Positions 1 to 64,000 of a stretch of DNA of 64,000 bases are shown here, piece by piece. Source of the DNA: a virus (Duplodnaviria; Heunggongvirae; Uroviricota; Caudoviricetes); the IMG/VR virus record IMGVR_UViG_3300043119_000732; one strand, written 5' to 3'. Numbering within the stretch: the first letter of the stretch is position 1; every line of letters begins with the position of its first letter. The position numbers were made by a program, and so were the translations under genes. Under the pieces are notes generated by a model. That model was not told the DNA's origin. It searched no databases and worked only from the letters and a program-made list of their open reading frames with translations.

Positions 1-99
1 TCAGGTAATACTAAACGTAAAAAGAGTTTTAGAGCTAGACATAAGTGCTCTACTGCAAAACCTGGTACAGCTAGATACATGGCTTGTAAGGACTGGTAA
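1..99 (+). CDS. 3' end of a small basic conserved phage protein (DUF6321-like), truncated by the window
   Basis: Frame 1 reads SGNTKRKKSFRARHKCSTAKPGTARYMACKDW*, resembling the 'RKSFRARH.C...ARYW.C..W' phage motif. Confidence 0.55.
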   Translation, partial: SGNTKRKKSFRARHKCSTAKPGTARYMACKDW

Positions 100-102
100 A
101 TC

Positions 103-896
103 ATGCCATATATAACAAAAGGTAAATGTGTCTATCGTAAGGACACTGGTAAAAAAGTTGGATGTACAAACGGTTCTGTTAAGAAATATATAACTGCTCT
201 CAGAATTGCAACAGCCAATGAATCATTTAAGACATTTAAACAGTTCTTTTTTGAGAGTATAGATTTTAATAAGCTACCTGATGCATGTCCTTATGGTTTT
301 GGATCAGTTTAGATCAAATTATACCTGTACTAGATAATCATATTACCACTGCAACGAGATATCTAGGTAAAAATAGAAATTTTGGTGAAGGTTCTATGTA
401 TACACAGATGTACAATAGAGGTTTTGTACGTGTAGTTGCAGATAAAGGTGAAGATATAATGTATGTACAATCATCTGTAAATAAACCTAACATCTCAGCA
501 AGAAGGATAGCAAGGGATGTAGCATTACACTACGGTCTCTAACCTGTAATAGAAAACGATAAACTATTTGAATCAGTTCAATACGATCTACCAGTATCAG
601 CACCATATGGTTTCTGGATTAAATATAATGAAATTATACCTGTAAGAGGTGGTCCAGGTGCTCATTGGAACACAGGTAGAGCGTATTTGCTTACAAAAGG
701 TATCGATACAAGTTTTGTACACGAACAAATGTTTAAATTAGGGTTTGTTAGGTGCGTATTTGATGTTATAGATATAGATGCAGGTATGGACATAGAATAT
801 AAACCAGGTACAACACCTAAGGAATCTATTAAGAAAGCAGAGAGTGTTGCAGAGTATTACGGTTCTATACCTTATAGTACACCACTAAAAGATTAA
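103..896 (+). pseudogene. Two-repeat phage protein interrupted by a -1 frameshift (~297-300) and an in-frame TAA (540-542)
   Basis: Track ORFs 103-312, 285-542 and 687-896 join into one protein with two copies of FES...PYGFWI...IIPV...QM...GFVR.V. ORFs 285-542 and 687-896 share a frame separated by one TAA. Confidence 0.65.
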
Positions 897-1054
897 TTAA
901 TTGTAGGTGTTAATGTTCTACCTTCAGCACCATATGGTGGTTGATTTATATAATTTACAGTATTTCTATACTGATTATTAGAGTATGCAGGCTTCTTTTT
1001 TAATTTACGTTTTATAACCTTACGTTCTGTAAAAAACTCTTTAAATTTTTTCAT
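893..1054 (-). CDS. Small basic protein (53 aa, MKKFKEFFTERKVIKRK...), not in the ORF track
   Basis: Manual translation. The ATG overlaps the stop of 1054..1404 (TAATG). It has an N-terminal F-K-x-F...E leader. Confidence 0.65.
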   Translation of the reverse strand: MKKFKEFFTERKVIKRKLKKKPAYSNNQYRNTVNYINQPPYGAEGRTLTPTIN

Positions 1055-1404
1055 TAATCGATATCTAACTCTATATCTGTAGAATATTTTTTCATTAAAC
1101 CTATTATCTTAGATAGAGATTCTCTTGCATTATTTTCGTTGATATTATCAATATCAGACATCTGCTCTATATCCTCAGGTTTGGGTGATATTACGAATGC
1201 TTTCTTAAGTAACCTTATTAAAAGAACTTCACCTTCTGGTGTTAGCTCTTTAGTTTGTTGTTCAGGTTCAGCTGGTTGCTCTTCTGTTTGTTGAGCTTCT
1301 TGAGGTGTTGGATTCTCTTCAGTATTAGGAGGTAATGGGGCTTCCTCATCAGCTTCATTAATTAGCTGATTCTTATAAAAATTTAATTTACTTAAAAATT
1401 TCAT
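1054..1404 (-). CDS. Hypothetical acidic protein, probable head/internal protein
   Basis: ORF track. E/P/Q-rich, with an N-terminal leader ending in LINE. Confidence 0.6.
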   Translation of the reverse strand: MKFLSKLNFYKNQLINEADEEAPLPPNTEENPTPQEAQQTEEQPAEPEQQTKELTPEGEVLLIRLLKKAFVISPKPEDIEQMSDIDNINENNARESLSKIIGLMKKYSTDIELDID

Positions 1405-1931
1405 TGTATTTTATTTGAAATATCTGTGACCTTTTTAGCAATTTTTCTCATTAATGTACCGTAAGCAGCATTCATTCTGTTTTGTGTTAGTGCTGCAGCA
1501 CCAAGCCCGCCTGCTTTTGTTGCTAATTTACCTGCAACTGTTACAGCGGCAATTGCGTCTTTACCTAAACCCATTTTCTTAAGTTGTGGGTCTTCTACTT
1601 CTTCGCTCTCTTCTTTAGCACCTGCTACTGCCTCACCACGTGCTTTTTCATATGAAGATAATTTACCGTCTTTATCAAGATCAGCTTTCTTAAAATCAAA
1701 CTCTTCATCTTCATCGGTAACAACTAGATCGGTAATATCGTCACCTTTATTAATATTTTCAACAACTTCATCAGCCACGTATGATAAACCTGAAGCCGTT
1801 TGTATACATTTTGCATTAATATCAACTTTACCTGTTGGTGTTGAAACTTTTACAACTGTGCATCCGGAATCTACACCTTCTAATAAAAATGATGAAATGA
1901 TCTGGTTAGCTTTTTTATCGAAAATACTCAT
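1401..1931 (-). CDS. Hypothetical head-associated protein with an EF-hand-like motif
   Basis: KKADLDKDGKLSSYE motif, leader ending in FLLE, and TAAATA-N5-ATG upstream. Confidence 0.6.
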   Translation of the reverse strand: MSIFDKKANQIISSFLLEGVDSGCTVVKVSTPTGKVDINAKCIQTASGLSYVADEVVENINKGDDITDLVVTDEDEEFDFKKADLDKDGKLSSYEKARGEAVAGAKEESEEVEDPQLKKMGLGKDAIAAVTVAGKLATKAGGLGAAALTQNRMNAAYGTLMRKIAKKVTDISNKIQ

Positions 1932-1948
1932 AATAATATTTATATTTA

Positions 1949-2506
1949 TTAACGAATATAAAGATGTTTAGTTGCAAGCCTGGTAAAGTATTCTTGATTT
2001 AAGTATATCAATCCGTATTTCTTAGTAAATTTTTTAATATTCTCGAATGTTATATCAGATTTAACAGGTGAATTACTAATTTCCTTTATTAAATTCAAGG
2101 TATTTAGTATTTTACCATCATCAGAGTTAGATTTGTACTTTAGATGCTTGCCACTATACTTACTTAAGTAGCATCTAATAGGTAAAGTCTTTTGTATTTT
2201 TGCAAATACACTTGTTAATATGCCCAATATATCTTCTTCTGTAAAGTATTGAAAGATTAGACAGTCTTCTAACTGAGTATTATTGAATAATACCACAGGT
2301 TTTCTAAGAGGACTACATAAATAAAACTCACAAATATCATGTATTACATGATGATACATTATTCGCTTAACATCTGTAGTTATTTTAGGTTTCAATAGAT
2401 CTAGCTTATATAAATCATTAACTATATCTACGTAGGTTTTTTCAACAAACATCGAATTAACGTCGATTATATTAATATCATCAGCAACATCGTATATAAC
2501 AGACAT
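1949..2506 (-). CDS. Hypothetical protein
   Basis: 185-aa ORF in a co-oriented block. Confidence 0.6.
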   Translation of the reverse strand: MSVIYDVADDINIIDVNSMFVEKTYVDIVNDLYKLDLLKPKITTDVKRIMYHHVIHDICEFYLCSPLRKPVVLFNNTQLEDCLIFQYFTEEDILGILTSVFAKIQKTLPIRCYLSKYSGKHLKYKSNSDDGKILNTLNLIKEISNSPVKSDITFENIKKFTKKYGLIYLNQEYFTRLATKHLYIR

Positions 2507-2526
2507 ACTGTATTATATACTGTATT

Positions 2527-2952
2527 TTATGTTTTCAACTTTTTTATAAAACAATTTTTACCTATTCTCAAATTTATGATACCGTTATAGTAATCCTCAC
2601 GTAATAGTACGTTCTCTTCGAATTGTAATTTTGCTTCAAAGTATGCTAATTCACTTTTAGAATCACAAAATTTTATAATTGAGAACGAAAAGTTATCTTT
2701 TCCGTACTTTTCTATGTCACTATTAACCTCATTAGAAGAAGATGTATAAGTCTTCCAATCTGTCTCAACGTCAAAATGCCTTTTATTCTTCTTACCTTTT
2801 AATGGTTTAAGCTTTTTTACACTTTTAATTTGTTTTTTACCTATATACTTTTTATTTGTTACTTTATTCTCTATCAAATAGATAAAGCCATAGGGTAACT
2901 CCTCAACATTTAATGATGTGCAATTAATCCAATGACCAAAATCTGTTATCAT
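2527..2952 (-). CDS. GIY-YIG nuclease (EndoII/Seg-like)
   Basis: YGFIYLIENKVTNKKYIGKK motif and conserved E in AYFEAKLQF. Confidence 0.8.
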   Translation of the reverse strand: MITDFGHWINCTSLNVEELPYGFIYLIENKVTNKKYIGKKQIKSVKKLKPLKGKKNKRHFDVETDWKTYTSSSNEVNSDIEKYGKDNFSFSIIKFCDSKSELAYFEAKLQFEENVLLREDYYNGIINLRIGKNCFIKKLKT

Positions 2953-3158
2953 TTTTTGTATTTACGTCTCTTTTTACGCTTTACAACACCACTGCGTCTA
3001 TATACTCTACCACCTTTTGGTATTCTATAGTCACCAGGTGCATACCAATCGCTATTGGCTATTGCATTGTGAGATACATTTGCAGCAGGCCCTAATGTAC
3101 CATCTGAGTAAGAGCTATCTTCTTTAAAAATAGCATAGAATTTTTTAAAACTTATCAT
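2949..3158 (-). CDS. Small head-associated protein (probable start MISFKKFYAIFKE at 3158)
   Basis: The track extends to 3314 over uvsY; the internal ATG at 3158 gives a typical leader and a basic tail. Confidence 0.6.
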   Translation of the reverse strand: MISFKKFYAIFKEDSSYSDGTLGPAANVSHNAIANSDWYAPGDYRIPKGGRVYRRSGVVKRKKRRKYKK

Positions 3159-3189
3159 TGATAATTGTATTATATATTTATAATATAAT

Positions 3190-3585
3190 ATGGAATTGTT
3201 AGAACGATATATAAAAGAAATCGAAGAAGATCTTAAGATTGACGAATTTAACATAAAAGAAGTAGGCCTAAGAATACCTGCTCGTAAACATTTTTGGGTT
3301 AGTAGACTGATCAATCATAAACGTAATCTATTAAAGCTCGAAAACGATAAGAATTTTTTTAAAAAAACTGTAATGACTGAACTACAAACACAGTCACCTG
3401 TTAAATTAAGTTTGATTACAGCAGAAAATGCTGCTGAAAACCATGATAAAATGAGAGAGATGAATATTAAAATAGGTGAAGAGAAAATAATCATAGAATT
3501 TCTTGAAAAGACAGAAAAGACATTTTCATCTATGACCTACGATGTTTCAAATATTATAAAAATAATGCAATTAGAGCAATTGTAA
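3190..3585 (+). CDS. uvsY: UvsY-like recombination mediator
   Basis: 131-aa helical protein (DLKIDE...IP..KH.W) immediately upstream of uvsW, as in T4-like phages. Confidence 0.7.
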   Translation: MELLERYIKEIEEDLKIDEFNIKEVGLRIPARKHFWVSRLINHKRNLLKLENDKNFFKKTVMTELQTQSPVKLSLITAENAAENHDKMREMNIKIGEEKIIIEFLEKTEKTFSSMTYDVSNIIKIMQLEQL

Positions 3586-5030
3586 TGAAAAGTATACGTA
3601 TAGATTATCTAAAAAATCGTGGACTTTGTAGGTTATCTGGTGATTTTCTAACTGAAATAAGGGAACATTTCAGTGTAAAGAACGAAGGTGCCTTTTTTAT
3701 GAGAAAAAAAGGGATGAGGTTTGTTGCTGATAGAAAATACTTTATAACACCTACAGGTATGTTTGAGCCGGGGCTATTTTTTGATATATGTAAATTTATA
3801 TCTGTAAGTTTTACTGATGTAAACCTAGATATTGATAAAGATATACCAAAGGTAGTTAGACCAACAGTAACCGGTGTTGATGTTTATGATGATCTATCTC
3901 TTAAACTTAGAGATTTTCAAAGCGAAACAATAAAGAACGCGCTTTCATTCGGTAGAGGTATAATTAAAATAGGTACAGGTGGTGGTAAGACTTTAATCTC
4001 AGCAAGTTTATTGAGTACGTTTTATAATTATAAGGTTAAGAAACTAAAAGCACTAATGATAGTTCCAGATCTATCACTTGTAAACCAAACACACTCTGAT
4101 TTTCTAAGCTATAAAGTACCATTTACTGTTACAAGATGGACTGGAAATATAGAACCTGATCTTAGCAGTGATGTTATCATAGCAAATATAGGTATATTAC
4201 AAAGCAAATATGCAGAAAATCTATGGATAAACGATGTAGATTTAGTTATTGTTGATGAAACGCACAAATTAAAAGGTAAAAACAAAATATGTAAACTTGT
4301 AGATGAAATTAAAACATACCATAAATTTGGTCTTACAGGTACATTACCTGATGATAGAGGTGAAGAGCTAAATATTATAAGTAAATTAGGTACTATTATC
4401 TATGAAAAGAGTAGTTTTGAATTAAGAGAAGAGAAATATCTTACACAAGTATCTATTAAAGTATTAGATATAGATTATACTACTAAAGTTCCTCAAATAC
4501 CTGGCACTAATAAGTATAAATCAGAATTAGAACACATCTATAATAATAAATTTAGAAACAATATAATTAATACACTATGCAAAAACTTTAATAACAATAC
4601 TCTAATACTAGTAAATCATATATCACACGGCCAGTTAATTTACGATAATCTTAAAGCTAAATTACAAGATAAAATCGTATATTTTATACGAGGTGATGTA
4701 GATGTAGATGAGAGAGACAGAGTTATTAAGGAGATGGAAGTTAAAGATAATATAGTTTGCGTTGCAATAAGTGCCATATTTTCTACTGGTATTAATGTAA
4801 AAAATATACATATGATAGTTTTTGGATCAGGTGGTAAAAGCTTTATAAGAATTATACAATCGATTGGTAGAGGTTTAAGATTACACAACAACAAACAAAA
4901 ATTGACTATTGTAGATATAGTAGATAATCTAAAATACGGTGGTGCTCACGGTATGCATCGCAAATCTATTTACGATAGAGAAAAAATTAATTATTCTTCA
5001 ACAAAACTGGTTGAAAAACCTCTAGATTAA
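3585..5030 (+). CDS. uvsW: UvsW SF2 DNA helicase
   Basis: LRDFQ Q-motif, GTGGGKT, VDETH, GLTGT, STGIN, QSIGRGLR. Confidence 0.92.
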   Translation: MKSIRIDYLKNRGLCRLSGDFLTEIREHFSVKNEGAFFMRKKGMRFVADRKYFITPTGMFEPGLFFDICKFISVSFTDVNLDIDKDIPKVVRPTVTGVDVYDDLSLKLRDFQSETIKNALSFGRGIIKIGTGGGKTLISASLLSTFYNYKVKKLKALMIVPDLSLVNQTHSDFLSYKVPFTVTRWTGNIEPDLSSDVIIANIGILQSKYAENLWINDVDLVIVDETHKLKGKNKICKLVDEIKTYHKFGLTGTLPDDRGEELNIISKLGTIIYEKSSFELREEKYLTQVSIKVLDIDYTTKVPQIPGTNKYKSELEHIYNNKFRNNIINTLCKNFNNNTLILVNHISHGQLIYDNLKAKLQDKIVYFIRGDVDVDERDRVIKEMEVKDNIVCVAISAIFSTGINVKNIHMIVFGSGGKSFIRIIQSIGRGLRLHNNKQKLTIVDIVDNLKYGGAHGMHRKSIYDREKINYSSTKLVEKPLD

Positions 5031-5043
5031 ATATAATCTCACT

Positions 5044-5493
5044 ATGGCAAAACGAGGTCCAAAACCTAAAAAGACAGAATATTATGTAGACCCTGAAGAG
5101 TTTAAACAGAAACTTGTTATATATTATAAATCTAATGAAATTACAAATGAGTTAGCTGAATATATTAATAAAATTGCAACAGGTCTAAGTTATTCCTCAA
5201 ATTTTATTAACTATACATATAGAGATGAAATGGTAGGCGATGCAATAGTAAAGATGTATACTGCAGTTAAGAATAAAAAGTTCGATATTAAATCAGAATT
5301 TAACCCTTTCAGTTACTTTACAACAATAGCATTCAATGCATTCATTAATAGAATCAAAAAAGAAAAGAAGCATCACGATACGATAACAGAGTATAAAGAA
5401 AGAATGTATGAGCAAGAGTTAACAGAAAATTGCGATGTTGACCTCTACGTAAAGCCAATTAGTGATGATTATGACAGTGACTCCTCTGAATAA
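5044..5493 (+). CDS. gp55: T4 gp55-like late sigma factor
   Basis: YYVD...F, FINYTYRDEMVGDA, NPFSYFTTIAFNAFINRIKKEKK. Confidence 0.92.
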   Translation: MAKRGPKPKKTEYYVDPEEFKQKLVIYYKSNEITNELAEYINKIATGLSYSSNFINYTYRDEMVGDAIVKMYTAVKNKKFDIKSEFNPFSYFTTIAFNAFINRIKKEKKHHDTITEYKERMYEQELTENCDVDLYVKPISDDYDSDSSE

Positions 5494-6532
5494 TAAAATA
5501 GCAATATTTACGGACTTACATTTAGGGGTACATCAAAATAGCGATTTTTGGTTAAATGTTGCTTTAAACTGGGCAAATTGGTTTGTATCTGAGCTCGAAT
5601 CTAATAATATAGATACTGTTATATTTTGTGGTGATTGGATGCATTATAGAGATGCAGTAGAAGTTAAAACTCTACATTATCACTCACTAATTTTACAAAA
5701 ATTAAGTAAATTTAAGATTATTATGATACCAGGTAACCATTGCTGCTATTATAAGAACACATCAGATGTTCATAGCCTTTCAATAATGAAAGGTAATTCT
5801 AATATACAAATTTTTGATAATATAACCAGTGTAGATTTTAATGGTAAACGATTTACATTCTGCCCTTGGGGATGTGACATAAAAGATATTCCGCAAAGTG
5901 ATGTAGTGTTTGGTCATTTTGAACTACAGAATTTTAGAATGAACGGTCATAAAATCTGCGAACATGGAGATAACCCAGATGATTTAACAGCAAAAAGTAA
6001 GCTAGTATTTTCAGGACACTTTCATCAACGAGATGAAAAGGTATTTTCAAACATCTGCAAAATAATTTACGTAGGTAACCCATTCCAGACAGACTTCGGT
6101 GATGCCTATCAAACAAAAGGTTATTATCTATTAGATACAGATACACTACAATTTGAATTTAAAGAAAACACATTAACACCTAAACATCTAAAAGTTTCTC
6201 TTTCAGAGATTATTACGAACAAAGACCCAATCACATATTTTAGCAATAACTTTAAAGGTAATATTATTAAGCTAATAGTAGATAAAAATATATCAACAGA
6301 CCATCTAGATCTTTTAGTCGGTAAAATAACAACATTTAAACCTGCAGATCTTAAAATAGATTACGATGTTAACTACAATAAACTAAAAGTACACGAAGAT
6401 GTAGTAGACTCTGACATAAAGGGCGCTGAAATAGAAAATATTGTAACAGAATTTGTAAGCATGTTAGATATAAATAACAAACAGGAAATTATAAAATATA
6501 CTTTATCCTTATACAATAAGGTAATTACATGA
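5462..6532 (+). CDS. gp47: gp47 / Mre11-SbcD-like recombination nuclease
   Basis: Metallophosphoesterase motifs DLHLG, GDWMH, GNH, GHF, SGHFH; adjacent to gp46. Confidence 0.92.
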   Translation: MMIMTVTPLNNKIAIFTDLHLGVHQNSDFWLNVALNWANWFVSELESNNIDTVIFCGDWMHYRDAVEVKTLHYHSLILQKLSKFKIIMIPGNHCCYYKNTSDVHSLSIMKGNSNIQIFDNITSVDFNGKRFTFCPWGCDIKDIPQSDVVFGHFELQNFRMNGHKICEHGDNPDDLTAKSKLVFSGHFHQRDEKVFSNICKIIYVGNPFQTDFGDAYQTKGYYLLDTDTLQFEFKENTLTPKHLKVSLSEIITNKDPITYFSNNFKGNIIKLIVDKNISTDHLDLLVGKITTFKPADLKIDYDVNYNKLKVHEDVVDSDIKGAEIENIVTEFVSMLDINNKQEIIKYTLSLYNKVIT

Positions 6533-6762
6533 AGTACGTAAACTTTAAAAACATAAAGATAAAAAACTTCCTATCAGTAGGTGATGATGTGGTTAGTTTA
6601 GACTTTAATACAGGTTTAAATATTATCACCGGTATTAATAGAGATAAGGAAGACAGAAGAAACGGTGTAGGTAAGTGTGTTGATCCGCAGACTGAAGTAA
6701 CTATTCAAATAAAGGATGCAATGGTTTTGGAAAAGTTTAAAAAATTTATTGAGAATCAATAA
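6529..6762 (+). CDS. gp46: gp46/Rad50 N-terminal part (49-aa N-extein) fused to a 28-aa split-intein N fragment
   Basis: KNFLSVG...G.N...NGVGK then CVDPQTEVTI (intein block A, Cys1 at 6676), ending at TAA 6760-6762. Confidence 0.88.
   Translation: MKYVNFKNIKIKNFLSVGDDVVSLDFNTGLNIITGINRDKEDRRNGVGKCVDPQTEVTIQIKDAMVLEKFKKFIENQ
6676..6759 (+). mobile_element. Split intein N fragment (28 aa)
   Basis: Begins with Cys right after the Walker A GK; CVDPQTEV matches block A. Confidence 0.85.
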
Positions 6763-6770
6763 ATAATTAT

Positions 6771-7852
6771 ATGAGTTACAATTCACCACAACAATGGCAA
6801 TTTTGGGTAACTAGAAAAAGAATCAACCCTGATACTGGAATAGTTTTTACAGAAGAAGAAGCAAAAAGGCATGTAAGCTCATTTAGAAAATCCTCAAAGT
6901 ACTTTTGGATTAAAAAAGGGTATACAGAAGATGAGGCTATTAAAAAAGTATTAGAGCATCAACAAATATTATCGCAAAAAAGTAAAAGCAAAAATACAGG
7001 ACGAAAGGATTGGAGAAATAATCAAGTTGGTTATTGGGTTAAAAAGGATTAACAACGCAAGATGCAATTAATAAGGTTAAGGAAAGGCAGTCTACGTTTT
7101 CACTTAAAAAATGTATTGAAAAGTATGGAGAATTAGAAGGTTTAAAAGTTTTTAATAACCGACAGAAAAAGTGGCAAATTACATTACTTTGTAAAAGTAG
7201 TAAAGAAATTGAGTTAATAAACAAACTTAAACAACATAGTTTAGAGTCGTTTATATTACGAAATTGTAATTTAGATGATTATTGTAAATTTAGGGTACAA
7301 AAAGGTTCAGATCAATACATCATACACAAAACAAAAAAGTATATTTTAGAAAACAAAATAGAACAAACAACAGAAAATTTTAACACACACTATTATAATT
7401 TTAAATATATTACATATAAGAAACGCGGCAAAGCCTCTAAAGAAAGTTTAAAGATTTTAATACCTTTATATAAGTTTTGTAGGAAATTAGGTATACAACG
7501 TAATGATATCATGATAGGAATTACAGGGTCTAAGGAGTTCTCATTAAGAGATAATAAAAAAATATTTTACTTTGATTTTACAATATCTTCTCTTAAGATT
7601 ATTATCGAATACAACAGATATGAATTTCACCCAGATCCTGAAATTATGTCACATGATGAAATTAAAAATTTTAAATACCCATATAAAAACATCTCCATAA
7701 CATCAAAAATAGAACATGAAAAAAAGAAACATTTAATTGCTAAAGACAATGGATATAATATTATTAAATTTTGGTCACACAAACCATATAACAGTCAAAT
7801 AGAAAGTATAAAAAAAGAAATTAATGAAAGCTACTGTAAAACAAATAGCTGA
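6771..7852 (+). CDS. Free-standing Vsr/DUF559-like PD-(D/E)xK homing endonuclease with a -1 frameshift at 7041-7046
   Basis: Repeats FWIKKGYTEDEAIKKV and (after -1 shift) YWVKKGLTTQDAINKV; the shifted frame is open into track ORF 7511-7852, which has FYFDF...IIIEYN..EFH. It has its own TAAATA-N5-ATG. Confidence 0.75.
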
Positions 7853-8192
7853 TTTTTATAAAGTATATCCTCAATATAAAGGTCATATTGATGTAGAGAC
7901 AAGATTTGGGTTTAACCCTATCGATGAAGCAGATGTAACAGCATACAATGAACAAGTTTATGAAATTGAAACTGATGCCGGAAAAAACCTTAAATGTTCA
8001 GGTAACCATAGAGTATTTACAGGTGTAGAGTTTGTAAAGGTTCAACATTTAAATGTAAATGAAATTGTTCATACAAAGGACGGTTGTGAAACTATAAAAT
8101 ACGTAAGAGGTACTAATTTATTTAAAAATTTATATGATTTGCAAGTTAGAAACGTTAAGGAATATTATAGTAACGGTATTACATCACACAAT
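7824..8192 (+). mobile_element. Split intein C fragment (123 aa)
   Basis: Ends His-Asn at 8187-8192, followed by Ser+1 at 8193. Confidence 0.88.
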
Positions 8193-9848
8193 TCCACTAT
8201 AGCAGATGCATTATACTTTGCTATATTTGGTACTACATTAAGAGAACTTAAGAAAGAGTTTATATCAAACAATATAACTCAAAATACATGCGAAGTGCAA
8301 TTAGAATTCGATGTTAATCAAAACGGTAATACAAACACATACAACATAATAAGAACATTATCACCGTCTAGATTGTTTCTTTATAAAGATGGTAATGATA
8401 TAACATTAGATACTATTGCAAATACAAATTCGTATATTGAAACTGTACTATCATCATCACCTGAAGTATTTAGAAATTGTGTACTGATGACATTAAATGA
8501 TACTCTACCTTTCATGTCAAAGTCTAAAGTAGAGAAAAGAAAGTTTATTGAACAAATATTCAATTTGCAGGTTTTCTCTGCAATGATGTCTTCTCTTAGA
8601 GAAGACCAAAACAGCACAAAGAGAGAACTAGACATAGAAAATGCCAGACTTAGTGAAATTAAAAACAGTGTATCTGCCTTTGAAAAGCAAAAGGAGTTAA
8701 AGTCTAAAGAAAAAGAGACCAAGATATTAGCGATTAATAAAAAAATCAAAGATAACGAGGCAGAGATACAAAAGATTGAAACTGATATTCAAAATGAAGT
8801 TATAATAAATCAGACTGAAAAGAATACAGAATTAGAAAAATATACTAAGGCTTTGGTTAAGGTAGAAGAACTATGCAATCAGACACTTGGAAATGTAGCA
8901 ACAGTAAAAAACGAAATCAAAACCAAAAAAGAGCAATTACAAAAAGTAGGTACTACTGAACAGATTTGCCCTACATGCTTACGTCCAATATCAGAACACG
9001 ATATAGAGGAGATAGAAAAAGAAAAGAAAAATATGCATAACGATGTGCTAAAATTAGTAGAGACATTATCTGCATATGTAAAAGAGGCAAATGGTTTAGA
9101 AGATAAAAAGTCCAAAATAAAGAAACACATAGATAGTCTTAATAAAGATATAAAGCTTGCAGCAGTGCAAGAAACTACAAGACAGTCAAATAAGAAAAGA
9201 ATTACAGATTTACAGAATTTAAATAAACAGTTACAAGAAGGTAGCATAACTATATCAAACGATGTCACGACTTTTGATGAATTAATAAAAGAGGCAAATA
9301 CAAAGATAGAAACATCCAATAATACAATTCAAAGTCTTAAAAAGAAAGCTGATATGCTTGAGGTTGTAAAGTTTGTAATAAGTGAAGAAGGTGTAAAGAG
9401 TTTCCTAGTAAAGAAAATTCTACAAAACTTTAACGCAAAATTAGCATTCTACCTCAAGAAGCTAGATAGTAATAGTATATGCATATTTAACGAGTATTTT
9501 GAAGAAGAGATATTAAACGAAAAAGGTAAGATATGCCTTTATAATAACTTCTCTGGTGCAGAAAGAAAAGCTATTGATTTAGCATGTCTTTTCTCATTTA
9601 TTGATATGAGAAAGACTCACGGAGATGTATACTATAATGTAACTGTATATGATGAACTATTTGATACCAGCTTAGACCAACGTGGTGTAGAGCTAGTAGT
9701 AGATATTCTAAAAGAAAGAGTAGAAACGTTTAAAGAATCTATTTTAATTATCTCGCATAGAAAAGAGAGTGTAAAAGCTGTAAACGGAGATATAATCTTT
9801 CTTGAAAAGCATAACGGAATAACAAAACGTGTAAACTTTGTTGATTAA
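7824..9848 (+). CDS. gp46: Split-intein C fragment (123 aa) fused to the gp46/Rad50 C-extein
   Basis: Block B CSGNHRVF, block F LYDLQV, block G YYSNGITSHN|S. The extein STIADALYFAIFG has a coiled coil, CPTC zinc hook, FSGAE signature and YDELFD Walker B. Confidence 0.92.
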   Translation: MKATVKQIADFYKVYPQYKGHIDVETRFGFNPIDEADVTAYNEQVYEIETDAGKNLKCSGNHRVFTGVEFVKVQHLNVNEIVHTKDGCETIKYVRGTNLFKNLYDLQVRNVKEYYSNGITSHNSTIADALYFAIFGTTLRELKKEFISNNITQNTCEVQLEFDVNQNGNTNTYNIIRTLSPSRLFLYKDGNDITLDTIANTNSYIETVLSSSPEVFRNCVLMTLNDTLPFMSKSKVEKRKFIEQIFNLQVFSAMMSSLREDQNSTKRELDIENARLSEIKNSVSAFEKQKELKSKEKETKILAINKKIKDNEAEIQKIETDIQNEVIINQTEKNTELEKYTKALVKVEELCNQTLGNVATVKNEIKTKKEQLQKVGTTEQICPTCLRPISEHDIEEIEKEKKNMHNDVLKLVETLSAYVKEANGLEDKKSKIKKHIDSLNKDIKLAAVQETTRQSNKKRITDLQNLNKQLQEGSITISNDVTTFDELIKEANTKIETSNNTIQSLKKKADMLEVVKFVISEEGVKSFLVKKILQNFNAKLAFYLKKLDSNSICIFNEYFEEEILNEKGKICLYNNFSGAERKAIDLACLFSFIDMRKTHGDVYYNVTVYDELFDTSLDQRGVELVVDILKERVETFKESILIISHRKESVKAVNGDIIFLEKHNGITKRVNFVD

Positions 9849-9883
9849 TTAAGAATACAATAACCAAAACAATAAATATATAT

Positions 9884-10753
9884 ATGAACATAGATATTGT
9901 TTATGAAAGTAGGCATCAAAATACAAAAGGTAAAGCTAAAGAAATTATAATAAATTATATTGAAGGTTACTCAGCGTCAGAACTTGCTAACCTATATGCC
10001 GTTAATGTATCTGTAATTAGAGAAATAATAATTAAAAACGGTGTTTCGTTACGTAATAAAAAAGAATCCAGAAACATATTAAGATATAATGAAAAAAGAA
10101 ACAATACAATTTACAAAAAATTTACAGAAGATGAGATAAAAGATATTATTCAGGAGTATTCCAACGGTAAGGGTGTCAATTATGTATCCAAAAAATACAG
10201 CGTAGATAATTGTGTTATTATTAGAGTTTTAAATGAAAATGGTATTAAAAAAAGAAACAGAAAAGAACAATATAATTATAAAAATGTTACTAACGAATTG
10301 TTTAAACAGACCATTATATTAAAATATAATGGTTGGGGTGAATTAATAAAGAGATATCAAGAAAAATTTAAAGAAGAGTATGGAGTTATTAACCCTATGC
10401 AAGTTGCAGAGTATTTTGAAAAACAACAAAATAGCGCTTTTTCTATAAAAACATTTATAGTAGGAGAGAAGGAATTTAAAACACAAGGCTATGAAAATAA
10501 AGCAATTAATTTATTATTAGCTAAAGGTTATACAGAAGATGATATCGAAACAGGTAAATGTAACATGCCTCCCTTTACGTATACATATAATGGTAAAGAG
10601 CATAGATATTATCCAGATATTTTTATAATTAAAGAAAAAAGAATAATTGAAGTTAAAAGTGAATACACATTTAAAATTGATTTGGAAAGAAATTTAGCAA
10701 AAAAGAAATGTGTAGAAGAAAACGGTTATAAATTTGATTTCTTAATATTTTAA
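9884..10753 (+). CDS. Free-standing PD-(D/E)xK endonuclease with N-terminal HTH-like repeats (putative homing endonuclease)
   Basis: YYPDIFI...IIEVKS motif, repeated helical units, and paralogy with 32279..33301. Confidence 0.75.
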   Translation: MNIDIVYESRHQNTKGKAKEIIINYIEGYSASELANLYAVNVSVIREIIIKNGVSLRNKKESRNILRYNEKRNNTIYKKFTEDEIKDIIQEYSNGKGVNYVSKKYSVDNCVIIRVLNENGIKKRNRKEQYNYKNVTNELFKQTIILKYNGWGELIKRYQEKFKEEYGVINPMQVAEYFEKQQNSAFSIKTFIVGEKEFKTQGYENKAINLLLAKGYTEDDIETGKCNMPPFTYTYNGKEHRYYPDIFIIKEKRIIEVKSEYTFKIDLERNLAKKKCVEENGYKFDFLIF

Positions 10754-10775
10754 AATAATATACTGTATATAAATT

Positions 10776-12242
10776 ATGTTCGTACCTAATTCAATAAATA
10801 GACCTAGACTACCGTTTAGTGACCCTACACAGCAAATACAACAAACAGTACAGCCTCAACGACAGAGTGAAGAAATGCTTCCACCAGAACTATCTTTGCC
10901 AAGATTTTTAAACTACTACGCAGACTACTCAGGCTAAACCTTGGCCCATTATATAGTAATATATAATGCAAACTCCTTTAATTGCTGGAAACCTTAACTG
11001 GTAATCAGCAGCGAAGCCATAACGGAACGTTCAACGACTATCACAAAAGTGAGTACACATCAAGTGATGTGGAAATGGGGAGCACCTTACGAGGTGATGA
11101 TATAGTCTAATCTATATAGAAATATATAGCAGCTTTAATAAGCGGGTTTTAATTAACGATTTAAACTGAATATAAATGGTGGTCACTGGAGAATGATCTG
11201 GCCTGAGCAAGTACTCAACGCTCATCAAAAGGCTGTTGTGCATGGTACAACAGTAATGAATCTAGATCCAAGATATTATACTATGGTAAAGTCCGTAAGA
11301 ATTCAAAGACAAGCAACAAGACAACAGCTTGAATTTGTAAGATTCTTACGTGATGTTTCAAAACAAAACGGGATGAAAATAATTTATGAAATAGATGATA
11401 TCTGTTTCAAAGAGGACATACCAGACTATAACAAGTTTAAGCCAGCTTTTGATAATCCAGAGATAAGAGAATCAGCATGTGCAATTATGGCTCTGTGTGA
11501 TGAAATTACAGTTACTTGTGATTTCATGAAAGATTACTACAAGAGTAAGACAGGTAATAAGAATGTTACAGTAATTCCAAACTTCATGCCTAAGTTCTGG
11601 TTAGGTAATTATTACGATGGTACTGAAATAATGACAAGTTATGATAATAATAAGAAGAAGCCACGTATTCTCTATACAGGTTCAGGTGCACATTTCGATG
11701 TAGAAAACAGAACAGGAAATTATAACGATGACTTTTTCCATGTGAATAATGTAATTCGTAAGACTGTTGATAAGTTTCAGTGGATATTCTTAGGTGCATT
11801 TCCATTACCGTTAATGGATCTCGTAAAATCTGGTAAGATCGAATTTCATCCATGGTCTAAGTTATATAACTATGGTCAAGATATTGCTAATATTAAAGCA
11901 AATATGATGATAGCACCACTACAAGATAACAACTTTAATAAAGCTAAGAGCGATCTCAAGTATATTGAAGCGTGTGCTTTTGGTCTACCTATTGCATGTC
12001 AAGATATAGTAACATACTCAAATGCTCCTATTAAGTTCAAGACTGGTGATGAAATGATAGACAGAATCAACGAAACTCTTAAAGACCACAAACAATATAA
12101 GGCAATATCAAAACGTGCAAGACAGTATGCAGAAACACGCTGGCTTGAAACGGATACCAATATAGATTGTTACTTAGAGCTATACAGCACACCTTATGGT
12201 AGCAGTGCAAGAAAAAATATAACAAAATACAATCGGGAATAA
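10776..12242 (+). CDS. Glycosyltransferase (GT-B-like), spliced from exon 1 (10776-10935) and exon 2 (11179-12242), 407 aa
   Basis: Splicing restores YADYSG-C-GHWRMIWP. Downstream are YEIDD, PRILYTGS and APLQDNNFNKAKSDLKYIE motifs typical of phage glycosyltransferases. Confidence 0.82.
10936..11178 (+). ncRNA. Group I self-splicing intron (IA2-like), 243 nt, no ORF
   Basis: The 5' exon ends in U and the intron ends in G. P2 CATTATATA-GTAA-TATATAATG; P/Q AATTGCTGGAAA...AATCAGCAG; R TTCAACGACTA; S GATATAGTCT; P7 GACTA/TAGTC; hairpins TCAC-AAAA-GTGA and CACATC-AAGT-GATGTG (P7.1/P7.2); P8 CACCT-TACG-AGGTG; P9 CTATATA-GAAA-TATATAG. Confidence 0.93.
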
Positions 12243-12257
12243 TTATAATATTTCTGC

Positions 12258-14837
12258 ATGAGTTATAGGAACGCTTTTTATAACAGCAAAGAACAGAAGA
12301 TAACTATATTAGGGTGGGATGAAAATGGTAAAAGAAATGTACAAGATTTTACCTATAAACCCCACCTCTATATAGAAGGTCCTGGTGAATATGATTCAAT
12401 ATTCGGTACTAAGCTAGTTAAACGTATATTTAATACTCAATTTGACAGAAGCTCTTTTATCACCAATACAGGTATAACAAGAGTATTCGATAATTTTCCA
12501 TGTGTTCAACAGTTTCTTATAGAGCGATTCTATAAAGATAACGAAACACCCGACTTTAGTAAAAATGATGTAAGAGTAGTATTTATTGACATTGAAGTTA
12601 TTGCAGAAGAGTTTCCTGACGCAAGATATTCGAAATACCCTATCAATGTCATTACTATATATGATTCAACTACAAAGAGATTTATATGCTGGGGCGAAAA
12701 ACCTTTTAATGTAGTCGATAGTGATGTAGACTTTATATATTGTAAAAATGAAGTAGAATTACTTACTAAGTTTATAGATTGGTTTAAATCTGATCCACCC
12801 GATATTGTAAGTGGATGGAATAGTATGGGATTCGATATTCCATATATCATGAATAGGGTACAAAACCTTTTTGGTGATAATACACGTAATAGTTTATCAC
12901 CAGCAGGTAAAACGTACTTCCGTGAAATACACAACGATAAAGGTCAAGACTTGCAGCGCTGGTTTATAGAAGGTGTATCTCTTATAGATTATCTTGACAT
13001 ATATAAGAGGTTCTCACCAGGTGAAAAAGAGAGTTACAAGCTAAACAGTATTGCTAAATTAGAACTAGGTGAATCAAAGGTAGATATTGGTACAGGTAAT
13101 CTAATAGATCTATACAATGAAAATTGGCAGAAGTTTGTAGAGTACAATATTCAAGACGTAAGACTACTTAAGAACCTTGAGTTCAAACTAAGATATTTAA
13201 ACCTAGTGAGAATGTTTGCATATATAGGACTAACTACATTTGAAGCAGCAATGGGTTCTATATCAGTTATAAATGGAGCAGCAGCAATACGCGCTAAACA
13301 TAAGAATCAAATACTGCCTACATTTATACGCAATGTAGAGAGTGGCGTTAACCCCGGTGCGTTTGTTCGTGAACCATTACCTGGATTTAAAAAGCATATA
13401 GTATCATTTGACGCTAACTCTCTATATCCTAATGTGATGATTACTCTAAATACATCACCAGAGACAAAGATAGGTAAAATAATTAAACGAGAAGATGGTA
13501 ATGTGGTAATACGACACGTTACAGGTCAAACATTTACACTTACTGAAGACAAGTTTGCTCTTTTTATACAAAAGGAGAGACTTACTATAAGTAAGGCAAA
13601 TATTATATTCACACAGAAAAAGCGTGGTATATTTCCTGAGGTATTAGATTATTACTACAAGGAGCGTAAAAAGACGCAAGCTAAACTTAAGAAAGTAAAA
13701 CTTCGTATTAAAGAATTAGAAGAACTAAATCAAACAGAATGCGAAGAGTATAATAATCTAAAGAACGAGAGTGTTCAATTAGACTCTAAGCAATTGGCTC
13801 AAAAGATATATATTAATGCAACTTATGGTGCATTTGGTAACAAAAACAATCCATTAGGTGACGACGATATAGCCTCATCTGTAACCTTAACCGGTCAAGA
13901 AGTAATTAAATTTGCAGGAGAGGTTGCTAAAAAGTTCGTAAAAGAGAATGTACCAAATATAACAGAGCAAGATAATAATGATATCGTAGTATATGGCGAT
14001 ACAGATTCTATTTATCTTACTTTAGATAATATTGTACAAAACGGTGTAATATTTTCTAACAAACCTGGCAAGATTAGTAAAGAGTTTTACGATAAAGTAA
14101 AAGAGCTAGGTGATATGCTCAATAACGAAATAAAAGTATGGGGTGAACGTGAATTATTCTCAGAAGATAGTAGGTTTGTATTTAAAAGAGAAGCAATAGC
14201 TGATACCGGTATCTTCTTACAGAAGAAAAGATATATAATACATGTCTTAGATATTGAAGAAATACCTTGTAATAAATACAAATACGTAGGTGTAGATGTT
14301 GTACGTAGTACAATACCATCTGCTGTTAAACCTTATATTAAAGATATAATTGAAACGATGCTCTCTACTCAGGATTATTCTAAAACGAATATATCAATTA
14401 ATAACGTGTGGGAGATATTTAAGACACTACCGATCGAATCTATTGCAACGGTTAGTAATCTAAATAATTATGAAGCAAGAGAACAACTCAGTAATGGTTT
14501 CGAAATAGCCAAAGGTACACCGCATCATATTAAAGCAGCAATATTTTATAATAGACTTATTGAAAAGCTACAGTTAACTAACAAATACGAAAAGATATCA
14601 TCCGGTGATAAAGTTAGATTATTACAACTACAGACACCTAACAAATATAATATCGAAAAAATTGCTTATAAATACTACTACCCTGAAGAATTTAAACAGA
14701 TCTTTCAGCCAGACTACGAATTAATCTTTGAAAAGACTGTACTCGCAGCTGTAGAAAGACTATATGAAAATGTCAGATGGGAATTACAACGGCCAGGTTC
14801 TATTGTTCAAACTAATTTATTTGATTTATTCAGTTGA
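12258..14837 (+). CDS. gp43: Family B DNA polymerase (gp43)
   Basis: DIEV exonuclease, GWNSMGFD, YNIQD, FDANSLYP, KIYINATYG, YGDTDS. Confidence 0.96.
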   Translation: MSYRNAFYNSKEQKITILGWDENGKRNVQDFTYKPHLYIEGPGEYDSIFGTKLVKRIFNTQFDRSSFITNTGITRVFDNFPCVQQFLIERFYKDNETPDFSKNDVRVVFIDIEVIAEEFPDARYSKYPINVITIYDSTTKRFICWGEKPFNVVDSDVDFIYCKNEVELLTKFIDWFKSDPPDIVSGWNSMGFDIPYIMNRVQNLFGDNTRNSLSPAGKTYFREIHNDKGQDLQRWFIEGVSLIDYLDIYKRFSPGEKESYKLNSIAKLELGESKVDIGTGNLIDLYNENWQKFVEYNIQDVRLLKNLEFKLRYLNLVRMFAYIGLTTFEAAMGSISVINGAAAIRAKHKNQILPTFIRNVESGVNPGAFVREPLPGFKKHIVSFDANSLYPNVMITLNTSPETKIGKIIKREDGNVVIRHVTGQTFTLTEDKFALFIQKERLTISKANIIFTQKKRGIFPEVLDYYYKERKKTQAKLKKVKLRIKELEELNQTECEEYNNLKNESVQLDSKQLAQKIYINATYGAFGNKNNPLGDDDIASSVTLTGQEVIKFAGEVAKKFVKENVPNITEQDNNDIVVYGDTDSIYLTLDNIVQNGVIFSNKPGKISKEFYDKVKELGDMLNNEIKVWGERELFSEDSRFVFKREAIADTGIFLQKKRYIIHVLDIEEIPCNKYKYVGVDVVRSTIPSAVKPYIKDIIETMLSTQDYSKTNISINNVWEIFKTLPIESIATVSNLNNYEAREQLSNGFEIAKGTPHHIKAAIFYNRLIEKLQLTNKYEKISSGDKVRLLQLQTPNKYNIEKIAYKYYYPEEFKQIFQPDYELIFEKTVLAAVERLYENVRWELQRPGSIVQTNLFDLFS

Positions 14838-14867
14838 AAATCTCTTATTATAATATAATATACATAT

Positions 14868-15230
14868 ATGTCTAAATATATTACATTCATAGATCAAGTA
14901 GGTAGAAATATTCTAGGTATCAGCGCACCGAGTAAACAAGAAGGCACATTAACAGTCGTTAATCCTGTAATGATTGCGGTTCAACCAGCTAACGGTCAAT
15001 TGCAAATTCAACTAGTTCCTCTATTCTTTGCTGAATTCGTTAAATATAGCGAAATTAACAAGAGAAATTTTGAATTTACATACTCATTAAATTCTATAGC
15101 CTTAGGCTCTAATTTTGAAGTTGATGAAAAGATTGCATCGCAATACGAAAGAATTGTATCAGGTACATTTAACGTTCAACCGGTGACACCAGTAACGGAA
15201 GAACCTAAAGTTATTAAGCTTTTTGAATAA
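14868..15230 (+). CDS. Hypothetical protein (small beta-rich)
   Basis: 120-aa ORF with its own promoter-like upstream region and a downstream terminator. Confidence 0.65.
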   Translation: MSKYITFIDQVGRNILGISAPSKQEGTLTVVNPVMIAVQPANGQLQIQLVPLFFAEFVKYSEINKRNFEFTYSLNSIALGSNFEVDEKIASQYERIVSGTFNVQPVTPVTEEPKVIKLFE

Positions 15231-15240
15231 AAAATAAAAA

Positions 15241-15268
15241 AAGCCCTCTTAAAAAGAGGGCTTTTTTA
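15241..15268. terminator. Intrinsic terminator, likely bidirectional
   Basis: AAGCCCTCTT-AAA-AAGAGGGCTT stem, flanked by an A-run and a T-run. Confidence 0.8.
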
Positions 15269-15272
15269 TGTA

Positions 15273-15440
15273 ATGAATAAAATATATTACGATTTAGCTA
15301 TAAGAGAAGCTTACGAAAAAGGTAAAGCTGAGTATCAATATAAATACGATAAAGTTATAAAATTTTTAGAAGAACACAAGGGTAGAAATAATTATATCAG
15401 TAAAAAGATAAAATTATTACTTGAAGATCTCAAAAAATAG
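15273..15440 (+). CDS. Hypothetical 55-aa protein, not in the track
   Basis: Manual translation MNKIYYDLAIREAYEKGK...LLEDLKK* fills the gap before uvsX. Confidence 0.5.
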   Translation: MNKIYYDLAIREAYEKGKAEYQYKYDKVIKFLEEHKGRNNYISKKIKLLLEDLKK

Positions 15441-15455
15441 ATATAATGCTTATCT

Positions 15456-16568
15456 ATGATAGACAAAGAAATTTCAAAAGTATTAGAATCGATTAATAGT
15501 GTCAATCCGTTCGCAACTTATCTTAATGATAATACGTTAAGTACAGTAAAAGAGTATATCGACACTGGTAGTTATGTATTGAATGCGATTGTATCCGGCT
15601 CAGTACACGGTGGTATTCCAAAGGGAAGAGTAACAGTTTTAGCTGGACCTTCAATGTCTGGTAAATCCTTTTTCGTGCAGCAGATGGCTGCAAATGCACA
15701 GAAAAAAGGTATGACGGTTGTTATTTTTGATACAGAAAACGCTATTGACCCAGAAGGTGCACAACGTCTAGGTCTCGATATCTCAAAGGTAAAATACGTA
15801 CCTTGTATTACGATTGAACAAACCAGAAATGCAATCTATAAGTTCTTAAATTCCGTAAGAGAAGCTAAAATGCATGGCAAATTCTTTATTGTTATAGATT
15901 CCCTTGGCAATCTACAGTCTGAGATGGATATAAACAGAATGGAAAAAGAAAGCACATCTCAAGATACCGGTACCAAAGCACGTGCAATGAAAACACTAAT
16001 GCAGACTTGTACTAATCTTGGTGCAATGACCCAAACGACCATTGTAATGACCAATCACGTCTATGATGACCCAATGGCAATGTATCCATCACTAGAAAAG
16101 AATATGCCAGGTGGTCGATCAGTAGTCTATCTTCCATCAGTAACTATTCAGCTTGCAAGAAAACCTCAAAAGGATGACGGTAAGAATGAAAATGCAAAGC
16201 TTGCACCTGGTCAAAAGAACTATTCTGGTGTAATTCTGAGAGCTCTCACAGTAAAGAATAGATTTATCAAGCAATATCTTGAAGGTGAAATGTTCTTGTC
16301 ATTCTCTACTGGTTTAGATAGATACTACGGGCTTGTAGAATTAGCTGTTGGGCTTGGTGTAATAAACCAATCTGGACCAACTTACTCGCTACTTGATGGT
16401 ACTAAGCTTGGATACTTCTCTAAGTGGGGTAAAGATGAAGACATCTGGAATAAGATTATCTTACCTGGCATGGAAGAGAAAATGAAGATTGCGTGGTCTT
16501 ACGGTTCACAACTACAAACTGAAGTACCTTCAGAGGTTGAAGATGGTGATGAACCGGAACAAAAGTAA
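15456..16568 (+). CDS. uvsX: UvsX/RecA-like recombinase
   Basis: DTGSYVLNA, GPSMSGKS, FDTE, IDSLG, TNHVY, GG...YLPS. Confidence 0.93.
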   Translation: MIDKEISKVLESINSVNPFATYLNDNTLSTVKEYIDTGSYVLNAIVSGSVHGGIPKGRVTVLAGPSMSGKSFFVQQMAANAQKKGMTVVIFDTENAIDPEGAQRLGLDISKVKYVPCITIEQTRNAIYKFLNSVREAKMHGKFFIVIDSLGNLQSEMDINRMEKESTSQDTGTKARAMKTLMQTCTNLGAMTQTTIVMTNHVYDDPMAMYPSLEKNMPGGRSVVYLPSVTIQLARKPQKDDGKNENAKLAPGQKNYSGVILRALTVKNRFIKQYLEGEMFLSFSTGLDRYYGLVELAVGLGVINQSGPTYSLLDGTKLGYFSKWGKDEDIWNKIILPGMEEKMKIAWSYGSQLQTEVPSEVEDGDEPEQK

Positions 16569-16577
16569 TCTAATAAA

Positions 16578-17330
16578 ATGAGTAAATTAGTATTAACAGT
16601 TAGTGGAGGTGCAGATTCAACAGTGCTACTGTATATGGCAGTAGCACAGGGATTTAATGAAATACATACTATAACTTTTGATTATGGTCAGAGACACTCT
16701 AGAGAACTTGAGTGCGTACCTCACCATACTAATATGTTACAAGATGTTTATACTGTAACAATTACCAATAAAGTACTTGATGTTAGGTATATAAAAGATA
16801 TCGCACCAGTTTCATCACTTACTAATCTTAATATTGATAATCCAAATGTTAAGAAAATGGCAGGAGATGCTCAACCCGTATCATACGTTCCATTTAGAAA
16901 TCTGATGTTCTTATCTATATGTTCTGCATATGCAGAGTCCGTAGGTGCAGATACTGTTTGGTATGGTGCTGCTGAAGCGGACTCACTAGCTGGCTACTGG
17001 GATGGTAGCGGGGAATTTATTAATTCAGTTAATAATCTTATATCACTAAACCGTAAATCAAAGATAAAGATTGAAGCTCCTCTCATTGAGATGAGTAAGA
17101 AATCAATCATTGAAGAAGGTATTAGACTCGGTGTGGATTTTAGTAAGACTTGGACCTGCTACTCGAATAGAGAAGATAAATTAGCCGATGCTGATACACC
17201 TTCGAGTAGTCTAAGACTTAGAGGTTTTATTGAAGCCAAATATAAAGACCCCATCAAATACGTTCAACAAGAACGACTTGATGAGGTCTATAAACAAAAA
17301 GGTTGTAGAGATATACCTTATATAAATTAA
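16578..17330 (+). CDS. queC: QueC-like PP-loop ATPase (7-cyano-7-deazaguanine synthase family)
   Basis: SGGADST, FDYGQRH..E, YVPFRN, Y.D....F, TWTCY. The later Zn-binding cysteines are absent. Confidence 0.88.
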   Translation: MSKLVLTVSGGADSTVLLYMAVAQGFNEIHTITFDYGQRHSRELECVPHHTNMLQDVYTVTITNKVLDVRYIKDIAPVSSLTNLNIDNPNVKKMAGDAQPVSYVPFRNLMFLSICSAYAESVGADTVWYGAAEADSLAGYWDGSGEFINSVNNLISLNRKSKIKIEAPLIEMSKKSIIEEGIRLGVDFSKTWTCYSNREDKLADADTPSSSLRLRGFIEAKYKDPIKYVQQERLDEVYKQKGCRDIPYIN

Positions 17331-19150
17331 TATAGATATCTTTGCTGAGCAATAACCTTCTTTCTGATACTATTGCGATAGTTCTCAACGAGAAGGTTAT
17401 TTACCTGTTTAGGTGTAATTTTTACAGATTCGGTATTGATATAGTCGCCGCTACCTGTATCAAATTTGCTATAGGTAATCCATCTTTCAGGAGAACTACC
17501 GTTTTCGTAAAACTCCTGTTCATTATACGAGCGGGTAAATAGATTCGTGATTATACTACCAGCATCATCAATTTTTGAAGAGATATTATTTAACCAAGCT
17601 AACATCTCAACAGCTATTTTGTTTTTCTTTACAGGTACTTCAATAGGATTGCCATTATCGTCAAGCTCAACCTCACCTCTTTCATTTCTCTTAGGTTTAG
17701 TGCGGTCACTAGACATATCGGCTATCTTTGACTTTGCTGCTTGGTAAGAACCACCTGATGTCCTCAATATATTAAATAGATTAGTCACGAAAGCTTCGTT
17801 CTTCTTCCAAGAATTCGCAACATCTTCTTCAGACGGTGTAGATAATTCTACCTTTGATTTAATTTCACTACTAGGTGATACAACAGCACTCAATTCATCA
17901 CTTTTTAACTTTTTAGCGGTAGATATCTTATTTTTTATTGAATTGTATATACTTTCGAGCTTCTTTGCAAATCTTTGAATGGTAGGGTTACTGTGTGTAG
18001 GTAATACTTCTATACGACCTTCCAAATATGTCAATATTTCAGATATTGTATCCATATTTTCGATTTTTGCAATCATTTTATCAAAACTTGCAGCAAACTC
18101 TTCATTATTTTCTTTAAAGTCTTCAATACCATAAACAACATCATCCTTAATATCTTGTATTGAACCCAGTGCAATATCCGATGTTTCAGGTGTTGTTCTT
18201 AAAACACCAAAGAGCTTAAAGTGTGTGAAATTTTCGATAATATCGCTTAATATTTCATACAACTTTTTCGCACCTGCGTCACCTCCACGTTGAGCTAATT
18301 TATTATATTTACGAGCTTTACTTGTCACATATCCTTCTAAATCTTCTGCAGTTTCATTTCCATATACGCCAGATATTACATCATTAACTTCATCACTAAT
18401 ATACGGATCACCTTTTTCATCTTCTTTAAACGCTACGAGTGCTTGTATAAGAAAATCCTTAATCTCCTCTAAACTAACACGAGGCTCATCAGTTATTTGT
18501 TGTTCGAATCTCTCTTCAGGTGATTTAAATGCAGATAAAGGTGTAGCAAGAGCCGTTGTTATATCTGAAGTAGGTAAGAAAGAACCAGCATCTATTTTAA
18601 ATCTTTCACCGCGCGTGGTTGCGGTAACGTTAATATAGTCCTGTATTGATTTATTATCTGTTTTTGCAATCAGCTCGTTTTTTACTTTATCATAAACTTC
18701 TCTACCATTTGGTAAACTTCTTAAAGTATTTCCAAACCACCAGTTAATTTCTGTAGCAGAAGGAATGCGCTTCTTTTGAACAATACCTTCAGCATCAATA
18801 GGTGTGACGTCTTGTGCACCCTCTCTCTTCTCTCTTGGCTTCTTTTTTTCAATCTCTGCTAATTTATTATTAACAAGCTCGGGGAAATTATCTTTAATAA
18901 ATTGTAAAAAATAAATAGAGCGATCTCTATAAGGTGTAAGTTTAGCAGCCTTACCTTCTTCTTGAGATTTCTTAATATACGCCAACATTTTTTGATGAAT
19001 GAATTTTAACATAGGACCAATAATAGCATCCTGTGAAAGTTCAGCACTCGGTGCGGGTGGTGTAGATTGTTTTATTTCTTCATCTTGTTCGAGTAAGAAA
19101 CTGTAACCTATAATTGCTTTGTTAGCCCATCCTAATTTTGTAAAACTCAT
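17327..19150 (-). CDS. Large helical protein, probable internal head protein (607 aa; start 19150)
   Basis: TAAATA-N5-ATG at 19150; leader MSFTK...FLLE-Q. Confidence 0.6.
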   Translation of the reverse strand: MSFTKLGWANKAIIGYSFLLEQDEEIKQSTPPAPSAELSQDAIIGPMLKFIHQKMLAYIKKSQEEGKAAKLTPYRDRSIYFLQFIKDNFPELVNNKLAEIEKKKPREKREGAQDVTPIDAEGIVQKKRIPSATEINWWFGNTLRSLPNGREVYDKVKNELIAKTDNKSIQDYINVTATTRGERFKIDAGSFLPTSDITTALATPLSAFKSPEERFEQQITDEPRVSLEEIKDFLIQALVAFKEDEKGDPYISDEVNDVISGVYGNETAEDLEGYVTSKARKYNKLAQRGGDAGAKKLYEILSDIIENFTHFKLFGVLRTTPETSDIALGSIQDIKDDVVYGIEDFKENNEEFAASFDKMIAKIENMDTISEILTYLEGRIEVLPTHSNPTIQRFAKKLESIYNSIKNKISTAKKLKSDELSAVVSPSSEIKSKVELSTPSEEDVANSWKKNEAFVTNLFNILRTSGGSYQAAKSKIADMSSDRTKPKRNERGEVELDDNGNPIEVPVKKNKIAVEMLAWLNNISSKIDDAGSIITNLFTRSYNEQEFYENGSSPERWITYSKFDTGSGDYINTESVKITPKQVNNLLVENYRNSIRKKVIAQQRYLY

Positions 19151-19231
19151 ATTATTATTTAATCTTGAAAACCAAAAATAAGTTAATATCATTCAGTATG
19201 TTTAATCTAACAAGGAAGGTAGGGTAACTAT

Positions 19232-19894
19232 ATTTGCGGCATATTTGGATCGTTTAATACGAATAAATTTGAAATTTTAGATGAGGCGAATAAGCAACGT
19301 GGGAATTTTGCTTCTGGAGTATGTTATACTAATGGTGAATCATACGATATACAAAAGACAGAAGGTAGTTTTGATTGGAATACGATAAAACTACCAGAAG
19401 GCTTCCTATATTTAGGGCACAATCAAGCACCTACTTCATTTGAGCGAAAATGGAAATTACATAATTGTCACCCTTTTGAAAAAAATAATTGGATCGTCGC
19501 TCATAATGGGGTGTTAACTAACTTTAAGCAATTAAAAGACGAGAATATACCTGATCACGATAATTTAGTAGATACTAGTATAATACCAGCATTACTAGAT
19601 CTTTTTGAAAATAGATTTGATAAATGCACAACTATTTCAAATGAAATACTCAATATCGAATATGTACTAAGTATGTTACAAGGAACATTTGGTTTATGGA
19701 TAATGAATATTAAAACACTAAATGTATACCTTGCAAGGCAAGGTAGTACACTATTCTATGATCATAATAGTTTTTCCTCTATACCAGGAGAAGGGTTTAA
19801 AAAAATAGAAGAAGGTATCTTATATAGGATGACTAAAAAAGGTATCAAACCAGTTGGTGGCTTTGAGTGTAAGTCCCCTTTTCTAGAGCTATGA
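19232..19894 (+). CDS. Class II (Ntn) glutamine amidotransferase-like protein, ATT start
   Basis: The frame is open from ATT 19232: (M)CGIFG...N..RG...GHNQAPT...CHPF...AHNGVL...DT, continuous with track ORF 19511-19894. An in-frame TAG lies at 19220-19222. Confidence 0.85.
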   Translation: MCGIFGSFNTNKFEILDEANKQRGNFASGVCYTNGESYDIQKTEGSFDWNTIKLPEGFLYLGHNQAPTSFERKWKLHNCHPFEKNNWIVAHNGVLTNFKQLKDENIPDHDNLVDTSIIPALLDLFENRFDKCTTISNEILNIEYVLSMLQGTFGLWIMNIKTLNVYLARQGSTLFYDHNSFSSIPGEGFKKIEEGILYRMTKKGIKPVGGFECKSPFLEL

Positions 19895-20364
19895 CAAAAT
19901 TTAGACTTGAATATATAACACCTAATACACAAGACCAAAAGTATAAACTAATGGAGTTTATGTATAATAACACAGACTCTTTTGTTATGAATACTTTTGG
20001 TTACTTATGGGAAACAAGAGGGTGGTGGAAGGAATTTCCAATATTAGTAGCTTTTTATGAAGCTACTGATATAATAGTAGGTTTACACGCGTTTACTTGT
20101 AATACAAAAGCTAATTGCACATTAAAAACTTATTATATCGTAACAGATGAAAAGTTTAAAGGTCAAGGTATAGCTAAAATGCTTACGAAACGAGCTCTGC
20201 AGGACAGTCAGCTTTGGTGTGGTACTTTTTATGTTAACTCAAATTCAGTAGAAGGAATAGCGTTTTATAAAAAATTAGTAGGTGAACCGTTTAGTAGAAA
20301 GTATAATGAATTTGGTGGTGAAGATTGTGAGTTTGAATGTAAGTTTAATCATATTTTAAAATGA
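19891..20364 (+). CDS. GNAT-family acetyltransferase
   Basis: YIVTDEKFKGQGIAK acetyl-CoA motif; N...IAFYKK. Confidence 0.75.
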   Translation: MTKFRLEYITPNTQDQKYKLMEFMYNNTDSFVMNTFGYLWETRGWWKEFPILVAFYEATDIIVGLHAFTCNTKANCTLKTYYIVTDEKFKGQGIAKMLTKRALQDSQLWCGTFYVNSNSVEGIAFYKKLVGEPFSRKYNEFGGEDCEFECKFNHILK

Positions 20365-21077
20365 ATATAAAATTTGTAGTAGCAACAAAACATAAAGATA
20401 GAAGTGATACTATTTTAGGTGAATGTTTAGAAAAGAATTTACCTAGTATTTTTTATGGGCTATTTGGACATCATATTTCATGGGTATATCAGAACAATGA
20501 AAGTTTGGCATCTGTTTATAATAGACATATAAATTATGTCGAGACATTCAAAGAGTGTTATACACATGCTATTTTTATGCATGATGATATATTTGTAAAT
20601 TGCTTAGATTTTCTTGAACGTATTTATAAAGGTTTCGAACAGTTTGATGTTATTGGTCTAGCTGGATCAAAAGTAGCAAATTTCGGATATCATAACAATC
20701 CTATGCTATGGCATCTTATGTCAGAAAGAAAAGATCATCTTGGTTGTGTTGGTCATGGATCCCCAGATGATTATATGTATACATCTTTTGGACCACTAAA
20801 TAAGCAAGCACTTCTTATAGATGGTTTGTTTATTGGTGTTAATCTCAAAAAACTTGGAGATTTGAGATTCGATGAAAAAAATCCAGCTAGATTTCACTAT
20901 TATGATCTCATCTTTAGTATGGATGCTGCTATCAAAAAGCTCAAGACAGGTGTAATCGATTTACCAGTAATACATCAATCACCAGGCCTCAGAGAGTTTA
21001 CCGAAGAGTGGAGAGCCGGAGAGAAGTACTTCAAAGAAAAATACAAAGCTTACACTGGTAAATTATTAACAGTATAA
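20361..21077 (+). CDS. GT-A (family 2-like) glycosyltransferase
   Basis: SLASVYN, IFMHDDI, IGLAG, IDGLF, FDE...FHYYD. Confidence 0.78.
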   Translation: MNIKFVVATKHKDRSDTILGECLEKNLPSIFYGLFGHHISWVYQNNESLASVYNRHINYVETFKECYTHAIFMHDDIFVNCLDFLERIYKGFEQFDVIGLAGSKVANFGYHNNPMLWHLMSERKDHLGCVGHGSPDDYMYTSFGPLNKQALLIDGLFIGVNLKKLGDLRFDEKNPARFHYYDLIFSMDAAIKKLKTGVIDLPVIHQSPGLREFTEEWRAGEKYFKEKYKAYTGKLLTV

Positions 21078-21089
21078 TATCATAAACTA

Positions 21090-22412
21090 ATGCAGAAAAT
21101 CAATTTAGATTTTTTCGAACAGATTTTAATTTACAAATCTCTTACAGATGAGAAGTATCTTTCTACTGTTATAAGTGCGGTTAACCCTGCACACTTTAAG
21201 GATAAGAATATAAAAACTATATATACTATCATTAAAGATTTTTATAACAAGAGAAATGTACCACCTACAATTACAGAACTAAAGACATATCTCATTGATT
21301 CAGATTCAAGAGAAGCATTTAAGACTGTAGTTAATAAGTTTTCTGAGATGGATAAGTCATTTAACAATGACGAACTTATTGAGAATACAGAAAGATATAT
21401 TAAGGAGCGTTCTATATGGCATACAATGCTCGATATCTCTAAGGACGTTTCGAATGGCAAAATAGATACAGGTTTCATCTTAGATAAGTTTGAAAAGAGC
21501 TGTAATGTAAACTTAAAAACAAATATAGGTTTAGATCTATTCAAAGATATTAATATTCTAATAGATGATCTGAATACAGAACAACCTGTAATACCTACGG
21601 GTTATAAATTCTTAGATAGAAAGCTAGGTGGTGGCTGGTTGAAGAACGGAAGAGCAATTTATATTTTTGCTGGTGAAACAAACGTTGGTAAGAGTATATT
21701 CTTGGGTAATTTTGCAACTAATATCGCAAATAATGGTAAGACCGTATTACTGATAACTCTTGAAATGAGTGAGTTAGTATATGCTAAGAGATTAGCATCC
21801 AGTGTTAGTAAGATACCTATATCAGAACTCAAGGTTGAATCTCAAACATTAAAGACTCAAATACTTGAACACACTAAAGATAACCCTACTAGTAAACTTG
21901 TAATAAAAGAGTTTCCGCCTAGTACTATTACACCCTCGCAATTACAAGGTTACCTAAAAAATATACAAAGTACTGGTGTACATATAGATGCAATAGTATT
22001 GGATTATATTAATCTACTAAAAGGTCCTACAGGTGATAATTCATACGAACGTGTAAAGATTGTTACTGAACAAGTTAGAGCATTAAGTTATATCTTTAAT
22101 TGCCCTATAATTACAGCCACACAGTTGAATCGTTCAGGCTATGATACCGATAAACCTGGATTAGAGAGTATAAGTGAGAGTATAGGTTTAGCTGCGACTG
22201 CTGATTTTATAGGGATAATAACACAATCTGACGAAGATCGAGAACTTAATATAACTAGAATGAATATAGCGAAAAATAGATTTGGTCCAAATTACGGTAC
22301 AACTACACTGCGTATTGATTATAAAACCCTCACTATATATGAAGACGACAGTTTAGAGAGCGGTGGTGATTTAAGTGATAACGCAAGAGCACTTCAAATT
22401 CTAAGTAGTTGA
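21090..22412 (+). CDS. gp41: DnaB-like replicative helicase (gp41)
   Basis: IPTG...LD..LGGG, GETNVGKS, TLEMSE, IKEFP, LDYINL, TATQLNRSG, KNRFG. Confidence 0.95.
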   Translation: MQKINLDFFEQILIYKSLTDEKYLSTVISAVNPAHFKDKNIKTIYTIIKDFYNKRNVPPTITELKTYLIDSDSREAFKTVVNKFSEMDKSFNNDELIENTERYIKERSIWHTMLDISKDVSNGKIDTGFILDKFEKSCNVNLKTNIGLDLFKDINILIDDLNTEQPVIPTGYKFLDRKLGGGWLKNGRAIYIFAGETNVGKSIFLGNFATNIANNGKTVLLITLEMSELVYAKRLASSVSKIPISELKVESQTLKTQILEHTKDNPTSKLVIKEFPPSTITPSQLQGYLKNIQSTGVHIDAIVLDYINLLKGPTGDNSYERVKIVTEQVRALSYIFNCPIITATQLNRSGYDTDKPGLESISESIGLAATADFIGIITQSDEDRELNITRMNIAKNRFGPNYGTTTLRIDYKTLTIYEDDSLESGGDLSDNARALQILSS

Positions 22413-22441
22413 ATCCTGGTACATTATTCATAATATACAAT

Positions 22442-22741
22442 ATGAGTAATACATCTAAGCCTAAGTTACCTAGCGCAACGATTGAAGATACTGAATTTAA
22501 CCATGCATTTTATTCTTTCTGCACCTTCTGTCATCTTTATTATGGTAAAAAAATAAATTTTGCAACAGTTTTTACTAAAATTATAACAAATCCCAAAATT
22601 AAAAAATTATATAAGATGGCTATAGGTGAAGATAGTGATTTCGAAGCTTTAAAGAAATTCATGATTATAGAGCCGTCAGTAACAAAAAGCAAATATATAA
22701 CAAAAATAATAAACAAGAATAAAGTAAAACTAGATGGATAA
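22442..22741 (+). CDS. Hypothetical protein (start likely 22442)
   Basis: ATG lies 5 nt after a -10-like box. Confidence 0.55.
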   Translation: MSNTSKPKLPSATIEDTEFNHAFYSFCTFCHLYYGKKINFATVFTKIITNPKIKKLYKMAIGEDSDFEALKKFMIIEPSVTKSKYITKIINKNKVKLDG

Positions 22742-23375
22742 TCAAGAAAAGTACATATACAACTGCTATATAGAAACCATACGCAAGTTTAACGATAAGC
22801 CTTTTAGATATCGCAAAAACTTTGAAGGTTTTGAAAATACAACAGAGTATGTATGTGTAGCAAAACTCGGTAAATTCTTTGATAAATTCCAACATCTAGT
22901 GATAAAAGATTTTTTTGAAGCACCATATTTTGTATATGGTGAAAAATATTTTGATTTAGCTTTTTATCTATCACAAAGAGCGATAAAAGCATATACAATC
23001 TATCATAACACATTCATTCCGAACAATCCAGATCATGACCAGACGCTAGAAAAAATAAAAGATAGCTTTATTTTTATATACAAATTTTGTAAAGAACACG
23101 GTATAAACATGACAGATTACATTAAATATAAACAACAAGGCAGTAACTGTCATAGTTTTTTACTTCACCTAAAGGAGAGAAAAATTTGTCTTTACCCGTT
23201 GTTTTCATATGATGGTGTTGATAAAATAATATCAGAATATGAAAGTGATATTAAGAGGTTTATGTTTGGTAAAGAAATATCAAACTTAAATTTCTTTCGT
23301 ACCAAATATTATACCAGTTCTAAATGTAAAAAAGCTTGTAATCTTATTTTTAATAAACTAATTTCCAATTTCTAA
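22734..23375 (+). CDS. Possible gp59-like helicase loader
   Basis: Size and position directly upstream of gp32, as in T4; no decisive motif. Confidence 0.45.
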   Translation: MDNQEKYIYNCYIETIRKFNDKPFRYRKNFEGFENTTEYVCVAKLGKFFDKFQHLVIKDFFEAPYFVYGEKYFDLAFYLSQRAIKAYTIYHNTFIPNNPDHDQTLEKIKDSFIFIYKFCKEHGINMTDYIKYKQQGSNCHSFLLHLKERKICLYPLFSYDGVDKIISEYESDIKRFMFGKEISNLNFFRTKYYTSSKCKKACNLIFNKLISNF

Positions 23376-23384
23376 AATTTTCTT

Positions 23385-24215
23385 ATGACAACATATAACA
23401 AAAATAACATAAACGATATATTCCAAAGTATTAAAGGTGCAATTGCACAAGACAAACAATCAGGAGGTACAGGTGACATCCTTAAGCTAGAGCCAGGCAA
23501 TACTTACACAGTAAGATTGCTACCTGCAAAAGAACCAAAAAAGACATTTTTCCACTATTATCAACATGGGTGGACAAGCTTTTCAACAGGACAATACGTC
23601 TCTGCATTAAGCTTACAAACTTTTGGTGAAAGAGATCCAATTGCAGAAGAAAGATTCCGTATTCTCAAAACAGGTACAGAAGTACAAAAAAAGAAAGCCG
23701 AGACAGTTAAGAGAGCTGAAAAGTGGCTTGTAAATGTATACGTTATAAACGATCCTACCAATCCCGATAATAACGGTAAGGTAAAGATTGTACGTTACGG
23801 TAAGCAACTTCAAACAGTAATTGCTGATGCGATTGAAGGTGATGAATCTGAGAGCATCGGTCCTCGCATCTTCGATCTATCACCAAATGGTGTTAATCTA
23901 AGAATCAAAGTAGAAAAGCAAGGCGACTTTCCTTCATATGTAGCTTCAAAGTTTTCATTGCCATTTGAAATCAAAGATCTAGATGAAGATAAATACCAAA
24001 AAGTATACGATAGTGTATTTGAATTAGATAAAATCTTTACAGTTAAGAGTGCTGATGATCTAAGACTAATGTTAAAGGAACACTTCCATGCTGAGAAGAC
24101 AGATAAAGCTCCTGTAGAAGAAAAACCAGTACAAGCTAAAGAAGCACCTGTAAGAGTATCGACAGATAATGATGATGAAGTATCTAAGTTGCTTGATGGT
24201 CTAGACCTAACTTAA
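23385..24215 (+). CDS. gp32: gp32-like single-stranded DNA-binding protein
   Basis: VRLLP, NVYVINDP.NP.NNGKVKI..YGK, FD...G.N, acidic C-terminal tail. Confidence 0.9.
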   Translation: MTTYNKNNINDIFQSIKGAIAQDKQSGGTGDILKLEPGNTYTVRLLPAKEPKKTFFHYYQHGWTSFSTGQYVSALSLQTFGERDPIAEERFRILKTGTEVQKKKAETVKRAEKWLVNVYVINDPTNPDNNGKVKIVRYGKQLQTVIADAIEGDESESIGPRIFDLSPNGVNLRIKVEKQGDFPSYVASKFSLPFEIKDLDEDKYQKVYDSVFELDKIFTVKSADDLRLMLKEHFHAEKTDKAPVEEKPVQAKEAPVRVSTDNDDEVSKLLDGLDLT

Positions 24216-24219
24216 TAAA

Positions 24220-24606
24220 ATGGCAAACGAGCAAGAAATTCTAGTTAATTTTATAGGCTCAAATTACGGATTAATGAAAAGTCTAGATGACCAGATCATA
24301 GGGTCGTCTAGTACTTTACAAAGACGTAGTGAAGATGTCAAAAAGGTACTAAGTGATGCTTTACGTCATAATATTGCACCACAAATACAGCAAAATCTAC
24401 CACCTGTTCATCAAGTACAACCACAAGTACAAGTACAACCGCAAGTACAAGTGCAACAAGATGATGGCCAACTATGGTTATCTTTTGATGAAAGAGATAA
24501 GATTTATGATCTATTAGACACTGTTATTGAAAAACAAGATTTAATTTTGAAAAGACTTGATAAAATTGAATCTTCATATACTATATCTCGCAAAAGAGGT
24601 CTATGA
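24220..24606 (+). CDS. Hypothetical protein with a short QPQVQV repeat
   Basis: ORF track; imperfect 18-bp repeats near 24411-24460. Confidence 0.6.
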   Translation: MANEQEILVNFIGSNYGLMKSLDDQIIGSSSTLQRRSEDVKKVLSDALRHNIAPQIQQNLPPVHQVQPQVQVQPQVQVQQDDGQLWLSFDERDKIYDLLDTVIEKQDLILKRLDKIESSYTISRKRGL

Positions 24607-25331
24607 AGATAAAAATTTTCGATAAAAAAGAGTTTATTCAAAATTTTCTATCACCAATCAGCACACTGAATTCAGTGTGCTGTATTGATGTACAGAATAA
24701 TGAATTAAAAACGACATGCTCATCACCTGATAATACGTTATGTTTGATATCATCTCAACCTGTGTTAAGCGATGAAGTAAGAACATTAAACCTACCTGAC
24801 GTCAAGAGATTAAGCGGAGCTTTATCTCTAATCAAAACGAAAGATATAGAGTTCAATGTAGTTGATAACAATATTAAGTATAATGATGGTACATTTAAGT
24901 TTTCTTATCATCTTTTAGAGAGCGGTATTATCAAAAAGACAACCATAAATGTAGATAAAGTAAATAAACTTGAGTATAATATCTGCTTTGATATATCAGA
25001 ACAGAATTTAGACACACTGCTTAAAGGAACATCTTTTGCTGCAGCGACTAACAAAATCTATTTATATACTGAGAATGATAAAATATACGCAGAGTTAGGA
25101 GATAAAACAAAACATAATGTTGATAATTTTATAACCGTGGTTGCAGATAAGTATTCAGGTAATTTAATTAATAAACCACTACCGATTAATCTTGATACGT
25201 TTAGATTAATCTACTTTAATGGTGCTACTAGTATAAAATGCTCTATCAATACAAGTTATGGTATTATAAAAATGGATATAGTTAAAGGTAACACAAACTT
25301 GACTTATATAATGTCAGCATTAATTAACTAA
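24603..25331 (+). CDS. gp45: Sliding clamp (gp45/PCNA-like)
   Basis: 242 aa with an alternating alpha/beta pattern, in a replication cluster. Confidence 0.7.
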   Translation: MKIKIFDKKEFIQNFLSPISTLNSVCCIDVQNNELKTTCSSPDNTLCLISSQPVLSDEVRTLNLPDVKRLSGALSLIKTKDIEFNVVDNNIKYNDGTFKFSYHLLESGIIKKTTINVDKVNKLEYNICFDISEQNLDTLLKGTSFAAATNKIYLYTENDKIYAELGDKTKHNVDNFITVVADKYSGNLINKPLPINLDTFRLIYFNGATSIKCSINTSYGIIKMDIVKGNTNLTYIMSALIN

Positions 25332-25332
25332 C

Positions 25333-25689
25333 ATGAAACACAGACTCAAAGAGAGACGAATATCCAACAAAATAAAGACTGCTGGGTACTTCATCAAAAG
25401 ACTCAAAGACAGTGGTTTTGTTGTTTTTAAAATCTTTAATGCGTACTCTATTACTGACCCACGTAGATGGACTGTGTTGGTAGATCCAGGACTAACTTCA
25501 GTATATGTTACTTGTTATCAAAACAAAGATGAAATGAATGAAATCTTGTTTGAATTTGACGATGGTGGTCGTAAGTTTACAAAAGGTTCATTTCTTAAAA
25601 CAGAAAGTATAGAAACTATTGTTACATATTTAATCGAAAAAGGTGTTAACAATATACCAGCCAATAACCCTTTTGTAATGCATAAATAA
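25333..25689 (+). CDS. Hypothetical protein
   Basis: ORF track. Confidence 0.6.
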   Translation: MKHRLKERRISNKIKTAGYFIKRLKDSGFVVFKIFNAYSITDPRRWTVLVDPGLTSVYVTCYQNKDEMNEILFEFDDGGRKFTKGSFLKTESIETIVTYLIEKGVNNIPANNPFVMHK

Positions 25690-25693
25690 CTGT

Positions 25694-26050
25694 ATGGAAC
25701 CAGATAATATGGAAACACCAAAGCAAGAGCCTAAGAAAAAAGAAAAAAAGAAAACAAAAGCTCAGCAGGTTCCGCAACCGATAACTAATGAGCAATTATC
25801 AGATTTAATTAAAGACGCACTCGCGATTCAATTTAGAAAACAATTACAACGTAAAAAGTCTAAAGATGAATTAGAAGCTATGGTAGCTACATGTGAAGAA
25901 TTCATGAACAGCTTCATTATATTAGGTTATGATTTTGATGGCAATGCAGTTGATCCTATCGTAGTGGCACACTCACAGCAGGAAGCTGATTCGCTAGGTG
26001 CCTACCTTAATAAGTTTATATCGTCTCAAATTCAAAGACAAGGTAGTTGA
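25694..26050 (+). CDS. Hypothetical protein
   Basis: ORF track. Confidence 0.6.
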   Translation: MEPDNMETPKQEPKKKEKKKTKAQQVPQPITNEQLSDLIKDALAIQFRKQLQRKKSKDELEAMVATCEEFMNSFIILGYDFDGNAVDPIVVAHSQQEADSLGAYLNKFISSQIQRQGS

Positions 26051-26080
26051 ATATAAAGGAACATTCATTATATTTCTATA

Positions 26081-26908
26081 ATGAATGTTCTAATCTTAGG
26101 TAAGGGGTTTGTAGGTAATGCTCTTAAAGAAGAAATGCCTGATGCTTTTATAGTTTCCAGGAAAGAGTTGAATTATTTTGATGAGATGACCCTTATAAGT
26201 TACCTATGTGAAAAGAAAATAAAATTGGTTATCAATTGTGCAGGATATACAGGTAACCCTAATGTTGATGCTTGCGAGAGTGATAAAGAAAACTGCTATA
26301 AACAGAATGTTGAGCTTGTAAGATCTTTACAGAGATCTTGTGTAGGTGTCAAGATTATACATATAAGTTCTGGTTGCATATATGATGGTTATGAAAAGGT
26401 CTTTAACGAAGAGGATATACCTAATTTTGGTATATTCAACGATAAGAGTAGTTTCTATAGTAAAACAAAGCATATTGCTGAGACAATTATAAATAAGACA
26501 TTAGATGAGGTTGCAATAGTAAGACTACGCATACCATTCGATTACGTTAGTTCTAGAAAGAACTACTTCAATAAGTTACTTGGATATAATAATCTTATTG
26601 ACTTTAGGAACAGCAAGACAGATTTACGTTATCTTTGTAGATTCATACATAAGTTAGCTCAAAACTTTACACCAGGTATCTTTAATGCAGTACATAGCAA
26701 CGCTCTTACAACACAGCAAGTTTTAGATATTATGGTAGAGTATGACTTATATAATCCTAACTGGAAGATTGTAGAATATAAGGATATTCCAATTAAAGCT
26801 AATAGATCAAATTGTGTATTATCAAACAAAAAGGTAAGGAGTTGGGGTTTTGATTTTGGTGATGAAGAAGTAGCAATTAGAGAAGCACTAGAAAAATTTA
26901 AACTATGA
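26081..26908 (+). CDS. rmlD: dTDP-4-dehydrorhamnose reductase (RmlD-like SDR)
   Basis: ILGKGFVG, INCAGYTG.PNVD.CE, HISSGCIY, YSKTK. Confidence 0.8.
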   Translation: MNVLILGKGFVGNALKEEMPDAFIVSRKELNYFDEMTLISYLCEKKIKLVINCAGYTGNPNVDACESDKENCYKQNVELVRSLQRSCVGVKIIHISSGCIYDGYEKVFNEEDIPNFGIFNDKSSFYSKTKHIAETIINKTLDEVAIVRLRIPFDYVSSRKNYFNKLLGYNNLIDFRNSKTDLRYLCRFIHKLAQNFTPGIFNAVHSNALTTQQVLDIMVEYDLYNPNWKIVEYKDIPIKANRSNCVLSNKKVRSWGFDFGDEEVAIREALEKFKL

Positions 26909-27576
26909 ATAACGAAATAAAGCTTTTAGGTTTTTACGGTAGTGATGAAGTACATGCATGTTCTGCGTGGACTTCAACAAGTAGAGAAATAACCAATGAT
27001 AAGCGTGAAAGAATACCAAGTTTGTTAAAAATGTTAGCAGAAAATGGTCATCATACTCCTTTTGAAAAATCATCTCTACATTTCTTAGTAACTAGTGACA
27101 TTGCATCACATATACATAAATTAAAGCACCGTATTGGAGTATCAATTAATGGTGAATCTGCACGCTACAAAGAGCTAAAAGAGGATAAGTTTTATTTACC
27201 TGAAGACTGGAAGAATATTAAAGCAGTGTCACTTACAGGAAAGTATTTAGAGAAGCATAATGGTAAAGATTGGTATGATATTCTGCAAATCCATACAGAG
27301 ATTAGTAATGATCTTTATCACGCTGCACTCAAGGATTTAGAAAAGACTTTAGGACGTAAACGTGCTAAAGAATCTGCACGTTTCTTTAAAACGTATAATT
27401 CACAAATTGATTGCGATATAATGTTTAACTGGAGAAGTTTTTATCATTTCCTAAATCTTAGAAACAAACTCGATGCACAAGAAGAGATTAGAGATATTGC
27501 AGCAGAGATGCTTAAGTTAGTCAAAGAAATCCCTGGAGATCCATTCAAACATACTATTGCTGCTTTTAATCTATAA
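26905..27576 (+). CDS. thyX: Flavin-dependent thymidylate synthase
   Basis: GHHTPFE, LKHRIGVSINGESARY, N.RSF.HFL.LR....AQ.EIR. Confidence 0.92.
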   Translation: MNNEIKLLGFYGSDEVHACSAWTSTSREITNDKRERIPSLLKMLAENGHHTPFEKSSLHFLVTSDIASHIHKLKHRIGVSINGESARYKELKEDKFYLPEDWKNIKAVSLTGKYLEKHNGKDWYDILQIHTEISNDLYHAALKDLEKTLGRKRAKESARFFKTYNSQIDCDIMFNWRSFYHFLNLRNKLDAQEEIRDIAAEMLKLVKEIPGDPFKHTIAAFNL

Positions 27577-27582
27577 ATTATT

Positions 27583-28038
27583 ATGAATATTACAGTAGAG
27601 CAAAATAACGCTCTGGTAAATCTATCTAAAAATAATATACCATTCATTATCACTGGTAGATACTCGTATCAAAGTGATGTCGAGCCTTCTGATGTAGATT
27701 TGATAATATTAAAAAAACATGCAGCATCTGTAGATAAAATAATCGAAAGAGATGATGATAAAAAGAATGAAGGTTCTAAAATAGATCCTGAATTTAATGA
27801 TCAGAGAGTATTTTACAAAAACAAAATAGATATACTATATATCGATAGTGAGATACACTGGGAGGAGCTTATATGTTTTTCACGTGTAAAGGAAGGTATA
27901 AGGTATTCACACCCTGCTCATTCCATGTTAGCAAAATTTAAAATGATAATGAAGAACGTTTCTTACAAATCAGCATCATCTTTCAAACATGGTAAAGATC
28001 TTGAAGAGTATATCATGAACACACTCAGCACAGAATGA
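27583..28038 (+). CDS. Minimal nucleotidyltransferase-like protein
   Basis: FIITGRYS...SDVDLII (hG[GS]...DxD), later IDIL, and KH..DL near the C-terminus. Confidence 0.55.
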   Translation: MNITVEQNNALVNLSKNNIPFIITGRYSYQSDVEPSDVDLIILKKHAASVDKIIERDDDKKNEGSKIDPEFNDQRVFYKNKIDILYIDSEIHWEELICFSRVKEGIRYSHPAHSMLAKFKMIMKNVSYKSASSFKHGKDLEEYIMNTLSTE

Positions 28039-28517
28039 TATACGCTGGAATAGGTTCAAGAGAGACACCTGAAAATGTACTTGATGTAATGAGAAGTATA
28101 GGTAAATTACTTGCACTTAAAAACTGCATCTTGAGAAGTGGTGGAGCAAAAGGTGCTGATACTGCTTTTGAACAAGGTTGTGATTTAGTTTGTGGTAGAA
28201 AAGAAATATTTCTACCACAAAATTCTCTTGATAATGACGATAAAGCAAGAGAAATAACAAAACAATTTCATCCAAATTGGGAGGCTTGTAATGAATTCAG
28301 TAAGAGATTACATACAAGAAATGTATATCAAATACTAGGTAGTAATTTAACGACACCTAGCGATTTTGTAGTGTGCTGGACAGTAAATGGTGAACTACAG
28401 GGCGGTACTGCACAAGCTCTTCGTATTGCAGAGTACTATTGGATACCTATTTATAATCTAGGACGAGAAGGTGACTTAGACAAATTTAAACAATTTTTTA
28501 AATTATCTTTTATATAA
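28035..28517 (+). CDS. SLOG/DprA-like nucleotide-binding protein
   Basis: YAGIGSR, LRSGGAKGAD, RN..QILG, GGTAQA.RIA. Confidence 0.8.
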   Translation: MIYAGIGSRETPENVLDVMRSIGKLLALKNCILRSGGAKGADTAFEQGCDLVCGRKEIFLPQNSLDNDDKAREITKQFHPNWEACNEFSKRLHTRNVYQILGSNLTTPSDFVVCWTVNGELQGGTAQALRIAEYYWIPIYNLGREGDLDKFKQFFKLSFI

Positions 28518-29428
28518 TGAGTAAATGGCCAACACTTGCAGACAGATTAAGGAATACTCTTAAAACTAGAGAAGAAGCAATCAGACAGCTCAAAGCGTTT
28601 AAAATGCAATTAACACCTCTCGCAGAAAAGTACTTGAAATCCGAAAAAAATAGCGTTAATAAAGAGATGAAAAGAAAAGGTATAATTTTAGCAGGAGGGC
28701 ATGGCACTAGACTAAGACCACTTACCTATTGCACTTGTAAGCAGTTATTACCTGTTTATAATCATGTAATGGTAGAATACCCAATTAGTACATTACTAGC
28801 AGCTGGAGTTGAAGATATTACTTTTATAGTGAAAACTATAGATAAGCCGGCATTTCAAAATCTTCTAAATAATATAAACCCAGATAATATTAAGTTTACG
28901 TATAGGTTTGTTATTCAAGACGATCCAAAAGGTTTATCTGAAGCTTTTATTCTTGCAGAACAATATATTAAAGGTTGCCCTACTGCTCTCGTACTTGGAG
29001 ATAATCTTTTTTACGGTTCGCAATTCGATACAGATATAAAAAATATAATGCCTAATGAGAATGTTATATTTGGTTATAAAGTAAAGAACCCATCTGCTTA
29101 CGGTGTAGCAGTTTTAGATGAAAGTGGTGATATTGCAGGTGTTGTAGAAAAACCTGAGATACCACCGACTAATTACGCAATACCTGGTCTATACTTTTTT
29201 GATGAAACCTGCATAGAAAAAGCAAAAAATTGTAAACCATCTAAAAGAGGTGAACTTGAAATCGTTGATGTTATCAATCAATACATTAAAGAAAAAAATA
29301 TAGCACTTCATTTACTCGATAACCACACAGCATGGTTTGATTGCGGTACACACGCAGATCTACTTGATGCTGCTAACTTTGTAAGAGCAATAGAAACTAG
29401 AACAAATACAACAGTATGCAAAATATGA
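28517..29428 (+). CDS. rmlA: Glucose-1-phosphate thymidylyltransferase with a ~50-aa N-terminal extension
   Basis: GIILAGGHGTRLRPLT, KQLLPVY, Q..PKGLSEAF, LGDN, VEKP, RGELEI, WFDCGT. Confidence 0.93.
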   Translation: MSKWPTLADRLRNTLKTREEAIRQLKAFKMQLTPLAEKYLKSEKNSVNKEMKRKGIILAGGHGTRLRPLTYCTCKQLLPVYNHVMVEYPISTLLAAGVEDITFIVKTIDKPAFQNLLNNINPDNIKFTYRFVIQDDPKGLSEAFILAEQYIKGCPTALVLGDNLFYGSQFDTDIKNIMPNENVIFGYKVKNPSAYGVAVLDESGDIAGVVEKPEIPPTNYAIPGLYFFDETCIEKAKNCKPSKRGELEIVDVINQYIKEKNIALHLLDNHTAWFDCGTHADLLDAANFVRAIETRTNTTVCKI

Positions 29429-30396
29429 TGAAAAGATTTTTAGTAACAGGAGCATATGGCTTTATAGGTAGCCATTTTATAGATTTTCTCGATAATAAAG
29501 TCGATGCAGAGATTTATACCATTGATAAAAAAGGTTACGCATCTAATAAAAACAATTTAAAGAAACAATACGATACTATCGGCATGATAAACTTTGAGTT
29601 TGACCTTGCTACATGCTCAACTGATATTTTTTTCGAAAGCTGTAAGTATAAGCAGTTCGATGCTATCTTTCATTTCGCTGCAGAAAGTCATGTTGATAAT
29701 AGTATTACAGGGCCACTTGTTTTTACAGAATCTAATGTCATAGGTACACACAAACTACTAGAAGGTTGGAGAAAAAACGGTGCACATGGTAGATTTATAC
29801 ATGTAAGTACGGATGAAGTCTATGGGCATTTACATGAAAATGATAAACCATTTACAGAATATACACCATTATCACCGAGATCACCATACTCTGCATCTAA
29901 AGCGAGTAGCGATCTTATAGTAAAATCATATAATGATACATACGGGTTAGATACAATAATAACAAGATGTAGCAATAATTACGGCTCAAAACAGCATCAT
30001 GAAAAACTTATTCCGAAAACAATCACAAATATACTTAATGGTAAAAGCGTACCTGTTTATGGTACTGGTAAAAATGTACGAGAGTGGATTCATGTGGTTG
30101 ATCATGTAGATGCAATATGGAATTTATATAATCAAGGTAAATCAGGTAATGTTTATAATATTGGGTCTGGGGAAGAGATGACTAACTTAGATGTTATTAC
30201 GACCATATGTAAACATATGAACGTGTTACCTGAGGATACTATAAAGTTTGTAGAAGATAGAAAAGGACATGATTTTAGATACGCAATTGATTCTACAAAG
30301 ATTAAACTACTAACAAACTGGAAGCCTAAGTATGAATTTAATAAAAGCATTCAAGAAACAATCGATTGGTACAAACAAAATACACCTAAAGTCTAA
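29416..30396 (+). CDS. rmlB: dTDP-glucose 4,6-dehydratase
   Basis: VTGAYGFIGS, HFAAESHVD, VSTDEVYG, YSASK, NNYG, REWIHV.DH, DRKGHDFRYA. Confidence 0.94.
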   Translation: MQNMMKRFLVTGAYGFIGSHFIDFLDNKVDAEIYTIDKKGYASNKNNLKKQYDTIGMINFEFDLATCSTDIFFESCKYKQFDAIFHFAAESHVDNSITGPLVFTESNVIGTHKLLEGWRKNGAHGRFIHVSTDEVYGHLHENDKPFTEYTPLSPRSPYSASKASSDLIVKSYNDTYGLDTIITRCSNNYGSKQHHEKLIPKTITNILNGKSVPVYGTGKNVREWIHVVDHVDAIWNLYNQGKSGNVYNIGSGEEMTNLDVITTICKHMNVLPEDTIKFVEDRKGHDFRYAIDSTKIKLLTNWKPKYEFNKSIQETIDWYKQNTPKV

Positions 30397-30634
30397 GGAC
30401 ATATATGCAGTCCAAACTGGGGACTATGCAGGAGAGATGTTTATATACATAGAAGATATTAACGATTCCCATTGTTTCCTTTCGATTCCGAATATGGTAA
30501 ATAGGGTTATATCATTCGATAAATTTAAATTTGCAATAGACAATAATATTGTGGAAAAGGTAAATGAAGAATTACCTAAGCAAGTTTATAGTTTATGTAC
30601 AGCTCAGTATAAAAGGAATCGAGAGAATAAATAA
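30332..30634 (+). CDS. Hypothetical protein
   Basis: ORF track; the start is uncertain because it overlaps rmlB. Confidence 0.5.
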   Translation: MNLIKAFKKQSIGTNKIHLKSKDIYAVQTGDYAGEMFIYIEDINDSHCFLSIPNMVNRVISFDKFKFAIDNNIVEKVNEELPKQVYSLCTAQYKRNRENK

Positions 30635-30638
30635 TTGT

Positions 30639-30845
30639 ATGTTCGTCCAACCTAAAAAAATCGTTTCACCAATATCAGGTAATATAGTAATACCTAAAAT
30701 GGTAATAAGAGAGATAGAAGGTAAAATTGTTACTGAGGCTCATTACTATGACCCTAACAGTGGTACCTTTTTACATAAAGGTGTTGTTTCAGTAGTAGAT
30801 AAGAATACAAAAGAAACCACCACGCTAAGTAACGCAAGAGTATAA
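30639..30845 (+). CDS. Small hypothetical protein (MFVQPKKIVSPISG...)
   Basis: TAAATA at 30628-30633 followed by N5-ATG. Confidence 0.6.
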   Translation: MFVQPKKIVSPISGNIVIPKMVIREIEGKIVTEAHYYDPNSGTFLHKGVVSVVDKNTKETTTLSNARV

Positions 30846-30861
30846 TCATCTCCGGCTGAAC

Positions 30862-31197
30862 ATGGAGACTATTAAGAAACTTTTTGCTGACAATACCTGG
30901 CTTTTCATAGTAGGTATTGTTGGTTTAATGTTTCAATCAACCATACAAAAAATAGTAGCAGCATTATTTGTCTTCATTGGTAATGATTATAATGAAGATG
31001 ATATAATATTATTAAACGGTAAACCAGCCCGTATTGTACGTGTAGGTTTATGGAAATCTACATTTTTCCTTTATACCATTAAAAACGGCGTAGTTACCGG
31101 TGGTACAAAGTTAGTAATACAGAATGAAAGACTATCTTCAATGAATCTTGAGAAACCATTGCAAAAGATAGATATCGAAAGTATAAACGATAAATAA
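30862..31197 (+). CDS. Small membrane protein with an MscS-like TM3 plus beta domain
   Basis: Hydrophobic N-terminus, then Y.EDDIILLNGKPARIVRVG...T. Confidence 0.5.
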   Translation: METIKKLFADNTWLFIVGIVGLMFQSTIQKIVAALFVFIGNDYNEDDIILLNGKPARIVRVGLWKSTFFLYTIKNGVVTGGTKLVIQNERLSSMNLEKPLQKIDIESINDK

Positions 31198-31241
31198 GAA
31201 CTTGATATTCGGTAAAGGAACTATATTATTCTTTACTAAAT

Positions 31242-32282
31242 ATGATAGCGGTACCTGAACAATATGCTGTACAAGTATTTTATCAGCATGTAAGCCACAC
31301 TAGTTATAGTAAAATTACTAGAACATATAACGGTTCATGCCCGTTCTGTAAAGAAGGTAAGAGCTTTGGTAAAAAGAAACGTTTCTTTTATATACCTAAA
31401 ACTGAAACATGCTATTGTCATAACTGCGGGTATAGTAAAAAAGTATTAAATTTTGTCTTAGATATAACCGGTAAACCGTTTAATGTTGTTGTAGATGAGA
31501 TACAAACGAATGGTTATGATGAGATAGAAATACCGAAACAACAAGAAAAGAAGGTAGAAATCGAGTTAAAAACTCTTCCAGAAGATTGTATAAATCTTTT
31601 AGATCCAACACAATTACAGTTTTATGATGGTAATGCAATAGTTAGAATTGCACTAGAGTTTATAGTAAAGCGTAGATTATATACTGCAGTAAATAGACCT
31701 AAAACTTTTTATTTATCATTAGTAGATAAAGTACATAAAAATAGATTAATTCTACCTTTTTATAATGCTCTTGATGATATAATCTTTTACCAGACGCGTA
31801 CCTTACTTGATTCAGATAACTTTAAAAAGCCAAAATATCTTTCTAAAGTAGGTGGTGTTCGCAGCTTATACGGTGTTCATTCTGTAGATAAAGATAACGA
31901 AAATATTTTTCTTCTAGAGGGTCCTATAGATAGCTTCTTTATTAAAAACGGGTTAGCAGTTGGTGGTATTCAAGATGAATCAGACAAAATGTATAATGAG
32001 TTACAACAACAGCAATTGTTAGGTTTCTCTACATACAATAGAGTATGGGTACTCGATAATCAGTGGTGTGATGATGCTTCTCTTAAGAAGAGTGAGGTAT
32101 TATTAAACTTAGGTGAGAATGTATTTATATGGCCTGAAAACTTAAGAAAATATAAAGATATCAATGAGTATTGTATAGACAAACAGATTGATGAATTTTC
32201 ACAAAAAATAATCCTTGATAATGTATATCAAGGATTAGAAGGTCTGTTGATGTTACAGATGTTAAAATCTAATAATATTTAA
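31242..32282 (+). CDS. gp61: DNA primase (gp61-like)
   Basis: CPFC...CHNC zinc finger, RLILPF, YQ.R, KYL, EGPIDS, DN, KDINE. Confidence 0.93.
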   Translation: MIAVPEQYAVQVFYQHVSHTSYSKITRTYNGSCPFCKEGKSFGKKKRFFYIPKTETCYCHNCGYSKKVLNFVLDITGKPFNVVVDEIQTNGYDEIEIPKQQEKKVEIELKTLPEDCINLLDPTQLQFYDGNAIVRIALEFIVKRRLYTAVNRPKTFYLSLVDKVHKNRLILPFYNALDDIIFYQTRTLLDSDNFKKPKYLSKVGGVRSLYGVHSVDKDNENIFLLEGPIDSFFIKNGLAVGGIQDESDKMYNELQQQQLLGFSTYNRVWVLDNQWCDDASLKKSEVLLNLGENVFIWPENLRKYKDINEYCIDKQIDEFSQKIILDNVYQGLEGLLMLQMLKSNNI

Positions 32283-33301
32283 AGTCGTTTTATCAAATTA
32301 CCTTTTTTATCAAAAATTAAAGTAATATGTGTATAACCTATCTTTTCAGCAGCTTCTTTTTTAGCAATGTTGCGATCGATGTCTAGGTTATAAGTGTAAT
32401 CACTTTTTACTTCAACCAAACAATTAAATTTCGGTATAAAAATATCAGGAAAATACACCCTATCTTTACCTTGATGGTTGTAAGGAATATTAAGATTATA
32501 AACATCATTACCTGCAAGTATATCAGTAACAATTACATCATCAAAATGCTCTAGGATATATCGGATACCATACTCTTCATAACCACGTAAATGTTGAAAC
32601 TCTACACCTTCTATTATAGTGGTTTTATACTTGAACATAGATTTTTGAGCCTTCTCAAAAACTTCAGGTAGTTGCATAGTGCTAACCACACCGTATTTAT
32701 TTAGATTTTTCTGTTTAATGTAGTTTTTAGTGTATTCAGAAGACTGTGTTTCTTTACATGTTCTAAACTTAATACCATTACGTTTTAATAGTAATCGAAT
32801 AGTACCATGAACAACATTATATTTTTGTGCTAACTCAACACAACCTACACCTTGATTATATTCTTCTATAATTTTTTGAATTATGTCAGGACCTTTAATT
32901 TTCTGACCCCAAGGTCTAACTGATAATGCAGATTGAATTTCAGAACGTGTACGTAAAGGTATGCTATTTTCTTTAAGGAATTGCACTAATCTATACTCAG
33001 CAATGTTGAGTTGTTTAATGATTTTGTAAAGAGGTATACCTTGTTGATATAGCAAAGCTCCTTCTTTATATTTTTCTAAGATATTATCATTATAATATAA
33101 TTTTTGAACTTTGAGATCATTAGCTTCCTCATATGTTCTTTTTTGGATGTTGTTTTTGATTAGAATTTGATCAACCACATATAGAGAAACAGCGTATTTG
33201 CGAGCTAAATCACCAATCGATTCTCCCTGCAAATACGCTGTTATAATTTCTTCTTCTTTATCTTTAACGTTTTTATGTTTTGCTTTATATATTATACTCA
33301 C
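32279..33301 (-). CDS. Free-standing PD-(D/E)xK endonuclease with HTH-like repeats (GTG start at 33301)
   Basis: YFPDIFI...LVEVKS; paralog of 9884..10753; TAAATA-N5-GTG. Confidence 0.75.
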   Translation of the reverse strand: MSIIYKAKHKNVKDKEEEIITAYLQGESIGDLARKYAVSLYVVDQILIKNNIQKRTYEEANDLKVQKLYYNDNILEKYKEGALLYQQGIPLYKIIKQLNIAEYRLVQFLKENSIPLRTRSEIQSALSVRPWGQKIKGPDIIQKIIEEYNQGVGCVELAQKYNVVHGTIRLLLKRNGIKFRTCKETQSSEYTKNYIKQKNLNKYGVVSTMQLPEVFEKAQKSMFKYKTTIIEGVEFQHLRGYEEYGIRYILEHFDDVIVTDILAGNDVYNLNIPYNHQGKDRVYFPDIFIPKFNCLVEVKSDYTYNLDIDRNIAKKEAAEKIGYTHITLIFDKKGNLIKRL

Positions 33302-33367
33302 ATAATTATTTATTTGCTTGTGAGTTGGAATCAACTTAAAAATAGTAAGTTAATTCCGCAGCAGGGG

Positions 33368-33793
33368 CTACTGACCCTTATATTTACTATCGGCTGCACC
33401 TGCTAGGTAACCCTTCATAATTTCTATTAAGGATCCTAATTCCATTGCAACTCTTGAAATCTTCTTTGTTTCAGCATCGCTGATCTTCTTAAAGAGTGTT
33501 TCAGGTGATGCTGAGTTTAGCTTAGTTTGAATACTTGCAGAATCGGTACCATTAAGAAATTCTTTAAAGTTTTCCATCTGACCTAACCAGTTTCTTAACT
33601 CATCATACATTTGCTTCTGGAATGCTGTTAATTCAGCAGGTACTTGACCGACTGCGCCTTTTGGTGCATCTACATCAAAATCTTCAGGTGATGTTCCTTT
33701 ATCTAAAGTTGAAGCCATTGCATCTCTATCTGTGATCTCTGCTTCATCTTGCTCTAAAAGAAACTTTTGAAATCTTTTCTGATAATTATTCAT
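33368..33793 (-). CDS. Probable internal head protein
   Basis: Leader MNNYQKRFQKFLLE; TAAATA-N5-ATG. Confidence 0.6.
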   Translation of the reverse strand: MNNYQKRFQKFLLEQDEAEITDRDAMASTLDKGTSPEDFDVDAPKGAVGQVPAELTAFQKQMYDELRNWLGQMENFKEFLNGTDSASIQTKLNSASPETLFKKISDAETKKISRVAMELGSLIEIMKGYLAGAADSKYKGQ

Positions 33794-33839
33794 ATTATTA
33801 TTTATATTTAATCAACAAAATATAAAGATGAGTAACTTA

Positions 33840-34112
33840 TTATGTTTTATCACCTTTCTTCCAAGAAATTCTCTTCGTACCTTTTTTATACTTTGATCTT
33901 GAATTACATTGAGCCATTGTAGGCCTACATGCAGGGTACCCTTTTCTTTTTTCACCTTTTTGTCTACCACATGGTTTGCCAGTCTTGCAATCTATCCATC
34001 CCTTTCCTTTATTTCTTGAGAACCAACCATGTAACCCTTGCTTTTTCTCCTTTTCGAATTTTTCTAAAAGAAAATTAACAGCTACATCAAAATTTTTATT
34101 AATTTTGCTCAT
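33840..34112 (-). CDS. Small Cys/Lys-rich conserved phage protein (start 34112)
   Basis: GL..WF...W.DCKTGKPCGR...YPACRP; leader ending FLLE; ATGA overlap with the upstream gene. Confidence 0.65.
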   Translation of the reverse strand: MSKINKNFDVAVNFLLEKFEKEKKQGLHGWFSRNKGKGWIDCKTGKPCGRQKGEKRKGYPACRPTMAQCNSRSKYKKGTKRISWKKGDKT

Positions 34113-34273
34113 TTTTTCTTTTTCCATATTTTACCACCACGGCAACGAACAATAGCTCCAGATTTATAAGCAGAAGTTTTCTTACCATATACTCGATCTG
34201 CTTTTCTTGCGCATCGATCTTTTTTAGTTTTTTCCTCTAGAATTGACTCTACAAGACTATTAAACGCGTTCAT
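34109..34273 (-). CDS. Small basic conserved phage protein (start 34273)
   Basis: MNAFNSLVESILEE...C...A...Y...SAY.SGA.V.CR; TAAATA-N5-ATG. Confidence 0.65.
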   Translation of the reverse strand: MNAFNSLVESILEEKTKKDRCARKADRVYGKKTSAYKSGAIVRCRGGKIWKKKK

Positions 34274-34304
34274 ATTTATATTTAATCGATTAAATATAAA
34301 GATG
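34271..34304. promoter_or_regulatory. Palindromic back-to-back late promoters
   Basis: Perfect 26-bp palindrome TTTATATTTAATCGATTAAATATAAA (34275-34300), with CAT and ATG placed symmetrically at the ends. Confidence 0.8.
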
Positions 34305-34649
34305 AGTAACTTTATTAGAGAAGACAGTACCATTTACAATGTGCAGCGTCAACAAGCAGGTATTAAAAAGAGTGAAGACTTACCACAACCTAATAAGGTA
34401 GGCAACTTAACTAATCAAGCTAGTGACTTCGCACCTCCTGTAAAACCTTACCCTTTAGATAGATTTGATGATATTTCAACAGATGTTTTTGTTGGTCTAT
34501 TAAATTTACGTAAGATAATAGAAACAGCTAAAAACAATCCTTCTATTAAAAAGAAAAACAGTGAAAAGCTCTCTATTCTTAATAATCATTTAGAAAATAT
34601 GGGTAAAACAATGGTTGAATTATCCAAAATTGTAGATACAATTAATTAA
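34302..34649 (+). CDS. Hypothetical late protein
   Basis: ORF track; TAAATA-N5-ATG. Confidence 0.6.
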   Translation: MSNFIREDSTIYNVQRQQAGIKKSEDLPQPNKVGNLTNQASDFAPPVKPYPLDRFDDISTDVFVGLLNLRKIIETAKNNPSIKKKNSEKLSILNNHLENMGKTMVELSKIVDTIN

Positions 34650-35047
34650 TGAGAAACATTTTAATATCTTTTGTACTAACATGTCTAGTTAGTACCTTAG
34701 TAGGTGTACTGTCTAGCAATTTTATTGCTGGTTTTGTGTTGGCATTTTTTCTACAACTTGTAATATTCTATATAGGAAATACAGTATACAATAATCATAT
34801 TATTACAAAAATTGAAGCAATTAAACTGGAGCAAATAAAAGAAATACAAAAACAACACGTAACTGTAACATGCCCTTGCTCAGAAGGTAATAAGCAAATA
34901 GTGGATATAAAAATCGATTCTGATATCATTTACAAATGTGATAAATGTGATAAAAATATTAAAGCAACCCACGAAGTAAAAAACTTTATAACAACTCAAC
35001 CTATATACTTTCATGACAGAACTCCAAAAGATAACAACAGAGGTTAA
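34649..35047 (+). CDS. Membrane protein with a C-terminal Zn-ribbon-like motif
   Basis: Two hydrophobic segments; CPC...CDKC. Confidence 0.55.
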   Translation: MRNILISFVLTCLVSTLVGVLSSNFIAGFVLAFFLQLVIFYIGNTVYNNHIITKIEAIKLEQIKEIQKQHVTVTCPCSEGNKQIVDIKIDSDIIYKCDKCDKNIKATHEVKNFITTQPIYFHDRTPKDNNRG

Positions 35048-35423
35048 ACCTACATCATTTGAAACTCCAAAAATCGAAACAAACGAGGTAAAATACGATG
35101 ATTGTTTACGTTTACTACAACAGCTACTAAAAACAAGTAGCGAACAGCAGAGAGTTTTTGATGAAGGTATTTTCACTGAAAAAAATAAAGTTAATAATTA
35201 CTCAAAGATTCTAATAGATGTGATAACATTTGTCTTAGATCAAGATGATACTAAAGTAGATAATCCGAACGAGATTGTAATACATAGGCAAAATAAAAAA
35301 TTCATCAAGGATTCACTAACACTACTTTTGAATAGTATTAAACATTATAGCATTGATGACAAAAAGGTTAAATTAATGCTAACAGGAAAATTGATACAAT
35401 CATTATATGAATCAAAAAACTGA
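35013..35423 (+). CDS. Hypothetical protein
   Basis: ORF track; coupled overlaps. Confidence 0.55.
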   Translation: MTELQKITTEVKPTSFETPKIETNEVKYDDCLRLLQQLLKTSSEQQRVFDEGIFTEKNKVNNYSKILIDVITFVLDQDDTKVDNPNEIVIHRQNKKFIKDSLTLLLNSIKHYSIDDKKVKLMLTGKLIQSLYESKN

Positions 35424-35649
35424 GAGATTGAAACAACTTGAACAAGAGCACGGTATAGAATTCTTAGCAAGGTTTGCATGTTTAATAGAAGCTGTAAATC
35501 TGACATGTGATAAAGCAGAACAGTTAGGTATGGATACTGAAACATCATCACTATGGATCAAACCTATAGCATTTCACCATTATATAGATGAGCGACAAAA
35601 GGACATGAGGTATAATATAGAAATGTTTCTAAAAGGTGAAAATATATGA
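35407..35649 (+). CDS. Hypothetical protein
   Basis: ORF track. Confidence 0.55.
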   Translation: MNQKTERLKQLEQEHGIEFLARFACLIEAVNLTCDKAEQLGMDTETSSLWIKPIAFHHYIDERQKDMRYNIEMFLKGENI

Positions 35650-35918
35650 AGTATATCCCAGGTACAACGATTTTAGTTGCTAATTTACCACTAAAGGGAT
35701 CCATTAAAGGGTTTTTTGAACCAGGTAAATCATATTACCTTAAAAACGTACGTAAACTCTCAGAAAATGAAATAGAATATACTTTTGTAGGTAGTAGTAG
35801 TGAATTTACAATTCGACAACCTAACTTCGTATCCGGGGATACAATAATAGATTATCTAATAACTGGTCGTGTTATCCAACAGCAAAGTTATTGGGATAAC
35901 GAAGAAAGAAAAGATTAA
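35646..35918 (+). CDS. Hypothetical protein
   Basis: ORF track; ATGA overlap. Confidence 0.55.
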   Translation: MKYIPGTTILVANLPLKGSIKGFFEPGKSYYLKNVRKLSENEIEYTFVGSSSEFTIRQPNFVSGDTIIDYLITGRVIQQQSYWDNEERKD

Positions 35919-36682
35919 TAGTATCCACCATATACGTCCGTTGCTTCATTTGCAGACATATCGAATACTACAGTTCTACTTGTTTCGTTAATGTCACCTG
36001 GGTAACGTTTTTCATCTGTAGGGTTATTACCCACTCCAGATAATACACCAGAGAATGCATTTTCGTACACTTGTGCATCTGCTTTCTCTGCAGATAATCC
36101 AGGCTCGAAACTGTATTCGAATCTCTTAGCTTTTAATCTCCAAACATAATGACCACCCAATTGATTTATTGAAGATATATCCTCATCAATTCTATCTGTA
36201 ACTTCAAAATATTTTGCACCTCTACCGTTTAGTCTGCCTCTACCATATTCAGTAAGAGCAAATACATCGCCAGAGCGTGGTTCAATTAAATTAAACTGCG
36301 TTGCATAAACGCTGGACAAGATATTAAATGCAGAGTAGAAAGCAGATACATGAATTGTAGCTGTTATTTCATCATCACTTGAGAAACCGAATTTAGATAA
36401 TGTATCAGCATTTTCATTCAATTCGATAGCCATTACAACCTCTACCGGCGGCGCAAATTGCTTTGCAGGACTCTCACCATAGAGATTATCAGCTGATAAA
36501 ATATTATATGTATTAACATAGTATGTAACCTTTTGACCATACATGTTTAATATTTCTTGCCAATAATTACTATATAACATCTGTTCGTTGCTATTAGTAT
36601 CTTTATCATTGAATCTAAAGCAAAAAGTACCGTCAGATGTCATTCCTGGATAACAATTATCGTTAAAATTAATTGTTGACAT
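35915..36682 (-). CDS. Neck/head-closure protein (gp14-like)
   Basis: E...MYGQKVTY, LYGESP, LSKFG..S.DE.T..I, PRSGD, FEV, W.L.A..FEYS.E. Confidence 0.78.
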   Translation of the reverse strand: MSTINFNDNCYPGMTSDGTFCFRFNDKDTNSNEQMLYSNYWQEILNMYGQKVTYYVNTYNILSADNLYGESPAKQFAPPVEVVMAIELNENADTLSKFGFSSDDEITATIHVSAFYSAFNILSSVYATQFNLIEPRSGDVFALTEYGRGRLNGRGAKYFEVTDRIDEDISSINQLGGHYVWRLKAKRFEYSFEPGLSAEKADAQVYENAFSGVLSGVGNNPTDEKRYPGDINETSRTVVFDMSANEATDVYGGYY

Positions 36683-36683
36683 A

Positions 36684-37031
36684 TTATTTCTTTAGTAGTA
36701 AGTTACCTGTTTTTGGACACTTTAGTAATGTCACCCCTGTTCTACCTAAACGCTTAGGTTTACCGTCAAAATTTATACCAAATGTTTGTTTGATATATTG
36801 TAGGTCTTGAGGGCCGCAAAGTTGCTGACCACCTCTTACTTTTAGCTGCTCTATTTTTTGATTTTTAGAGTTATCCTTTTTATATACATCAGCAACTAGA
36901 TTCTGACGCTGGCGTCTGTAATATCTATCTGTATCTGTAAATCCATCTTTACGGTGTCTTGGCCCATTTACATAACGTCGTGTACCTGTTTTGGTAAACA
37001 TATCGTTATAAAATGTCTTAAAATTGTTCAT
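36684..37031 (-). CDS. Small basic head-associated protein (start 37031)
   Basis: Leader MNNFKTFYND; TAAATA-N5-ATG. Confidence 0.6.
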   Translation of the reverse strand: MNNFKTFYNDMFTKTGTRRYVNGPRHRKDGFTDTDRYYRRQRQNLVADVYKKDNSKNQKIEQLKVRGGQQLCGPQDLQYIKQTFGINFDGKPKRLGRTGVTLLKCPKTGNLLLKK

Positions 37032-37057
37032 ATTATTATTTATGTACAAAAAAATAC

Positions 37058-37084
37058 CTGCTAAATTTTTAGCAGGTATTTTAT
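37058..37084. terminator. Intrinsic terminator hairpin
   Basis: ATACCTGCTAA-AT-TTTAGCAGGTAT inverted repeat with A/T runs, downstream of 37101..37934(-). Confidence 0.7.
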
Positions 37085-37100
37085 TAAACTAAACTAATTC

Positions 37101-37934
37101 TTATTCAAAAGCTGATGCACCAGCTTTGATCTTAGAAGCTGAAACCTTATGATTTGAAGGCTTAATTAAAGACTCACCCTTTGAATCAGCAAGTGTACCG
37201 TCATTACCTACTTTATCGGTAACCTTTGCATCGGCCTTACCTTTTACGGCCTTTACGGTACCAACTTCGTTGTTCTTTGCCTTGTTTAAGCCTTTTTCGA
37301 GCTTTGCTTCATCTTTGATAGCATGTCCAATTTCTTCAACTTCAGTTGCTTCACCCATTGAGTGTTCTTCATCTTCGTACATTTCTTCATCTTCACTAGC
37401 ACCTTCTTCGGTACCGACATCTTCTTCAGTTTCGGTAGAACCACCATCTACCTGTGCTAAAATATCTCTTAGAAGAGATACATGTTCAGGTGATAATGTA
37501 ATTGTTACTGTGCCTTCGTCGGATGCTTCTGTATCAGATTCATCTGCCATATCTACACCAAGTGCCTCTGCATCTTGGAGCTCTTGATCATTCATTACCT
37601 CTTCAAACAATTTGTCGAAAATAGATTTCATATAATTATTTATCGTATTTGATGCTGTTTTTTCAATACCCTCATCGATTTTTTCATCACTCAATGAGAA
37701 TTTAGCTATTTCTTTAGATTCTTTACTCGATTTTTTTCTAGGGTCTAATATATCCTTAACACCATCAGCATTTTCAGGACCTGAATCTTTGTGTTGAAAC
37801 TTTTTATTTGCTTCGTCATTAAGCTCCTTTGCACCAGTACCAGGCTTTGTATTCATTTTTGCTGACTTTTTTTCTAAAATTACGGAATTCTTATATGTAT
37901 CCCATATTTCAAGAAGATTATTTGATTTAGACAT
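37101..37934 (-). CDS. Acidic prohead core/scaffold-like or internal head protein (start 37934)
   Basis: Very E/D-rich; leader ending VILE; TAAATA-N5-ATG. Confidence 0.55.
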   Translation of the reverse strand: MSKSNNLLEIWDTYKNSVILEKKSAKMNTKPGTGAKELNDEANKKFQHKDSGPENADGVKDILDPRKKSSKESKEIAKFSLSDEKIDEGIEKTASNTINNYMKSIFDKLFEEVMNDQELQDAEALGVDMADESDTEASDEGTVTITLSPEHVSLLRDILAQVDGGSTETEEDVGTEEGASEDEEMYEDEEHSMGEATEVEEIGHAIKDEAKLEKGLNKAKNNEVGTVKAVKGKADAKVTDKVGNDGTLADSKGESLIKPSNHKVSASKIKAGASAFE

Positions 37935-37952
37935 GTAAATATTTAATGCATC

Positions 37953-39641
37953 ATGATAAAGAATAATCAAAATTACTTAAATAATCCGAATTTACCTGCA
38001 GAGGGTGCTGTTCATGAGTATGATGCTGAAAAGGTAAAAGAGTTAAAAAAATGTCAGCAAAACATATTACATTTTGCTGAGAACTACTTTTTTATACGTA
38101 ACGTAGATGAAGGTAAAATAAAGATTAATTTACACAAATATCAAAAAAGGATATTAAGAAAATTAAGAGATAGTAGGTTCTTTGTTTTGTTATCAGGGAG
38201 ACAGGCCGGAAAATCTACAATCATGACAATATATGCACTCTGGATAGCATGTTTTCAAGAGTGGCAGAATGTTTTAATTGTTGCCAATAAAGAATCTACA
38301 GCTATTGAAATTCTTAAGAGAATCAAACTTGCATATGAAGAATTACCTAACTGGTTAAAGCCGGGTGTTAAAAAATGGGCAGAAACATCTGTTGTCTTTG
38401 AAAATGGTTCAGAGATTTTAATATCTACCACAACCAGTTCAGCTGCAAGAGGTATGTCAATAAATGTTTTAATTATTGATGAAGCTGCGCATATTGAGCC
38501 TGCAAGTATGCTTGAAGCTTTTTGGAGATCTGTATTCCCAGTAGTTTCTTCTTCTAAGAAAGCTAAAATTTTTATGGTATCTACGCCAAATGGTACAGGT
38601 AACCTTTTTCATAAGACTTTTACTGAAGCTGAAGCAAGCATAAATGGTTGGGGGTTTGATAGAGTAGATTGGAAAGAAGTACCTGGAAGAGATGAGAGAT
38701 GGAAGAGAGATCAAATATTAGCTATGGGTGACTATAATTCCTACCTTCAAGAGTTTGAAGCTGTATTTCTTGATAGTGGTGATAGTACTATTAATGAAGA
38801 GTTATACGATAGATTGAAGTCTTTTGTAAGAGACCCGCTATATATAATGGATGAAGGTTGCTACAAGATATTTGACGAACCTAAAGATAATAGAATATAT
38901 GTAGCAGGTGTAGATGTAAGTGAAGGTGTTGGTGGAGATTACTCAGCTATTAATATATTTGATATAACTAACTTATTAGAGATCAAACAGGTAGCTTATT
39001 ATGCCAACAATACTATTACACCACATCTTTTTACCAAAAAGCTTGATGAAGTGCTAACACAATGGGGTAAACCTCTAGTTTGTATTGAACGCAACAATCA
39101 AGGGGCACAAGTTGTAGATAATCTAAGGAACATATACAGTTACGAAAATATAGTATCTTGGGGTGCATCTGAAGCTGGTAGATCAAAATCACAACTAGGT
39201 ATTATAAATCACACAAATACTAAGCAAAAAGGTGTGGGTAATATGAGATATTGGGTTAACACTCTAAGATGTGTGGAGTTTAGAGATATTAATATAGTTA
39301 AAGAACTTAAAGACTTTATCAGATACCCAAATGGTACTTGGGCAGCTAAAAAAGGTGCAAACTATCATGATGATTTAGTAATGTCAATGGTATGGGCACT
39401 AATTGTATTAGAAGATTCATTAGTTCAAAAATACTTTGAAGTTACACGTGTTGATGATAATAGACGCCCACTTGAGATTAAAGCTCTAGACTATGGTATC
39501 AAATATAATGTAATGTCGAATAGCATGTATAACGAAACAGATAATATAAATAGTGGTATGCCTACAATAATGGGCGGTTTAGTCAGTGATAATTCAGATG
39601 AAGTAAACTGGCTGCAAGCTCAAGGATGGAAAACTCTATAA
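37953..39641 (+). CDS. gp17: Terminase large subunit (gp17-like)
   Basis: RQAGKST, IDEAAHI, STPNG, QEFE..F, GVDVSEG.G.DYS, IERN, HDD.VM. Confidence 0.95.
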   Translation: MIKNNQNYLNNPNLPAEGAVHEYDAEKVKELKKCQQNILHFAENYFFIRNVDEGKIKINLHKYQKRILRKLRDSRFFVLLSGRQAGKSTIMTIYALWIACFQEWQNVLIVANKESTAIEILKRIKLAYEELPNWLKPGVKKWAETSVVFENGSEILISTTTSSAARGMSINVLIIDEAAHIEPASMLEAFWRSVFPVVSSSKKAKIFMVSTPNGTGNLFHKTFTEAEASINGWGFDRVDWKEVPGRDERWKRDQILAMGDYNSYLQEFEAVFLDSGDSTINEELYDRLKSFVRDPLYIMDEGCYKIFDEPKDNRIYVAGVDVSEGVGGDYSAINIFDITNLLEIKQVAYYANNTITPHLFTKKLDEVLTQWGKPLVCIERNNQGAQVVDNLRNIYSYENIVSWGASEAGRSKSQLGIINHTNTKQKGVGNMRYWVNTLRCVEFRDINIVKELKDFIRYPNGTWAAKKGANYHDDLVMSMVWALIVLEDSLVQKYFEVTRVDDNRRPLEIKALDYGIKYNVMSNSMYNETDNINSGMPTIMGGLVSDNSDEVNWLQAQGWKTL

Positions 39642-40213
39642 TGGATACATTTCAACAGTCACAATTAAACAAAAGCAGAAAAGATAAGTTTTTAATGGTA
39701 TTAAGCCTACCTACTATCTTAAAGAAGATTAATACATCTAACTTGAGTGAGAGATCAAAGAGTATTCTAAACTTAAATTCGCTACAATTCTCCATATACG
39801 GTACTGTTATACCTTCAGTTATTGTACCACCTGCAGTTGCTGGATATGCAGGTCAAAATTATAAAGTATCAACACATAGCAGGCCGCCTTATGATGATTT
39901 AACAGTAAACTTTACTGTAGATAACCTATTTACAAACTACTGGGTAATATATAAATGGTTAGATCTACTAAATGATGACTCTAAATCTTATTATAATGCT
40001 GACGATTTAGCAGGTAAAAATATACCTGCTAATTATCAAACAGATATTGTAGTTTATGCAAAAGATGAATTTGATAAGAATATTATGAAGTTTACATATA
40101 CTAAAGCATTTCCTACCGGGTTAGGTGGTTTTGACTATTCTTATAGAGATTCCGAAGAAATAGGATCTAACGTTACTTTCGCATTCTCCCAATTTATTTC
40201 TGAACCTCTATAA
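39641..40213 (+). CDS. Tail tube-family protein (gp3-like tail terminator/completion protein)
   Basis: Y.DLTVNFTVD...NYW.IYKWL, F.AFPT.LG...YS..D...VTF.F; the start probably overlaps the terminase stop (TAATG). Confidence 0.7.
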   Translation: MDTFQQSQLNKSRKDKFLMVLSLPTILKKINTSNLSERSKSILNLNSLQFSIYGTVIPSVIVPPAVAGYAGQNYKVSTHSRPPYDDLTVNFTVDNLFTNYWVIYKWLDLLNDDSKSYYNADDLAGKNIPANYQTDIVVYAKDEFDKNIMKFTYTKAFPTGLGGFDYSYRDSEEIGSNVTFAFSQFISEPL

Positions 40214-40898
40214 ACTTTACAATAGTACCCTTTGGGTAGTTGTGTTTTGTGTTAGGTAAAATTCTTTTTACTACATGTATTCCATGCTGCTTTAATGTGC
40301 AAAGTGTAGAGGTTTCAAATCTTGTCTTTTTAAAAAAATCCTGCTCTGTATGGTATATATCTACACTAGGTCTTCCGCCAGGTATTGTTATTTCTAAATT
40401 AATAGGTGTATAATTTTTACGGTTTACTAAATTCTTTTTACGACCATCAGATTGCTTTTTATATATCTTTTCTTTTTCCTCTTCAGACTTAGCCTGTAAC
40501 GTTTGTTTATGGGCTAAATTTCTTATTTGTTGTCTGCTGGGTGATAATCTTCTTTTGCTATGTATTTTTTGAATCTCTTCCGAGCTCTTAAACTTCATCC
40601 AACCACTACCACCTGAATAAGATAACGTTAAGTTAAGACATTTATCTTTTAATACGTTCATAGATTGCAATATAAATTCTTCCTCAATATGTATTAAGTG
40701 CTCTAATTTAAGACAGGAACATAAAACGGTATATCTAAAAGTTTGATGTTTATTAAAGACATTTTGCATCTTCTTGTTAACGTGTGTGCCCTTGATTAAC
40801 CCTCTTACATGTTGTCTTCTTCTTTCTTCAGGGCCTTTTTTATTATATGTTGATCCTATGTATTCATAATCATCTATATTTATCTTATATATCCACAT
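40194..40898 (-). CDS. GIY-YIG homing endonuclease (Seg-like)
   Basis: WIYKI....YIGST...R..QH...L..G.H.N..MQ...K; TAAATA-N5-ATG. Confidence 0.82.
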   Translation of the reverse strand: MWIYKINIDDYEYIGSTYNKKGPEERRRQHVRGLIKGTHVNKKMQNVFNKHQTFRYTVLCSCLKLEHLIHIEEEFILQSMNVLKDKCLNLTLSYSGGSGWMKFKSSEEIQKIHSKRRLSPSRQQIRNLAHKQTLQAKSEEEKEKIYKKQSDGRKKNLVNRKNYTPINLEITIPGGRPSVDIYHTEQDFFKKTRFETSTLCTLKQHGIHVVKRILPNTKHNYPKGTIVKFIEVQK

Positions 40899-40978
40899 AA
40901 TATTATTTATTGAAACACCCGGTGTTTTATTTTTAGTGTCATAAAAAAACAGGCAAGGGAGACATAAATAACTATAGA

Positions 40979-43333
40979 ATGAAAACTATTGAGTCGCCAG
41001 GCGTACAAATTAATGAAATCGATCTATCTCTCAGAGCTACAACTCCAGTGGGTACAAATGTACTCGTTACTGGTTTCGCTCAAAAAGGTCCTTCAGATGA
41101 AATAATCCAAGTAACTACATTAAGTGAGTTTGAACAAATATATGGTATCCCACAAACTCCTGCAGAAAGATATTTTTATCACACTGCTAGACCATTATTT
41201 AACACAGCAGGTAAGATATTTACATATAGATTACCATACGGTGGGAATTCCGGTAATGGGTTCGGTGCAGCATATGGTGCCCTTGTTTATCCAGCATCCG
41301 CTGTAAGCATTAGAAGTGATAATTTTGGAACAGCATTATCAACATATACACAACAACAATCAGGTGCATTATATGTAATCGGTAGACCAACACACTTTGA
41401 GCTAAGCCGTGATCAATATAATGATATATTACAGCAAAAAACATTTAGCTGGTCAAATAATTTTACATCTACATTTGCATCCAGCGCTGATTTAGGTAAA
41501 GCTGCAATAATCATACTAAACAAATCACAAACTACAATTGATAATCTTTACCAAGGTTACTATGTGGGTGTTATTGATAATTCTAATCTTTCACCTGCTA
41601 CTAACTTTGATGGTATATTAGATGTAAGATCTGTATCACAATCTGCAAATCAAACAACAAATTACACAACTATACCTGAAACCAGACTCGGTTTTGCACT
41701 ATCAGCCATATCAGATGCTAATACAATAACATTTGGTCAAAATAACGATAGTATATCAGAAGTAATGGAGAACTTGAGCAAGTTCGACGTTTCAACTTCC
41801 GATTATGATGATACATTAAGTTTAGGTATGTTTAAACTTAGACAGTCAGTATTTGCACCTGATACTATTACACTAGATTATATTCTATCAGAACAATACG
41901 TTGCTTCCCTAGACTACTATAGACAAATAAATTCACAAACTGGTGGTGCTCCACTAAGCTTCTTCTTAGAAACATCAGAAGATCAATCACCAAATATTAC
42001 ATTACTTGTAAACGAAAATCTTTCACACAAGAATGGTTCTACATGGTTAGGTCTAGATGGTAAACCAACCAATAAAGTAAGAATGACTTCTAGAAAGTTT
42101 GTAGATGATACTTACTTCTCAACAGTATCTAGCAGATTTGGTATAACAACTAATCAGCAGTTATCCACTATGCGATATGCACTAACTGCAATTAGTAATA
42201 ATTTAGGTAATGCTGATAGCTTATTTGCAGCTGGTTCTTTTCTAGATAGCAATCCAAAGACAGCAGAATTAGGAACAATTCCATCAAAAATCGATAGATT
42301 ACTCGATGTTGTATCTAACGTTGAATTATTCAATTTTGATCTTGTAGTTGATGGTGGTATATCTACAATCAATGCTGTCAGCCAGTATTTATCTGCTACA
42401 ACAGGTGTAAAATATTTTGATGACACAGTAAACGTATCAGCAATTTCTGGACTATACGTTACTGACCCTTCAAATGTAACAGGTGCAGGTCTAACATTTA
42501 GAGATGATTGGAAAACAATATTTGATAGATTTGCTAATTTTGCACAATTTGCAAGACAAGATTGCTTCTTTGTTGCTGATGCACCAAGACATGTATTTGT
42601 TCAAGGCGCAAACTTCAAGGTATTAGAAGATTCAAATGCTAATTTCTCACAAAATATGTTTAATCCATTACGTAACATTGTAAGCGTTTGTAATACAAGT
42701 TACGCAACAGTTTACGCTAACTGGGTTAAAGTATATGATACAGCTCTTGACGATCAGACATGGGTACCTTTCTCAGGTACAGCTGCATCTAATATGGTAA
42801 ATACTGATACAAACTTCCAGCCATGGTTTGCACCAGCAGGCTTTACAAGAGGTTTAGTAACTGGTGTTAACGATATTGCAATATATCCAACACAAAAGCA
42901 AAGAGATCAGCTATACAGAGTATCAATAAACCCAGTAGCATTCTTCCCAAATGACGGTTTCGTTATATACGGTCAGAAGACACTACAAAAGAAACCAAGT
43001 GCATTTGATAGAATTAATGTACGTAGATTGTTCTTAAATCTTGAGAAGGCAGTACGTGATACAGTAAAGTACTTCGTATTTGAACCAAATACCCTCTTAA
43101 CAAGAACAAGAGTAATCAATACATTAACACCTATATTTGAAAATGCTAAGAATACAGAAGGTGTTTATGATTACCTAATCGTATGTGATGAAAGAAATAA
43201 TCCACCTGCTGTTATTGATAATAACGAGCTGGTTGTTGACATTTATTTAAAGCCTGTACGCGCTGCAGAGTTTATATTAGTAAACTTTTACGCTACACGT
43301 ACCGATACCAACTTCCAAGAATTAGTTGGTTAA
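40979..43333 (+). CDS. gp18: Contractile tail sheath protein (gp18-like)
   Basis: SPGVQINEID, PWFAPAGFTRG, INP, YGQKT, DRINVRRL, VKYFVFEPN, LKPVRAAEFI. Confidence 0.96.
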   Translation: MKTIESPGVQINEIDLSLRATTPVGTNVLVTGFAQKGPSDEIIQVTTLSEFEQIYGIPQTPAERYFYHTARPLFNTAGKIFTYRLPYGGNSGNGFGAAYGALVYPASAVSIRSDNFGTALSTYTQQQSGALYVIGRPTHFELSRDQYNDILQQKTFSWSNNFTSTFASSADLGKAAIIILNKSQTTIDNLYQGYYVGVIDNSNLSPATNFDGILDVRSVSQSANQTTNYTTIPETRLGFALSAISDANTITFGQNNDSISEVMENLSKFDVSTSDYDDTLSLGMFKLRQSVFAPDTITLDYILSEQYVASLDYYRQINSQTGGAPLSFFLETSEDQSPNITLLVNENLSHKNGSTWLGLDGKPTNKVRMTSRKFVDDTYFSTVSSRFGITTNQQLSTMRYALTAISNNLGNADSLFAAGSFLDSNPKTAELGTIPSKIDRLLDVVSNVELFNFDLVVDGGISTINAVSQYLSATTGVKYFDDTVNVSAISGLYVTDPSNVTGAGLTFRDDWKTIFDRFANFAQFARQDCFFVADAPRHVFVQGANFKVLEDSNANFSQNMFNPLRNIVSVCNTSYATVYANWVKVYDTALDDQTWVPFSGTAASNMVNTDTNFQPWFAPAGFTRGLVTGVNDIAIYPTQKQRDQLYRVSINPVAFFPNDGFVIYGQKTLQKKPSAFDRINVRRLFLNLEKAVRDTVKYFVFEPNTLLTRTRVINTLTPIFENAKNTEGVYDYLIVCDERNNPPAVIDNNELVVDIYLKPVRAAEFILVNFYATRTDTNFQELVG

Positions 43334-43361
43334 CTATAAAATACATCTCATAAATTAAATT

Positions 43362-43391
43362 AAATCCCTTAGAATATTCTAAGGGATTTTT
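43362..43391 (+). terminator. Intrinsic terminator after the sheath gene
   Basis: AAATCCCTTAGAATATTCTAAGGGATTT perfect palindrome followed by T residues. Confidence 0.8.
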
Positions 43392-43507
43392 CATGGATAT
43401 TTTTAGTTATATACTATTATATCATATAAATTTAATATAGTATTTACAACAAATACATAACAGCAATAGTATTGAAGTAGAACAATTTAAAAATTTTAAG
43501 AATATTT

Positions 43508-43654
43508 ATGAGACCTTATAAACATGATCCTGATGCATGTCGTAATAAATCGAAACGGGAAAGAATAAAAGAAACAAGGGCTAAGCGCAATAGACGTAGA
43601 TTTTATATACAAGGTTCCTATAGAAACGACTGGTCTGAACACGCCCGCAAATAA
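43508..43654 (+). CDS. Arg/Lys-rich 48-aa peptide, not in the track
   Basis: Manual translation MRPYKHDPDACRNKSKRERIKETRAKRNRRRFYIQGSYRNDWSEHARK*. Confidence 0.45.
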   Translation: MRPYKHDPDACRNKSKRERIKETRAKRNRRRFYIQGSYRNDWSEHARK

Positions 43655-43665
43655 ATATTATTAAT

Positions 43666-43863
43666 ATGAGCATATATACAGGACAAACAGTATACTTTTT
43701 TACAAAATTTAGCACAGAAGAAAAATCAGGTATTTTAGAAGAACAGACATCTTTAGGATTTAAGATTAGTGGAACATGGTACTCTACAGGTGATATAACT
43801 ATTAAGAACGTTCTTTTAGATAGCAAAATTCATTCAAATAATAGTCAATTATTGTTCGGGTGA
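43666..43863 (+). CDS. Small hypothetical protein
   Basis: ORF track; TAAATA 8 nt upstream. Confidence 0.55.
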   Translation: MSIYTGQTVYFFTKFSTEEKSGILEEQTSLGFKISGTWYSTGDITIKNVLLDSKIHSNNSQLLFG

Positions 43864-43879
43864 TTAAATAATAATACAT

Positions 43880-44425
43880 ATGGCAGACGTCAAACAAGGT
43901 ATACAAGACTTTTACACACAAGCCCAGGTTAAGGACTTTTCAAGAAATAACCTCTTTAGAGTATTGAATATTAACTTTGGTGATGGCAGCAGCACTGTAA
44001 TTGGTGAAACAGATTTAGTTTACTGCAGAACAGCATCTTTACCTGCAAAATCAATCGTAAACTTCCAAGCACCTTATATGGGGTTGAATTTCAACATACC
44101 TGGTGTTGTCCAATACCCTGGCAGTGAATCATACTCAATAAACTTTTATTGTGATGCTGCACAGCAATTAAGAGAGAAATTCTTAAGAGTTGTTGACGAT
44201 ACATTTAACGATGCTAATTCGACAGGTAACTATTTTACACCTAAAAAGTCAGCAGTAATTGACTTAGTTCAATTAGACAAACAGCTTAATAAAATAGCAC
44301 AATATCAACTCGTAGGTGTTAGTATTAGAGATGTTGCAGCACTTGAATATGATATGACTGCTACTGGTGAGTTGCAAAATTTTAACGTTACAGTAGCCTA
44401 CCATTACTGGCGCAAAACAGGTTAA
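43880..44425 (+). CDS. gp19: Tail tube protein (gp19-like)
   Basis: R.NLFRV, C..ASLP, G..F.IPG, W/Y.I.FY.D, Y.L.G...I....Y, F.VT.AY.YW; follows the sheath. Confidence 0.88.
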   Translation: MADVKQGIQDFYTQAQVKDFSRNNLFRVLNINFGDGSSTVIGETDLVYCRTASLPAKSIVNFQAPYMGLNFNIPGVVQYPGSESYSINFYCDAAQQLREKFLRVVDDTFNDANSTGNYFTPKKSAVIDLVQLDKQLNKIAQYQLVGVSIRDVAALEYDMTATGELQNFNVTVAYHYWRKTG

Positions 44426-44437
44426 TATACTTTTAAT

Positions 44438-44468
44438 AAAAAAACCTTACGATATCGTAAGGTTTTTT
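44438..44468. terminator. Intrinsic terminator after the tail tube gene
   Basis: AAAAAACCTTACGATATCGTAAGGTTTTTT perfect palindrome. Confidence 0.8.
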
Positions 44469-44477
44469 AATATCTAT

Positions 44478-44669
44478 ATGAAATTTAAAACATATTATAA
44501 TATAGAAGAACTATCAAAAAAGTACAATGTAGATAGAAACGAACTACAAAAAGGTATTAAGGTTGAAAAAGAACACACGACCGATGAAAAGATAGCGGCT
44601 AAAATTGCTTTAGATCACTTGTCAGAAGATCCAAAATATTATACAAAACTCATAAAAGCAGGTTTGTAA
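44478..44669 (+). CDS. DUF5661-like small phage protein
   Basis: EL.KG.KVE.EHT.D...A..IA.DHL.EDP.YY.KL. Confidence 0.75.
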   Translation: MKFKTYYNIEELSKKYNVDRNELQKGIKVEKEHTTDEKIAAKIALDHLSEDPKYYTKLIKAGL

Positions 44670-44681
44670 CTAAATATTAGT

Positions 44682-45557
44682 ATGTCCGGTATCTTAAATG
44701 CTACAGGTAATTTTATAACAGGTGCGTCCCAATTTGCTGGTGGTACACTAGCACAACCTAATGTACAGCTTTTTGGTATGAACATACCTGGTGTGCCATT
44801 AATAAGTTTTAGAGATTATTTTTTAACCTCTTTACAATCATGGGTAGGTACCATACCCTTAAGAACACAATTTATAGCTATATTCGATACATTTCCATCA
44901 GGCCTCAACACATCAATGATGAGAAGTTTAGAGTTCGTAGATGGTGATAAGAAAAACTTCGACATTGATAGAGCTAAAAAAATATTAACATCTACACCAA
45001 TGCAAGGTGTAGTAGGTTGTATCTTTTTACAAGGTGCAGATATACCCTCCGAAAATCTTGGAGTAGAAACAGCAACTATTGATAATAATAGAGGATTTAT
45101 ACCTGGTAGTGTATTAACTAATAGATCACCATTTACTGATCAACAATTAACTCTTCAGTTCATGGAAACAAACACTTCATTTACTGATCTAGTTATCAGA
45201 CCATGGCTAATAATGGCTTCACATTATGGTTATGTTGCAAGAGATCCCAATAATAAGGAAGAAATAAGAAAAAACCCTAAATGTAATATAACTCTTATAC
45301 AATACTCCAGATCCTATCAAAACCTATCAATGATTCCAAGAAAAGTCTGGAGTTTTTATGATTGTGTACCGTTAAATCTGTCAACAAGAAACCTAAAATA
45401 TGATACAGAAGGTATGGATACCTACAACGTATCTTTTACATATAGTAGATATGCTTTAAAAGATACACTTTATTTACCTTTACCAGATATAATTGACGCT
45501 ATATCTAATAGAGGTATCAAAGGTATCGTTCCTCGTATATCTCCATTCCAGAAATAA
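44682..45557 (+). CDS. Baseplate tail-tube initiator (gp54/gp48-like tube fold)
   Basis: L...F.ETN, IRPW, W.F..C.P..L, V.F.Y..Y tube-fold pattern; synteny. Confidence 0.6.
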   Translation: MSGILNATGNFITGASQFAGGTLAQPNVQLFGMNIPGVPLISFRDYFLTSLQSWVGTIPLRTQFIAIFDTFPSGLNTSMMRSLEFVDGDKKNFDIDRAKKILTSTPMQGVVGCIFLQGADIPSENLGVETATIDNNRGFIPGSVLTNRSPFTDQQLTLQFMETNTSFTDLVIRPWLIMASHYGYVARDPNNKEEIRKNPKCNITLIQYSRSYQNLSMIPRKVWSFYDCVPLNLSTRNLKYDTEGMDTYNVSFTYSRYALKDTLYLPLPDIIDAISNRGIKGIVPRISPFQK

Positions 45558-46366
45558 TGCACCTATATCCACACACAAAAGTTAGACTGTGCACTAAAGG
45601 TATAGATATAAAAATAAGAGAGTTGTCGTTTGTAGAATATAAGTCGTTTTGTAAGAGCTTATTTTCACACGAAAATATATCAGATCTTTCAGAACTATTT
45701 GATAATATAATACTAAAAACAACAGATATAACCTTTATACCTAACATTTTAGATAAAATAGTTATCCTAATTTTTATAAGAGAAATAACTATTGGTAAAC
45801 ACATATCCCTTCTGACTGATAATGTTACAGTAAATATTCCAACAGATATTATTCTAGATAAAATTAATAAAAAGATAGAGCCTATAGATGTAGCTGTAGA
45901 TGGTATTATATATCATATAGAACTACCTACTAATTTTACTGACACATTAGCAAATCCAGTAAGATTTATACAAAATAGTATATCTTCAGTTACGCTAAAA
46001 GAAGGTACTACAGTAGATCTACGATCACTAACAGAAGATGAACGAGAAAAAATACTGTCGTATCTACCTACAATACCAGTAACAGACATACATTCAAAAA
46101 TAACTTCCAAATATTCAAATTACTCAGTTACAATAAAATTAGATAAAGAATATGTAGTTCATTTACTTGATGGTTCATTTATTCACTTTTTTAAGTACAT
46201 ATACGACGAGAAGTATCAAAATGTACTCAACTTTGAATACGATCTAAGAAGGCATCTTAGATTTAATACTTATGATTTCGAAACAATGCCTTACCCTGAA
46301 TGTAAAATTTTAATAGACAAATTTAAAGAAGAGATTAAAACACAAGAAAAACAACAGGATGATTGA
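45557..46366 (+). CDS. Baseplate hub assembly protein (gp26/gp51-like)
   Basis: Synteny; C-terminal 'FETMPYPECKILI' resembles gp51-like chaperones. Confidence 0.45.
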   Translation: MHLYPHTKVRLCTKGIDIKIRELSFVEYKSFCKSLFSHENISDLSELFDNIILKTTDITFIPNILDKIVILIFIREITIGKHISLLTDNVTVNIPTDIILDKINKKIEPIDVAVDGIIYHIELPTNFTDTLANPVRFIQNSISSVTLKEGTTVDLRSLTEDEREKILSYLPTIPVTDIHSKITSKYSNYSVTIKLDKEYVVHLLDGSFIHFFKYIYDEKYQNVLNFEYDLRRHLRFNTYDFETMPYPECKILIDKFKEEIKTQEKQQDD

Positions 46367-46395
46367 TTAATACAAAGCCAATCATAAAATAATAC

Positions 46396-47130
46396 ATGAG
46401 CGAAAAATTTGATAATATTCTAAATGAGGTAAAAAAGATAAAAAAGCCTATAAGCGGGTTTTTACCAACTCTCAACAAAAGCGTAGATATTCTACCTGTT
46501 AGCTTATCTCAACAAAAAACTATTATCGAATCTACTATAGACACAACTATATCTTTACTAAATTTTAACTCTAATATATATAAGATAATAAACCAAAATA
46601 CACCTGATACACAGCAGATAACAACAATCGATAGAGTTAATCTAGTACTAACGCTAAGACAGCAAATGCAAGATGTAATAAAAATTGACGATAAATCTTT
46701 TAGTCTATCTAGTATAATTGATAAAAACTCTAGTGTAAAAATACCCTCTCTTACAAAGACTGTAGCAAGTAACAATTTTTTATTTACATTAAAAGTACCA
46801 ACTATTGAGATAGATAATAAGGTAAATCAACATATCCTTAAAATACATAAAGATAACGATGAAAGGATTAAGGGGTTTATAAGTGATTTATACGTTGGAG
46901 AGATACTTAAATTCGTAGAATCAATAAAAATACTATCTTCTGATACTGTTATTACAACATCAACATCTTCTACTGCTAACAATTTTACAATACTAGAAGC
47001 TATAGATTCATCAGAGTTTATTAATATTATAAAATTTATAACAGATATAAGAGAATTAGAAAAAGAGCTAACCAGAATACCTAATACAGAATATTACGTA
47101 GATATTTTGCCTGATCTATTTGTAATATAA
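46396..47130 (+). CDS. Baseplate hub subunit (gp26-like)
   Basis: LP.L...V...P.S..QQK.I; synteny. Confidence 0.5.
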   Translation: MSEKFDNILNEVKKIKKPISGFLPTLNKSVDILPVSLSQQKTIIESTIDTTISLLNFNSNIYKIINQNTPDTQQITTIDRVNLVLTLRQQMQDVIKIDDKSFSLSSIIDKNSSVKIPSLTKTVASNNFLFTLKVPTIEIDNKVNQHILKIHKDNDERIKGFISDLYVGEILKFVESIKILSSDTVITTSTSSTANNFTILEAIDSSEFINIIKFITDIRELEKELTRIPNTEYYVDILPDLFVI

Positions 47131-47149
47131 TCTAGTATTAAATAATTAC

Positions 47150-48772
47150 ATGGCAGATAGAAGTCTAGCTGATGTATTATTATTACTAACACAAACAACA
47201 GGAAGATTGTCAGAACATATTGCTGCGTCTAAAGATAAGCCTATCTCTGATAAATCAAAAAAGGCACCTGAAAATGTAAAAAATGTCTTAGGTAACAATA
47301 TTCGACAAAATCCTAAACAAGAAAGTGTTGTTAAGGAGTTGATACCGATGTCTTTAGATGATATCGGGGTTAAAGCTTTAAGAAAGTTAAAATCACTAAT
47401 ACCTACAGCAAAAACAATTAAAAAGGAAGAAGCTGTTAAGGAGGACAGTGGTTTTATGAAATTTATAAAAGGTTTAATAGGGCCTGCACTATTAATACTT
47501 AGCGGATTAGCGGCACTTATTATGGGGTTATTAAATGATGGCCCACTAAAAGGTTTACTCACACTACTAGGTAAAGGTGGTATATTAGCGGGTATAAAGT
47601 GGATGCGTAACGTTTTACTTAAAAAGGTTTCAGGGTTATTAAAGTTTATCAAAAATCTACTACCACTCGATTTGATTGAGAGTGGTTTTTCTGGACTAAA
47701 AGGTGCATTTAAGAAAGTTGCATTAACAGTAATGAAAGGTATAGGTTTTATTTTAAATAAAGTAAAGTCTATAATGCCTATAGATTTTTTCAAAAAAATA
47801 TTTGGACCTATAAAAGAAGGTTTTAAAAGACTTACAACAGGACTATTAAAGCCTTTTATAGGTATCACTAAAGGTTTAGGTAAAGACCTTTTTACAAAAA
47901 TTCTTAGTGGTGCTTCAAAAATACTTAAACCGATCTTGAGAAGAATACCAGGTATTGGAAGTTTAATTGATTGGTACTCTGCATATACTAGATTTAAAAA
48001 GGGTGATGTCGTTGGTGGGTTAATTGACGTAGCCTCGGGTATAGCAAGTATAGTACCTGGTTATGGAACCGCTTTAAGTATAGGTCTAGGCGTATTAAAT
48101 GCTTTCTTGGATTATAAAGCAGGTGGTTCAGATGTAGCAGGAGGTAAAGCAAAACCAAAAGGTGTAATGTTAGTAGATTTCTTTAAAAAGATAAAAAATA
48201 AACTAGTACTAGGTCTTTGGAATATGATACCCGATTTTGAAATCTTTGGTGTTAGTGTCAAAGGTAAACTAGCGTCTGTAATGGGTCTGGATATACCAGG
48301 TATAGAAGCAGAGATTGCAAAGTCTGAAGCAGAAGAAAAAGCAGCTACAGAAAAACTTAAAATAGAAAAAGCAAAAGCAAATAAAGAAGAAAACATAGAT
48401 GCACTAACCGATGAAGCATCTCCTAATCAAATACCCTTCCCGACTAAAATAGATATAGAAGATACTAACAAAGATCCTTTCCCTGAAGATGCAGACGAAT
48501 CTATCAACCCAATCAATTACGAGTCTGTAGATGGTGGTGTAGATAGTAATAGTCAAGATTTAGTTAAACTAAAACAGGCAACAGATGAATCCAATAAGCT
48601 ATTATATAAGCAATTAGAAATATTAGATGAAAGCAAGAGATTATTAGCTGAATTAGCTAATAAAATATCCAATATTAATAATAACAATAATAGCGTAGTA
48701 TCTACAAATAATACTGTCACAAATGTATTTCAAACAACCTCTATAAGAGACCTACAACGAGCTTACACATAA
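47150..48772 (+). CDS. Tape-measure / hub protein (gp29-like)
   Basis: Amphipathic G/L/K repeats; RRIPGIG.LI...A..RF..GD..G; NNNNN.V tail; synteny. Confidence 0.75.
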   Translation: MADRSLADVLLLLTQTTGRLSEHIAASKDKPISDKSKKAPENVKNVLGNNIRQNPKQESVVKELIPMSLDDIGVKALRKLKSLIPTAKTIKKEEAVKEDSGFMKFIKGLIGPALLILSGLAALIMGLLNDGPLKGLLTLLGKGGILAGIKWMRNVLLKKVSGLLKFIKNLLPLDLIESGFSGLKGAFKKVALTVMKGIGFILNKVKSIMPIDFFKKIFGPIKEGFKRLTTGLLKPFIGITKGLGKDLFTKILSGASKILKPILRRIPGIGSLIDWYSAYTRFKKGDVVGGLIDVASGIASIVPGYGTALSIGLGVLNAFLDYKAGGSDVAGGKAKPKGVMLVDFFKKIKNKLVLGLWNMIPDFEIFGVSVKGKLASVMGLDIPGIEAEIAKSEAEEKAATEKLKIEKAKANKEENIDALTDEASPNQIPFPTKIDIEDTNKDPFPEDADESINPINYESVDGGVDSNSQDLVKLKQATDESNKLLYKQLEILDESKRLLAELANKISNINNNNNSVVSTNNTVTNVFQTTSIRDLQRAYT

Positions 48773-48773
48773 T

Positions 48774-49910
48774 ATGAATCTTTGGACCTTAACATTACCA
48801 CCGCAAGGAAACGGCGCTTTACCTATATTAACAAGAGGTAATTCTTCACCTGTTACATCTGCACAAGTAAATGGTGCAGATGTATCTCAGTTACGTTTTA
48901 AAAATTACGGAGCCGATGCCGCGTCTACAGACTACATAGATGTAATAAAAGATTTTCAATGGACTAAAAGTCCAAAAAATGCTAGATTAGACGTACCACC
49001 AATTTACATGTATGAAAAAAGAATTCTTGTAAATAATTCTATAGCTAATGCTGCTTATAGCGTTTTTGCAACATTGGACGGTGGTGCAACTATTGCAAAA
49101 TCACTTACTGAGCTAGGTGGTATCGCAACAGGTGGGATAACTGATAAAGCAATACAGGCATTTAAAGAGTCAGAAATTGGTAAACAGTCTATAGAGTCGT
49201 TAAAAAGGGGGATTGATGGTATTAAATCAGCTGTAGGTACCTTTAATAATCCTGCACTCGAACCTTACTCTGGGTTGTATATAACCGAAGACACAGGATT
49301 CAAATATATCTTTCCTTACTTTGATAATAAGTACTTTGATTCAAATGCATCATACAATTTAGAGAGCAGTGGTGGTCTATTCACAGGTCTACTAGATATA
49401 GTTTCAGATGTAGGTGAGATATCAAAAAATCTTGCAGGTCTACTTAAACCAGGTACTTATATTGAAAAATCTCAGCAATTTGCATTCGGTCAAAGTGGTA
49501 GATCTATCACAGTAAAAATTCCATTATTAAATACAGGTACATTTTCAGATATATCGAATAATTGGCAATTATTATTTGCTTTAATATATCAAAATAGACC
49601 GGGTCGTTATGATAAAAATATAATAGACTTACCTGTAATATACAGTATTGATATACCAGGTGTAGTATCATTACCGTATGCATATATTCAGAATCTAAAT
49701 ATAGAATTTTTAGGTAATAGAAGATTAATGGTGATACCTGTACCCAATGTAGTAAGTAAAGATAACAGCATAATAGAAAATATTACAACTATTGTACCTG
49801 ATGCTTATCAACTAACTATGACAATTACAGGTCTAAATGAAGAGACAAGAAACTTCTTATTCGCAGGATTACAACGAAACGTTGTAACCATAACAAAACA
49901 AACCTTATAA
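48774..49910 (+). CDS. Baseplate protein (gp48-like tube cap)
   Basis: Follows the tape measure gene; 'P.IY.I.IPG....P...I..L.I.F.G' pattern. Confidence 0.5.
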   Translation: MNLWTLTLPPQGNGALPILTRGNSSPVTSAQVNGADVSQLRFKNYGADAASTDYIDVIKDFQWTKSPKNARLDVPPIYMYEKRILVNNSIANAAYSVFATLDGGATIAKSLTELGGIATGGITDKAIQAFKESEIGKQSIESLKRGIDGIKSAVGTFNNPALEPYSGLYITEDTGFKYIFPYFDNKYFDSNASYNLESSGGLFTGLLDIVSDVGEISKNLAGLLKPGTYIEKSQQFAFGQSGRSITVKIPLLNTGTFSDISNNWQLLFALIYQNRPGRYDKNIIDLPVIYSIDIPGVVSLPYAYIQNLNIEFLGNRRLMVIPVPNVVSKDNSIIENITTIVPDAYQLTMTITGLNEETRNFLFAGLQRNVVTITKQTL

Positions 49911-49922
49911 TTAAATATACAT

Positions 49923-50288
49923 ATGGACGGTAACTATCAGAATAATATAGACGATTTACAAGAGTTAGAGCTATATCGTTATGAAAACATATTCAAATTA
50001 TATCAAACAGGTGAAAAAGACTTTTATTTTTATAACATTATAAAAAAGATTACATTACCTAAAGATATCAATAATGATTATTTTTTCACATATAACATAC
50101 AAAAAAATACACCATTCTCTGTATTGAGTTATCAAGCTTATGGTACCACGCAGTTGTGGTGGTTGATATGTGTGGTAAATGAAATTAAATACCCACAAGA
50201 CCCTAAATTAGTAGGAAAAACAATTAAAATTATTAAAAAAGAATTTATAAAACCCATACTAGATAGTATTAAAGCACAATTACAATGA
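49923..50288 (+). CDS. Baseplate wedge gp53-like protein (LysM-like)
   Basis: LSYQAYGTTQLWWLIC.VN.I..P. Confidence 0.75.
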   Translation: MDGNYQNNIDDLQELELYRYENIFKLYQTGEKDFYFYNIIKKITLPKDINNDYFFTYNIQKNTPFSVLSYQAYGTTQLWWLICVVNEIKYPQDPKLVGKTIKIIKKEFIKPILDSIKAQLQ

Positions 50289-51829
50289 GGTATAAAGTAG
50301 GAGATACATCGTTATTCGATCAATTTAAATATATAATAGATAACAAATATTATATATTTAGAGCTATATTGTTTAATGCTGATTCAGCAGTTACACTAAC
50401 AAAAACATCTATTAAAGAACTTTCATTAAGTGATAATATTTTTAATTTCTACTTAGATGGTTATATTATAGTAGATAACACCGACGACGTTATAGAAAGA
50501 TACGTATCAGAAGACACAAATAAAGAGTTAAACAGTGACTTTGAGCGTAATTTTGGATTTAAGGTAAGAGGTGATGGTAGAGATATTTTATATATCACTA
50601 TAATACCATTATTAGATGGTGAAGATCAATTTAACGCTCCCAATGATAAGTTCAATGAATTCTTCGGGTTAAACTATTACTTTGTATTGTCTAATGAAAC
50701 TAATTTACCTTCGGATAAAGGTAAATTAAAGAGATATGATATAGTTGACTTAGATTATCAAATTCTAAAAGAACGTAAAGTATTCTTTACAACATCTGAT
50801 TTAGTTAAAAATGTAAATACAGCACAGTCAAGTGATACGCTTAGAGAAGCTTATACAGGTGATTGCATAAAAGCAATACTTACAAAAGCGCTTGAAGAAG
50901 ACAGTCTGTTTGAAACTGCAGCAGATGGATCAACTCCTAATTTTGAACAAGGATCGTATAAATTATTTTTCTCATCACCGTCAGATATGTCTGCAATGGA
51001 TGATATTGACTACTTTTTAAGCTTACACGTATCTGGTGATAGTAGTAATGATTTTTCTTTATTTAAAAAGAACAGTTATACTGGTGAGTTTACTTTAAGA
51101 AGTACTGCTGATATATTTAGAAATGCTTATATTAAACGTGGAGATTTAGATGCAGGTGGTTCAGAGTTTATTGAAAATTTCAACATAACTGGTGCACAAA
51201 ATAGTGATAACGTATCTATAAATGATATTAAAAAGCCAAGTTTAACACTTGAAATGGGTGATATGAGTGATGTAATTGAAGTAAATTTCTTCAACGTACC
51301 TGCAGATATATATACCAACAAAGTTAAAACTAAGATAGTGCATGCATATGATTTTGAAAATAAGTCGTTTATAATGGATTGTGTAGATGGTGATATTGAA
51401 GAAGTAAAAAGAGATTTTACTTCAAACTATGTTAATGTGCTTAAAGGTAAATTTCAAAAACCATACCCTAGCTTTATAAACAATATACTAAAGAAAACAA
51501 ATCAAACATTTGACAATATATTTTCAACATATCACGACCCTTTAGTACTTTTAAGTCAAGGTAGAAATAAAGCACTATTTAACGCCCTTATTCTTAATAT
51601 GGGTGTAGAGATATTAGTAAAAGGTAATTTAGCAAGAGGTGGTGGTAGGTTTTTTTCTATCGATAGAAGAGGTTCGTATATTGATAATGATTTTGATAAT
51701 AAATTTCTTGGAATTTATTATACCATAGATGTAAAGCATGTATTTAAGGACAATTCATTTTACGATAAAATAATTGCAGTAAAGACATATCATTTTACTG
51801 ACCCAAAGATAAATGAGGATATTATATGA
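50285..51829 (+). CDS. Baseplate hub protein (gp27-like)
   Basis: C-terminal V.GN..R..G.F..I...F.G.Y....VKH.F; synteny. Confidence 0.6.
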   Translation: MRYKVGDTSLFDQFKYIIDNKYYIFRAILFNADSAVTLTKTSIKELSLSDNIFNFYLDGYIIVDNTDDVIERYVSEDTNKELNSDFERNFGFKVRGDGRDILYITIIPLLDGEDQFNAPNDKFNEFFGLNYYFVLSNETNLPSDKGKLKRYDIVDLDYQILKERKVFFTTSDLVKNVNTAQSSDTLREAYTGDCIKAILTKALEEDSLFETAADGSTPNFEQGSYKLFFSSPSDMSAMDDIDYFLSLHVSGDSSNDFSLFKKNSYTGEFTLRSTADIFRNAYIKRGDLDAGGSEFIENFNITGAQNSDNVSINDIKKPSLTLEMGDMSDVIEVNFFNVPADIYTNKVKTKIVHAYDFENKSFIMDCVDGDIEEVKRDFTSNYVNVLKGKFQKPYPSFINNILKKTNQTFDNIFSTYHDPLVLLSQGRNKALFNALILNMGVEILVKGNLARGGGRFFSIDRRGSYIDNDFDNKFLGIYYTIDVKHVFKDNSFYDKIIAVKTYHFTDPKINEDII

Positions 51830-52710
51830 GTTATAAAACCACACTTTTACCGGATTATATAGATGTTATTCAAAACACATCAATACAATATTACAACAAC
51901 ACAACAACAATATTAAGTGCGTTTAGTAACTATATTGCGGAGCTTAAACTTAGTATTGATTTTGAGCGGGCTAAAACAAGCACTAATGTACTATCAGAAT
52001 ACGGTAAAATATATAACCTACTAAACTCTACAAATTTTATTGTACCTCAATACGATAATACCGGTACTCCAATAAGTACTAAAAAAATAGACGACACTTT
52101 TAAATTGTTCTTTATTGAAAAATATCAGTCACTATCTGAACAATATAAAACAATAGTTTCTTCTATTATTCAGAATAATAATCTTTTCGTAGATTTTTCT
52201 GACGATGTAGGCATTATAGGTGATACTACATGTATACTTGATAATAATACCTCACCATATTACGATGTATATCAAGATAACTATTTTATTTTAAATAGCA
52301 TTCCTACTACAATATTGAATAAGATATCCAAACCTGAATTATCTATTTTGAAAAGCGCTTCCTATACCACAGACTCTTTATTAAGATATTCTCTATCAGG
52401 TATCGTAAACAATACGAAAGACACTGCAACTACACCTCATGGTAATAACCTTGTTACAGATATATTATATTTCGATAGAATTAATTACTACCAACTAGAT
52501 ATACTAGACAAGTTGCAGTTAGTGTTAGGAAATTTATATGAGTTTATATCATTCTTCAAACAGCTTAATCCTAAAGATTTAGACCCTGAAAGAAAGTCCA
52601 TATTTTATAAGTACACTATAACAAATATGGAAGGTATATCAAAAAATGTAGATATACTTAAAAACGACCTCAACATCGTTAAGAATACAATTAAGCAGAC
52701 TCTTGCGTAA
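51826..52710 (+). CDS. Hypothetical protein, possibly structural
   Basis: ORF track; ATGA coupling. Confidence 0.55.
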   Translation: MSYKTTLLPDYIDVIQNTSIQYYNNTTTILSAFSNYIAELKLSIDFERAKTSTNVLSEYGKIYNLLNSTNFIVPQYDNTGTPISTKKIDDTFKLFFIEKYQSLSEQYKTIVSSIIQNNNLFVDFSDDVGIIGDTTCILDNNTSPYYDVYQDNYFILNSIPTTILNKISKPELSILKSASYTTDSLLRYSLSGIVNNTKDTATTPHGNNLVTDILYFDRINYYQLDILDKLQLVLGNLYEFISFFKQLNPKDLDPERKSIFYKYTITNMEGISKNVDILKNDLNIVKNTIKQTLA

Positions 52711-53173
52711 CCGTTGTTACAGTAACATCGATTGTCTTAGCATCGTTTAACATTTGCTTAATAAGCTCTTCACGGTTTATCGTCAGTTTACCTTGAATTT
52801 CGACTTGCTGTAATTTTTGTCTATTATCGATATCCATTTGCTTTAGCATCTTAGCAGCTTCAACTTTACGATTTGTATTATAAACTTTATTAAGACTTTC
52901 TATTGCTGCAGCTGCAGCTGCTACTAATTTAGATAATGCCTCAACGTCTTCAGCATTTGGAGCTGTAAGTACAAGCTGTTTAAGATCATCTACAGCGTCT
53001 ACGGAACCTTTTATTAATTTGGCACTTGAATCGATAATTAAAGATTCAATATCATCTGTGGATAACCTTTCTCTAACACTATCTTTTTGCTTCTTATCTA
53101 TAATAGAAGCAGTAGTTTTCAACTGTTCTATAAGTTGTGAAACAACGTCACTAGTATCTGTATTGTTATCCAT
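52691..53173 (-). CDS. Probable terminase small subunit (gp16-like)
   Basis: Helical; 'A...EALSKLV....AIESL.K' and C-terminal 'REEL.KQML' pattern. Confidence 0.5.
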   Translation of the reverse strand: MDNNTDTSDVVSQLIEQLKTTASIIDKKQKDSVRERLSTDDIESLIIDSSAKLIKGSVDAVDDLKQLVLTAPNAEDVEALSKLVAAAAAAIESLNKVYNTNRKVEAAKMLKQMDIDNRQKLQQVEIQGKLTINREELIKQMLNDAKTIDVTVTTVTQESA

Positions 53174-53233
53174 CAATAATACTTATCTGAAATACCCTTG
53201 AATTCAATATTTTTATTATATAATAGAATATAT

Positions 53234-53686
53234 ATGTATCCTGTTACAATTAAATTTATTAAAACGAATGAAAAGGCTGTATTACCTATGCCTAATCATA
53301 AAGAACCCTATGTAGGTGATTCTGGTTATGACGTTACAGCGGTTGAAGATATGGTAATTCCAGCAAAGGGGTGGGCTGTAGTACCTGTAGGTCTTAAGGT
53401 GGGCTATATAACGCCCGGATTCTGGTTTAAAGTAGAAGGTAGGTCTGGAATAGGTTTTAAGAAACACATATTCCCACACGCAGGAATTATCGATAACCCT
53501 TACAGAGGAGATTGCGGTATAAAGTTATATAATTTTGGAACTGAAGATCAGTCAATTAAAGCTGGTGATAAAATTGCCCAGTTTGTAATTTATCCACTAA
53601 TACAAGCAAATACAGAATGGACAACTGAAGTAACCGAAACTAATCGAGGTGAAAAAGGTTTTGGATCATCTGATGTCAAAAAGTAA
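53234..53686 (+). CDS. dut: Trimeric dUTPase (start 53234)
   Basis: DSGYD, GRSG, GIID..YRG, GDKIAQ, RGEKGFGSS. Confidence 0.95.
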   Translation: MYPVTIKFIKTNEKAVLPMPNHKEPYVGDSGYDVTAVEDMVIPAKGWAVVPVGLKVGYITPGFWFKVEGRSGIGFKKHIFPHAGIIDNPYRGDCGIKLYNFGTEDQSIKAGDKIAQFVIYPLIQANTEWTTEVTETNRGEKGFGSSDVKK

Positions 53687-53939
53687 AAACAAAGAAATTT
53701 TATCGAGTAGCCAGATTTGTGATATGTGTGATTCCTGGATTATTATGGACATACTTAATAAAAATTGGGAAGGTTATTCGTTTAAAGTTGTAATACATCC
53801 AAACAGTGATATCACTGTTTGGATTAATGACAGTACTTTATCTCTTGATTTATTTGATTTACCAAAAGATGATAAGGAACGTGTAGATTATATATTAGGT
53901 TGCGTAGGTGAGTTTATCTTAGATAATAAAATAATATGA
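53673..53939 (+). CDS. Hypothetical protein
   Basis: ORF track; internal ATG preferred. Confidence 0.5.
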   Translation: MSKSKNKEILSSSQICDMCDSWIIMDILNKNWEGYSFKVVIHPNSDITVWINDSTLSLDLFDLPKDDKERVDYILGCVGEFILDNKII

Positions 53940-54859
53940 TTGAAAATTTTGAAAAATTGTGGGTTGAAAAATTTAGACCTAAAACATTAGATGATATGGT
54001 ACTTACCGACGAGAATAGAAAGTACTTCTCTTCTATTAAAGATGATATTCCTCATCTAATGTTTGTTGGCCCACCTGGTATTGGTAAGACAACACTTGCT
54101 AAAATAATTGTACAAGATATATTAAAATGTCAGTATCTATATATAAATGCGTCAGATGAAAATGGTATCGATACTATTAGAAATAAAGTAACAAACTTTG
54201 CACAAATACGATCCATAGATGGTGGTATTAAGGTTATTATATTAGATGAAGCTGATGGTATAACTCTCGAGGGTCAGAAATGTCTTCGTAACGCTATTGA
54301 AGAGCATGCATCTTATACAAGATTTATTTTAACAGCTAACTATAAACATAAAAATATAACAGCGATACAAAGTAGAACTCAATACTTTGACCTTACACCA
54401 CCTATAAACGCAATAGGTAAGAAATTACTATCTATACTAGTTAGTGAAAAGATAAACGTACCACAAGAGCAAAAGCCATATTTAATCCAAGTAATAAAAG
54501 ACAGTTATCCTGATTTAAGAAAAGCTATCAATAGTATTCAAAAATATTCGATAACAGGTACTCTTTCAATTCCTGATATCAAGTTAAATAATACACTCAT
54601 ACAAAAGATAGATGAACTATTAACATCTAAGAAAGTTTTAGATTTAAGAAAGCATCTAATAGAGAATGAATCTCTATTTCAAGGTGACTACAGTAATTTG
54701 CTTAAGTCGTACCTAAACTTTATATATAACAGTGAAAAACCTGACGATTTTAAACGTCAGGTTGTGTTAATAGTTAGTGAGTACTTATATAGAGATGCGT
54801 TTGTAGTTGATAAAGAGATAAATGCGTTTGCTTGCTTTTGTCAAATAGAAAAGGTTTAG
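53936..54859 (+). CDS. gp44: Clamp loader ATPase subunit (gp44/RFC-like)
   Basis: WVEKFRP, GPPGIGKTT, NASDENGIDTIR, ILDEAD, SR, DLRK.IN. Confidence 0.94.
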   Translation: MIENFEKLWVEKFRPKTLDDMVLTDENRKYFSSIKDDIPHLMFVGPPGIGKTTLAKIIVQDILKCQYLYINASDENGIDTIRNKVTNFAQIRSIDGGIKVIILDEADGITLEGQKCLRNAIEEHASYTRFILTANYKHKNITAIQSRTQYFDLTPPINAIGKKLLSILVSEKINVPQEQKPYLIQVIKDSYPDLRKAINSIQKYSITGTLSIPDIKLNNTLIQKIDELLTSKKVLDLRKHLIENESLFQGDYSNLLKSYLNFIYNSEKPDDFKRQVVLIVSEYLYRDAFVVDKEINAFACFCQIEKV

Positions 54860-55470
54860 AAACCATTCATATAGTTATTAACATAAGACTCCTTGATCGG
54901 TTTGATCTTGGGGTCTTTTGCTGTCTCAGAAGGAATAACTGTATTCTTTGTGGGTAATGTCTTTTGTGTTAAACCTAGTTTATCACCTTGCTGTGTTTTG
55001 CAAGTTTGGTTATGTGGTGAATTTATAGTCTCTTCATTCTCTTCATAAGCACCAACAGGTATAGGTTTCATGTTGATCTTTTCTTTTCTTCTTATTGAAT
55101 CTGGTATTTTTGGTAAGTTAGGGTAATTATTATCTGGGATAAGTAATGAAGCACAAACTGTTACTTTATTTTGTCTATCTAGTAAACCTGGAGCTAACTC
55201 TGGGGCTATTTCGACATAAAAACAACCACCCCTATTTAATTCACTTGAAGTGTAGCTTGAAGGATATTCTGTTTTAATTGCTGTTATAAACAAGTTGAGA
55301 TCACTTTTAGAAAAGTCTAATATTTTCTCCTTTGTAATATCAGGTAATTCCTTAAATTTTTCTTTAGTTTTAAAGCCATCAGCTAATTTTACAACATCAC
55401 CAACAAGTAAGCCTCCATTAGTATTACGTACGATAGTGTTTTCTATAAGGGTGAGAAACTTTTTCTGCAT
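54856..55470 (-). CDS. Probable head-associated late protein
   Basis: Leader MQKKFLTLIE; TAAATA-N5-ATG. Confidence 0.55.
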   Translation of the reverse strand: MQKKFLTLIENTIVRNTNGGLLVGDVVKLADGFKTKEKFKELPDITKEKILDFSKSDLNLFITAIKTEYPSSYTSSELNRGGCFYVEIAPELAPGLLDRQNKVTVCASLLIPDNNYPNLPKIPDSIRRKEKINMKPIPVGAYEENEETINSPHNQTCKTQQGDKLGLTQKTLPTKNTVIPSETAKDPKIKPIKESYVNNYMNGF

Positions 55471-55518
55471 ATTATTATTTATTAAGTTTGATATTTTTCT
55501 CTCTATGTAAATATTTAA

Positions 55519-55998
55519 ATGGCAAAGATTGTGCTAGATTTTTTACAAAATACAGATGCAAATAGAAGTAACACTAATATATACACCGATATTAGAATGG
55601 ATTTACAGCTAAATAGAACGTTTAGTGATGAGCTAGCTAAAATACGTCAAATTGCTGATATACAAGTTGACAATAACGAAGGTGCAATTAAGAACTCAAT
55701 AACGAGTATACTAACTACATCACCAGGGGAAAAAATATTAAATCCACCTTTTGGCTGCAACTTTGGGGACCTTCTATTCTTACCTGTAACAGAGCAACGT
55801 GCAAGACTCGTAGGTGAAACAATATTAAATGCAGTTACCAAGTTTGAACCTAGGATATCTATTAAAAATATAAATGTCACACCTCTTTTTGATGAATCTC
55901 AATATATTATCGATTTTACAATTGTAATACCAAGATTCAAAACACAACAAGTTAAATTTAAAGGTACTTTAGATAAATCCGGGTTCTTTACTAATTGA
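55519..55998 (+). CDS. gp25: Baseplate wedge subunit (gp25-like)
   Basis: AIKNSI..IL.T.PGEK..NP.FGC....LF, FEPRI. Confidence 0.9.
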   Translation: MAKIVLDFLQNTDANRSNTNIYTDIRMDLQLNRTFSDELAKIRQIADIQVDNNEGAIKNSITSILTTSPGEKILNPPFGCNFGDLLFLPVTEQRARLVGETILNAVTKFEPRISIKNINVTPLFDESQYIIDFTIVIPRFKTQQVKFKGTLDKSGFFTN

Positions 55999-56019
55999 TA
56001 ATACTTACTAAATAATTAC

Positions 56020-57246
56020 ATGTCATCAGGTTTTTGTAGCAATATACTTTATAAACAAGCATTTAAAACAGATAATGATATAACTGTTTCGTTTTTGATA
56101 CAAGACCCTGAAGAAAGAGTATCTTTAGGTAACTTATTATTGCAAACAGGTGACAGACTCTTATTGCAAAATGATGACTTTTTAGGTTTGCAGTTCTCCA
56201 CAATATATGATGGTTTTGGTGTATTTCTATTAGATAGCAGAGTAACTACATTAACTGGTGGTGGTGCTGGTGGTGGTTTAGGTATTATTACGGATACTAA
56301 CACAACACCTTTTTCAGCAGTTAGTGGTTTTTTTATGTGTGCGATGTATGATGTAGATGGTATTTTTACATCAAACGGTGGATTACAACAATTTAATACA
56401 GGTACTAATACATTACAGCCTAGTAGCTTTGTTGTAAGAAAACTATCCTCATTTGAATACGTTGGTTCGAATTATATACCTGGTTTTGCAAAACCATTCA
56501 ATGATGAATGGAATGTATTTAGAGTTGCATTTAAAAACAATATGCAACAGGTAACGTTATATACGTATGAAGACGATATATATAAACAAGTTGTAACATA
56601 TAATACGAATATAGATTTAAGTAAAGTACCTGATAGTGTGCGTGTAGGTATAACATGGTCTGGTAATTTTCCTATAAAGGTTAAAAATATAAATTTTAAT
56701 GGTAGTATTGACGGTAACTTACTATTTTCATTAGGCAGTGCACCGGATCCTATAATATCCCTACCACCTATTATAATACCAGAACCTGAAATACCAATAA
56801 CAACTACTACAACTACAACAACTCTACCACCGATCGACCCACCCGACCCCACAACAACCACAACGACCACAACTACAACGACAACGACCACAACTACTAC
56901 ACCCTCACCAACTACTACAGTTTATAGTATGTTGTTTACTTCAAGCTCTGTAGTTATAAACGTATCGTCTTTTAGTGGTGAATTTAGAACAGATCAATCA
57001 TCAGGTAGTAATCCAACAATTACACTATCTGCTAACACTAATTACGACCTCATAGTAGGTACATCTATACCGTTTGCAATAAGAAATAGTGCACTTGACA
57101 CATCGTCAATAACAGATATATACGGTAACAACAGTACCTCAGGTATAACCACAGGTACAATCATGTGGACACCATCATCTACAGGTACTATATGCTACGT
57201 AAACGCATTAACACCGTCAGTTTCAGGTAATATAAATATAATATAA
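56020..57246 (+). CDS. Putative virion protein: ConA/L-lectin-like beta-sandwich, Pro/Thr-rich linker, C-terminal beta domain
   Basis: DGFGVFL, WN.FRV.F, VRVGITWSG; Thr runs at ~56800-56920. Confidence 0.55.
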   Translation: MSSGFCSNILYKQAFKTDNDITVSFLIQDPEERVSLGNLLLQTGDRLLLQNDDFLGLQFSTIYDGFGVFLLDSRVTTLTGGGAGGGLGIITDTNTTPFSAVSGFFMCAMYDVDGIFTSNGGLQQFNTGTNTLQPSSFVVRKLSSFEYVGSNYIPGFAKPFNDEWNVFRVAFKNNMQQVTLYTYEDDIYKQVVTYNTNIDLSKVPDSVRVGITWSGNFPIKVKNINFNGSIDGNLLFSLGSAPDPIISLPPIIIPEPEIPITTTTTTTTLPPIDPPDPTTTTTTTTTTTTTTTTTPSPTTTVYSMLFTSSSVVINVSSFSGEFRTDQSSGSNPTITLSANTNYDLIVGTSIPFAIRNSALDTSSITDIYGNNSTSGITTGTIMWTPSSTGTICYVNALTPSVSGNINII

Positions 57247-57247
57247 A

Positions 57248-60200
57248 ATGAATATAACGAGCTTAAAAGAGTTTCTAAACGCACAGAATTTTTCAGATCA
57301 ATACCCTAACGTTGTAGGCTGGTGCATATCTACCAAAGAAGTAGATTTAATTGATACTGATGAGATATGTGTTAAGTTTTTTGTTACAAAAAAGAAATCA
57401 ATCGAAGAGTTGTTACCTGAAGAGATATTACCTCTAACAATTACTTTAGATGGTACAGACGTTATTACAGATGTGTTAGAGACTGGTACGATTAGTACTT
57501 TAGATAGTTATAATAATGTAGAGAATTTGAGCGGTGAATTACCTATATACGTACCGCACCAAGTAGAAGATATTAAAATCCAAGCAACAACCTATTTTAA
57601 TACCATGGACCCTCTTGTAATACCTCTAAGTATTTCAAGAAACATACATAGACCATTGAAAAGTGGTGTATCATCAATTCATACATTAGGTTCCGACGCT
57701 ACATTAGGATTGATCGTTAAAGATAATACAGATAACTCGATTTGCTGTCTTTCAAACAACCACGTGTATGCGCAGAGTCAAATGTCTGGTTATCTATCTG
57801 TATCTGGTACAAATTTAAATACAGCTATTTTATCTGCAAGGCAGCCAGCATCTTCACAATACACACCTTATGGTGCTATATCAATATGGCCTCAACATAC
57901 TATAGGTAGACATAAGAGGTGTCAAACATTTAATTTAGATAATAATTACATTGATGCAGCCCTTGTACATATACAAAATTATAACATTATAGATACATCT
58001 TCTAATCAAGTTATAGGGTTTAATGTACCTGGACCTTATCAATTTGCAACAACACAAGAGATTGATTCTTTACTTGACCCTAATTCACCTAATTTTCAAT
58101 CACCTGTATTCAGAAGTGGTAGAACATTAGGGCCTATGGGGTTTCCTGGAAACATATATACAAAAGATACCCATGCAGTACCAATAGATCTTATAACCAA
58201 TCAAACACAATTGTCTAGCATATTTACAAAGGTAAAACACTATAAAACATATTACGGTACAACTCTATTTGGTTTTAGTGGTACAGACGTATATCACTGT
58301 GGTCATGGTTCTTTTAATTTGCTTTTTTTTGGTAATATAAATATAGTACCAGGTGGTAGTAGATTAGAATTTGGTCTATTACCTATGAAGTTTAAAGACG
58401 TTTGGTTAGATAATACTTTTTTTGTAGGTTTAGGTGTAGATAATAAACTATACTCGTCAGGAACTAGCACTAGATACCAATATAATTATTCTGACAGGTA
58501 CAGCGTACTACCGAATCAATTACCTAATTATGATAATATAGATTTAAAAATATATTCCGGAAATATTTATATCTTAAAAGACAAGAAGATAAATGTGATA
58601 GGAAACAATAGTACTAGTCAGACTATTGGTTATGGTCTATCTGCAGATAGTACAACTACTTGGGTTGAGTTACCTGGTGAGTGGGACCAAATAGCTTTAT
58701 TTAACTACTCACTTGTTGCATTATCAGGTAATAAAATCTTTTATTCTATACCTTCTTACTATAACTACGCATCTTTTTCTTCATTTCCTGTTACTAATAC
58801 CCCTTATTCATTAAATAGCAATATTTTAAATGTTGGTAATTTTAAAAAAATATTAGACTGTAATTTATTATCTTCGAGGTTATTTGCACTATCTACAAAT
58901 GATGTATTATGTGAAATTTTTAGTTCATCTAGTCAAGGCACAAGTATAATATTTTATCCAAGTTTTAAAGGTAATATAAAAGCGGTAAATGATGGATACA
59001 ATTCAGTTACAGGTATTCTATCTGGTGGTGAAATTTATGTTAAAAAGAATACAGATAGTAATAGTAATTACAATGTAACATACAGCACAAACCCTTTAAC
59101 TGCTATACAAGCACAAGCTAACTCTAACACGTTTACGAAAATACCAGGGATTACAGCGGATGATGTATATGGTGTATTTTCTTCAAGTAACAGTAACAAG
59201 GAAACTCTACTTTTTAACTCCAATAGTAGTTTTAGTGTTTTAGGCTATAATGTAGATGGTTGTTTTGGTATTAATAATAGAACGAACGATAAGATTATAA
59301 TTGATAGCATAGGTGCAAGTTCACTTGTAAATGTTTACACTAACACTAAACCTTTATTATTTAAAGACTGTATTACATTGAGAAGTAAAGAAAAAGCATT
59401 TCCAGTAACCCAGGGTGGAGATTCTGGAACAGCTGTATTTGCTTTATTAAGCTCAACTATACCTTCATTATCAACATGGAAATGTGTGGGTTTGATATTT
59501 GCGGGTAGAACGCCTACTAACGATGCAAGTGGATTTATTTGTAGAATAGACCGTATAGTAGACTCATTAAATATATCACCTTGGTCTGGAACGATACCAT
59601 CTCATATACCTGTTATAAAAAACATAAGTGTAGAGACTCAAACTGAGACACCACATACAATAACATTATCCGGTAGACAATTTTACAATATTGGATTAAA
59701 CACAATAGCATTATCTACAGCACCTACCACAACTACTAGCACAACGACTACTACAACTCAATCAAACACACCTACCACAACTACTAGCACAACGACTACT
59801 ACAACTCAATCAAACACACCTCAATATCTTGAATTTAACTCACCCTTACAATTTACGTCTAGACGGGATATTATACCAGGAAATACAACGCATACTTTCC
59901 CGGCATGTGCCACAAATATAACAGTAAACGGTATAGATTACTACCTTTATAGAGTGTGGCAACTTATAATATGTAATGATGTAGCAGTAGATATATTACC
60001 TTTAAATACCCGTACACCTTCATTATCAGACGGGTGCCATGTGATGGCGTTTTATAATAGTGGGTTAACAAATTCTTTTGCATTAACCTCCAGAACTTAT
60101 TACCCAGCACCTAATGTATACAGTACACCAATATCTAATAGAGTACCTATAGAAGAAATATATTTCAACCAATCACTTAGTGTTGTATACCCACCTAATC

Positions 60201-60367
60201 CAACTTCTAGACTAGATGGTATTAATTATTATTCAAGCAGAGTATTTTCCTATTATAGTAGAGATATAACTGTAAATGAACTCGAAATTGTAGAAGTTGA
60301 AAATAAACTACAACAGGTATTAATAGATACATACAATGAAGCTAACAATTGGAATTCCAACGTTTGA
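57248..60367 (+). CDS. Nal1-like trypsin-fold serine protease with a large internal insertion, Thr-rich linker and C-terminal domain
   Basis: Prodomain VVG...K.V....E.C.KFFV.KK...EEL...ILP...TDV.E.G; triad NNHV / DAAL / GGDSG; SGRT; W..VGL.FAG. Confidence 0.72.
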   Translation: MNITSLKEFLNAQNFSDQYPNVVGWCISTKEVDLIDTDEICVKFFVTKKKSIEELLPEEILPLTITLDGTDVITDVLETGTISTLDSYNNVENLSGELPIYVPHQVEDIKIQATTYFNTMDPLVIPLSISRNIHRPLKSGVSSIHTLGSDATLGLIVKDNTDNSICCLSNNHVYAQSQMSGYLSVSGTNLNTAILSARQPASSQYTPYGAISIWPQHTIGRHKRCQTFNLDNNYIDAALVHIQNYNIIDTSSNQVIGFNVPGPYQFATTQEIDSLLDPNSPNFQSPVFRSGRTLGPMGFPGNIYTKDTHAVPIDLITNQTQLSSIFTKVKHYKTYYGTTLFGFSGTDVYHCGHGSFNLLFFGNINIVPGGSRLEFGLLPMKFKDVWLDNTFFVGLGVDNKLYSSGTSTRYQYNYSDRYSVLPNQLPNYDNIDLKIYSGNIYILKDKKINVIGNNSTSQTIGYGLSADSTTTWVELPGEWDQIALFNYSLVALSGNKIFYSIPSYYNYASFSSFPVTNTPYSLNSNILNVGNFKKILDCNLLSSRLFALSTNDVLCEIFSSSSQGTSIIFYPSFKGNIKAVNDGYNSVTGILSGGEIYVKKNTDSNSNYNVTYSTNPLTAIQAQANSNTFTKIPGITADDVYGVFSSSNSNKETLLFNSNSSFSVLGYNVDGCFGINNRTNDKIIIDSIGASSLVNVYTNTKPLLFKDCITLRSKEKAFPVTQGGDSGTAVFALLSSTIPSLSTWKCVGLIFAGRTPTNDASGFICRIDRIVDSLNISPWSGTIPSHIPVIKNISVETQTETPHTITLSGRQFYNIGLNTIALSTAPTTTTSTTTTTTQSNTPTTTTSTTTTTTQSNTPQYLEFNSPLQFTSRRDIIPGNTTHTFPACATNITVNGIDYYLYRVWQLIICNDVAVDILPLNTRTPSLSDGCHVMAFYNSGLTNSFALTSRTYYPAPNVYSTPISNRVPIEEIYFNQSLSVVYPPNPTSRLDGINYYSSRVFSYYSRDITVNELEIVEVENKLQQVLIDTYNEANNWNSNV
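59721..59821 (+). repeat. Exact 48-bp tandem duplication (2 copies plus 5 bp) encoding PTTTTSTTTTTTQSNT
   Basis: CACCTACCACAACTACTAGCACAACGACTACTACAACTCAATCAAACA at 59721 and 59769. Confidence 0.9.
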
Positions 60368-61154
60368 TGATTATGATGGTGTGTACTTTACGATACAGTC
60401 GATTAGACTATATCATTCTGAAGTACTTAACGATATTGAAATAATTGTTGTTGATAACAATCCAGATAGTAAGCATGGTGAGGCATTAAGAAGTTTTATA
60501 TCCTCAGTTCCAAATGGTAAAGTTATACCTTTTAGGGAGTACTCATCAACTTTCGTAAAAGGTAAAATATTTGAATATGCAAATACACCGTATGTTATGT
60601 GTATCGATAGTCACGTACTACTATATCCAGGATCAATAAAAATATTAATAGATTTTTTTGTTAAAGGGTTAGATGAAGGAAATCTATTACACGGTCCACT
60701 GTTATATGATGATATAAAACACATTTCCACACATTTTGACTTAGTTTGGAGAGGTCAAATGTGGGGTACCTGGGGTACAGATCCTCGTGGATTGAATATA
60801 AATAATCAACCGTTTGAAATACCTGCTCAAGGAATGGGTCTATTTGCTTGCAGAAAAGACGCATGGTTAGGATTTAACTCTAAATTTAGAGGTTTTGGTG
60901 GTGAAGAAGGTTATATACATGAAAAATATCGTAAAAATGGTAAAAAAGTTTTATGTCTACCATTTTTACGATGGTTACATAGATTTGCAAGACCTAACGG
61001 TGTACCATATAGGCTAACACTTGAAGATAAGGTAAAAAATTATTTTATAGGTCATAAAGAATTAAACTTAGATACAAAGCCTGTTTTTGATCATTTTAGC
61101 GAATTTATCTCAACTGAAGTTTTACAAAAATGGTATTCTGATGTAGATAGCTAA
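60336..61154 (+). CDS. GT2 glycosyltransferase
   Basis: LTIGIPTF, IIVVDNN, VMCIDSH, F.GFGGEE, H.F. Confidence 0.85.
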   Translation: MKLTIGIPTFDDYDGVYFTIQSIRLYHSEVLNDIEIIVVDNNPDSKHGEALRSFISSVPNGKVIPFREYSSTFVKGKIFEYANTPYVMCIDSHVLLYPGSIKILIDFFVKGLDEGNLLHGPLLYDDIKHISTHFDLVWRGQMWGTWGTDPRGLNINNQPFEIPAQGMGLFACRKDAWLGFNSKFRGFGGEEGYIHEKYRKNGKKVLCLPFLRWLHRFARPNGVPYRLTLEDKVKNYFIGHKELNLDTKPVFDHFSEFISTEVLQKWYSDVDS

Positions 61155-61177
61155 TACTATTTTGTAAATATTGTTAA

Positions 61178-64000
61178 ATGGCTATTGGTATTGAATATTA
61201 TAGTACGCTTAAACCTGTAAATCTCACGCTTACAGATGATACCGCTAATCTTGATAGTGTTACGTATGGTACACAGCAAGGTAGTATATTGACAGAATAC
61301 AATTTTCTCTTAAGTTCTAACGACTGTATAATAAAGAATTATACAGATAACTATCTCACATTTAATTTTTCTAAAGAAGATATAATGGATGAGATCTTAC
61401 CTGAGCGTTTAAACAACTCTATTGTTACACAACTTTATATAGAAGATACACCAAATCAATACGTTACATTAATACCAAACAGTTTGGTTTCAGCATCGCA
61501 AGCAACTATAACAGCAAGTAATTCAAGTTATGCTCAAAATTTCGTAATTGATTTTTATACATTAACTAGTGGTGAAAATATATGCTTACTTTGGAGTTAT
61601 GATAAGTATTACAAAAAATATCTATTTGTACGAGAGAATATTAGCAACACCTTAATATTTTCACCAGCATCAGCAACATATTTTAATTATCTATACGACT
61701 CTGATAATAATATCATTAACCTATTCTGCACACTTACAAGTGGCACTGGGTGGTTAGTTTACGGTGCACCTTCAAGCGCTGTCTATAGTTTAAGTGTAGG
61801 TACACCTTCAGCGCTAAATAAAACTAGAATAAATTTTTTAACTAATCGACAAGCAAGAGACACAAATGTATATAATACTCAAAATTTTGTATTATATACA
61901 TCAGGTGTTAATATAGATAATAATAATTCGTTAACCAATATAAAAAATAACTTCTTAGTATATTCACCTTACGAAACCTGGACACCATCTGCAACATCAG
62001 TCGATGGTAATGTAGATCTTTTTAACTTAAAAAATTATACTTCTAAAAATAACTTTGTAAATAGAGTACCTTTCTTTAAAAACAAGCAACAACGTAATTA
62101 TAATGCAATTATAACAAACGACTATCAAGAAACATCTAACGAAAAATTACAGCTTGGTTTTAATTTTTTTACAAAAGAGTACTTAATAACACCTGATAAG
62201 TATACCAAATTTACATTGCCTGATACAATAGCACCTTTTACAAGAATTAATATAAACGATTCCGGGTTAAAAGAAGCTGGTGCTTACGCTGCAACTTCTC
62301 CTTACTTTAGTGATAGGGTTTATAAATTACTTGATAATAACAAAAATGTTAATACTGCTAACGAGTCAAATGGTATATTTTTATGCTCATGGTTTAATAT
62401 CATAGATGGTATTTGGTACGATAGATATTATATACCACAAAATACATCATACATAAATGCACTCAGTTCTAGTACATCGCAGGTGTTTACATTTAAATCA
62501 GAGCTAGATAGTTTTGTAGAAAATATCGGACTAACTAAATTAAATTTTTATGATATACAGTCAGCACTAATGTTCGAACCAAATAGTACTTACTACTATG
62601 CAAGAATAGGTAATAAATATATAGAAAATGTTTTAAGTGGTAAAGACGTTAATTTACTTAGACAAACTATTATACCTTACGATATAAATACAGGTAATGA
62701 AGAACCTGAAACTGAACAACTATTACTTAACGGTTCTGTATATGATAGCTTTGATATAGGTAGTATAGGTACTGGTAGATTTAACGTATCCTTTAGGATA
62801 AAAGCAAAAGATTTCGAAAATGCAAAAGCATATCAGTTATTAGGTAACAATTATAATATAGGTTTTGCATTACGTAAAAATTTTTACTTTACACCTTTCA
62901 TAATTATACAGCAAAACAATGCGGTGTATTTTTATGATACTGATTTCAATCTTATAAAAAAGAATACATATGACCCTGTTGCTGTAGGTAACATATCTGA
63001 TATCTGTTATGTTTCACAAACAACAGATATAGTATTACGCACATCTAACGGGTTATTTAGAACTGACATTACCGGTCAAATAATTAATTACAATACAGAT
63101 ATACCTGACGGAATTAAAACATCGGTTGCTAGCAGACACTTTTATGGTAAAGGTAATAAAGCTATATTTACCACCAAAAATGTATCACCATGCCCTGTCT
63201 ACATTACAGATCTACAGACACTCGTAACTGCTCTCTCAACAACACTATCTAACGGGGCAAGTTCAGTAATTACCACATCAACAGATAGTACCTTTACATT
63301 ACCTGGAGAAAAAGGTATAAATATTAACGATACTTTTGGTGCAAGTCTGTCATCAGACAAATATGTATTGTTTACTAATCTACCTACAAATACCTCGTAT
63401 GTCGGGTTGAGTACAGTCTATAAAATAGACGATATAAGTAGTCACGATAATAATCTCTATATTCAGAGTAACAATAGCTTAAAGATTTTTAATACAGATA
63501 GAGAGCTATTATCTACTATAAGCCTTTCAGAGTCAGCTGTCAACGGTTTCAAAATAGACTTTATATCCGAAGATTATAAAACTCTACCTTTAATCTTTTC
63601 AAGAGACACTAATAATAATATTATTGCTGATAAGATATCCCTTACTACAGGTAAGATTCTATCAACATATAGCCTATCAATTTCTTCAGTGTCTGGAAAT
63701 AACGCGTTTGTTAACTGTACTGGATTTTACTTCGCAGAAAATACGTATAAAAATTACGAAGATAAGCTTTGTTTAACAGTAAACTTACCAAATACATTTA
63801 TTACACAAACATCTGCAAGAGTATGGAGTACATATGCTCACAGTTGGTCTGCAATCACACCTGTATCGTATTGGGCGTTTAATTACTCTTCAGTTAATGT
63901 ACTGAACGATAATTCAATTATTGACGTAATACCATTACAATACCTAGATAACCATATTGATATGGACTTTAATTTACTCGACGGTGTAATTAATGTTTAC
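61178..64000 (+). CDS. Large Ser/Thr/Asn-rich putative virion protein, 3' truncated (at least 941 codons), not in the track
   Basis: ATG at 61178, 7 nt after TAAATA; reads MAIGIEYYSTLKPVNL...; no stop found in the parts I translated. Confidence 0.7.
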   Translation, partial: MAIGIEYYSTLKPVNLTLTDDTANLDSVTYGTQQGSILTEYNFLLSSNDCIIKNYTDNYLTFNFSKEDIMDEILPERLNNSIVTQLYIEDTPNQYVTLIPNSLVSASQATITASNSSYAQNFVIDFYTLTSGENICLLWSYDKYYKKYLFVRENISNTLIFSPASATYFNYLYDSDNNIINLFCTLTSGTGWLVYGAPSSAVYSLSVGTPSALNKTRINFLTNRQARDTNVYNTQNFVLYTSGVNIDNNNSLTNIKNNFLVYSPYETWTPSATSVDGNVDLFNLKNYTSKNNFVNRVPFFKNKQQRNYNAIITNDYQETSNEKLQLGFNFFTKEYLITPDKYTKFTLPDTIAPFTRININDSGLKEAGAYAATSPYFSDRVYKLLDNNKNVNTANESNGIFLCSWFNIIDGIWYDRYYIPQNTSYINALSSSTSQVFTFKSELDSFVENIGLTKLNFYDIQSALMFEPNSTYYYARIGNKYIENVLSGKDVNLLRQTIIPYDINTGNEEPETEQLLLNGSVYDSFDIGSIGTGRFNVSFRIKAKDFENAKAYQLLGNNYNIGFALRKNFYFTPFIIIQQNNAVYFYDTDFNLIKKNTYDPVAVGNISDICYVSQTTDIVLRTSNGLFRTDITGQIINYNTDIPDGIKTSVASRHFYGKGNKAIFTTKNVSPCPVYITDLQTLVTALSTTLSNGASSVITTSTDSTFTLPGEKGININDTFGASLSSDKYVLFTNLPTNTSYVGLSTVYKIDDISSHDNNLYIQSNNSLKIFNTDRELLSTISLSESAVNGFKIDFISEDYKTLPLIFSRDTNNNIIADKISLTTGKILSTYSLSISSVSGNNAFVNCTGFYFAENTYKNYEDKLCLTVNLPNTFITQTSARVWSTYAHSWSAITPVSYWAFNYSSVNVLNDNSIIDVIPLQYLDNHIDMDFNLLDGVINVY

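Follow-up and report, generated by a model that had tools for sequence, protein, structure and literature searches.

The gp46 gene of an uncultured T4-like phage is very likely a fractured gene: a split intein lies in its Walker A motif, a homing-endonuclease gene is inserted between the two halves of this intein, and the product is restored by protein trans-splicing. The locus is carried by a window of 64,000 nucleotides, i.e., the whole stretch of DNA that was analysed, and consists of two ORFs on the plus strand (Table 1). The upstream ORF (6529–6762) has 77 codons, encoding 49 residues of gp46 (N-extein) and a 28-residue IntN; the N-extein ends with RRNGVGK and is followed by CVDPQTEVTIQIKDAMVLEKFKKFIENQ, then by a TAA codon (6760–6762). 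The downstream ORF (7824–9848) has 674 codons, encoding a 123-residue IntC and 551 residues of gp46 (C-extein). It begins with MKATVKQIADFY; the N of SHN is its residue 123 and is followed by STIADALYFAIFG. The ORFs do not share a frame (6529 mod 3 = 1; 7824 mod 3 = 0) and the halves are separated by about 1.06 kb containing the endonuclease gene. This organization, including the lengths of the intein pieces and the change of frame, agrees with what a first-pass annotation had described from the bare sequence.

Table 1. Features of the fractured gp46 locus (positions in the window).
Feature	Position	Strand	Evidence
gp47 / SbcD-Mre11-like nuclease subunit	5462..6532	+	phrog_100 1.9e-75; Pfam Metallophos 2.2e-9
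gp46 N-extein, 49 codons, ends in first part of Walker A (NGVGK)	6529..6675	+	
IntN, 28 codons + TAA: Cys1, block A beta-hairpin, one helix (DAMVLEKFKKFIE)	6676..6762	+	
Free-standing homing-endonuclease gene, broken in this strain	6771..7852	+	ORFs and sister-strain comparison
IntC, 123 codons: block B (S59..H62), block F (D105), block G (H122-N123)	7824..8192	+	Pfam, alignment, PDB match
gp46 C-extein, 551 codons + stop, Ser+1 first (STIADA...)	8193..9848	+	phrog_77 8.3e-68 from residue 124

The host protein is a gp46/Rad50/SbcC ABC-type ATPase. As expected for its partner, the gp47/SbcD gene adjoins it on the upstream side and the gp47 stop codon and the start codon of the gp46 N fragment overlap (ATGA). 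On the PHROG SbcC-like profile, the N fragment reaches position 333 and the C fragment resumes at position 334 with its residue 124. The translated C-extein displays a CPTC zinc hook, an FSGAERK signature motif and a VYDELFD Walker B. Joining the exteins gives NGVGK-ST, a true Walker A (GVGKST), so that the intein site is GK-ST, between Lys and Ser. The complete genome (209,282 bp) harbors a single gp46 and a single intein. No match was found by megablast against cultured phages, and the nearest gp46 proteins from cultured phages are just 25–28% identical; hence no annotated reference exists.

Intein-free relatives allow the insertion to be delimited. One of these, L001 (87% nucleotide identity), encodes an uninterrupted 600-aa gp46 whose sequence across the site is ...NGVGKSTIADALYFAIFG; the first 49 residues of this protein share 96% identity with the N-extein and the remainder 92% with the C-extein. 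Comparison with this empty-site allele shows that the insert is exactly 6676–8192. Likewise, in all 79 complete IMG/VR relatives, the 49-aa N-extein runs directly into the C-extein without a change of frame. The restored P-loop that the first-pass annotation had predicted is thus the one found in these homologues, and the alignment that it had called for reveals an in-frame and precise insertion, as for class-1 inteins. When IMG/VR was scanned with the IntC-gp46C protein, the best 80 loci were all intein-free or truncated, with no further fractured loci there.

The two pieces carry the features of an intein that is split at an atypical position: they are encoded by separate genes, the 28-aa IntN having only block A and the 123-aa IntC having blocks B, F and G. 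Searched against intein HMMs, IntC alone passes Pfam Intein_splicing (38.2 bits for a cut-off of 35.8). Residues S59, H62, D105, H122 and N123 are invariant in an alignment of 13 homologues (42–59% identity), in keeping with the blocks initially assigned. Cys1, directly after NGVGK, is invariant in 22 contiguous homologues, and Ser is found at +1 in each of the 13 family members looked at in detail. Five other N fragments (75–77 aa) stop at the same point as that of the window. A contiguous homologue (P0003:50-202), 53–57% identical in the IntC part, was modelled at pLDDT 97.3; its IntN part forms strands (residues 2–11) and a helix (residues 15–25). All 50 PDB matches listed for this model are inteins or other HINT-type domains, the best fold match among them being the atypically split VidaL (TM 0.79, E = 2e-9). 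The predicted docking of IntN on IntC reached an ipSAE of 0.86 versus 0.02 for the best of three controls, a mark that 51 of 78 solved complexes attained, as did 2 of 108 mismatched pairs, but since similar complexes are already solved (6dsl), resemblance to known structures may account for this pass. The docking runs share at least 86% of contacts, with a partner pLDDT of at least 77, and the predicted assembly of the window's own pieces puts block A beside blocks B, F and G. These models support the assignment of IntN/IntC to class-1 inteins with a HINT fold. IntC differs little from that of a sister strain; the few changes are mostly non-synonymous (two synonymous, four non-synonymous) and none affects a catalytic residue.

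The gene between the halves, already noted by the first-pass annotation, is an endonuclease gene, but it is not a single open gene in this strain. It is found in two pieces, 6771–7052 (93 aa) and a frame at 7043–7852 (269 aa), because the A run at 7041–7045 has lost one base (A6 to A5). Four sister-strain loci (L087, L088, L090 and L091) have A6 and an intact endonuclease ORF of 360 aa (P0195), whereas the A5 run is present in the window, L085 and L086. The 3' end of the gene overlaps the start of IntC by 29 nt. The motifs DF ... IIEYNG..HP ... D..K ... GY.I..W fit a Vsr/DUF559-like pattern. Searched as a profile, the nuclease domain matches 3r3p (I-Bth0305I, E = 0.047) and 3hrl (E = 0.76) weakly, one of eight endonuclease members matches DUF559 (9e-4), and Atlas neighbours of the endonuclease bear DUF559, Vsr or NUMOD3. 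Pfam found nothing significant on the endonuclease pieces or on the endonucleases of L083 and L081, and single-sequence AlphaFold modelled the intact 360-aa protein at a pLDDT of 38.5, too low for use. The downstream neighbourhood is rich in selfish elements, among them a group I intron and the gene of a DUF7487 nuclease; a comparison of the DUF7487 nuclease with the nuclease domain of the endonuclease showed no relation (hhalign probability of 3.6%).

A promoter specific to the endonuclease gene had also been proposed, and this suggestion was dropped. Only 8 nt separate the IntN stop codon from the endonuclease start, the frequency of sigma-70-like sites does not exceed that in shuffled sequences, the T4 late-promoter motif TATAAATA was not found between the genes, and nothing above chance was detected around the endonuclease and IntC starts by the promoter/terminator scan. 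Neither a promoter nor a clear ribosome-binding site could be recognized for the IntC gene, which is therefore assumed to be expressed by read-through or by coupling with the overlapping upstream ORF.

We infer that the pieces are expressed, that they splice and that the element homes, and the following scenario can be proposed. A class-1 mini-intein sits at GK-ST of the Walker A loop in the single gp46 gene, and a homing-endonuclease gene has entered the loop that follows the first helix of the intein. The locus would then produce two proteins, one of 77 residues (49 of extein, 28 of IntN) and one of 674 (123 of IntC, 551 of extein). IntN would dock on IntC and complete the HINT fold, its hairpin pairing with IntC strands 2–5 and 21–25 and its helix packing on an IntC helix. 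A thioester would form at Cys1 and pass to Ser+1, and cyclisation of Asn123 would free a 600-residue gp46 with an intact P-loop and the junction peptide NGVGK-STIADALYFAIFGTTLR, which could act together with gp47. IntN, the endonuclease gene and IntC might constitute one mobile unit that invades intein-free gp46 alleles by homing. The A6-to-A5 deletion has just inactivated the endonuclease of this strain and left the intein intact.

That the split intein joins the two gp46 products is the most likely explanation of the locus, and the idea that gp46 can only be made by trans-splicing is supported by the single gp46 copy, the empty-site allele, the invariant residues, the HINT fold and the predicted docking. 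Alternatively, the gp46 pieces might associate non-covalently, the intein halves serving as an interaction module only. There is a precedent in NrdA of phage Aeh1, which is split by the mobE homing-endonuclease gene and works by non-covalent assembly, without splicing (PMC3045599); moreover, the docking model speaks for binding, not for chemistry. This is nevertheless very unlikely, as a mere docking module would not need Cys1, the S and H of block B, the D of block F, HN and Ser+1, which are all invariant at 42–59% identity. Furthermore, the break falls inside the P-loop, where an unspliced insert of 151 residues would probably disrupt ATP binding. Aeh1 NrdA resembles gp46 in that a free-standing homing-endonuclease gene cuts an essential phage gene whose products come together again as proteins, but NrdA has no intein, whereas the gp46 locus has a complete set of splicing residues.

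It is highly improbable that the insertion inactivated gp46 and left a decaying pseudogene in a phage that copes without this protein, even though the adjacent endonuclease gene is frameshifted and selfish elements crowd the region just downstream. Indeed, both extein ORFs are intact and under purifying selection relative to the sister strain (synonymous to non-synonymous changes of 8:2 and 76:14), gp46 is single-copy in the complete genome, and the same split is kept with open frames in dozens of diverged lineages. The presence in relatives of contiguous mini-inteins at the same site (P0003, P0008, P0012 and at least 20 more) could suggest that the stop codon and frame change are assembly or sequencing errors in a cis-splicing intein, the alternative that the first-pass annotation had itself raised. 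This is effectively refuted. The halves are kept apart by about 1.06 kb in which an entire endonuclease gene is found. Over 6.8 kb, the window matches two Logan assemblies of other runs with 100% identity, so that three independent assemblies, the window included, agree base for base, and the same stop, gap and overlap are found in at least four ENA/JGI assemblies of the sister strain. The split intein of the gp46 locus is real and probably functional.

This intein belongs to a known kind. Inteins of the AceL/GOS-TerL type have an IntN of 25–37 aa and an IntC of 104–122 aa (PMC2677866, PMC11766414). Like them and the consensus Cat intein, the gp46 intein combines a short IntN with block A and a long IntC with blocks B, F and G; as for AceL/GOS-TerL, its setting is a T4-like phage or metagenome. 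Cat (6dsl) shares the structural position of the break to within a few residues, and CatC (6dsl_B) is the best, albeit weak, PDB sequence match of IntC (E = 0.007; CatC residues 15–112 aligned to IntC residues 20–123), their sequence similarity being low. However, the host is gp46/Rad50-like (phrog_77, 8.3e-68) and not a large terminase, so that a split intein of this kind occupies another host and another insertion site. The gp46 intein also differs from AceL/GOS-TerL by its +1 residue (Cys1/Ser+1 instead of a +1 Cys) and by the helix of its IntN (DAMVLEKFKKFIE) before the break. VidaL (PDB 6vgv) and PolB16 OarG (PMC10189870) are likewise natural, metagenomic and endowed with a very short IntN (15–16 aa), but this IntN is shorter, the break point earlier and the host proteins other; only about 20% of residues are identical to those of the gp46 intein, and PolB16 uses Ser1/Ser+1.

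The locus also corresponds to the fractured genes of Dassa, London, Stoddard, Schueler-Furman and Pietrokovski (2009; PMC2677866): a conserved phage DNA-metabolism gene is broken by a split intein, with N-host plus IntN, a free-standing endonuclease gene with putative Vsr/DUF559-like motifs and IntC plus C-host on one strand. The eight host enzymes listed by these authors do not include gp46, Rad50 or SbcC. In their loci, a non-coding spacer of 27–51 nt with putative control elements precedes the endonuclease gene, as opposed to 8 nt with no control element found here. Moreover, an atypical split site was seen only in their terminase locus, and the endonuclease gene is frameshifted in this strain, unlike theirs. 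No description of a gp46/Rad50/SbcC-hosted split intein was found in the open-access literature searched. The novelty claimed by the first-pass annotation therefore holds only partly: gp46 is a new host relative to this literature, but the kind is known from AceL/GOS-TerL, VidaL, PolB16 and the 2009 fractured genes. In the literature searched, few natural split inteins (AceL-TerL, GOS-TerL, VidaL and PolB16) have an IntN of a length amenable to peptide synthesis; they are valued for protein labelling. A large gp46-hosted Cys1/Ser+1 family would enlarge this set, perhaps with orthogonal pairs. Provided that the pieces splice well, IntN peptides of 26–28 residues would be a panel of possibly orthogonal semisynthetic labelling tools. 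The locus would also illustrate how an essential recombination ATPase can stay working though a selfish nuclease gene cuts its ATP-binding loop.

The element shares 99.5–100% identity with that of the sister strain while the flanks share only 89–94%, a step at its borders that points to a recent transfer and lets the spread and decay of intein-plus-endonuclease units be studied. The same split is also found in two distant lineages (L081 and L083), and the gp46-hosted split-intein family is common in metagenomes: a search with the IntC profile gave 4558 hits, of which the best 150 were classified, 50 being gp46-like proteins split likewise and 25 contiguous. The joint reading of these data is tentative: dozens of 50%-identity clusters would share one break loop, split and contiguous forms may have interconverted repeatedly, and three stages of a homing cycle might have been captured. 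These stages, all lying within about 10% divergence, would be the empty site, the element with an active endonuclease and the freshly frameshifted element; together they form a natural series that is unusually clean. On the intein tree, 16 changes between split and contiguous forms are required, no fewer than with shuffled labels. As most branches are weak in this alignment of 123 columns, the reliable claim is limited to the at least two changes that well-supported branches alone force. The IntC profile also retrieves Terminase_6N/6C proteins starting with an IntC; in the best 150 hits, Ser occupies the +1 position almost throughout, with Thr where the host is a terminase and Cys in a few hosts of other types.

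The gp46 gene of the window, which encodes a Rad50/SbcC-like ATPase, is found as two ORFs in different frames. The layout described in the first-pass annotation (an N-extein ending NGVGK followed by 28 aa and a TAA, then a C ORF in another frame whose intein part ends SHN) is confirmed in the translations. The residues that follow RRNGVGK in the N fragment are CVDPQTEVTIQIKDAMVLEKFKKFIENQ (IntN), and the C-extein, which opens with STIADALYFAIFG, carries a CPTC zinc hook, an SGAE signature and a Walker B motif. Against the PHROG SbcC-like profile, the match of the N fragment runs up to position 333 and that of the C fragment begins with its residue 124 at position 334, so that the exteins follow each other exactly. 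In the intein profile search, the residues ahead of this point (IntC) pass Pfam Intein_splicing by themselves (38.2 bits for a cut-off of 35.8). Upstream, the stop codon of gp47/SbcD overlaps the start of gp46.

Features of the fractured gp46 locus and of neighbouring mobile elements in the window
Feature	Coordinates	Strand	Description
SegE-like GIY-YIG endonuclease gene	2527-2952	-	Pfam SegE_GIY-YIG, 2.3e-30; upstream
gp47/SbcD	5462-6532		upstream of gp46; phrog_100 at 1.9e-75
gp46 N-extein + IntN	6529-6762	+	49 residues ending RRNGVGK, then 28 aa, then TAA
Endonuclease gene, piece 1	6771-7052		93 aa
Endonuclease gene, piece 2	7043-7852		269 aa; other frame
IntC + gp46 C-extein	7824-9848	+	frame differs from 6529-6762; 123 residues ending GITSHN, then 551 aa
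DUF7487 / TnsA-like nuclease gene	9884-10753	+	free-standing; Pfam 1.5e-26; between gp46 and next gene
Group I intron	10925-11129	+	Rfam RF00028, 96.6 bits, E = 1e-24

Alignment with intein-free gp46 homologues bears out a precise insertion. A scan of IMG/VR retrieved 80 related loci, 79 of which cover the site, and in all 79 the 49-aa N-extein is joined to the C-extein in a single frame without any intein. In the relative L001 (87% DNA identity to the window), gp46 is an unbroken gene of 600 aa that reads NGVGKSTIADALYFAIFG at the site; as its alignment with the window is interrupted at 6674/8190, the inserted element corresponds, codon-exactly, to 6676-8192. The viral record holding the window (209,282 bp, direct terminal repeats, estimated complete) contains a single gp46 copy and a single intein. 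Complete (100%) identity to the window, over up to 6.8 kb, is seen in two Logan assemblies built from other runs (L085 and L086), and a sister strain has the same layout (77-aa N fragment, 8-nt gap, endonuclease gene and 674-aa C fragment) in at least four ENA/JGI assemblies (L087, L088, L090 and L091). The fractured locus is real and almost certainly natural.

The residues required of an intein are retained: S59 and H62 (block B), D105 (block F), and H122 and N123 (block G) are invariant in 13 IntC homologues (42–59% identity), and Cys1 is kept in 22 contiguous homologues. Ser occupies position +1 in each of the 13 IntC homologues and in nearly all of the best 150 profile hits, the others having Thr (terminase hosts) or Cys (a few other hosts). 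Synonymous to non-synonymous changes relative to the sister strain are 8:2 and 76:14 in the exteins. The model of a contiguous homologue (P0003:50-202, pLDDT 97.3) matches inteins or other HINT-type domains in all 50 PDB folds listed, the top one being the atypically split VidaL (TM 0.79, E = 2e-9). In this model, the break of the window falls in the loop at about 28–32, between helix 15–25 and the strand and helix at 33–44, i.e., past block A and one helix and far ahead of block B. When IntC with 16 extein residues was docked with 10 extein residues plus IntN, ipSAE reached 0.86 in three runs, with at least 86% of contacts in agreement and a partner pLDDT of at least 77; the highest-scoring of three controls gave 0.02. 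Among 78 solved complexes, 51 attain this docking mark, as do 2 among 108 mismatched pairs. The modelled IntN hairpin contacts IntC residues 2–5 and 21–25, and Cys1 lies near blocks B, F and G. As split-intein complexes of such a type have already been solved (6dsl), this pass shows likeness to known structures and may derive from them. The fractured gp46 with its split intein is predicted to be probably functional.

A search of 1.84 billion representatives with the IntC profile gave 4558 matches at E <= 1e-3, of which 519 reach E <= 1e-10. Among the best 150 of the 4558, 50 are gp46-like proteins that open with IntC and hence are split as in the window, and a further 25, also gp46-like, carry a contiguous mini-intein (139–209 aa) after GK/C. 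The remainder belong to other hosts; sampling of these showed SMC/SbcC-like ATPases and large terminases, likewise starting with IntC. Independent N fragments of 75–77 aa share the end point of that of the window, and the complete fractured arrangement is also found in two distant lineages (L081 and L083). Split and contiguous forms are interleaved on the intein tree (60 rows), which needs 16 changes between them versus a shuffled mean of 16.9; the starred branches require at least two changes, support elsewhere being weak.

Both endonuclease pieces are colinear with an intact 433-aa gene located between the gp46 halves of L083, and the ORF of the sister strain is unbroken (P0195, 360 aa). The sole difference near the break is a run of A6 in the sister strain versus A5 in the window (7041-7045), and the 100 nt around the run do not differ among all seven sequences compared; the frameshift is therefore a genuine one-base deletion, probably a very recent one. 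Since the gene is otherwise the intact allele, bar one synonymous change, either its inactivation would be very recent or the run (T-AAA-AAG) may permit some slippage restoring the frame. The enzyme is plausibly Vsr-like, judging from its motifs (DF ... IIEYNG..HP ... D..K ... GY.I..W), a weak profile match to the I-Bth0305I catalytic domain (3r3p, E = 0.047), DUF559 in one homologue, and Atlas neighbours bearing DUF559, Vsr or NUMOD3. The promoter of its own that had been attributed to this gene is not supported, no promoter-like signal above chance being found at the locus. The 8-nt gap after the N fragment and the 29-nt overlap between the endonuclease 3' end and the IntC start suggest that this gene is co-transcribed with gp47 and gp46.

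The window and the sister strain are nearly identical in IntN (100%), the endonuclease gene (99.8%) and IntC (98.4%) but have diverged in the C-extein (94%), gp47 (91%) and the upstream genes (89%); on either side of the element, identity declines over its first few hundred flanking bases. A recent gain or exchange of the three parts as a unit, by homing with flank co-conversion, would produce such a pattern.

Fractured genes were described in eight host enzymes by Dassa et al. 2009 (PMC2677866), where gp46, Rad50 and SbcC are not mentioned; one terminase locus reported there is broken at an 'unusual point' and has a C part of 122 residues, versus 123 for IntC. Natural atypically split inteins described since 2009 include AceL-TerL and GOS-TerL, whose consensus Cat ranks first among PDB sequence matches to IntC (CatC, E = 0.007), VidaL, and PolB16 OarG. 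No description of an intein in gp46, Rad50 or SbcC was found in the literature searched, a scope outside which most subscription papers lie. Of the newness suggested for a Rad50-hosted split intein, the host and the insertion site stand and the kind of element does not: gp46 is a new host and a new insertion site for an already known kind of element, which would have practical value if splicing is efficient.

Other mobile elements lie nearby. The DUF7487 gene is a second mobile nuclease insertion within 5 kb; neither the sister strain (L087, L088) nor L001 has it, and there a gene of 402–404 aa is found directly 3' of gp46. Downstream of gp46, the group I intron, devoid of any ORF of its own, splits a gene (10776-10937 / 11157-12242) at YYADYSG/(C)GHWRMIW; the product (about 402 aa) has a weak glycosyltransferase-like match, and the gene is unbroken in L001, L087 and L082. 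The SegE-like gene, which adjoins an SNF2/UvsW-like helicase gene (3585-5030), is a further free-standing homing-type nuclease in the replication/recombination module. The family-B DNA polymerase gene of L083, the same distant phage contig that carries a fractured gp46, is divided as well (6983-9713): its two parts flank a LEM-3-type GIY-YIG gene and a 119-aa ORF.
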